Below, piece by piece: positions 1-64,000 of a stretch of DNA of 64,000 nt. The notes under the pieces are model-generated. The model had not been told where the DNA came from and did not search any database. It worked only from the letters and a program-made list of their open reading frames with translations. Position 1 is the first letter of the stretch; every line of letters starts with the position of its first letter. The DNA is from Camelus ferus (Eukaryota), in the NCBI RefSeq assembly GCF_009834535.1, contig NC_045717.1:20646001-20710000 (forward strand). The letters are read 5' to 3'. A program made the translations under genes and the position numbers.

Positions 1-7289
<7,289 letters not shown>

Positions 7290-7804
7290 CTTAGAAGGTG
7301 CAGCAGAGGCAGCAGCAGCACAGGCAACCCTGGCTTTTCGCGCGGAAACCGATGGGGAGGGGCGGCGAGCGGAGGCGGCGCGTACCATCCAGGCCCGGGC
7401 GTGGGGGAAGGCGGGACGTACCACACGGAGAGAGGCCGTACCATGTGTGGGCAGACGCAGTGGAGCCGGCTGTGCGCAGGGGTTGCGCATGCGCGAGGCA
7501 GACGCGCACCCCCGCGCTGAGCAGTGGGCTTGTCCAAGCGCCTCTGCTGGGAGCCTTGCCTGAGACATTCATTCATTCATTCTTTCCCCGCAGGCTAGGA
7601 GTAAAATCCGGAGCATCTCCAGGTGGTTCTAGCGTGAGGGCTCTAGAGTTCAAGTCCTCAATTCCAATCCCACCTCCACCTATTTGCTAACCCTGGGCAG
7701 GTCATTTGGAATCAGTCTGTTTCCTCATTTGTGAAAAGGAGCTCATAGGAGACCTGGGCCACTTCCACAGCCTGTGTGTTGAAAGAAGCACCGGAACTTC
7801 GGCA

Positions 7805-9050
7805 AAGAATAGTGTCTTCAAATGGTGCTGGGAAAATTGGATACCTACATGCAAAAGAATGAAAGTGGACCTTTACCTTACACCTTATATAGAGTTAACT
7901 CAAATGGATTAAAGGCATAAGTCTAGACCTAAAACTACAGAACTCCTAGAAGAAAATGTGTGTGTGTCTGTGGCTGTGGCTGTGGCTGTGGCTGGGGTGG
8001 TGGGAACAGCTTCACAACATTGTACTTGGCAATGATTTCTTGGATATGACACCAAAGCACAGGCCACAAAAGCTAAAATAGATGGGACTACATTCAAGTA
8101 AACATATGCACAGCAAAGGAATCAAAGTGAAAATGCAACCAATAGGATGGGAGAAAATGTTTGTGTATCTGATAAGGGCTTAATATCCAAAATACATAAA
8201 GAACTCCTACCACTCAACAAAAAGACAACTCGATTTAATAAAAAGGCAAAAGATTTGAATAGACAGTTCCATAAAAGACACACAAGATGGACAAACATGA
8301 AAAGATGTTCAACATGACTAATCAGGGAAATGCAAATCAAAACCACAATGAGATCCCCTCACACACATTAGGATGGTCACTATCAAAACAAAACAAAGTA
8401 TTAGCGACAACGTGGAGATTAGGACCTATATGAACTGTTGGTAGGGATTTAGAATAGTGCAGCTGCTATAGCAAAGTGTGAAGTTTCCCCAAAAAATTAA
8501 CAACAGAATTATCATATGATGTGGCAATCCCATTTCTGGGTATGTATTCAAAACAATAGAAAATGGGATCTGGAAGAGATATTTGCACACTCGTCTTCAT
8601 AGCAGCATTATTTATAATAGCCAAGAGGTGGAAGCAGCCCAAATGTCCATGTATAGATGAATGGATAAGGCAAGTGTGCCATATACATACAACGGATTAC
8701 TCAGCCTTAAAAAAGGAAATCCTGCCCTTTTGTGATAACCTGGGTGAACCTTGAGGTCATTATGCTAAGTGAAATAAGCCAGTCACGAAGACAGACACTG
8801 CGTGATTCCACTTATTTGAGGTATCTAATTTAATCACCTCTTACAAAAGAACAACAGGAGTTACCAGGGGCTGGGGGGTGGAGTAGGAGGGGAGATGTTC
8901 AATGGGAATAGAGTTTCAGTTTTAGGGGATGAAAAGTTTCAGAGATCTCCGCAACAAAGTGCATGTAGTTAACACTACTATACTGCACATTTAAAAATGG
9001 TTACGATGGTACATGCTATGTGTTTTTAACCACAATAAAGAAGAAATAAA
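7805..9050 (+). mobile_element. 5'-truncated old L1 (L1MA/MB-type ORF2 end and 3' UTR)
   Basis: Typical L1 phrases (aaatggtgctgggaaaattgga, gcaaatcaaaaccacaatgaga, gaaataagccagtcac) and an AATAAA/A-rich end. Degenerate. Confidence 0.85.
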
Positions 9051-9121
9051 CCATTAATAAGGTAAAGGGTTTGGTTTTTTTTTTTTTAAGTATTTTATCT
9101 GCCACAACAAAAAAAGCATCA

Positions 9122-9280
9122 AGGGGAAGGTATAGCTCAGTGGTAGAATGCATGCCTAGCATGCACAAGGTCCTGGGTTCAATCCCCAGTTCCTCAATTA
9201 AAATAAATAAAAACTTAAATGCTATCAACAGTTTAAAAAAACTTAATTACCTTCCCCCAAAAAAAGGAATAAAGAAAAAG
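9122..9280 (+). mobile_element. tRNA-Ala-derived camelid-type (vic-1-like) SINE
   Basis: Head GGTATAGCTCAGTGGTAGA...GGTCCTGGGTTCAATCCCCAG (A and B boxes), A-rich tail with CTTAATTACC motif, TSD AAAAAGCATCA at 9111-9121 and 9281-9291. Confidence 0.85.
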
Positions 9281-10391
9281 AAAAAGCATCAGAATGGATT
9301 TACAAGTTGTACTAAAAAATTTATAAGTGAATGTGTTTGTAGACACACATAAACTAGTTTCCTCCAACAGGTGGTGGAGAGCTTCTGGCCAGAAATGGAC
9401 CAGAGACCCTCTGGTTGCTATGAGTTACACACACAGAGCAGGATCCAGGAGGACTGAAATATTAGGAATAAAATTAATAGCTATTAATTTAATATTTAAT
9501 CAGCACTATGTACTTACTGTACCAGGCACTTTAGGAGTAGTTTAATTTAATCCTTGACTACCAAAAAGGGAGGGTATCAGGACCCCTATTTCCCATGGCC
9601 TAGGATATCTGTCACAAAGAAGTCTGGCTCAGAGGCTGCTTACCCAAGATCATAGGTTCAGTAGCAGCAGGATCCATGAATCCAAGTGTTTTTAACTCCA
9701 GATCCTGCATGTAAAACAGTGACCCCTGGGTTGGCCAGCTGTCAGGCACCCAGGAGGCCCAGGGACAGCACTGGGGGAACTACACTAAGGAGGAAGGGCA
9801 GACAAGAGGTGGCAAATAGAAGACTATTTCACCAGAGTGAGGCTCAGGACCTGTAGACTTATCAGAAGCCAGTATCTGGGTCCCTAACCCACCTTAGGAA
9901 GAGGGACGCTCACAGGACAGGGGAGGGAGGGGAGAGAGATGAGCAGATCTGCTGTTCAGGGGCCTCAGCTCTCAGGAAAGCAGCTGCACTTATTGGAGGC
10001 TCCCTCTCAGGTAGCTTCTCTTCCTACTTCTTTTACCAAGGGAGGATTTGACCCATTTTACAGATGGAGCAAGGGTTCAGATACATAGATATGTTCAAGG
10101 GCCCCCAGCAAGTTGGGACCTACACTGGGCTTCTAGCCCAGCTGATCTGCTCTCAAGTTACTCAGAGGCAAAAAGCCAGGCACCATCTCTAATTCCTTCC
10201 CTCCCCTCACATGCAGCAGGTGAGTAATCTGTCGGTTCTTCCTCTGAAATACACCCAGGTCTTTCTGCTTATCCACTGGGCTGCCACCCCAACCCAGACT
10301 GCCATTATGGCTCTCCTGGACTATTCTAGCAGCCTCTTTCCCCATCTCCCAGACCACTGCATCCAGAGGGCATTAAAAATATTTTTTCCTG

Positions 10392-10545
10392 AGGAGAGGT
10401 AATTAGGTTTATTTATTTATTTTAAAGGTTTGGGGGGTGGTAATTAGGATTATTTATTATTTTTTAGTGGAGGTACTGGGGATCAAACCCAGGACCTCGT
10501 GCACGCTAAGCATGCACACTAGCACTGAGCTACACCCGCCCACCC
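10392..10545 (-). mobile_element. vic-1-like SINE
   Basis: Reverse complement of the same tRNA-like head and GGTAATTAGG tail motifs. Boundaries approximate. Confidence 0.8.
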
Positions 10546-10965
10546 ACAGAAGGTGTTAAAATTTTCTAACGCCCTTTTCTTTCCCACTCAAATCTTCCAG
10601 AACTTCCCATTGCCCTTGAAGTAAAATGTAAGCATTTAACTCCATTTATAGGTTCCTGTCTGGATGCAGCTCACCTCCCTCCCCCCATCAATAAGCTTCA
10701 GCTTCATTGACCCACTTTCAGTCTTTCCGACTCTTAAGTGCCCCAGGGCCTTTGCCTTTGCTGTCACTTCTGCCCAGCCTGCTCTTCTGGGAGATTCATA
10801 CAGCTCAAATGTTGCTGCTACCCAGAGGCTTCCCCTGGAACCGCCTGGAAGCAACCCCTCACCCCCAGCCACTCTATCCTACTCTTCTGTTGCTTCAGAG
10901 CATTTATCACTGTCACAGACTCTTGTTTGTGTCTATCATAGTCTTTTTGTTCCACTAGAGCAGAG

Positions 10966-11184
10966 CAGGGGTCAGAAAGTTTTTCTATACAAGATCAGAG
11001 AGTAAATATTTTAGGTTTTGTGGGCCACATGTTCTGTCACAACGACTCAACTCGGCCGACAAGGCATGAAGACAGCCATAGACACTACGCAGGTGACTAG
11101 ATATGGCTGTGTTCCAATAAAACTTTATTTACAAAAACCCAGCAGGCCAGATTTAGCCCATGAGCCTTAGTGTGCTGACCCCTG
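10966..11184 (-). mobile_element. MER58A-like hAT-Charlie MITE
   Basis: Terminal inverted repeats CAGGGGTC ... GACCCCTG and internal GGCTGTGTTCCAATAAAACTTTATTTACAAAA. Confidence 0.85.
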
Positions 11185-12566
11185 CAAAGACCTGGTAGTC
11201 TGCCTTTCTCCACTGACCCTCCAAGGGCTCACTCAGTAGGAATCCGAGTATTGGTTAGATAAATCTGTAGGACATGAGAGGTCACACATGGGAGATGCCT
11301 GATACAAAGTATAGAGCTCTTGTCTCCCCTACAACAACGTGATTTCCATTTCACAGACAGGGAAACTGAGGCACCCATCAACTCAAGCTGCAAACCCAGG
11401 TCTGTCTATAGTCCCTGAATCACCAGCTTCTCTCGACTTACATGACCAGTAAGATGTCAGCAGTAAGAGGTCATGGGGAAGGGATATTGATGGCTTCCAG
11501 GAGCCTCCAGAGTGACTGGCTGAACCAGGGACCCATTTCCCAACGAAACATGGGCTCATCCTTTAAGAGGAGCAACTGGAACTTCCAGAGCAAGGCAGGT
11601 CAGCTCTTCTGGGCATCTACCGTCTCCGCCACTTAGTAGGGTTCACAAATCCCTCACGAGATGTGTCAGGCCCCAGCTCCCTCTTTCCCAGGCCACACTC
11701 CTGCCTCCAGCTGAAGGGCCACTCTCCAGAGGCCAGGAGAGAGAAGACCATTTGGAGACTGGGGGGGGGGGGCATACTTCAGAGGTCAGGAGGGTCTGGG
11801 TGTCTGTCCAGCCAAGGTTGGGCAGCCCAAAGCAAAGGCTGGCGGAGGGACGGCCATGTGTCCTGAGCCACGGTCAGTCAGAAGGCCAGAGCTGAGTCAC
11901 GCCACATGCTGGGGAATTAGTCACTGCCCCTGAGCTCTCACTTGGGACCAGCCCTGCAGAGGCCCCAGGCGGTGGCAGCAACACTCAAGGGTTCAACAAG
12001 GACACTTTGCCACTCTCAGGCCAGGCAGGAAGACCACCAGGACAGGCCTCACAGGCTCTCTCTCTAGGCTTAAGCGACCAGGAATTGAATCTGGGGAAAC
12101 CAACTCTGGAGTGTGCTGGGCAGACCCGCCTGCTCAGACCCTTGAGCAGGCTGACAGCTTTCTGTTTTGGAATCAAAGAAGGCTTGCTGCCAAGCCCGGC
12201 GGGGTTTTCCTTCAAACAGCCCTTGAGTCAGTTAGCTGATCTGCCCCTCCAGGGCCACCGCCCCAGCTCAGGTCATCCTCTCCTCTTTCTTTGATGCCTG
12301 CCTGGCCTCCTTCCTGGGCTGCCACTCAGCCCTCTCATTACATGTTCTCCACAAGGAAGTGGGAAGGATCTTCTCAGAAAGCAGATCTCACCATGTCACC
12401 CCCTCCCGACCCCATTGAAAGCATCCAAATGGCTTCTCAATGCTCTTAGGGTAAACCCAACCCCCACAGGCCTAGACCTGCCCACCTCAGCTTTTGCCAC
12501 TCATCCTTTTTGCTCGCCCAGCTGAGCTGCATCCTGGATACTCCCTGCCCGTTCCTGCCTAAGAGC

Positions 12567-13068
12567 TGTGGTAGCCAGCCTCCAAGAGGGCCCTCCAACA
12601 TTCCTTGCCCCTCAGTAGTCATGCCTTTCTAGAATCCTCTCCCACAGTGAGTCAGGGCCAGCCTGTGTGGCCAAGAAAATATGGTGGAAGTGAAGATGCA
12701 GGATTCCTGAGGCTAGATCATCAAAGCCATCACAGCACCACCTTGTTCCCATGGGGGAAGCCAGCCACCACGTTGTGAGGATGCTCGATCAGCCCTGTGG
12801 GGAAGCCCATGGGAAAAGGGCTCCGTTTGTCAGCAGTGTGAGTGAGCTGCTTTGGAAGTGTCTCCTCCAGCCCCAGTCAAGCTTTCAGATGATGGTAGCC
12901 CCAGCCAATATCTGACTGTGACTCATGAGACGTCTCAGGCTGGAACTGTTCATTTCGCTGCTCCCAAATTCCCATCCCACAGAAACCGTTGTGAGATAAT
13001 AACATGGGTGGTGGTATTCTAAGGCACTGGACTGTGGGGCTTTTTGTTATTCAGCCATAGGTAATGAT
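12567..13068 (+). mobile_element. MaLR solo LTR (MLT1E/F-like)
   Basis: TGTGGTAGCC start, CCAGCCCCAGTCAAGCTTTCAGATGA core, CCCACAGAAACC.TGAGATAATAA and TTTGTTAT.CAGC.ATAG end. Confidence 0.8.
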
Positions 13069-13801
13069 TGAAAGGTTTTTGCACTTGCTGTTCCTTTACC
13101 TTCGAAAGGCCTGTTGTTCCATGTGTCTACTTCTCCTGCTTGAAGAATCTCTGTTCATTCTTCCTGTTTTGACTCACCCATCAACTCCTTCAAGGGGCCT
13201 TTCCTAACCTCCCCCAATACTATCAGGTATCTGATAGGTTCTGAGAACATAGCTCTTTCCTTTCTAAGCTTTTTCTCAGCTGGTAATCATACATTTGGGG
13301 GTGATAGCTCGATACCAGCACCTAGCAAAATGCCCAGGGTGTTGTTGACACAAAACAAAGACTCCCAGAGCTCTATGTGGGTGAGGGTGTGATGCCTCTC
13401 CCCCTACATTAAATGCTTATTCTGCAAATAGCCATCAAAATAAGAAATGCACACACCCTTTTATTCTGCTATTCTACTGCCAGGAATTTCTCCTAAAATA
13501 GCCTCATATACATGTGCAAAAGGAGAAGTGGACCAACTATTCACTGAGCCTTGTCTGTAGCAAAATAACTGGAAAGAACCTAGTTCCCCATCAGTGGGGA
13601 TGAGCTAAAGGAACTATATTCCGTTCATACAATGACAACCCCCACATCAAAAAACAAAAGGATGTTTTTATACATAATAGCTAGAGGTCAGTTCCTATCT
13701 GTAAGTGGGGGAAAAAAAGCAAGATGTAGAACAGAATGTATAGTGTGCTACTGTTCATGTGAAAAAGGGGGGAAGGGGTGGAAGCAAGTATGTATACTTA
13801 C

Positions 13802-13808
<7 letters not shown>

Positions 13809-13838
<30 letters not shown>
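13809..13838. repeat. (TG)15 microsatellite
   Basis: Read directly. Confidence 0.95.
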
Positions 13839-13841
<3 letters not shown>

Positions 13842-14927
13842 ACTTACATTTATATATATAAAATCTTGGGAATTAAACAAATGGATAAATTCCTGGACAT
13901 AAAGAATGTTACTTAGGAGCTGAAAGCAGAAGGAGGAATTTTTCTGCATGTCTTTTTGCCCTTTTGGAATGCTGGACTATATGGCTGTATTATTTATGTC
14001 AAACAAAAACTGGCAGAGCATTGGTGAAAGGATAGTCTTGTCAGTCAATGGTGCTGGACCCACTGGATAACCCTATGGAAGAAAGGGAACCTTGATCCCT
14101 ACCTCATACCATATACAAAACTTCAGCCATCTCCCAGATCTAAATGGAAAAGCAGAGTCAAGAAAGCTCTTAAAATAAGACATAGAACATCACTGTGACT
14201 TTGGAGTAGGCAAATGTTTCTTTAACGGGACACAAAGCATGTTAATCATAAAGAAAAATATGTTACGCTGTATTAAAATGAATTTGTTCATCAAAAGATA
14301 TCACCAAAAAGACAAGCCATAGACATGTCCACCAACCAAGGACTTGTATCTATGACATACATAGAATTAAGTAAAAAAAAAAAAAGACAGGCAACCTCTT
14401 TTTTGTTAAGTAGACAAAAGAGCTGAACAGGCACTTCACAAAAGGAGGATATCCAAATGACCAAGACTGGAATGGGAAGCTACTTAACTTCATTAGTCAT
14501 CAGGGAAATGCAAAATGAAACCTCAATATGATATCAGCTCCCACAGACACCCATCAACGCTAGGATGGCTGAAATGAAACAAGAAAAGCTTATGGGTGCT
14601 AGCAAGACCAGAACTCTCCTGTGTTGCTGGGAGAGCCTAAAATGGCCCAGCCACTTTGGAAAATGATTTGGCAATATCTGCTAGGGCTAACCATACTCCT
14701 GCCCTCCGGCCCAGTAATTCCACTCCTGGATGAATGCATTGGTCCAGGGTACTTCTCCCCACTTCTCTCACCCACTTCAAGCTTGGGCCTCCTTCCTTCC
14801 AAGACACGTATGTCCTGCCTCGCCTCTCTCAGCCCACCCAAGCCCTCTTTAGCCCACCTGGGTCCTGTGACCACCACCCATTCACATCCACCAGGCCCCA
14901 GTGGTCAGACCTCAGGGAATCACTCAC

Positions 14928-15090
14928 CTCCTGGTGCAGGAAGTGAAAACACACAGTGTCTGCTCCTGAGCTGCAAAGAAAATCATCATCACCACACTGA
15001 GCAGGGATGAGAACTGAGCTGGCCCTGGCCATTAAATCAGAAGGACTTCACGTGAAGCGCCTCCTTCCCGGAAATGACCCCTAATTAACC
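14928..15090 (-). other. DNMT1: Candidate oocyte-specific alternative first exon (exon 1o) of DNMT1
   Basis: Consensus donor GAG|GTGAGT at 14928. The 5' end GGTTAATTAGGGGTCATT (15090-15073) matches 15/18 the mouse Dnmt1o-specific primer as I recall it (GGTTGATTGAGGGTCATT). About 163 nt, no recognisable repeat, correct strand, several kb upstream of exon 1s as in mouse. The 5' boundary is approximate. Confidence 0.7.
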
Positions 15091-15369
15091 ACAACTGCCA
15101 CAACTAATTGAAAGTTTGAACCCTTTAACCAAAGGCAATCACCAAGGTATTACAACTACCTGGCAAAGAAAGACTCCAATCAGGGCACTGGGGATACCTC
15201 TAAAAGTTTCCCCACTCTCCCAGCTGAACCAGCCGACAAGGTGGAAGGAACCAGAAGGGCACACACCCTTCCTCAACCTGGGCACTAGGGACTCTTGGAG
15301 CCTTTGCCATGAGAGACTGACCCTCGTATTGCAGGCTGATTAGCAACTTCCCTGACCTCTACCCGCTAG

Positions 15370-15472
15370 CACCAGCAGCACTCCCACCCCTAGTCAGGAC
15401 AACCAAAAATGTCTGCAGACATTGCCAAATGTCCCCTGGGGGCATGGAATCAACCTCGATGAGAAGGACTGA
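15370..15472 (+). mobile_element. MER20 fragment
   Basis: GACAACCAAAAATGTCTGCAGACATTGCCAAATGTCCCCTGGGG. Confidence 0.8.
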
Positions 15473-15789
15473 TTTAGCAATATGGACATGACAAAGCAGT
15501 GGCCTTGTCCCAGCTGTATTTCCTCTGGGCAATGTCTTGCAGCCTATAGCCAGCCCCACATCAGCACTTTGAAAACTGTAAGTCATGGATGGGTTGCATC
15601 AGGAGGGATGTGGAGTGAAAATGCAGACTCCTAGGCCCTAGAGCTAGATTCTCTGGGCCCCGATAGGGCTCAGGTAGCTGTATTTTTTTTTTTTCACACA
15701 CTCCCAACTTGTGAAAGTTTAAGTATTTTCCCCCAGTTTTCTTGAGGTATAGTTGACAAATAAAAATTGCATACATTTAAAGTGAACAT

Positions 15790-15946
15790 TGTTGGGATGG
15801 GTGTAAGTATAGCTCAGTGGTACAGTGCATGCTTAGCATTCACGAGGTCCTGGGTTCAATCCCCAGTAATGCCACTTAAAAATAAATAAATAAACTTAAT
15901 TACCTCCTCCCCCTCCAAAATTTTTTTAATTAAAAAAAAGGAAAAC
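15790..15946 (+). mobile_element. vic-1-like SINE inserted in an L1
   Basis: Same head and tail. TSD TAAAGTG(A/G)ACAT at 15778-15789 and 15947-15958. Confidence 0.85.
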
Positions 15947-16760
15947 TAAAGTGGACATCATGATGATGTGATATAGGTAAGCACTGTGAAGTGATTACCA
16001 CAATCAAGCTAATTAACACAACCATCACCTCGCTTAGTTACCATTTTTTGTGTGTAGTTAGAACTGTCTTAGCAAACTCTGGCTATACTGTACAATATTA
16101 TTAACTACAATCACCATGCTGTATATTAGATCCTTGGAATTTATTAATCTCATAATTGAAAGTCTGAACCCTTTAGCCAAAATCTCCTCGTTTCCCTCTT
16201 CCCCCAGTCCCAGGCAACCACCCTTCTATTCTCTGCTTCCGTGAGTTCAACTTTTTNNNNNNNNNNNNNNNNNNNNNNNNNNNNNNNNNNNNNNNNNNNN
16301 NNNNNNNNNNNNNNNNNNNNNNNNNNNNNNNNNNNNNNNNNNNNNNNNNNNNNNNNNNNNNNNNNNNNNNNNNNNNNNNNNNNNNNNNNNNNNNNNNTGT
16401 GTATATGTGTACATGTGCATCATGTTTTCTTTATTCATTCTTCCATTGATGGACACTTAGGTTGTTTCCATATCTTGACTACTGCGAATAATGCTGCAAT
16501 AAACATGAAAGTGCTGATACCTTGTCAAGATACTCGTTGCAGTTCCTTTGGATATGGACCTAGAAGTGGGGTTTCTGGATCATATGATAGTTTTATTTTT
16601 AATCTTGAGGAACCTCCGTACTGTTTTCCATAATGGAAACTTCCTAACATTGTATTATATATTTACTTTTATGATCTGTCTCCCTGACTAGAATGTAAGA
16701 TCTCTGAAGATAGAACAGAATGTTCAATATGTATTTTGAGAGGTTGGAATTCTTTTTTAA

Positions 16761-16935
16761 AAAAATATTTTATTTATTTGTTTTGTTTGTGGGGTTTATT
16801 TTGTTTTGGGGTTTTTTGGGGGTGAGGTAATTAGGTTTATTTAGTTATTTTGATGGAGGTACTGGGGAGTGAACCCAGGATCTTGTGTATGCTAAGTATG
16901 TACTCTACCACTGAGCTATACACCACCCCCCCCAC
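16761..16935 (-). mobile_element. vic-1-like SINE
   Basis: Perfect 17-bp TSD TTGGAATTCTTTTTTAA at 16744-16760 and 16936-16952. Confidence 0.9.
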
Positions 16936-19639
16936 TTGGAATTCTTTTTTAATAAACTTATTGAAGTAAAATTGATATGCCACAAAATTTTCATCCATGT
17001 TAAGCATAAAAATCAATGTTTTTTAGAAAATTTGCCAAGTTGTGCAACTATCATCACAATCCAGTTTTAGAAGATTTCCATCACTCCAATAAGAATCCTC
17101 ATACCTGTTTACATTTAATCCCATTCCTGCCTCCAACCCCAGGCAACCACGACTCTATTTTCTGTCTCTGTAGGTTTGCCTCTTATGGACATGACATGTA
17201 ATGGACCATGCAATTTGTGATATTTTGCATCTGACTTCTTTCACCTAGCATATTTGTTTTGAGTTTCATCATGTTATTATGTGTATCAGTATTTTGTTCT
17301 TTTTAACTGCTGCGCTATATTCCACTGTATGGAAGAACCATATTTTGCTTAGCCATTCATCAGCTGATGGACATTTGAATTGTTTGCACTTTGGGACTAT
17401 TGTGAAAAATGCCGTTATGAGCATTCACACACACGTCTCTGTGTGGACATAGGTGCTCATTTCTCTTGGGTAGATACCTGGAGTCAAATTTCTGGGTCAC
17501 ATAGTAAGTTTATGCTTGCTTTTCTAAGAAACTGCCAAACTGTTTCCCAAAGTGTCAGTACCATTGTGTATTCAAGGTTGGGATTATTAACATACCATTT
17601 TACAGATGATGAAACATGCTGAGAACAGTCAGGTGGTTTGCCAAAAGTCTACTTGTGTTGTCAGGTGTTGGGTTTGAGATTCAAATCTGATTTTTTGTTT
17701 TAGAGTATGTGCTATTAAAACTTACACCACAGATGCCACTGGCAATGAGTCACACCCACACAACTTCATTTCTCTTTTGTGACAGATTTAACTATTCCTG
17801 GATGAGACATTTAGGTGGATGTCGGATCCCTGAATTTGGGGCAGTACATTTGCTTTGTAGACAAATGAGAAAAATGGCCAGAATGTGAGGATGGGGAGAT
17901 AGATTAGAAACCCTTTGAAGATGGCTAATGAAATGATAGGTCCAGGCAACAGTCCATGGATGATCAAACCATTAGGGGACAGTTGGATAGGGAACTGACA
18001 AAGGCAGGACCCAGCTGATGGCATGTGAACCCCTTGATCCGTCTTAGTCATCAGTAAAAGAGAGATAGCCAGACATCATGTCCTCCTGGTGAAAGTTTCC
18101 AGCACCACCTACAAAGAATTGAAGCCCAAAATATCAATCTGGAATTTGGGGACAAAGGAACATGTTAAATGACATAGAGGGATGCCATCAGCCAATTTTA
18201 AACTATGGGAAACCCTGGAGGGCAAATAACCTGGCTCCTTAAACAAATGAATTAAATAAAAAGAAAGGAAAGGAAAGGAAAGGAAATAGGGAGAAGGAAA
18301 TCTTGTTAAACAAGGTTGAATAGGTTTATCCTGGTTAACCAATGAATTTAACCAGGTTAAACAAACTTGTTAAATAGTACTTCAGAGATTCATTAACAAA
18401 ATGCCATATGAAGACCTCATTTGGATTCTGACTCAAGCAAGTAACACATCGGAAAAGAAAACTGACACCTGAAACTAACAAAACATTGTAAATCAACGAT
18501 ACTTCAATTAAAAAAAAAGAAAGCCGAGACGGGGAAATTTTAACAGATTGATACTTTTGATAAGTATGATCATTGTGGTTAAGTTAAAAAAAAGTGTTGC
18601 TTTCTTTTTAAGATGAAAAGTGGAGTATTTACAAATGAAACAGTGTGATATCCCCTGATTTTCCTAAAAATACCCAGTGAGTAATAGTTGATTCAGACAA
18701 ATGGATGCTAAATGAGTAAAAGTTTGATGAGGAACAGAATACCCACAGAGTCTCAAAGTACCTCCCCACAAGATAGTTAATTTCAAAGGAGGAAATAGTT
18801 ACTTTCAAGTGGAGAAACTTGGCAGATACCTCCAAGTGATCAAAGACAACATTGCTAGTAATGGAACTAATTGAGAAAGACACACACTTCTGTCATTATT
18901 TCTGCCAAAGATGCATAACCTGAATCTTAATTGGGAGGAAACATCAGGCAAACCCACGTTGAAGGACATCCTACCAAATTACTGACCTACATTTTTCCAA
19001 AACGTCAAAGTCCCAGAAGACAAAGAAAGGTTCAGAAATTGTTCCGATTGAAGGAAACTAAAAAGAAAACTGAATGCAACAAGTGAGCTGGGATTTTCTG
19101 CTATAAAGGTGGGTAATAAGACAATTGGTGAAGGCTGATTAAGGTTTGTAGATTTGCTGATTTTGATAACTTTACTGAGGGGATATAAGAGAATGCCTTG
19201 TCCTTGGGAAATACAAGGAGTATTCAGGTAGATGTATATATGAATAGATAGATAGGTAGTCAGATAGAAAGGCAGACAGGAGCCTGGACTGCTAGTAAGT
19301 GGGCATCCATCCTTCTTACCCAGGACAAATTTCCCCTGAAATCCTTACGTATAAGAAAGAACTCAATATCTCTAAGTTACTAATATCGCATTTTGTCATC
19401 AGCAGCTGAGCCTGATCTTGATATCATTATTAAAAGAAATATTCAAAAATCATGAAATGATATGTGGAAGCTATAATGTCATTCACAATCACAGTAATGG
19501 TAAGACATGAATTTTTGCTGAAATGGTGGTAAAATGCTGAGAGAGTTCAGCTGCCCAGAGGCTGCAGAAACCAGGTATATGGAATCTAGAATTGTGCTGC
19601 CAGTACTGTAGCTAATAGCCACAAGCGGCTATTCACATC

Positions 19640-19782
19640 TATTTATTTAGTTTTCTGGGGGGAGGTAATTTGGCTTATTTATTTAATTTATTTTTATCTT
19701 TTTAATGGAGGTACTAGGGATTGAACCCAGGACCTCGTGCATGCTAAGCAGACACTCTACCACTGAAGTAAATCCTTCCCCT
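19640..19782 (-). mobile_element. vic-1-like SINE interrupting a MER3-like hAT element (about 19590-19870)
   Basis: SINE head and tail on minus. The flanks resemble the MER3 consensus as recalled (tagccac..gtggcta; agaaagttct...gacagcg). Confidence 0.7.
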
Positions 19783-19925
19783 ACATTTAAGTTAAAGTTA
19801 AAATTCAGCTTCACACTCGCCACCTTTAACACGCTAAATGGCCACAGAAAGTTCTACTAGACAGCGTTGCTCTAGATTATGGAGTCTAGAACGTTTCTCA
19901 GCAGATGGTCCCATGATTCTTTTCA

Positions 19926-20165
19926 GTGAGGAAGGTATACAAGTCAGTGATAGAGCACATGCTTGGCATGCATGAGGTCCTGGGTTCAATCTCCAGAACC
20001 TCCATTAACAAACAATAATAATAAATAAATAAACAACACCAGAAATTAACACAACATTGTAAACCGACTATATGTCAGAAAAACTTTTTTAATTTTAAGA
20101 AAGAACTTAATAAATAAGTAACTAAATAAATAAACAAACCTAATTACCCCCCAAAAAAACAGAAG
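19926..20165 (+). mobile_element. vic-1-like SINE with a nested L1 3' tail, inside a MER5-like element
   Basis: SINE head about 19930-20005. L1 terminal motif CACCAGAAATTAACACAACATTGTAAACCGACTAT from 20037, with TSD AAATAAATAAACAA at 20023-20036 and 20124-20137. Confidence 0.75.
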
Positions 20166-22279
20166 AGAGGGGTTTTCTTTTTAATTAAAAAAAAAGATTT
20201 TTTTCTAACATCATTGGGGCTTGGCAAAAAATACGCATTGCTAAGGTCAGTGGAGACCTACTCAGTCAGCATCACTGTGGCATTTCAACAGGTTCTTTCA
20301 GGTGATTCTGATGCTCCCTAATAGCCAACCACCTCTGCAGGGAAAAAAGAGGGGAAAGCCATCTCACATCCCTACAGGTTGGGCTATTCCACTCTAGGCT
20401 CCGAGGTTTGAGAGATATTAGCAAAGTAGCTCTTCAGACTAGGAAAGGATCAGATGTGATTGCAGCCTTCAGTCAAGGATTGCCCGGGTTCAAATCCAGG
20501 CCCCTTTCACTCACATACTACACAACCTTGGGCATGTTAACTTGATCTCTCTGTGCCTCGGTTTCCTTCCTTGTCAGAGTGCCAATAATACTGCCTTCTC
20601 TGCAGACCACAGAACCCCAAAACTGTTGCTTTCTCTATTTTATTCTCTTCACAGCACTTAATACTCTCATTTGCTTTGACTTTCTTTCGGCATTTATTGA
20701 GCACCTCCTTCATGACGGCTGGCCGCTGTTCTGAGCCCTGGGGCCGAGGAGGGAATAAGACAGACAAAAACCCCTGCTGTCATGGGGCTGACATTCTTAA
20801 GGGGGAAATAGAAAACAAACAAGATAAAGAAACAAAATGTGTTGCATGTAGCTAGGGAAAGAGGGAGAATTTTTTTTAATGCCTGCAGGGCATAACCAGA
20901 GGCCTCACCCAGGGTGTGATATTTGTATACAGACCTGAAGGAGGAGAATCACAAAGATGTCTGGAGGAAGATCACTCCAGGCAGAGGGAACAGCACGTGC
21001 AAAGGCCCTTCAGTGGGAACATGCTGAGTATGATGAAAGATGCCAGAGACAGTGGTGAATAAGATGCTGTCCTACCTTGTGCTTGTATTTTAATTAGGGG
21101 AGATATAAATTAATCTATATTGCACTGCTAGGTGATAAGCAGGTGAGGAGCTAGAGAGAGGGAAGAAGGTAGTCAGGGCAGGATTCTCTGAGGAGGTGGC
21201 GTGTGAGCAGAGGCCTGAAGGAGGAGGTGAAGGAAGCACGTGGGTATTTGGGAGAAATTTGTTGACTCTGGCCTGGCCTGGCCTGTACCTCTTCCTCCTC
21301 CTAACCCCAGCTCAGGGCTCAGATTTCCAAACAGAGGTTGTCTCTGAACTGCTGGAGGAAGGGAAATTCCGATGTGGGGTGCAGGCGTCAGCCCTGGGCT
21401 GCTGTCTGCCCCACTCCTTCTCTCCCACTGGCTGCCCTGGCTTTGTTGGGTGGAGCGTCAGCTTGAGGGCCTGGGTTCCCCATCAAAGCTCCAGATCTAT
21501 CTTCAAAGGAGCCACTGGGTCCTGTGACTGTGGGCAAAGGAGGGAGTGTTACCCTAGAGCTGAGCTAGGGACCCACCTGTTAGCTGCATCCCAGCTGGGC
21601 ATCTCCTGGTTCCCGGTGGGGCTGGCCACTCCTTCCAAGGCAAAGAGGTGGGTGAGGATCCTTTCTCTGGCTCAGTGGTGGAGCTGGTGGGATCAAGAGT
21701 CAGCCTGCCTGAGTTCAAAGCTGAATAGGCACTGCCCCAACTGGCTGTGTGGCCCTGAGCAGCTCACTTAACTTCTCTGAACCCACATCTCCGTAAAAGA
21801 AGTTTCTAAAAATTCCCACCTCCTGTTTGTCTTCAAGCCTGAAAAGTGCGTGATGAAGTCCGGCCATTCCTTTGGGGAATCCTGAGCTTTAGAGGGATAT
21901 CTGGGCCTGTGTTTCCCAAGACCATCTCTCCAGCTCCCTGGGAGGGACGTGTTCTTGGAACGAAGAAGGGGGTCCCCACCACCTGTCAGGTTCTCTCTAA
22001 GAAGGAAAGCAGGGAGTCCCTGGGCCTAATTAATCCCTGGGAGGGGCCAGACAATTACCCTAGGGAGAAATTGGCATTTACTATTTTCTCAGAAGCCACT
22101 GCAACCTTGGCTCTGGCAGGGCTGGGGATGAGGGCACGGAACAGGAAGGGTGGCAAAGGATGAGCTGTCTGGCTAGCAGCCACCCTCTCCTGTTCCATCC
22201 ACCCCCAGCCAGGGGTGCTCCTTGGGGAACGGCCACCTTAAGCCTAAAAAGACAACCACCAGAAAAAGAAGTTTAACCG

Positions 22280-22285
22280 TTTATT
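22280..22285 (-). terminator. S1PR2: S1PR2 polyadenylation signal (AATAAA)
   Basis: Plus strand TTTATT at 22280-22285, about 1.4 kb downstream of the stop codon, followed on the minus strand by a U-rich tract. Confidence 0.7.
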
Positions 22286-22588
22286 GGCCTGGGCCTGGGT
22301 CTCGGGCATGAGGAGCATCCGGGGAGCTGTATGAGGGGAGACAAGCCCTCAAGTGGCTCCTTGCCCCCCAAAGACCCCCTCCCCCAGCCTTTGCAGTCAC
22401 AAGAAATCACTTTGAGGCATGAGGTTTTTCCTCCCCAAGGTGAGCTGCACTTCAGCTCTCAAGCAGGGAGCTAAGCCAGCAATCACAAAGGGGTCTGTCC
22501 AGGGCCAGACCCCTCTTTGGCAGCTTCAACACAGACACGAGGAGACAAAAAAAGCATCCATTCTGGGGAAACGTGGTAAGGAGAGGGG

Positions 22589-22590
<2 letters not shown>

Positions 22591-22636
<46 letters not shown>
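22591..22636. repeat. (CA)23 microsatellite in the S1PR2 3' UTR
   Basis: Read directly. Confidence 0.97.
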
Positions 22637-22640
<4 letters not shown>

Positions 22641-23702
22641 TGAACAGACACTGACACACATAAATATACATTTGTACCGCAATGTCCCTTCCATCTATCC
22701 ACAGAATTTAGCAAAGTCCTTCTGGAGCAGGTTAAAAGAGAGCATCCCCCAGTTGTCCTTGGCATCCTCACCCCCGTGCTCTGTTCAATACAATTGGAAA
22801 GGAGGCACAGCGGGCTCAAGGCTGCCCTGCCTTAGGAGATCTGGTACCTTGGCTGGGGCTGGAGGTGGGAGTTAGCTTGGGGGTGCTTGTTTTTTGGGGG
22901 GGAGGTAGAGGGTCCTGTACCAACAGCTCCTCCAGAACTTTCTCAAGTTCCACCCTGCCCCACCGGGAGGCCCAGAGCCCTCCTCAGGCCCCCAGACCAG
23001 TTTTTCCAGCCCTTGGCGATCCCTCTGTGCCCCAAATAGTGCAACTGGCCAATGAGGTCTGAGAATGGGGTTTAGCCTCCCACCCCTATGTGGTTTCCTG
23101 GCATCTAGCAGAATGGGAAGAAAGGGAAGAAGTTGCCAAAGTGGCAGCTGGTGAAATTTAGGGAAGCTGCGGATTTGTGCCCAGGAACCGCTAGGCGGGG
23201 CTACCCAGAACAGTCAGAGAGGAGGCCTCCAGCCCCTGAGGACAGTGGTTCCAGGGAAGTTGCCTGAGGTTGCCAGAAGGTGGCAAGGTGGGGTGAAGTC
23301 TGAGAGGTGACTCTGGCACAGGGCAGATGATCAGACAGTTGTGAAATGCTGAAATCCTTTGTACCAGGTTGTAAATTGCTCCTGTGCTGTGCTCCTCTTG
23401 AGCACCTGTCTGCTGTCACCTGGGCCCTTTCCAGGTCCCCCCAGCCTCCCGCCTTGTCCTCATGATCCAGTTCCGAGGAGGTCACGCCGGCCACTGTGCT
23501 GGCCTCCAGGCCCCTGCCACAGCTCTGCCATCCAACTGGTCAGTGCCTCAGTCGGCCGTCCCAGATGTGAAGTATCTTCAACATCACCCAAGTCTCTGGA
23601 ATGGGGGCATCTTGCTTGGCAGCCCCAAGTCTCTCTCCCAGGTCACCTGGCGCTTCTCCACAGAGCCCTTTGCTGTGGCCTGGTTGTTGGCCCACTTGCC
23701 CC

Positions 23703-24761
23703 TCAGACCACCGTGTTGCCCTCCAGAGATGTGGGCGATGTGGGCATGTGCGTGCCCCTCTCCAGTGAGCTGGAGCTGCGGAGGGGCAGGAGGCGGTGGC
23801 CCGGGGTCCCGTCCCGCCGTCCCTGCACCCCTGCCGCCCGGTGCCAGCACTGCAGCGGCCGTAACACCTCCCGCCGCAGGTCCCGGCTGCGCCACGTGTA
23901 GATGACAGGGTTGAGCAGCGAGTTGAGGGTGGCAAAGGCAAAGAAGTAGTGGGCCTTGTAGAGGATAGGGCAGGCCCGGACAGGACAGGCATAGTCCAGG
24001 AGGAGGATGCTAAAGGCGGGCAGCCAGCAGACAATGAAGACACCTAGCACGAAGGTGACTGTCTTGAGCAGGGCCAGCGTCTGCGGGCCAGCCACATCAG
24101 CCTGGCTGGAGCGCACCACGCAGTAGATGCGGATGTACAGAGCTACAATGGCCAGTAAGATGACAGAGAAGATGCTTACCACGCAGAGCACGTAGGGCTT
24201 GGCGTAGAGTGGCAGAACGGTGGAGCAAGCTTCCAGGTGGCCCAGGCAATTCCAGCCCAGGATGGGCAGCCCGCCGAGAACCAGCGAGATGAGCCACGAG
24301 GCCGCGATGAGCAGCAGCATGCGGCAGCTCTTGTCGCTGCCGTAGGGCTTGACCTTGGCAATGGCCACGTGCCGCTCAATGGCTATGGCCAGGAGGCTGA
24401 AGACAGAGGCAGAGAGCGTGATGAAGGCCGAGCCCTCACGGGCAAACCACTGCACAGGTGTCAGCCCGAACGTGAAACGGCCAGAGAGCAAGGTATTGGC
24501 GATGAAGGCCGCACCCGCCAGCAGGTCTGAGGCAGCCAGGTTGCCCAGGAACAGGTACATGGCCGAGTGGAACTTGCTGTTGCGCGCGACTGCGATGAGT
24601 ACCAGCAGGTTCTCCACCACGATGGCGCAGCAGAGGATGATGATGAGGGCTGAGGCCACCTGGCGGGAGGGCGTCTCCCGCGTGTCCAGCGTCTCCTTGG
24701 TGTGATTATAGTGTTCCCGAACCTTGCTGGGGCTTAGGTACTCTGAGTACAGGTTGCCCAT
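23703..24761 (-). CDS. S1PR2: Sphingosine-1-phosphate receptor 2 (7TM GPCR, 352 aa, single coding exon)
   Basis: Intact ORF MGNLYSEYL...EGNTVV with R108/E109 ligand residues, ERH motif, CWLP, NPVIY and C-terminal TVV. Strong Kozak ACCATGG. Exon 2 acceptor ctgcag|C at 24803. Confidence 0.99.
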   Translation of the reverse strand: MGNLYSEYLSPSKVREHYNHTKETLDTRETPSRQVASALIIILCCAIVVENLLVLIAVARNSKFHSAMYLFLGNLAASDLLAGAAFIANTLLSGRFTFGLTPVQWFAREGSAFITLSASVFSLLAIAIERHVAIAKVKPYGSDKSCRMLLLIAASWLISLVLGGLPILGWNCLGHLEACSTVLPLYAKPYVLCVVSIFSVILLAIVALYIRIYCVVRSSQADVAGPQTLALLKTVTFVLGVFIVCWLPAFSILLLDYACPVRACPILYKAHYFFAFATLNSLLNPVIYTWRSRDLRREVLRPLQCWHRAAGVQGRRDGTPGHRLLPLRSSSSLERGTHMPTSPTSLEGNTVV

Positions 24762-26637
24762 GGTGGGGCTCAGTGGCCAGCTGGGGCCATGGGGCTGTCA
24801 AAGCTGCAGAGAGAAAAGACAGACAGACAGACAGGTCAGTGCTGTGGCTGCTGCCTGGCCTGACTCTGGATGGCTGTGGTTCTAGTCTCAGCCCTGTCAC
24901 TCCCTGCTGAGTGGCCACGTGGTCAGAATTATCATCGTCTCTGCTTTACAAAGGGGAACCCCAGAGAGGTTAATTTACTTTCCCAAAGCCTCAATGCTAG
25001 TAAAGTGGCAGAGCCTCAGAGACCCGCTCCAATGCCTCTATATCCTCTAGGCTACACTGTCTTTCAGAGGAACAGAAGCTCCCCGCAAAGAGCATGAGAA
25101 ACAAAAGTGGATTTCCGGAAGTCTTACCCACCTACCCAGCGAGGGAGTCTTGGTCAGGACCTGGAGGGCCTGTCTCTTTTCTCGAATACACTGGAGCCTC
25201 GGGCCTCATGCTGCCTGCCAACCTGGGTCAGCAAGATGCTTGCCGCTGATAGTACCATCCCCTGTTCATTACCACCTACTGCCCTGAATTTCAGGCTGTG
25301 TCTAAGCCTTGAGGCCATAGGTGTTCCCAAGATAAGGTCTTGGGGAGACATCAGGGCAGACCTGAGGTTTGAGCATCACAGAGGTCACGTCATCTTTAAG
25401 GACATAGACCTTGCAGGCAATACAGGGTTCAGCCCCACTCCACCTCTGACATGCTGTGGGACCTTGGGCCAAGTCATTAGACACTTGGTCTCTCGGCCTC
25501 AACAGCCTCACCTGTGCAATGGGGAGAAGAAAGCTCACTTCATAGGGGTGATGGGAAAATCCTGTTGAATGATGCATGAGGCACACTTAGCACAGAGCAA
25601 GCACTCAATTAATATTAGCTAATATTAGCTCCCCTCTTCCTGCCATACACACGGCTTGGGACTAGGTGCCCTCTGCCCAATCTCTTGGGAAATGTTAGCC
25701 GGGCAAGATTCCCAGCAGCCTGTTCTCATCAGCACCATCCATCCCTGCCCTGGGACAGAGGGTCCTAGTTGGGTGGGCAGGGCGCTGGCAACCCCCCTCC
25801 CCAGCCAGGATGAATTCCAGATGTGAGGCCCTTGGAACAAACAGGGTGGAGTCCTTGCTCCCCAGGCACATCCGGTGTGGGGAAGGCTGGGAGGGGGTGA
25901 TGGGAATGGGGGAGCCACAGGAGACCATCTGGGAGGTCCTGGCTGCTGGGAGGATGGGGCAGCTGTGTGAGGTCATGTGAGCAGTGAGGGGGCGTGCAGC
26001 CCCGCGGGGAGGGGGAACCGTATTTGCTTCCATGAAAGCCTGAGTCACCCCCCTCTCAAGGAAAACTGAGCCGTGGGGGGAAGGGCAAGAAAAACCGCGT
26101 GGGCAGAGAGGGTGAGAGACAGACATCACGGTGTCCCCTCAGTTTGGGAGGCGGGCGGGTCGGGGCTGGGATCTCGGAGGAACCAGTGCAGTGTCTGCCT
26201 TTACGAGGGCACAAGGGGAGCCTTCCCCAGGTCCCTGGAAACACGCCTGGCAAGGACCACGTGCACACCAGGAGCACTGTTCCAGAAAAGTCTGGTTAGG
26301 CCGGTTCCCAGTGAGCCTGGGAGTGACGAGGGGCTTCCAGGGTAGCCTAACCATCTCCATCCCAGACGCCCCCTTGGAGGGGCGCCCTGGCCCCTGGCCT
26401 GATAGAGGCAGCTGCTCCCCCTGGGCGAAGGGACATCCGTCCTAGTTTGGGAACAGAGAAGGGCTTGTGCGCATCCCCAGAGACAGCCGCCCCGCCCAGA
26501 TCGCCACACAGAGGCCCCTTGTTCCCCTGCCGGACGGGGCCCTGGGTGCCCCAATGCCCTCTGCCCGCTGCAACCGGTTTGGCCCAGGCCTCGGCCTTAC
26601 CAGACTGGCCGTCGGGCTACAAACTGTCCGCGTCCTG

Positions 26638-26729
26638 ATTGGATCATTTTCAATCCCAGGGCATTGAGCAATTCGCCTATTGGCCTGAGCTTTCGATCCT
26701 CGACATTTGATTGGCCCAGTTGGGGGCGC
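26638..26729. promoter_or_regulatory. Triple CCAAT box plus CTCF-like site in the S1PR2 intron
   Basis: ATTGG at 26638, 26679 and 26710. CCAGTTGGGGGCGC at 26716-26729 matches 13/14 of the CTCF core CCASYAGRKGGCRS. Confidence 0.55.
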
Positions 26730-27679
26730 TCTACGGCTAGCCTTACTGATCTGGTCTTTTACAGGCTGTTGGAACTCACTTCTTTCCAAGGACATTGTTA
26801 AGGCTGTGTGGATGTCCCTGGGGAGAGTTCGAACCACGGCCTGACCGCTGGATCACCCCAACCAGATGCCCCCAGGCTGCCCTGGCCTACTGGGCCCCTC
26901 CTGGGGATCATAATTGAGAATCAAGGACCCATTGCAGGTCTGGGAAGCACCCTTGCTGGGAGAAGCGCAGGGTGTGTCGCATGGCTGCCGCTCCCCCCCC
27001 CCCCCCCCGCCCCTTAGACCCCTCTCCAGTCTGGCGGCCAAGAGAAAGATTTATGGGCACTTCCTAGAGAAATAAATGGTTTCAGCCCTCGAATCCCAGG
27101 GACTGACCAAAAAAGTCTGTCTTCTTCCCTGGGGGGAAGACCTTCACTTTGGGCAGCCTCAGAAGGAGGAGCAGCTCTGCTAGTTAGAGAGGGAGAAACT
27201 GATGCCCACAATGCCTGTCTCTTCTCATCTTCTCCACTAGGACCTTGCTTAAGGCAGATTCAGGCTTCCCAGAAAGAGGAAGCAGGGTCCAGAGGTTGGA
27301 GCTGGCAGAATAGCCACCCCCTGGCAAATACAGGCCTTGCCTGCTTCCCCTCTGGTGTCAGGCTCCCAGGCCTGGCTGACACAGTGCCTGTCTCCTGGTC
27401 ACTTCCAGCAAAGGCAGTCCTGCCTCCCTCCCAGAGGCTCTGTAAGAGGTCACTGGGCTCAGAACTGAGGAATGGCCAGGCCTGAAAGGGAGCACGAGGG
27501 ACAAGTGACAGAAGTTGGAGGGAAGAGAAGCGAGACAGACCAAGACTGTTTAGGCAGAGAGTAGGAGAGAGGAAGGCAGGGGGAAGCCTTAGTGACTTTT
27601 AGGAGCCCCTCCTTCAAGTTCCACTGAGGCAGGTCCTGTGGTTACTGTTCCCCTAAGTGCTCTCTGTCCCCTGGCCTCT

Positions 27680-28260
27680 TGCCCTAGGGCAGCACCCTAG
27701 GCTTAGTTTCCCTTCAGTTGTCCCTTACAGTTGTCCCCTACACGCAGCAGCCAGGGAGAGCCTTATAATGTACAATGCCAATATGCCACTCCTCAGCTCC
27801 AAATTCTTCCATGGCTCCCCACTGCCCAAAATGGCCTGGCCCCTGCCCACCTCATCTCCTCCCACTCTCCCCCAGGGTCACTCTACTCCAATCACACTGG
27901 CCTCGGCTATGTCATCCCCATTTCTACCTCAGAGCTTTTGCCTCTTCTGATTCTCCACCTGGGATGCCCTTCCCACAAATCCTGGAATGACTGTCCCATG
28001 TTTCAGGTTTCAGTTTGGAAATCACTTGCTCAAAGGGGCCTCCTCTGACCACCAGGCTACCCTAGCTGCCTTCCTCAGGTCCTTTCTATCACAGCATCTT
28101 TTATTATATTCACAGCACTTGCCAATTTCAGACATTATGATTGTATTTCTTGTTTTCTGTCTGCTTCCATGGTAGAAAGTGACTGACAGAGGCCAGCAAC
28201 TAAGTCTTTTTTTGAGTCCCTAGAGAGATGCCTGGCATACAGAAAGCACTCAGAATAACG
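27680..28260 (+). mobile_element. L2 fragment (other L2 blocks at about 20680-21240, 36500-37990, 41650-42520 and 49560-50400; many MIR cores throughout)
   Basis: Degenerate L2 3' phrases (ctcctcagctccaaa.tcttccatggctcc; tgcctggca..cag..agcactca; gaatgaatga). Boundaries approximate. Confidence 0.65.
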
Positions 28261-28262
28261 TG

Positions 28263-28526
28263 GAGGGGGGGTAAATTTGGCAGCTGGAGATTTGCAAATA
28301 CTAACTACTATATATAAAAATAGATAAAAAAACAAATTTCTTCTGTATAGCACAGGGTTCAGTATGTTCGGTATCTTGTTAAAACTTTTAATGAAAAAGA
28401 ATATGAAAACGAATATATGTATGTATATGCATGACTGGGACACTGTGCTGTACACCAGAGATTGAGACATTGTAACCGACTATACGTCAATTCAAAAAAA
28501 AAAAGAAAGAAACGAAAGAAAAAGAA
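28263..28526 (+). mobile_element. Young cetartiodactyl/camelid L1 3' end inserted into an L2 tail
   Basis: ...ctgtatagcacaggg...aatgaaaaagaatatg...cattgtaaccgactatac plus poly(A). Short TSD AACGTG. Confidence 0.8.
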
Positions 28527-28599
28527 AACGTGTAGGATGGATGGATAGATGAATGAATGAACGGGCAAACAAGGCTCCAGTGGACCCCAGAGAGTGGAG

Positions 28600-30110
28600 G
28601 CTCCTAAATTCAGCCCAGGCTCAAATAACAGCAAAAGACGCCTCTGGTCAGCTGGCAGGCCCAGCCATCAGGCGAAGCCCCGCGCATCTCCGTGGAGACG
28701 GCAGCAGGACCCGCCCCGCCCTCGGGCCGCAGCCTCGGCCTCCTTATCTGGCGGTGGAATGCGCGGTATCCACACTCGCTGCCTCTAGGGCCGCGCCTCC
28801 TCTCCCTCGCGACAGCCACACGCGCGGGACCCCCACATCGCCAAGTAGGGGTGGGAGACTCCTCTGCGTCCCGCTAGGGCCCCGCTTCGATATTCCCAGA
28901 GGACTGGGGAGAGGTGGGGAGAGATCCCAGCAGCAGCTGCACCGCGAATACCGCACCCGTGTCGCGCCACGCAGGGGACCGTGGGCTTAGCGCGTGGCGC
29001 CTGGAGAGTGTGACTGGGGCAGAGTCGGGAAAGGGGATGGAAATCCCCGGGTGAGTCAACTCGTGCCAGAGAAGGGGCGAGGTTCCCATGCACGGCTGGG
29101 CCCAGGACCATGCGGGGCCACGCGCGCCCGCACCCACGCGCCATCCCCGAGCCCCAGGGGAAAGAAGAGGCGGCGGAGCCACGCGGTCGGGTTCACCTTC
29201 CTTCCAAAACAAAGCCACGACCCCGCGATGGGACTGGAAAAGACGAACTACTCGGAGAAACTGAGGCAGAGGACCAGACGTGCAGGAGGTGGGCAACTGC
29301 CCTCCTCCGGGGCCCCGCCCCTTGGCTGGGAGGTTCGGTGCCGCGCAGCACTTTTCGCCCTCTACCAGCCGGAGTCAGCAAAGAGGGGCTTCCTCCCCTC
29401 CCCCCGACACACTCCCCAAACCCCGGGTCCGGGGGCAAGCAGTCCTGCCTCCCAGTCTCCGGCCAAAAGCTCTCGGATTCCGCCTTCTTCTCCGCGCCAA
29501 CTTCCTGCCGCTGGGCAAGGCGGGGAGCTCTGTCTGGGGGTTCGCGGCCGAGGCAGTAGGGCCGTCTGGGGTCGTGGAGAGGGCCCACGATGACTACTCC
29601 TTCCGTGCAGCAGGAGCACGGGCGGCGCGTGAGCTCCCGGGGCGCCCGGGACCCCTGGCCGGCTCCCCAAGCTCGGATCCCGCGACCTCCGGAGACCAGG
29701 GCCCGCCCTTTTTGCCTCCCCCTCGCCACGCACGCTCACCTGGCTAGGCCGGCCCGGGTCCTTGCCCTGGCCGGAGGGGCTTTGGCGTCTGCGTCCCCGG
29801 GACGGCCGCGGCTGGGGCTGCCCGCCGGGCTCCACTGCGTCCCGGGGCAGAGGACCGGGGACAGAAGGGGACCGGGAGAGGCGCTGCCTCAGCCCCCATT
29901 TGCCCCGCCCTATCTCCTCCCCTTTCCGGCGGCGGCTGCAATGAATTCCAGATGTGGCTGGCCCAGCGGGGCGCCCGCAAGGGTCGGCGGGGGAGGCGCG
30001 CGGGGTCCCTTTGTCCGCACCCCCACCATCCAGCCCTGCCCCTCCCAGCCCCTACCCGTGAGAACCGGCCGGGGCATGACGTCACGGGGCTGCGTGACGT
30101 CATGTCGCTC
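28600..30110 (-). promoter_or_regulatory. S1PR2: S1PR2 promoter CpG island with two full CRE sites
   Basis: High CpG density. TGACGTCA at 30077-30084 and 30095-30102. Confidence 0.85.
29740..29890 (-). other. S1PR2: S1PR2 non-coding exon 1
   Basis: Donor CAG|GTGAGC at 29740 inside the CpG island. The exon end GGCCGGCCTAGCCAG joins to the exon 2 start as in the human mRNA as recalled. The start site is approximate. Confidence 0.8.
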
Positions 30111-30941
30111 CTAGCCAGGTGGCCTCAACCTGAAACAACTGTCTTTAATTGCAGATATACTCTTGGCCCATACCTGAGACCCTGAAATTGGAGGAGCGCA
30201 TGGAATCCCTTTTATTTACTTACCAAGGAGCCACGAAACACCTACTAAGTGTAAAAGCAGCAAATAGATATTAAGTGCCTACTGTGTGTTCATCCAACAA
30301 ATAAGCAAGTTCCTACTGTGTGTCGCGCCCTGCCTCAAAGACAGGATTGGATTTTGCCCTGATGAGACCCCAGAATTCAAGCGCTGGTCCCTCTGCCCTA
30401 GAAGACCAGAAGCCCCCAGCAGCCTTCCCTGCCTCTGTGCATCGATTGCCCTCACTGTGGTCACCCAGCAGGCCTAGGCTGAGTCCTGCCTTTCAAGCTG
30501 GGGCCCAATCTTCTATCCAGTTCTTTAGTTTCCCTCTTTCCACTTTTCCTGGGCATCTCTGTGTGCCCGGCTATGTAGATAAGACACACCTTCATTTACT
30601 GATGCGAGTGTGTGAAATCAGTGACCAGACAACATGACTCTCACTCCTTCAACAAATGTTTTTGGTGCACCTACTGGACACAGCAGTGAACAAAACAGGG
30701 GGGGAAAGTCCTTACCTCCATGGAACTTATGTTCAGGAGGGTACTGTTTGTGAAAATGAATACATAATCAGCTTTGTTTATTTACCAAATACAGTAAGCA
30801 CCTGCTATGTACCAGATGCTATTCTAAAAGGCTGGAGATACATCAGGAAACCAAACAGATAAAACTCCCTGTCTTAGTGGAGTTGAGGTTCTACTGTATG
30901 TGCTCAGAATATCCAGAATAATGCAGGAAGAAGAAACTGAT

Positions 30942-31162
30942 AATATAAAAATAGATAAAAAAACAAATTTCTTCTGTATAGCACAGGGAACTATATTCAA
31001 TAACTTATAGTAACCTTTAATGAAAAAGAATATGAAAACGAATATATATATATGTATATACATGATTGGGACATTATGCTGCACACCAAAAATTGACACA
31101 TTGTAACTGACTATACTTCAATTTAAAAAAATCAAAATTTAAAAAATCAAAATTAAAAAAAT
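30942..31162 (+). mobile_element. Young cetartiodactyl/camelid L1 3' end
   Basis: Same family as 28263-28526. TSD AGAAACTGAT at 30932-30941 and 31163-31172. Confidence 0.85.
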
Positions 31163-33784
31163 AGAAACTGATTTCCTGGGAGAGGAACTGAAAGACAGGG
31201 CACAGGTCAGAGGAAGGAGGTTGCTTTCCCTCTTTTGTAATTTTGACTTTTACAACAAGTACATACATGCCCTATTTCAACAATAAACTGATTTAAAATT
31301 TTAGACTGCTGATACCCAGACAGTGCAATAAAAATGAGGGAGAAAGTAGGTGCACTCTTCTATGTTTATACTATACTTCAGTAGAGTATTGAAAAGCNNN
31401 NNNNNNNNNNNNNNNNNNNNNNNNNNNNNNNNNNNNNNNNNNNNNNNNNNNNNNNNNNNNNNNNNNNNNNNNNNNNNNNNNNNNNNNNNNNNNNNNNNNN
31501 NNNNNNNNNNNNNNNNNNNNNNNNNNNNNNNNNNNNNNNNNNNNNNNNNNNNNNNNNNNNNNNNNNNNNNNNNNNNNNNNNNNNNNNNNNNNNNNNNNNN
31601 NNNNNNNNNNNNNNNNNTGGATGAAACTTGAGGGCCTTGTGGCAAGTGAAATGAGCCAGACAGAGAAAAGACAAATACCACATGGTATCACTTATATGTG
31701 GAATCTTAAAAAAAAATCAAACTCATAGAAACACACAGTAGGAAAAATGGTTGCCAGAGGCAGGGAGGTGGGGTAAGTAGGAAGAGATTAGTAAAAGGGT
31801 GCAAACTTTCCGTTATATGATGAATAAGGTCTGAAGATCTAATATACAGCAGGGTGACTGTAGTTGGTAATAGTGTATCAGACCATTGAAATTTACTGAA
31901 AGAGTAGACCTGAAATGGTCTCACATCCACACACACACACAAAAAGATAAATATGATAAATATGTGAGGTGATGGATGTGCTAATTAGCTAGCTGGAGAG
32001 AATCCTTTCACAATGTATACGTACATCCAATCACCGTGATGTACACTTTAACTGTCTTACAATTTTACATGTCAATGATACCTCAAAAAAGCTGAAATTA
32101 AAAAAAAAATTACAGATGCTTGAATCCCAGACAATGCAACCAATAAAAGAAAAAGGTGGGGGGAAGGGTTCAGCACACTCTTCTGTATATATATTTTACT
32201 CCATAAAGTGTTGAAAAGCAAAACTTCAAAAAAGGAAACTAAAGTCAATCCATACATGCCTATTAAATAGGAAAAATGGAGTCTTGAGGTAAAACTGTCT
32301 TCAATTTATTAAGGTGAAAAAAAGCACAAGATAGACCAGTTTGCACTGCTTGCTTGCCTGTATTTCTGGATTTATTTATAAGGGCATATAAATACACACA
32401 CATTTGCCTGCGGACTCACAGGCCATCTCCCAGAGAAGGCACATGACATCGTCACAGCGGTTACCCCCAGGGAGGGGACCTGAGTTAGGGGGAACAGGTG
32501 ACAGGGGGCCAGACACTTTATGGTGTACCCTTGGGGGGACGGTTTGAAATTTTTAGCTCATATTACCAATTCAAAAATTTTACAAAGATGTGAAAAATTA
32601 AATAAAAAGTAACAAATCACTGGACTTCTAATTGTAAGCTTGTTCCTGTAATCATAGTAATGAATAGTGCCAATAATATAAATAAACAATAACACTGATT
32701 ACATATCTACGTTATTATTCAACATATCGTCATTAAATAAATTTATATTAAGAGTAAACATATTTAAGTTTTTCATAAAGAAGTGAATATTAAGAATCAA
32801 TATATTAATGTTACATATATATGTATGCAGCATATATATTCATATAATGCTCTGTTCTGGTGATACCTCGTTGGTTTCTGCCATCCAAAACTGACAGTCT
32901 GATGAAGGAGACAGAAGAAACGAGACAGTTTGAACTCAGGGTAGCAGACCGTTGATGGGAAGATAAGAAAGCCGGAGTGACTTCATTCCTTTTCCTGAAT
33001 GAGATTTCAGTGCCCACTCAGTTCTGGGCCAGATCTCGGGGTCCACTTGGACTTCAGCAAAACCGCACCAAATCCTCTGCCCAAATGAAGTGTGGCCATA
33101 AAACCTTTAGAAACCAGGTGTTCAAACCACAGAAGACAAAGCCCTGAAAAAACTGGGTCCTCTCTTCACCGAGGAGCTGTCGGAGCGGAAATGTTAGCCC
33201 TCTGTGAGGACCTGAAAGATCTTGGGAGGAAGTGGCCCCCACAACTTGCGTTGCTGGCTCAGCAGTTTGCCATCTCCCCAGGGACGTGGGGGCGACGGTA
33301 ATATCAAGGCTGCAGACATATCCGGCTGTCTGTTAGGGGGGCCGTGGCTTCTAGACAAAGGTGATGTCCCTAGAGACACACAGACACCCACAAGTGACTT
33401 CCACCTCCTCCCCCACCACCTCCCGCTTCTGGGGCAACATGCGGTCTCTGCCGGCTCAGCTGAGGGAACAGGTTGGAGAACTGGGAAACACTGGTCTAGA
33501 CTCCTGGATGGTCTGGGAGGTCAAGGCAAAAGCTAAGCCCCACCCTAGGGTTCAGTTGGGGTCCCTGAGTGAGAGAACAGTGGAAGAGGAAGGAAACGGG
33601 GCCCTTTTCTTGGGGAGCTCCCAAGCAAGAGAAAGGAAGAAAAGGAAGAGGCTTGGGCCAGCCTCCACTAATTACAGGGCCACCGACAGTAATGGCTAAT
33701 GCTCACAGACACAGACAGTGTTGGGTGTGGCTCTATGAATCCTCACAACCCTAGGAGGTGGGTATTATTATTACCATCATTCCA

Positions 33785-34165
33785 TTTTTTTTAATAGACG
33801 TTGTATTTTAGAACAGTTTTCGGTTCACAGCAAAATAGAGCAGAAAGTACAGAGATGGCCCAGAGACCCCCTCCCCACCCACATGCATAGCCTCCCCCAT
33901 TGTCAGCTTCCCCCACCAGAGTGGCATATTTATTACCACTGATGAACCTACACTGGCACATCATTGTCACACCAAGTTTCTGATGTTGCACGTTCAGTGG
34001 GTCTGGACAAATTCGTAATGACATGTACTCACCCTTATAGTATCTTAATTGTTTCACTGCCCTAAAAATTAGCCTCTAAACTCTGCCTAGTCATCCCTCC
34101 CTCCTCCTTAACCACTGGCAACCACTGAGCTTTTTACTGTCCTCATAGTTTTGCCTTTTCTTCAT
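33785..34165 (-). mobile_element. Old L1 3' end interrupting a MIR
   Basis: ttagaacagttttcggttcacagcaaaatagagcagaaagtacagag motif. MIR core (cccattttaaagataaggaaactgaggc) resumes on the right. Confidence 0.75.
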
Positions 34166-37100
34166 CACCCCATTTTAAAGATAAGGAAACTGAGGCACAG
34201 GGTTGTGGCAGGGAGTGGACTAGAGCTCTCTGCCCGCTTTTTCATCCCAAGTCCCGGCCCCAGTCCTGATGCAGTGACCCCTCCCCATCCCTGCCCCAGC
34301 AGTTTGAAATAGAAGGGCAGTAGTTACCACTCAGGATCACGTCGGTCACTGGCGAGATGTAGAATGTTCTCCTCCGTAATCCAGAGGTGAAGGAAACCCT
34401 CTGACCTCTAATCCCATCTCACCCCAAATTTTGTGATTTCCCCCAAGTCAATGAGGCTCCGGACTGTCCTCCATCCTCCCTGGGCCTCCACTGCCTCCCC
34501 ACCCCCAGCTCTCAGGTTTTGGCAAGAGGAACTGCTTGAGGAGAAGTGTCTGAGACAGGTCCCAACTTTCTCATCATCACCCCAGCACTGGGGGAAGGGG
34601 CCCAGCTGCAGAGAAGCTTTCCAGATGCTGATCTTGGCAGGCAGCGAAGCTGCAGCCGCCTCATTTCGTCCATCCACGGGCTTGAGGCCCACTTTCAGCT
34701 TCAGGGATGGGGTGGAGAGGCTGCTGGTGGAGGCCGCTCCCCGCCACGTCTGCACCAGATGCAGTTTTAGCCCTTTGAGCCTGGGAGGGGTGGGCTCTCT
34801 CTTCCAGATAAGGGAGACATGCAGTTAGAGGAGAGGGGAGCCCCAAAAGCTCAGTTCTCAGCAAGCCTCCCTCCAGCATAATAACAATAGTTGAAACATA
34901 CATAATGTGCCAGTTACTGTCCTAAGCGTTTTGTAAATATCATCCCATCAAAAGCTCATAACATCTCCATTAAGGAATAAATAGCCAAGCTGCCGTTCAT
35001 CCTCACATGGAAGACCACTCAGGAATATAACATTTGGAACCTCAAGTTCTAAAAGGAAGGAACTTTATAGAGTGATGTATAACAACATGGATGAATCTCA
35101 AATGCATTATGAGGAAAAGAAGGCAGACACAAAAGGCTACGTACTGTATGATTCCATTTCTATGATGTTCTGAAAAAGGCCAAACTACAGGGATAGTGAG
35201 CAACCAGTGATTTTTCAGGCCTGAGGGCAGAGGGTGGGGTTGACTACAAAAGGGCATGGGGGGAATTTTGGGGTGATGGAATCATTCTCTACCTCCATTG
35301 TCCTGGTGGTCACATGATGGTAGATGTTTGCCCAACTGCACATTGAAAAGGGAAGACTTAATTTTTTTTTAAATTGTATTTTAAAACAGACATCAGTCAG
35401 AGTCTACTTGGGAAAATAGAACTATCTCAAACAGAGGGGATTTAATGCAGAGGATGGTCACATAGATGAGAAACCAAAGTGCGGGAGGAGTGAGACGACT
35501 TAGAAATTAACAAGCAGGGGGGCCACATCCAGTGAGAGAGGCTGCCAGAAGCAGATGAGGGGAACTACCCTGGCTTCTCTCATCCTTCTCCCCTCCAGTC
35601 TACCCTCAGTGCCTTCCACTGGCTAAATCTGGGCAGGAGGCTGGAGGCAAGGGAAGTATTCCATGCAGGGGTCAGCCTCTAGCTATGGGGCAGGGGCAAA
35701 GCAGGGGAAAGGATGATCTCAGGGTACACATGTTCAAGGCTGACACAAACCATATGAGGAAGGGGCAATTATACCCCATTTTACAGAGCAGTAAACTGAG
35801 ACTCAGAGATCCCATGTGTCCTGCCCAGGGGTTCAAGCCCTGAGGAGGTCTGACTCTCTGCCCCTTTTTTTCTGCTTCCCCATGCAGCTGAACTGAAGGG
35901 GACTGAAGGGAATGGAAACATCTATGCAAATCAGGCTCACCCTAGGGGCTGGGGGAGGGGGGTGCCTCAATGAAGACTCCTCCTCCTCAGGGGCTTGGCA
36001 ATTACCCACAAACTGGGCTGCAAACAAACACCCAGCAGATGTTTTGGCAGTTAATGGGGGTGTACTATAGACAGCTCCCCCCAAGAGGGTCAGGCCCCAC
36101 ATCAAGCGTGAACCCACACCCTGTATCTCCTGTCTAAAGGCAGTTCCACAATTTTCCAGCCTTGACCTCTGGCCTTTGTGAAAATCCTGGCACAGTGATG
36201 GGGGTCTAGGAAAGGCCAGATGTTGGGGGGCCCTCCAGCTTCCAATGTGTGCTCCCCAATTGCTATCATGCCCATGGCCCTCAGAGATCCTCTCCAGGCT
36301 GCAAGGCTGATGCTGACCCCATGCCCCTGGGGACAGAGGTCACCTACAATTGAGCCTTTGATCTACATAAGTGGGCTGGACATCGTGACCATTGACCTCC
36401 ACCCAGGCTTGGACCAAAACAGTCAAACTTTGAGCCTCACAATGTGCGGATCTCAATGTCATTACCTCCCTTTCATTTAAGGCTCATGATCAATATGCCG
36501 GTGGAGGAGCCCTGTGCAAACTGCTTTCTCCACATTCCATTTGTTCAATTACTATGTATTGAGAACCTACTGGGTGCCTAGCACCTTTCTTCTTGTTAGC
36601 AGTGGGGCCCAGCAGTGAAAGAAACGAAGACCTCTGTCCTCCGGGCGCTGATGTTCTAGTGGGGGTGACAGACAAGAAGCAGGATAAATAAAAGCATGAT
36701 GTCATCTGTTACAATGTGGTGAAAGTTCTGAAAACAATGACGGTGGGAAGGCAGATTAGATAGTGGGGTAGGAAGGGAATTGTGATTTTAGATCCATTGT
36801 CACCTGAGAAGGTGACATTTGAGTCAAGACCTGAAGGAGGTGAGGGAGTAAACTATGCAGACGTTTAGGGGAAAATGGTCCAGGCAGAAGGAACCACCAG
36901 TGCAAAGGCCCTGAGGCTGGTGCTGGTGTGAGGTTGACAGGTTCTGGAAAGGAGTCTGGTGAGGCAGAAACCACAGAAAGATGGAGGGGGAGAGTGGGTG
37001 GAGGTGAGAACAGGTTCTCGGGCCCTTGTGGGCTGCAGTAAGGACTTTGGCTTTTGCTCTAAGTTACACAGGAGGCATGGAGGGTTCTGAGCAGAAGGGA

Positions 37101-37729
37101 GACATGATCTGACTCAGGTGTTTACAGGCTCCTTCTGTGGGGGGAAAAAAGACCGTGGGGACTGAGGATGGAAGGAAAGGGAACTCATCCTCAACACAGG
37201 TCGGTAGGGGAGGGTTTGTCTGGGTCCCACTTACCAGTTAAGAAATGGAACTCTGAAAATGCTAACCAGTAGCCCAGAGACTTCAGAGACATCAGACAAT
37301 TAGAGGCAGTCCCTAGGTTCAAACCTGTGTATATGTGACTCCAGTGCCATTACGTAAACAATCATTCACTGGGCACCTTACATGCCTGTGACCTCAGGGG
37401 GATAGAGATCTTGAGATCCAAGAGACAAAGAGAGGGCAGTTTCTGGTAATACCCCTGCATCAGGGCAATAAATGAAGGAATTCACTCAAGAAACGTGTAT
37501 TGAGCTCCCCCTGTGTTACAGGCACTACGCTGGGTCCTGGAGCTACAGCAGTGAACAAGACAGAGCAAAACTTCTGCCAAGGGGGAGTTTACACTCTTAT
37601 GGGGGAGATGGGCAAAAAGCAGGGGAAAAAACCCAAACCAGGAAATTATATAGGATGCTATAAAATAAATATTTAAAATATGAGGCAGGATAAGGGAGTC
37701 AGAAGTGCCAGGGCGGGAATTGCAATTTT

Positions 37730-37731
37730 TT

Positions 37732-37762
<31 letters not shown>

Positions 37763-37764
37763 TT
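37730..37764. repeat. T-run plus (TTTA)n, the tail of a small minus-strand retro-insertion
   Basis: Read directly. Flanked by TSD TGCAATTTT at 37721-37729 and 37835-37843. Confidence 0.9.
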
Positions 37765-39399
37765 AGCAGAGGAAGATATATTGCAAGGTCAAGCAAGGAG
37801 AATGGGTGGCCTGTGCCCCCAAACCCTGAACTTCTGCAATTTTAAATAGGGTGGTCAGGACAGGCCTCTAAGAAGAGGTGAGGGATCGAGCCATTTAGAG
37901 CTATGGGAAAAGTATGTTCCAGATAGAAGGAACAACAATGCAAAGGCCCTGAGGTAGGTTCAACATAAATGAGTCAATGAACAAAGCTTGTGGCTATCAA
38001 GAAGGTCCAGCCCCCCGCCCCCCCCCCCAACCTTCCATCCTCACTTCTGGCCTTTGCAATTGCTATTTCTTCAGCCTGGATAACATTTTCTCCTTTGGAC
38101 ACACTCCTGATGGACCCACAAGCCTTAGTTCTCAGGTTACAGCTTCAGAGAAGTCACCTGAGACCCCTGCCCCCATGGGTTAGGAGCTCTTCCCCTGGGC
38201 CCCAACAGATCCTGTAGACCTCCTCTCCCCTATTCTGATCTCTCAGCCTTCTCCACTGGGCTGTGAATATCTCAAAGGTGTTTGTTGGATTTGCCCCAGC
38301 AGTACACAGTGGGTGCTTAATAAATCATAAAGTGACGAAGTGCTGTTCCGTTGTTCACATAAAATCTAAATTCCCTTGCATGGGATAAACTTGTAAATCT
38401 GCCTGTAAAACCACAAGATGGTTATTGGAGAAGATAAACAGCTGGTGTTGGTCATGGATTCTGGGAGCGGAATAGGGTGTGTGGCAGGCAGTGCAGGGAA
38501 CAGAGGTTAGAGGAGACAGACACTTCACTCTAGTTATCTTTTCATAGGCTTTGAAATTTTCTTACTAGCTGCGTGAATTACTTATGCAAACAAAATGAAA
38601 AAATAAAATTCTACAAAGTAATTAAAAGACCTTTTAAAATTGCAAGGTGTGTGGAATTTTTAAACACACATCCAGTTATTCTAACAAGGATAGAATCCAC
38701 AATGAAATATAGTGTAAGTTTTCGTTAATACTTCACAAAAATATCCATTTGTTACACATCATATTAAAAAAAAAAAAAAGCCTTACATCTTTATTACAGC
38801 ATTCAAATCTTCCAGGGTCCACATCCATCCATGCCTAGTCTCTTGCCTTGCTTTGATGACAAAACTCACCTTCACTAATAATAATAATAATAATGGTAAA
38901 AATGGTAACATGTTCTACGCTTGTCATGTTTTGCCTCCATCATCACATCGATGTTTCACAATCTCTCCCATTTTCCAGATGAGGACACTGAGGTTTGCTC
39001 CGAGACCACGTTCTTGGGCGCTGAACTCTGTCCAGATCTCACCGGCGGCCAAGGGCTCAGGTTTAGCCCGGCTGCTATGGGTTCGTGGCGCCGCCTGGAG
39101 GCCCGACGGGGAACATGGCAAAGAACCTATAAATGAGCGTTTGGATTTCTGTTGGTGAGGGTAGACGAGGGAGGCAATCCAGGATCTGTGGACTCCCCAT
39201 TTTGCTGTGTTCTCGGAGAGCCCTGGAAGTCTGAGACTCGACATGACCTTGGCCTAGGAGATGGAGGAGACACATCTCCCAACCTGAGGCGTTTGAGACG
39301 GACATGGCCCTGCCCTGGGTGATCTAAGCGAAGAGGCACGGTTCGACAGGCCCAATCCTGAGGGCTTTGTGTGTGAGATAACGCCCTGTATTTAAATAA

Positions 39400-39956
39400 A
39401 AGAACAAAAAAACAAAACCACCACCGTTATTGCATACGAAGAAACCACCACCTAGAATCCTGGAGGCCCAGTGGGGGCGGGACCCGGAGGGCGTGGCCGA
39501 CATAAAAGCCTAACAGTTATTGGCCATATTCCCTTAGGTGCCCACCCCAGAACTGCCTAACCATGACGGGGAGGGGCCACTTTCCAAGACTAAACGTTCA
39601 TTGGGTGAATCATGAACGTTTCCTTTGAGCAGGGAGGTCTCATTGGCTGGATTCCTACACCGGTTCTTTAGGGGCGGGATCCAAGAGAGGGCGGGGCTTC
39701 TGGCTGTGGGGTCGAGCTGCCGGGTGTCGCAGAGGGTCTTTTAGGCCAGCAGTGAAAACTGGGGTCTGGGGGTTAGTCTTATGGCGGAGGTGAGGGTACG
39801 CTGGTGCGGGCCCCGCCGTCCTCGCTCTTGTACACCCTGCTTCCCAATGCCGAATACAAATGGAGTGGGCGGCGTTGCGGATGTGACGTCGTCGCGAGGC
39901 GTCGCGAGAGTCCGGAGGAAGCCTTGACCTCTCTAAGCGTACCGAGCTGCGCTGCA
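39400..39956 (+). promoter_or_regulatory. MRPL4: MRPL4 promoter / CpG island
   Basis: GC boxes, ATTGG at 39519, 39600 and 39642, TGACGTC at 39884, and tandem GTCGCGAG (BANP-motif-like) at 39891 and 39901. Confidence 0.8.
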
Positions 39957-45589
<5,633 letters not shown>

Positions 45590-46744
45590 GCCCGGACCAC
45601 GCTCCCCCACGCCCCCGGCTGCCGGCCTTCCTGCTCACTCTCTGAGCCAGGCCGAGCCCCTGGCAGGCTTGGGAGCCTCCCGCGCAGCCTGCGAGGGCGG
45701 CCGGCCCTGCCCAGACCCCCTCATCCTGGTAGGAAGCTGAGGCCACACAGAGTAGCCGAGCAGGAGTCACCACGGGAAAGGACAGCCAGCTCAAGAGCCT
45801 GTCCGAGCTCCCGCCCGAAGTCTCCCTTTTGTGTAAGATAAATTTTATTTTTCAAAGAGGAGAATCAACATCCCGTTGCCATTTTGTGAATAATTCCATT
45901 TGGCAAGTTGGGCTCTTTCCCCGTTGCTGGGCACCACTAGGTACCTCACTCCTCAAGGGGCGTCGGCACTGTTTGTAGAAATGACCCACCGTCAAGTTTC
46001 CCAGGTGAGCCAGCCTCCCGGGGCTCCCAGAGGAGCACCAGCCATCGCTGCGAGCCCACCAGTGGCGCCTCCTGGTCCCCAGCACCCTCCCTGAGCGCTC
46101 GCACCACTGACGGCGCCTGTGGTCCCCAAACACTGCGGTGCTTCCGTCTGGGTGTGGGCCCGATTCCACAAACGGGCGTGATGTGGAAGCTTGAGCTCTC
46201 GCCCCCGTGATCTTCCCTACGCGCGGGGTCAGGATCCGTGTCGTCAGTAAGCAAGCAAGCAAACATTTTTTAAAACACACCAAGCCAGTATCCTCATTCT
46301 TCAGCCTGCTGATGTTATTTGCCCCCTGACCCAAGTTGTTATTTTTTTAACAGTTACAAAACAGACTAAAAATGTGGTCTGTTTCTTTAAAGTTGGTCAA
46401 AAGTGCCATCTCATGTGCAGGCCCAGCCAGGCGGCCACAATGACCCATCTCCCAGGCTGCCTGTTACTGAAAACATGTCTGGAATGCCTCTCTTGGGAAT
46501 GCCTTAAGAGCTCACAACATATTCTTTCAAAGTCCTCAATGGACATAAATTTTGACCCTTAATGCGTCAGATTTGACTTAAGTGAAAAAGGAAAAGCTAA
46601 CTGGAGCCAGCAGGAAGGGGGTGCAGAGGCCAGGAGGGAAATGCTGCTGGGCTGAACCCTAACTGCCTCTCCCTGTGCCTCTCACCAGCCCTGTGGGGAC
46701 ACCGTGGCCCAGAGTAAGAGCCAGCTGTTGTCCTGACAGCGCCC

Positions 46745-46985
46745 AGCCTAGTCTAGAGAGCCTTGCTGGCATTCCCTGGCATTTCTTGGCTTGTAGACCC
46801 ATTACCCTGATCTCTGTCCTCATCTTCAAATGGCATTGTCTCTGTGTGTGTCTGTGCCCAAATTTCCCCTTTTTGTAAGGGCACCAGTCATGTTGGGTCA
46901 GGGCCCACCGTAATGACCTCATCTAAAATTGATCATCTGCAAAGTGTTTCTAAATAAGATCACCACCATCCAGGGGTTAGCTTTG
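46745..46985 (-). mobile_element. MaLR LTR fragment (MLT1B/C-like)
   Basis: cttggcttgtag..cattacc..gatctctg..catcttcaaatgg..tctctgtgtg..tgtgcccaaatttcccctttt..aag..caccagtcat pattern. Confidence 0.7.
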
Positions 46986-49900
46986 CTTCTTTTGAAGGGG
47001 GTTGGGGGGTGGGGGTGGGCAGGGAGGAGTAGTTGAACCTGTGGTGGGGTGTAAGGGGAAGGATGGAACACGATCAGCGGTGGGGACTGGAAGTTGGCAT
47101 ATGTGACTTCATCACATGTCCTCTTTGCTGTTGGCTATTTTGAAATTCTAATAAAAAAGCCTTTTCTAAAAAAGAGAAATGAGTGAAGATATTTCTTAAG
47201 GGGAGCTGTTGGCTACCTGCAAATCTCCATCTCACCCTCTTGGGACATGAGGTAACCCAGTGGCTGGAGAGGGAGGGGACTTCACAGCCTTTGAAAAGCA
47301 TCCCTGAAGGCAGGACACCCAGGACTCAGGCTGACTCTGGATTAAAAAAGCTCAAGGGAGCCCTTGGGGCTGGGATATGACCCCCAGGAGACCCAGAGGG
47401 TGAGAGGCAGGCAGCGCTGGCGGTGGAGTCAGGGTGTCTGCTGATTGGTGGTCGGCATTGGAGCCCCACTGGGAGGGATGAGAGGGTAGGACCAGATCCC
47501 AGGGGCCAACAGAAGAGCCACAACCTACATCAAAGATGCCCCCACCCCAGCGAAGGGTTCTCCAGGAAAGAGGAAGCTTCAAAAGAGCCCTTCACCCTCA
47601 AACACTTTACCATATTGCTAGGGCATCAAAAAGAGTAATGCCACCAGCCAAGGGGGGACTGCCCTGTCCCCTCCTCCCTGCACCTAGGCAGGAGGGACCC
47701 AAAGGCTGCTGACAGGAGTCAAGGGGGACAGAAAGAGGGTCAACAGCGGGGGAACCAGGCCCTTTGTCTCTACCAAGCCCTCCAGCCTGGAAAGGCCTGA
47801 CCCGGGGCTCCCATCCAACACCAAGTCAAGTTCAGAGATTTGAACAAGATGCTGATTTGGGCCCAAGTGCCGGGCAGAATTCTCAGCCAGGGTCAAGGCC
47901 AAATCCACAACAGAATAAATTTTGAAAGAGTAGAGGAAGAAGCCAAGTTATGTTTTGATCAACATCCAAACATCATGAATTTTAGCTTCATACCCTAGAG
48001 GAACTGTGCTGCTTGAAGGAACAAATCTGTGAGAACAGAGGAGGAAGTAGGTATATCTGCTGAGGAAGTTTGAGGAGAGATTCTCAGAGCCGAGTCCTAA
48101 GGAAACACAAATAGAAACTACTTACTATCTGCTCCCCCTGCCCACGAATGGTCTTACTGAAATCTCATGTCCACCCTTTGAGGTGTATGTTACAGCTGAG
48201 GCCACCAAGGTTCCAACAGGGGAAGTGGCTTGCTCAAGGTCACAGCTTGTGGCACCGTGGCCACATCCCCTCGGCACTTGCTGGTCCACGCACACCCCTG
48301 GCAGCCTCTGCTGCAGGACTGTGCTGGGTTTGTCCACTGGACGGGTCAGAAAGGCTGTGGACCCACAATAACATACCACTTCCCACCAACTGGGAGGGCA
48401 AAAATAATAATGATAAAACAAAACAAATATTGGCAAGGATGTGAAGAAATTGGAACCCTGCAAGCTTTGTATATTGCTGGTGAGAGTGTGGAGTGGTGCG
48501 GCTGTTAGTCCCTCAAAAAGATAGACATGGAACTACCCTGTGACTCAACAGTTCAGCTAGGTATGGACCCAAAAGTACTGAAAACATGTCTATACAAAAC
48601 CTTGTGCATGAAAGGTCATAGCATGATTCATAACAGCGGAAATGTAGAAACAACCCAAATGTCTATCAGTTAATGGATGGATAAACAAAACGTGATATAT
48701 CTTTTCGATGGAATATTATTCAGACTGTGGCCTGAACATGACGGAATTTCCTCAAAAAAAAAATTAAAAATAGAACTACCATATAATCCAGCAATTCCAC
48801 TCTGAGTATTTGTCCAAAAGAGAACAAATTGCTATCTTGAAAAGCACCTTGTGCTCCCAGCCCTGTTCCAAACTTGTGGGTGAAATCCTCTGATAACCTT
48901 TTGTAAAAGCGATAGGAAGGGAATTCTGGGTTGGGGGAACAGCACAAGCAGAATGCCCAGAGAACAAAAGAAGTTCACGTATTCGGCACATACGTCTTAA
49001 CCATCTGCCTGTAATGACCAGACAGTGATGCAGGTGCTGGGACTGACAGGGTCCCTGGCCTTCCAGAGCTCATACAAAAGCAGGTGACAGGCAATCAAGT
49101 CAAAAGTATTTCAGCAAGTGAATGAAGTTTTAGGAATGAAACCATTAGGGCAAGTGACAGGGAATAACCAGGGTGTGGCCCAAGATGGAAGAGGCCAGGG
49201 AGAGGAGGAGGCTCAGGCCACAAGAAAAGAAGGGCTGGCCACATCAGGGATGAGGGAAAGAGTGTTCCAGGTCAAGGAACTGCGGGATGGCCACATCAGA
49301 GCTCAGAATGAGCGGCGAGCAGACATGATGCCATGGAGTGGGGTTAGGGTAGTTCTCCTGGGTCCACAGCCTCTGGTCTGCAGCGGGTCCATTTCCTGAT
49401 CTTCCCGAGACTCCTTGGCACCCTGAAGGAAGCCCTGCCCTTCCTGGTGGTTGCAGCCCAGGATTGGGGAGCATCTACTTTCCTCTCTTTCAAGGAAGTA
49501 CAAAGGCTGTGTACTAGTGGGAGGTGCATGCTTCCTCTGCCAAATGGCTCCCCATTTTCAGCCCATCCTTATCTCAGGAAATGGCCCTCCACTCTTTCTG
49601 GACCTCAGACCAGGACCAATTAGTTGAACTTGACTCTGCCCTGCCCCCAAGTCCCAGCAAGTACTAGCTGGCCCTGCTCCCAAAATGGATGCCAAATTTG
49701 ACCACTTCACCAGGGCCCACCCCAAGCTCCATCACTGCTCCCCTGCATAGGAGCAGTCACCTCTTCTCTGATCTCCTGGCTTCCTCCCTCTCCCACCCCT
49801 TCCTCCCCACCATCTAACTGTAGCTCCTGCCATCTCAGGAGGGTGCCTGTAAACACCTGAGTCAGGTGTCCCGCCTCTACTCAGAACCCTCCAGGGCTCC

Positions 49901-50429
49901 TGCCTCACTCAGACAAAAGACCAAAGTCCTCCCAGGCCATGCTCTGCCTCATCCCCTCCCTGCCCTCCTCTCTCCTCCAATTCTCTCCCTCCCTTACAGC
50001 ACTCCAGCAACACTAGCCTCTTGGACGTTCCTTAAGGCAGTTCCTACCTCAGGGCCTTTGCACATTCAGTGCTCTCTGCCTGGGACACTCTTTCCCTGAT
50101 GTTGTCAGGACTCTCTCCTCATCTCCCTCTGGTCTTTGCTCAGTCTTTCCCAGAATACTCTATTTAAAAGTTTATTAACCCTCACATTTCCTATTCCCTT
50201 CTCTGCTTTGCTTTTCTCTTGGCACTAATCACAAGCTAAGTCTCCACATATTTTATTTTCCTTTCTTTCTGTCGTCCTCACTAAGAGGATCTCAGCACAA
50301 TGGCAGACATTCTTGTCTATTCTCTTCATTGCTGTGTCCTCAGCACCTGGAAGGATGCCTGGCAAACAGTGGGCTCTCAATCAACACTGAACAGCATATT
50401 GAGAGACAGAAGGGAAAAACCACGCTTTT

Positions 50430-52084
50430 ATGGCTGAAAGGGGAACCTGGGCCGCGCGGGGGAGCTCTCCGCCAGCGCACGTCGGACAGAGGCCAAAGGA
50501 TGAGGTGACGCCAGTCTAATAAAAATACGCCGGAAAATGACCCCCGGCAGAGGATTTTCCCAGACCCTCCCAGGGACATCCCCAGTTCCGACTCTGCGCC
50601 TTTGTCCAGGCCGTTTAGGGCTGGATTTCAGTACCCTCCACCCTCCAAGAGGAAAGATCCCCGTGTAAAATCCTTAGGAATAATCAATCGGGGTGGAGCG
50701 ACGGACGGTTTTCTGACTAAAGAGTGACTCGCAGCTCCTTCCCCGAGAAGAAGGACCCGAGCGTCCCTGAGGCCCCCCTCCCTTCCCCTTCTGCTGCGCG
50801 ACCTCCTTGGCCCCTCTGAGGTCTCCATGGCGACGCGGCGCGCGCCCCACAACAGGAAGCCTCGCTGCCGGCTCGGAGATTCCAGGGTCCCCGGCCTTGA
50901 TGCGGTGGATGCCGTGTCTTGGGGTCACACGCGCAGGCGTGGCCTGTGTGCGGGTTGGGGGCGGCCTATGACCGCGGCACTATGCCTCCGCGAGGCCCTA
51001 ATGGAACTAGCCCGAGCATGAACCCGCAGAGCCTTGGTGCAGGCCCTAAGGGTTCGAGTTTCGGCAGCTGCGCGGAGAGGGCGGGGGTTTGAATGACCCC
51101 CCCCAACTTCGGGGCCTCGGAGCTGCCTCAGTTTCCCTGCAGAAAGCAAGAATTCGAGCGCCCCCTGTCCCCTCTCCCGTCAAGGTCGGCTGCCTCAGTT
51201 TCCCCGCGGAGCCTGGGAACGGTAGCCGAGGGGCTCCAAGCGTCAGGACCACGCGGCTTCCTTCCTTTTTCTGGAAGCTGTAAACACGCCCCTGCGGCCC
51301 AAAAGGAGAAGCGAGGCCGCGGGGATTGGGGGCTGGGGGTGGGAGCGCCCATCCGTCTGGGATGCGGAGCCCCGGACGTGATGCGCTGCGCGTCCTCACC
51401 CCACAGGGTTCACTGGCGCCTGGAGAAGCCTGGGCCTGCTGCGGTCGCTTCTCGAGAAATCTGTGTCAGCTGGGCGGGGACATGCCCCGTGGAGGAGGGG
51501 CACCCTTGATTGAGAGGGCCCCAGGAGGATTCCTGGGCTCCCACCCAAGCGAGGGACCATTCACTCGGTTAAAGATGTCTGCGTGCGCTAGGGAATCAGC
51601 CTTGTGTTCGAATACCCTCCAGGATGGAGCCTCAGTTTACCCGTCTGGGGAACGGACACAATAATAGTCCCCGCTGTCCAGGCTGGTTGGCGGTATTCTG
51701 TAAAGGGCTTAGCGCAGTGTAAACGCACAATCAAGTTTAGCCCGGCCCAGGGACGTGACCCCTAGCGCCTGGAGCAGCTCCAGGGTTGTTGTCGTCAGGC
51801 CGCCGCTGCCAGGCGGCCTTCATTACTTCAATTCGGAAATTCCGGTGCTTGAGCGGCCAGCGAGCGGGCACAACCTGGCTCAGGCCCGGCACCCTCTCAA
51901 TCCGGAAACGCCTGAGTCTTCGTTCTGGAGGGGAAAGCGCGAGGTTTCCGGGAAAGCAGCACCGCCCCTCGGCCCCCGGTGGCCGGCCGGTATATAAGGA
52001 CCCGCGCAGTCGTCGGCGCCACAGTCCTCCCGCCACACGCCTCCGCGCGTCTGTGCCACCTCATCCGCCCTACCTCCGCCCGTG
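50430..52084 (+). promoter_or_regulatory. ICAM1: ICAM1 promoter / CpG island with C/EBP-like, NF-kB, GAS (pIgRE), Sp1 and TATA elements
   Basis: ATTACTTCAAT 51822-51832, GGAAATTCC 51835-51843, palindromic TTTCCGGGAAA 51945-51955, ACCGCCCC 51961 and TATATAA 51991-51997, in the order known for the human ICAM1 promoter. Confidence 0.92.
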
Positions 52085-55000
52085 ATGGCTCCCGGCGCCG
52101 CCCATCCCGCGTTGCTTGCGCTCCTGGCCCTGCTCGGGGCTCTGCTCCCAGGTGAGTCAACGATCGGGGCTGCCGTCGGGCCGGCTCTCAGAATCTAGAA
52201 TCCCGGCTGCGCCCCGAGAGCGGTCAGAGAACCGGCTCCCAGCCAGCTGGACACAGGGCCACTTGCGCTCGGATAACTGTTTATGGGAAGTTGAGGCGAG
52301 AGCCACTGATTGAAAATCAACAGCCATAGGTTCGAATCCAGGCCAGCATCATGACTCGATGTGTGGCTTCGGACTATGGGCCGCCTCTCCCAGAGAAGCC
52401 TCAGGTTTTCGGCTGTAAAATGGAGAAATTGATAGCGGCCACCTGGCAGTGGTTGTATCCTGGCCCCAGGTGGTGGTCTGACGCTGTGGAGATGTGGCGC
52501 CGCGCGAAGCTGAAGTAGACTGGGGACCCCCCCCCACGCACACATGCACATTCTGTTCCTCATCCCCTGCCCTTTGGGGAAGTCCAGAACTCTCTGCCCA
52601 GGGGAATTCCAGGGCTGACTTGGCCAGGGAGCAGAGGCAGAGAAGTGGGACGCCCCAGCAGCCCTCCATCAACTCCAGCCAGGAGGGAGAAGGGAATGGG
52701 GGCAGTGGGTCTCAAGTGGTGGTCCGTGTCGGGAAGTGGGAGAGTTAGAAATCAGTTCCGCGGTTACCAGCTTCACAAAGGCTTCTAATCCGGACTCCAG
52801 TCTGGAGTCTACCACTTTCTAGCTGAGTAACCTTCCTTTTTCAGGCCTCACCATCTCCCTCTGTGAAATGGGAATGATTCCAGACTCACCCTTGGAGAAT
52901 TCACAGAGCTGCTGTTCCCACACTTCCACCAACACCACCTCCACCTCAGATAGAGTAGACCCAAAGCTGAGGGCAGAGATCTTTGTGGGGGGGCAGTAGG
53001 ATCAGGAATCTCAGACATTTTTTCCTCTTTGGAAGCACCACAGTCTGAGGGAACTAATCCCAACAACCCCCCCTTCCTTCCTACCTGTAGCCACTCACTA
53101 CCTGTCCTGTGCTAGAAGTTAGCTGCATTAGCAGGGGGTGGGGTGAGTGTATTGACCCACTTTACAGATGGGGAAATTGAGGCCCAGAGATGGGACACGA
53201 CTTGTCCAAGGGAGTGAGGAGCAAGCCTGAGTGAAACCCCTTCATCCCTGGAGGGCTGACTCCCTCCACCTGACCTCTTAGGAGGGAGAAGGACACTGAC
53301 TTCATGCCCCTCTTTTGCTGAAATCCTCCATGGCTCCCTATTGCTTTCAGAATAAAGAACACATCCTTAGCATGGCTTCCACTGCTTGCATGATCTTCCT
53401 GGCCTCATTTCCCCCCAACTCATGCTCCCTTACTCTGCTCCAGCCACTCTGCCTCAGGACCTTTGCATTTGCTATTCCTTTTGCCTGAAATTCATTTCCC
53501 TTTCCTCTGGATAGCCAGCCCCTGCTCATCATTCAGATCTCTGCTCGTACATTAGCCTGTCACCAAGGCACTGTCTGTTCTATCACCCCACTTTGTTTTT
53601 GCCAAAGCTCTCTTTAGCATCAGTTATTAATTATGTTGTTTGCTCATGAATTTTTTGTCTCCCACACGGAAGGCAGAGTTCTGTCTTGTTCAAGGCTGGG
53701 TGCAGTAATGTTGATGACCCTTTTTTGTCATGCCTTTCCCCTCCTCACCTTTTTGTTCCAGGGCCAGGAGGTGCTGAAACATCAGTGCAGCCCCCAAAAG
53801 CCATCATACCCCAAGGAGGTTCTGTGAGAGTGACCTGCAGCGCTTCCTGTGACCACCCGAGCATTTTGGGCTTAGAGACCGAGCTAACTAAGAAGGAAGT
53901 GGACCATGGGGAAAACTGGAAGACTTTTGAACTGACCAATGTGCTGAGTGACAGCACTCCAAAATGCTTCTCAACCTGTTCCGAAAATCAGTCGTCAACT
54001 TCAGTGAGCATCATTGTATACCGTGAGTGGCTGGGCCCAGGGCTGGACTAGGCAGGCTTGGGCAGTGGGAGGTGGACCGGGGAGTCCCCAGCAGGCTGGG
54101 GCAGCCTTTGTTGCTTGGTGATGGGGCCACGGTCTCACTGCAGGGCAGATGGGCCCATCTTCGGAAAGCATCTGGACATCTGGACATCTGGAACCCTTCC
54201 TTGAACTTCCTTGGGCGTGCATTTAGAACATTGACAGGGATTCAGTACATTCGAGAATTGTGGCTTCCTAGGCCTCTTTAAACACATGACAAGGTTCTAG
54301 ATCTAACTCTTAAAAAAAAAAAAGTGCAAATTAAAACTAGCCCTGAGATGGCATTTTTCACATATTGGCAACAATCCAAAGAATTGATAACAGATGTGCT
54401 GGCAAGGGTGAGGGGAAGCCAGCAGTCCCAGGATGTTTCTGACAGTATGGGGGTGAAAAGAACTCAAACCCAGGTGGGGAAGTGGGCATCAGTCCTCAAA
54501 TGGCGTGTGTCCTTTGACACAGAAACTGCACTCATGGGAAATGGACTTGTGGGTGTCCCTGCCCATGAGAGAACTGAGGGAGTGTGGGGTTACTCACTGT
54601 GGCTTTCTCTGGGAGGGCAAAAGTTTGCAGGCCACCCAAATACAGGGGCTGGGAAGATCAGACGTGACTCAGCCGTCCCATGGATAGTATGCAACTGTGT
54701 AAAAGAAATAGACAAAGGCGCCTCGTGTCCTGAAAGAGAATGAATTCCAAGGTGTACGGTCAAGTTCAAAAGAAATATGGTATGCCCAAAATGAGTGGCG
54801 TGCCAGCCTCGGTGCTAAGGAACCACAGGGGTGAGGGAGGCTGTGTTTCTGTATTAAACAGCCTGGAAAGGAAATGCAAGAAATGACAATTATTTTTGAT
54901 TTGTTATTTGGGGGAAGGAAATTATGTTTGTTTGTTTATTTTCGTTTTTGTTTTTACTGAGTTATAGTCAGTTTACAATGCTGTGTCAATTTCTGGCATA

Positions 55001-58000
55001 CAGCACAATTTTTTAGTCATACATGAATATACATATATTCATTTTCATATTCTTTTTCCCTGTGAGCTACCACAAGATCTTGTATATATTTCCCTGTGCT
55101 ATACAATATAACCTTGTTTATCTATTCTATATGTATTATATATATATCTATCTATTCTATTTATGCTAACTCATTCTCACACTTCAAAATGCCCAAAGTA
55201 AGAAAAAAGACACACGGAGAAAACTCATCCCCTGACCTCTCCCAGAGCCCCCCAGCTTAGAATGAGTTAGCATTACCATAAGCAAGCAATAGATCAATGA
55301 AATTCAAAACAAAGCAAAAAGGTAAGGAAGAAAAACAGAGAGCTGGCCAACTGGCTTTGGAATTAGACAGCCTTGTGTTCTAGTCCCAGCAGGACTGTCA
55401 CTAACCAGGTGACCCTGGAGTGTTGGGAAAGGGGTACACATAACTTCCTGATTGACTCCCATGAGACCTCCTTGCATGAGTTTAATGATGCAGAGAGACC
55501 TGAAGGACATTCCACCTTCACGGTACCTGCCAAAGGAAGATTTTGGGCAAATATTGGCTTTGCTTCTGAAGTGAAGGATGTCTGAGCAAATGTCCGCCAG
55601 GTGAGGGAAGTCCCCAAACATTCCCAGTTGCCTCTGAAAACACCCAGGAAACCTCCTCGCGGGACCTTACACCTCTCAGTCTGAGAGTTGAAAGCCCAAC
55701 CCTTCAGGTTTGAGTCTCTGCCCGAGTTCTCCCTTTGGGACTCTGGGTGCTAGACTTTGCCCTAGTTTTCACCTCTGTGAAATGGAGCAGATGGCCGCAT
55801 GTAGTAGCAAGGGGTCACCTAGGAGAGATTCTAGCTTAGTCCTGCCCCCACCCAGGGTAAAGATGAAATTGCATCTCTAGGTGCCTGAGCTTTCTCTAGA
55901 AAGAGTTGTAATTCCTGCAGGAGGTGACCCCCAACTGGGCTTTGAAGGATGCGTAGGAATTGGCAAAGACAGGCATTCTAGACAGAAGGAACAGTCTGGG
56001 TGAAGGTTTGGAGAGGGGAAACATGGTGATCTGGGGTTGAGGAGGCAAGGGGGACTGAATATCAACAGATTGGTGTGGCTGGAGCTGAGTCTGGCGGGAC
56101 CTCAAATGCCAGGCCAAGGAGTTGAGGTCTTTTCCTTAGGGTGATCAGGAGCCCCGGAGGGTGTGTGAGCAGACCAGGAATCTAGATCGCAGAAGGCTGG
56201 CCTTACAGGAAGCCAGAGAGCTGCTGGCCATGGACCCAGTCCACGTCGCACATGTCACAACTGTGGCTGCATGCAAGAAGGGAGAGACAGACAAATACTT
56301 GAAGGGTGGAGTGACCAGGACTTAGTGAGGGACTAAAATTGTGGAATCAAGGAGAGATGCAGGCAAGACAGACCTCCTCCCTAAGTCTGGCCTTAAAGAC
56401 AAGAAGCTGGGCTTGGAGATGTGAGTTTGATCTGGGGCTGTGGTTTGAGAGGGGCCTCCAGCTCTGCAAGTGGGGGTTTGTAACAGGTGGTTAGACGTAA
56501 AACTTGAATCTCTAAGGGGTTTCTCAGCCTTTTTTTTTTTAACAGCTTTTCGAATACAGTGCAATGAATTTGTATTTATAGAGTGTATTTATAGAGTTGT
56601 GCAACCACAATGTGGATTAAGAACACATCCATCACCTTAAAAACTAATTTCATGCCTATTTACAGTCACTCTCTCTACTTCTGAAGTGGATTAAGAATAG
56701 GCCTACCTTCACAACATTGTAAAATGACTATAACTCAAAAAAATGTTAAAAAAAAAAAAAAAAGAATAGTCCTAACTCCACTAGCCCCAGTTCACAGTGG
56801 AGAGAACTGAGGCTTCGCTTCCGTAGCCCAGAGGGGTGGGAAGGTTCCAGTGGCAAAGTCAATCCCCCTCAGCCCATCGTGAAAAACCAGCAAAGCTAGG
56901 AATCCAAACCAGACTCCTAACACTTTAACAGCACTGCCAAGTGACATTTTAGGGTCTCCTGAGGTGGGAATAGGAAGTGGGAGGCCTTAAGACCCCTCCC
57001 TGAGGAGCCTGGCGGGGTGGTCTCAGTGTTAAGCCACAGGTCACCGGGGCTCTGCTGGTGATTTTTTTTTTCTTGCTAGTGATTTTCACCAGCATTCCAG
57101 GCTTAGAATTCTGTTTCCTCATATAGATTGGAGACCTCGGCGTGCGGAACCCAAGCCTGCCTGTTGTTTTTCAGGGGATACTCAGAGTTTCGTTTTGCAT
57201 GTCCATGGATTGGTCTTACATTTTGAACATTTCAGGGGATCCCACAGCTCCTTCGGGAACTTCTTTCCCTTAAAAGGAAACTCCCAAATGGCCTCAAATT
57301 AGAGTGGGTGGTTCAACCTTATTCTTTCTGCAAATATGGAGTACCTACTGGGTGTCAAGGACCCAACAGGGGACAAAGCAAAGATCCCTTCCCTCCTGGG
57401 CTGACATTCCATGGCGGGAAAAGAGGAGAAACAAGTTAACTGAGTAGACGATTTTGTATGTGAAAGGTGTGGGTGCTATGGACAAAAATAAGGTCAAAAA
57501 GAGAAGGGAGAGCACGAGTCTTTTCATAAATGTCTAGAGGGTGGGCAGCTTAAATGTACTTTGTTTATTTGCCCCAAATCCCAATGAGAGACTTTGACGT
57601 TTTTTCCCACCTCCCGCTTTCAGATGCTGCAGTGAATAAAGAATTTTTTTGCCCCCTTCACAACCACTTGCGGACTTCTTACCGGTTTATCCTGAAGCTC
57701 TTAACATTCCTATCTGGCTTAGGTGGTTTTGGGTGTGTTTTGGGGAGAGAGTGGTGAGGCTCCTTAAGCAGGTGTGGCCAGAGGCACCCCAGCACCGCGC
57801 TGTGGGCGGGCAGCCAGCCCGTCCAGTTCACACAACACTTGCCCCTCTAGGGTTCCCGGAACACGTGAAGCTGGCCCCCCTGCCCACCTGGCAGCCCGTG
57901 GACGAGCATTTCATTCTGACCTGCCAGGTGTCTGGCGGGGCACCGCGGGCCCACCTCAGTGTGATGCTGCTCCGCGGGGAGGAGGTGCTGGAGCGGCAGC

Positions 58001-59828
58001 CAGTGGCAAAGGGGGAGTCCACCGAGGTCATGTTCACGGTGCTGGCGAAGAGAGAAGACCACGGTGTCAATTTCTCTTGCCGCACGGAGCTGGACCTGCG
58101 ATCCGAAGGACTGGGACTATTCCAGAACAGCTCGGCCCCCAGGAAGCTCCAAACCTTTGGTGAGACACTGGGGAGCCAGCGGAGAGGATGGGATAGGGAA
58201 ATTTCCTTCTTGGGGTGCAGGGTTCCTGGGAAGGAGAGGCCTGTGGCCATGGGGGTGCTGAGAAGGTGGTGACCTAGATTGCAAAGGTTTTGGGGAAGAG
58301 CATGTTCTTGGCCACTGGGGTGGAGTGTTCTGGAATGGGTGCCTGGACTGCAGGATCTTCTGAGAAGGCTGTGACCTGGGGCAGGTGGTGTGTGTATCCT
58401 GGGACAAGGGTGACCCAGGCCACAGTTTCCCGGGAAGAGGGTGTTCCAGGTGGGGGAATGGAAATGCCCCAGGAAAGGGCTTCAAGATGTCTGTCTCATC
58501 TCTGTTTACACCACCACCCTTACCAGTCCTGCCAATGACCGGCCTGCACCTTGATACCCTCCGGATTGTGGAAGTGGGCACACAGTGGCTCGTGAGCTGC
58601 ACTCTGGATGGGCTGTTCCCAGCCTCAGAGGCTGAGGTCCACATGGCACTGGGGGACCAGAATTTGGAACCCAAAATTGTGAACCATGGTGACTCCCTCT
58701 TGGCCACAGCCTGGGTCAAGAGCAACGAGGAGGAGGGCACCCAGCATCTGGTATGTCAGGTGACGCTGGGAGACCAGACGCGGAGTAGACTGGAGAATGT
58801 GACCATCTACAGTAAGTAGAAACCTGGGCGGGGCTTCTGAGGGGGCAGGGCTAGAACCCACGGTGGGTCTCACTGTGTGCCTGCCCCACCTCCAGGCTTC
58901 CCAGCTCCCTACCTGACCCTGAGCAGGCCCCAGGTCCCAGAATGGACAACAGTGACTGTGGAGTGCAAGGCCCACGCAGGAGCCGTGGTGACGCTGGAGG
59001 ATGCCCCAGCCAGGCTTGGTGCCCCGAGGGCCCAACTCCAGCTGAACGCCAGTGCCGAGGACAATGGGCGCAGCTTCTCCTGTTCTGCTGCCCTAGAGGT
59101 GGCTGGGCAGTGGCTATACAAGAACCGGACCCTGAAGCTCAGTGTCCTGTGTAAGTGGGGCATCTGGACAATGACCCCTAACCTCCAGGGCCCAACCCTC
59201 ACCTCCACCCTGCTGAGCCCCCTCCCCAGATTCCTACCTAAGTCTTTCAGTCCTAGATGGTGAGTGATGTCTTAGTCCCTGACCCCATCTGTCATCTTGC
59301 TGTGTTTCTTCAGATGGCCCCCGACTAGACGAGAGAGATTGCCCAGGAAACTGGACGTGGCAGGAAGGGTCCCAGCAGACCCTGAGGTGCCAGGCCCGGG
59401 GGAACCCACTCCCCAAGCTGAAATGTAGCCGGAAAGGGGACGGGGCTTCGCTGCCCATTGGGGACCTGAGACCTGTCAAGCGGGAGGTTGCAGGCACCTA
59501 CCTGTGTCAGGCCAACAGCTCTCGCGGTGTCACCAAGCGGGAAGTGGTCGTGAACGTGATCTGTGAGTGCCAGAGTTTGGAGCTGGGCAGGGTGGGGGCA
59601 GTGAACCCAGCTCGAGCCTCACCGCCCCCTTGTGTCCTCCCCATAGACCACCAGAATATCCCAGCCATCATCGTTCCAGTGGTAGCTGTTATCACCTTGG
59701 GTGCTGTAGGTGCTGCTGCTTACATCTATTACCGTAAGCAGAAGAAGCAGATATACGAGCTGCAGAAGGCCCAGAAGGGCTGGGAAAAATCTGGCAAGAA
59801 ACTGAACACACCAGCCACGCCGCCCTGA
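52085..59828 (+). CDS. ICAM1: Intercellular adhesion molecule 1 (CD54), 535 aa, 7 exons
   Basis: Exons 52085-52151 (signal), 53762-54022 (D1, LGLET motif with the LFA-1 Glu), 57851-58159 (D2), 58527-58811 (D3), 58896-59150 (D4), 59314-59562 (D5), 59647-59828 (TM and tail, ends ATPP). Total 1608 nt, all phase-1 GT-AG introns. Confidence 0.98.
52576..52610 (+). promoter_or_regulatory. Tandem NF-kB sites in ICAM1 intron 1
   Basis: GGGGAAGTCC at 52576-52585 and GGGGAATTCC at 52601-52610. Confidence 0.6.
54926..55135 (-). mobile_element. Young L1 3' end in ICAM1 intron 2
   Basis: Reverse complement of the same L1 terminus (agttatagtcagtttacaatg...ccctgtgctataca). Confidence 0.8.
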
Positions 59829-61246
59829 GGCTGCCCCAGGACAGGACCTCCTCAGCCCCCGACACCTGACAAGCGAGGCTGCATCAAACAATGGTGGACA
59901 CATGCTATTCAGCTACAGCCACCTTCCCAGGATGCCAGAGGACAGGCTCGAGGCCTCAGTCAGGATACAGACAGCATCCAGGTTCATGGCACCTGTGCAC
60001 TTACAACCCCCAGGCCTCACACCTGACCTGTAGCCATGGGACTGAGCCAAGAGGAAGGGGCAAGACTCAGGGCATGACTGTGAGAGATGTTGAAGTCTGA
60101 CCTGGCTGGAGGGGGTATGATGTAGAGCTGTACCTTCAACATGGGGATATCCAACTGGGAAACGTTGAAACTCACCCCATTCTGCATGTGCTGAGGCCCT
60201 ACAATCCTAAGAGGGAAGTGGCCCTGCACAGACACATGCAGCGTTGAAACACAAATCCCCTCACTTCCTCTGACAAATGTCTGCTCGGGTACTGCTATCT
60301 GTCCACTGACTGTCCCCAGCCCTTGATGATGACATATTTATTCATTTGTTGTCTACCCGCTATTTACTGAGTGCCTTTTATGTGGTCTAGAATGGTAAGC
60401 AAGAATGTAGGTTTCTGCCCTCAGGGAGCTCTCAGTCTAACCTCATTCAGGATTGCGAGGCACAGTTGTGCTGGCTGTGCACTGCACATGAGTACCTGGC
60501 AAAATGATTAAGTGGGGCTAGGCTTTCCCATTCCATTGGCCAAGCTCCTTCCTCCCAGAACTAGTGGTGACATGGTTTAGCTGGTGTCATGCCCAGGGAT
60601 GACCCACTGAGCCCTGATGCCTCAGCACTGGTACTGACCTCTGCTAGCCACTTCTCCACCCATAACTATCTCTGCTCGTGCTCACAGTGACACTTGATGG
60701 CATGCCTAAACATGGGTGCTCACTCCTTAATAGCCAAACCGTGGAGTCCCATGAAACTATGCCCAGCCCCTGCGTGCCCCTGCCTTGTCCTACCTGTTTC
60801 CATCTCAGTGGGACCATGCAAGAGCAGAACACTGCAGCTCCAAGCTCCTTCAGCAATAAGGGTCCAGCAGGCAGTGGGGAGGGGAGGCCTGGGAGAAACT
60901 GCTCCCTGCTGCAGAAGCCACTCCCTTGTGCTAGTAAAGCTTCTTCATCCTCCCAGCATTGTAAGAGTTGAGAGGGGAGGTGTCATGTCCAGCTGGAGCC
61001 CTTTCTAGCCGCCCCACCACAACCCGGTCCTCCCACTTCCTGCCCCAAGAAAAAGCTGGTTCAAGGCCTAACCCTCAGGCTCTAATCCAAACCGGAGGGC
61101 CTTCTGAGAAGCTAGTGAAAATTAAAGATCTCTCTCCAGAAAAACAGGATGACGTTTGATTTATAATGGGGTCTGAAATCCCATTCTTAAGCCGTGGGAG
61201 GGGGTTGTTTCCTGCAGGGCTTCTGGGCCCCTGGGAGCCTCTTTCC

Positions 61247-61286
61247 GGGTGGGGCTGACTAGGCGCTGCTGCGATCCTCCTTATCT
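61247..61286 (+). promoter_or_regulatory. ICAM4: Erythroid-type ICAM4 proximal promoter (KLF CACCC box and GATA site)
   Basis: GGGTGGGG at 61247-61254 and TTATCT (AGATAA on minus) at 61281-61286, 55-95 nt before the ATG. No TATA box. Confidence 0.65.
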
Positions 61287-61340
61287 CCAGAGCCAGCCTT
61301 GGCTCCCTGGCTCGGGGCCCCTCAGTCCAGGCTTTCTGCC

Positions 61341-62412
61341 ATGGGGTCTCTGCTCCCCCTCTTTCTGCTGCTTTTGCTGGCAGCCTCCTACCAGCCAACT
61401 GGGAGCAGGCGGAGGCGCTGGGGTACCCGGACGCAGGGAACGGGAGGTAGATCTCCCGCACCCTCGGAGACCTCAGCACCGTTCTGGGTGCGCATAAGCC
61501 CCGAGTTCAAGGCCGTGCCGCCGGGGGGCTCACTGTGGCTCAACTGCAGCAGCAGCTGCCCCCTACCGGAGGGTTTCAGCCTCCGCACCGTGCTGCCGCG
61601 GGGCGAGACGCTCAGTGGGCCCCATTGGGTATCCTACCAGCTGCTGGATGTGAGGGCCTGGAGCTCCGATGTGCAATGCTTCGTCACCTGCGCAGGAGAA
61701 ACGCGGGAGGCCACCGCCAGGATTACCGCCTACAGTGAGGGACAGGGGCTCAGGCCGGGCTGGGGTGAGGGAAGGGGGACTGCTGGGGTAGCTGACAGCC
61801 GCTCTAGGGGGAGCCCTCGGACTTTGCCCAGCAGTCCCCTCTTGCTTTAGAACAGCCACGCAGCGTGATCCTGGAGCCTCCGGTCTTAGTGCGCGATGAG
61901 TACACTCTTCGCTGCCACGTGACGCACGTGTTCCCCGTGGGCTTCCTGGTGGTGACTCTGAGGCGCGGTGGTCAAGTCATCTACTCAGAAAGCCTGGAGC
62001 GCTACACTAGCGTGGATCTGGCCAATGTGACGATGACTCACACCCTTCATGCCAGGCCCAGTGACTTCGGGCAGCCAGTGACCTGCCACGCCCACCTAAA
62101 TCTCGATGGCCTGGTGGTCCTCAGTAGCTCGGCACCCATGATGCTGACAGCTTTTGGTGAGGAATTCTTATAATCCTGGGAGGAGTGGGGAAGGGTCGTG
62201 ACCTCAAGAAGGTGCGCAGGCCAAGAGAGCGTGTCAACGCGGGTCGTCGCACCTCCAAGTGCTCAGTTCCTAATTCTCGCCTCCTGTCTCCAGCTTGGAG
62301 TCCCGCATCCAAAGCCTTGGCCTCCACCTCCATCGCAGTCTTTGTGGTGATCCATCTCGTCGTGGGGGCCCTCTACCTTCGAAAGTGCCTATTGATGCAG
62401 TCCCGGGCCTAG
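61341..62412 (+). CDS. ICAM4: Intercellular adhesion molecule 4 (LW blood group), 272 aa, 3 exons
   Basis: Exons 61341-61734, 61851-62156 and 62294-62412, total 819 nt. Motifs PFWVR.SPEF, WVSYQLLDVRAWSS, VILEPPVL and LNLDGLVV. Confidence 0.97.
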
Positions 62413-63129
62413 AGGCACTGGTCCATGCTGGCTGAACTGGAGGAAAAAGGAATCTGGAACTATTTGGAGAACCCTGCCTGTCTCAAAAAAGCCTTCCTCA
62501 GCCAGCTTCTGTCCCTGGACATAAAGGTCCCCCATTAGTGCTCCTCTTCTGACAAAGTAGTTGTCTTTTTTTGGCCTTGCCTCTATCGTTTTCTCCAAGT
62601 TCCTTGTTTCCCTGAAGGCACCTGAGGTTTCTTCACTCTGGTCTTCTGCATGGGAGCCCCAATCTCTCTGCATTCCCCGCCGGTGTAGTAAAAACCTCTC
62701 CCGTGGGCATTATCAGTGCAGTGCAGGTGGGCAAAGCATGGGCCCTGGGGGCTTAGGGCTGTGGGAAGGCTGGTTCATGGTATGGCTTCTCCTGATTGGT
62801 TCCACCGCTACCACGCAGCAGCTGTGATTGGACGTTAAGTTTCCTTCCCTCCTCCACTTCAGAACCTGCAGTTTCCTGGAGCACAGGGGTGGGGCGAGAA
62901 CTAATCCCTATAGTTCACCATTAGCGCTGGGAGTGAGAGCACAAATGGGAGGGGTCATGTGTACATTTTGAGGGACGTGGATATGCAGAAAAAATACCCA
63001 TGTGATAACTACGGGGAAGGAGCAACCAGATGGTCGGGGGTTGGGGGGAGGATGTCACAGACTCGCATCCTGGCAACGTCCTGATAGTCCCCGGGCCTGG
63101 TGAGTGCATAGGAGGGTGTCAAAGCCTGG

Positions 63130-64000
63130 GGCCCGATGCGGGGTCAAAAGTGTCATAGTTGGTTTCTTGGTCTCGCGTGGACACAGAATCTGGACCCGCA
63201 CTGGATGCCTGGCAAGGCCGGAGCGGTCCAGTGCCCCGGCCGCTGCACAGAAAGCGGATTCCGGGGTGCTCTTTGGCTGTTCCCACTCACACACGCCGCG
63301 TAGACACGTGCCCGCTGCACGCTGGGTAAATACAGACCCAGAGCCGAGCCGACCCTAATTTAGATGCCCGGGAACGCTGCGCGCAGGCACACGTGTTCCC
63401 GACTCGCTGTCACTTTCGTCCCCGCCCCTTCTGTCGCGTGCGGGGGCGGAGTCAGAGAAAGACTGGGGGCGTGGCTGTGACCCTCAGCTCCCCGGTTCAA
63501 CTGGGGAAGGATCAGTGAGGGAGGCATCCCCACATCCTCTCCTAGAACCATCTCTTCCCCAGCTTGCACTTCTCAAATCTCTCCTAGCCCCCAAATCAAT
63601 CTCCGCCCCAAGAAGCGCTGGTGGGAAGGGCCAAATATGGAGGCGGAGCTCAGAGTCCAGCTTATTATCATATCATCTAAGCTAGGAGTGGGGTGGAGAT
63701 TTGAGAAGGGCAACCCTGCATCCCCCCACCTCCGCGTCGCCGCTGGGGATGACGCGGGAGCGCGCAGCCGCCCCCAGAAGGCCCCGGGAGATGGGGCCGG
63801 CCTCCACGTAGACCCCGGGGGTCGCTCGCTCCAGCCAGCACGCCTTCATCAAGGCCGGGAGCCTGGTGCAAGATCGCCCTCCAGCACCCCCCTCACCCCG
63901 CCGCCTCTGCTGCCGCCCCCTCCTTGGAAACCAAGTTACCAACGTTAAACCAATCCCCGAGCGCAACTCAGCCTCCTCCACACCCCACCCGCCGCGCGGC
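63130..64000 (+). promoter_or_regulatory. CpG-rich region, probably the ICAM5 promoter (no ICAM5 coding sequence inside the window)
   Basis: CpG density rises toward the right edge. Identity is inferred only from the conserved ICAM1-ICAM4-ICAM5 gene order. Confidence 0.55.

Follow-up and report, generated by a model that had tools for sequence, protein, structure and literature searches.

Whether the oocyte-specific first exon of DNMT1 adds amino acids to the protein, or serves as a leader, is the question raised by a stretch of 64,000 nucleotides from Camelus ferus (contig NC_045717.1, positions 20,646,001 to 20,710,000; the window in what follows). In textbooks, mouse DNMT1o stands as the maternal-effect enzyme by which cleavage embryos keep their imprints, and its stability and cytoplasmic storage have been attributed to its missing N-terminus. 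This protein of about 170 kD (the somatic one has 190 kD) is obtained from an alternative promoter with a downstream start, and is made without 118 residues (PMC2164986, PMC6117921). The first-pass annotation of the window placed a putative oocyte exon of DNMT1 on the minus strand, and proposed that an in-frame ATG ATG inside it gives rise to a near-full-length oocyte DNMT1 with a new N-terminus.

Anatomy of the exon and its reading frames

The exon and the DNMT1 exons to which it can be related are located as follows:

14928..15090, minus strand: putative DNMT1 exon 1o, with an approximate 5' end set by alignment to what we take to be the start of the mouse gene annotation
14928..14989, minus strand: piece from the ATG ATG to the donor, 62 nt open, phase 2
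14922..14927, minus strand: splice donor GTGAGT, its AG/GT kept in every species aligned
7210..7289, minus strand: coding part of somatic exon 1 (exon 1s), ATG at 7289, 80 nt, phase 2
932..968, minus strand: DNMT1 exon 2, inside which both non-DNMT1 frames stop
304..411, minus strand: DNMT1 exon 3 (ECVKEKL...EELSE), matching DNMT1 N-terminal fragments

Two minus-strand ATGs (14989-14987 and 14986-14984) run 62 and 59 nt without a stop to the donor, both in phase 2. The letters of this piece, which start GTGGTG ATG ATG ATT TTC TTT GCA and end ACC AGG AG/GTGAGT, agree with the earlier statement that the ATG ATG opens 62 nt up to 14928. This position is the final exon base, and the donor context CAGGAG/GTGAGT is the consensus. 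The phase was said to be that of somatic exon 1 (80 nt), and exon 1s, from 7289 to 7210 in a CpG island at about 6500-7500, is indeed 80 nt long and of phase 2. The acceptor of exon 2 is good (...ttcttcccccag/GCTCAAAG), and the predicted splice from 14928 to 968 gives a 33-aa junction reading that begins (M)MIFFAAQ; the joined reading bears out the calculation of a product 6 aa shorter than somatic DNMT1. The purines reported at position -3 of both ATGs are G for 14989 and A for 14986, with A at +4 in the two cases.

When a representative protein library was searched with exon 3, the matches were short DNMT1 fragments only. Runs of N occupy 42-173, 16257-16397 and 31398-31617, the first of them covering the start of DNMT1 exon 4. 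Upstream of the somatic ATG, its frame is open for 93 codons (7290-7568, minus strand) and holds more in-frame ATGs; two database fragments, P0232 and P0223, are DNMT1 predictions of other species with such an N-terminal extension. If exon 1o were spliced into this 5'UTR of exon 1s, the 93 codons would be open to it, and there are only two fitting acceptors, both poor.

Identity of the exon

Two further features of the minus strand situate the exon with respect to its neighbour and its promoter:

23703..24761, minus strand: S1PR2 coding exon, the upstream neighbour and the anchor for orthologous loci
15091..15230, minus strand: promoter-like conserved blocks CTTTGCCAGGTAGTTGTAATA..TTGGTGATTGCCTTTGG, broken by a 26-nt insertion at about 15128-15103

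The stretch from 14928 to about 15090 lies on the DNMT1 strand, with 8.7 kb separating it from the S1PR2 stop on its upstream side and 7.7 kb from exon 1s on its downstream side. The human exon 1o would lie some 6 kb upstream of 1s, when its coordinates (PMC6117921) are set against what we take to be the position of human exon 1s. For the comparison with other mammals, S1PR2 orthologues were used as anchors and the 10 kb downstream of S1PR2 was taken. The resulting alignment comprises 12 other genomes of 10 species, 13 with C. ferus: Bos, Bubalus, Capricornis, three deer genomes, beluga, narwhal, Hipposideros, zebra, squirrel and mouse, Bos being represented by two assemblies and Bubalus by two species among the loci where the exon stretch aligns. 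All aligned counterparts are found 8-10 kb from S1PR2, as in C. ferus, the mouse one aligning more weakly, and the AG/GT donor is kept in 12 of the 12 genomes, mouse included. The S1PR2 coding exon itself shows 91-92% nucleotide identity to those of warthog, hippo and beluga, and lower identity to bovids, horse, dog, squirrel and mouse, a pattern in keeping with a cetartiodactyl that branched off early. No match to exon 1o appeared within 10 kb of S1PR2 in warthog, hippo and dog, a result uninformative on conservation.

Mouse exon 1o, of about 150-165 nt, is also situated between S1pr2 and exon 1s, with its donor at the same alignment column and with conserved promoter blocks. The best-conserved part is the block upstream of the exon, 70% identical to mouse as compared with 54-57% for the exon body, as would be anticipated if a promoter preceded a first exon that is non-coding. 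The mouse stretch is assigned to exon 1o by a gene boundary that we presume to be at about 20,871,184 of GRCm39 chr9, corresponding to position 18643 of the mouse locus (L007) and aligning to about 15090 of the window.

Some short elements of this region have to be mentioned. The 26-nt insertion TTAAAGGGTTCAAACTTTCAATTAGT (15103-15128, minus strand), just upstream of the putative exon start, is present only in C. ferus among the species aligned, and could move the start site or supply a TATA-like TTAAAG. At the putative start, TAATTA (15082-15087, minus strand) resembles a NOBOX binding element and is a candidate for one. A palindromic E-box, CACGTG (15049-15054, minus strand), is found in the exon, where bat, whales, squirrel and mouse keep a CANNTG at the corresponding site. 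Dnmt1o is reportedly reduced in Nobox-null ovaries. Both motifs would fit an oocyte promoter.

Position, orthology alignments and the two buffalo gene models described below all back the original assignment to an oocyte exon of DNMT1. Judged from sequence comparison, the stretch can with high confidence be considered the counterpart of the oocyte-specific first exon 1o, with its promoter just upstream.

Protein libraries gave a few additional data. The N-terminus of a muntjac protein, P0217 (MFAAGSRIPTHSE...), was considered as an exon 1o product and rejected, having no match in the loci fetched. A search with the 69-aa peptide of exons 1o, 2 and 3 returned 22 fragments, none with an exon-1o N-terminus; only proteins of 38-120 aa were eligible, so that this result is uninformative. 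Three fragments of predicted cetacean proteins, P0225, P0226 and P0249 (blue whale, vaquita and narwhal), carry diverged DNMT1 exons 2-3 (KEKWNLLPEFL or KEEWNLLPEFL) behind unrelated N-termini; probably the 5' end of DNMT1 was partially duplicated or retrocopied.

Gene models and transcripts in ruminants and pig

The NCBI DNMT1 gene ranges of Bubalus kerabau (GCA_029407905.2) and B. bubalis (GCA_019923935.1) begin at the ATG homologous to 14986:

L004:19513 and L005:19508: starts of the two buffalo DNMT1 ranges, recorded through 21059 in each locus

A predicted isoform type that starts in exon 1o is, in this way, already in public annotation, as an automated buffalo prediction. These computational models resemble the C. 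ferus exon in having the same donor and phase, and differ from it in that the site of ATG 14989 reads AGG. The longest buffalo DNMT1 products have 1657 and 1655 aa, more than a simple exchange of 1s for 1o would give; bovine DNMT1, with 1611 aa, is about 46 aa below the longest of them. It is probable that the buffalo model from exon 1o includes further coding sequence before exon 2 is reached, and an N-terminal extension of the somatic-ATG frame may explain the excess length.

RNA-seq of cow and pig oocytes has revealed reads that join an upstream exon, absent from the annotation, to internal exons of DNMT1 (Ivanova et al. 2020, PMC7216732). The upstream promoter is not a CpG island in these two species, the spliced reads are present in oocytes and cleavage embryos, and cow oocytes also hold DNMT1 transcripts from the somatic promoter (PMC7216732). 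The text of that study carries no coordinates, so that the equation of this upstream exon with exon 1o is our own; coding potential is not taken up in it. Around the Bos equivalent, a window of -1500/+500 contains 17 CpG, the number published for the cow DNMT1o promoter (PMC7216732), which is a weak check because the local median is also 17.

The upstream ATG

The first-pass annotation overlooked a third ATG, the one with the strongest context of the three:

15030..15032, minus strand: upstream ATG (TTAATGG), with A at -3 and G at +4, phase 0

From 15032 no stop is met in the 105 nt before the donor and, once spliced, the frame amounts to 42 codons that overlap the ATGATG and end at TAG 947-945 in exon 2. 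With the start site at about 15090 (the mouse-aligned position, for which a presumed coordinate was used), this ATG would stand 58 nt from the cap and be the first AUG. A near-full-length product then needs leaky scanning or a start site further downstream; if transcription started between 15032 and 14989, the ATGATG would become the first AUG.

The upstream ATG occurs in 10 of the 13 genomes, Monodon being counted in the 13, and has been lost in whales and squirrel; mouse has it at the same aligned site. Bovids carry it with the same 42-codon frame and a length of 105 nt identical to the camelid one, and in horse the frame stops in exon 2. The mouse frame ends within the exon after 14 codons, whereas that of C. 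ferus runs into exon 2. In deer (L018:19440-19612, L019:19423-19595, L020:19325-19500) a 1-nt deletion puts this first exon-1o ATG, in the same TTAATGG, into the DNMT1 frame, with MARAGSILIPAQCGEDDFLCSSGADVVCFHSCTRR-LKDL... as the predicted reading, and in Hipposideros (L016:17675-17880) a 2-nt insertion does likewise. For deer and Hipposideros, a scanning model predicts a full-length-like oocyte DNMT1.

Chance level and conservation of the in-frame ATG

When the 163-nt exon was shuffled 20,000 times with its dinucleotides preserved, 28.7% of the results held a phase-2 ATG open to the end; for random 163-nt pieces of the window the share was 25.6%. The in-frame ATG ATG is no more than the chance expectation of 26-29%.

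The alignment of exon 1o across species had been suggested as a check on the ATG and its frame. The state of the sites of ATG 14989 and ATG 14986, in that order, and the length from there to the donor are given below; exon 2 of C. ferus was used for every species when frame stops were predicted:

C. ferus: ATG and ATG; 62/59 nt, in frame
Bos, Bubalus, Capricornis: AGG and ATG; 59 nt, in frame
Three deer genomes: AGG and ATG; 58 nt through a 1-nt deletion, out of frame, stops in exon 2
Beluga, narwhal: AGG and ACG; 59 nt, no ATG
Hipposideros: TGG and ACG; 61 nt (+2 insertion), no ATG
Zebra: AGG and AAA; 60 nt (+1 insertion), no ATG
Squirrel: AGG and GAG; 57 nt, no ATG
Mouse: ACT and AAG; 56 nt, no ATG, TAA and TGA in the stretch

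ATG 14989 is found in C. ferus only, and ATG 14986 is common to C. ferus and ruminants only (13 genomes). An ATG is missing from 6 of the 13 and frame-shifted in the three deer, and indels have accumulated in bat, horse, squirrel and mouse, so that neither the ATG nor the frame is conserved outside the camelid and the bovids. Mouse exon 1o has no DNMT1-frame ATG and carries TAA and TGA in the stretch, unlike the C. ferus exon with its two in-frame ATGs. Within camelid and bovids exactly 59 nt and the phase are kept, which is compatible with use and also expected by chance over so short a piece.

Substitutions were then compared. Camelid-versus-Bos identity is 0.85 in the piece from the ATG to the donor, against 0.84-0.88 in the non-coding flanks. 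When the 105 nt between ATG 15032 and the donor are translated in the DNMT1 frame, 2-3 of the codon differences prove synonymous and 7-10 non-synonymous; a synonymous excess was sought in this frame and none was found, the pattern being like that of the other two frames.

Taken together, the loss of the ATG, the frame-breaking indels, the flank-level identity, the neutral substitutions and the chance-level occurrence suggest that exon 1o evolves as a non-coding leader, with no sign of selection on a peptide. The ATG ATG is best explained, as far as these alignments can tell, as an unconstrained and recently arisen feature. Taking into account that whales and bat have ACG where camelid and ruminants have ATG, ATG 14986 most likely derives from an ancestral ACG by a CpG-to-TpG change, and ATG 14989 most likely from a G-to-T change seen only in C. 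ferus. For ATG 14986, two independent hits would be as parsimonious as one gain followed by a reversal, and would be the likelier course given the mutability of CpG.

A possible near-full-length oocyte DNMT1

According to the strongest of the competing explanations, ATG 14989/14986 would be the main start of translation on the 1o mRNA, and the oocyte would store a near-full-length DNMT1 whose leader is hydrophobic and contains Cys and which has most of the DMAP1-binding domain. The ATG, the phase and the donor are as originally described, both ATGs have their purine at -3, the second ATG and its 59-nt spacing are kept in bovids, and the buffalo annotation calls a CDS from that ATG. In mouse there is also a knock-in allele in which exon 1o has received the coding sequence of the somatic N-terminus (PMC2266903).

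The domain itself can be traced in the spliced peptides. Pfam DMAP_binding, with a cut-off of 27 bits that both peptides exceed, is detected with 57 bits in the peptide of exons 1s, 2 and 3 (profile positions 3-80) and with 39 bits in that of exons 1o, 2 and 3 (profile positions 11-80). The proposal that the product keeps the DMAP1-binding domain holds to the extent of this 39-bit match, and fails for the first 8 or so positions, which are encoded by exon 1s and lost. Mice with the above-mentioned knock-in are said, on the account of Ding and Chaillet in 2002, to be viable and to accumulate less protein. None of the papers in the library searched takes up the presence of an ATG in exon 1o, whatever the species.

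Against translation from the ATGATG stand the earlier ATG, which has a stronger context and opens an overlapping out-of-frame reading, the absence of conservation of ATG and frame beyond camelid and bovids together with the deer frameshift, and the neutral pattern of substitutions and chance-level occurrence. We thus regard this reading as unlikely. The broader idea of a different, species-specific protein design fares no better, as ATG and frame are unconserved, the substitutions neutral and the upstream ATG stronger, and as the in-frame ATG is common to cattle, buffalo and serow; a new design would be allowed by the sequence without being favoured by it, and is weakly supported.

Proposed translation of the 1o mRNA

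Starting from the observed anatomy, orthology, lack of conservation and upstream ATG, and supposing a mouse-like start site and expression in the oocytes of C. ferus, a translational outcome can be proposed. If transcription starts at the mouse-aligned site, the first AUG of the 1o mRNA would be that at 15032, in its strong context, and most scanning ribosomes would translate the 42-codon upstream frame that ends in exon 2. DNMT1 could then be reached by two routes. Through the first, reinitiation at the exon-4 methionine would yield a short, mouse-type DNMT1o; the ending of both non-DNMT1 frames inside exon 2 leaves room for reinitiation at this methionine, which is the one used in mouse. Through the second, leaky scanning to ATG 14989/14986 would yield a near-full-length DNMT1. 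Reinitiation after an upstream frame of 42 codons is usually inefficient, and for this reason leaky scanning could matter more than assumed. A point against the proposal is the 26-nt insertion exclusive to C. ferus, which lies just upstream of the putative start and could shift the start site. As a whole, the explanation that joins a conserved exon 1o and promoter, evolution as a non-coding leader, a first AUG at 15032 and two routes to DNMT1 seems to us a reasonably probable one.

It could be argued that the 15032 frame is itself functional, either as a coding region for a regulatory peptide or as an upstream ORF that gates translation, the ATGATG being a by-product. The presence of its ATG in 10 of the 13 genomes, the strong context, the identical 105-nt length in camelid and bovids, and the two non-DNMT1 frames whose ends in exon 2 would permit downstream reinitiation are in line with such a role. 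Nevertheless, deer, bat and horse have an altered frame, whales and squirrel lack it, in mouse it has only 14 codons, and its own codons show 3-5 synonymous versus 8-10 non-synonymous differences, again with no synonymous excess, which makes a function of this kind improbable.

Equally improbable is the view that the exon survives as a relic, or for some regulatory purpose, and does not act as a first exon in C. ferus, with oocyte DNMT1 coming from the somatic promoter only: the use of both promoters in cow oocytes, an older study that judged bovine DNMT1o unlikely (PMC7216732) and the C. ferus-only 26-nt insertion in the core promoter region would agree with it, but the perfect GTGAGT donor, the promoter blocks conserved from mouse to C. 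ferus and the spliced reads from the upstream exon in the related cow and pig do not.

Meaning for oocyte DNMT1 in mammals

Whether a truncated oocyte form exists beyond mouse is unsettled among mammals, and the literature on cow is contradictory. A conceivable, though rather doubtful, reading is that exon 1o has entered and left the DNMT1 frame in the course of mammalian evolution, so that some lineages encode a near-full-length oocyte DNMT1. If this were true, deer and the horseshoe-type bat would do so by means of the first AUG, and camelids and bovids by means of the second, through leaky scanning or a downstream start. Such a flip between lineages could also account for the difficulty of demonstrating a short DNMT1o protein in ruminants despite the upstream oocyte transcript.

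In sum, exon 1o and its promoter have been conserved and its coding potential has not, and the protein made from the 1o mRNA may therefore differ by lineage. Given these differences in the frame of exon 1o, the nature of oocyte DNMT1 outside rodents becomes an empirical question.
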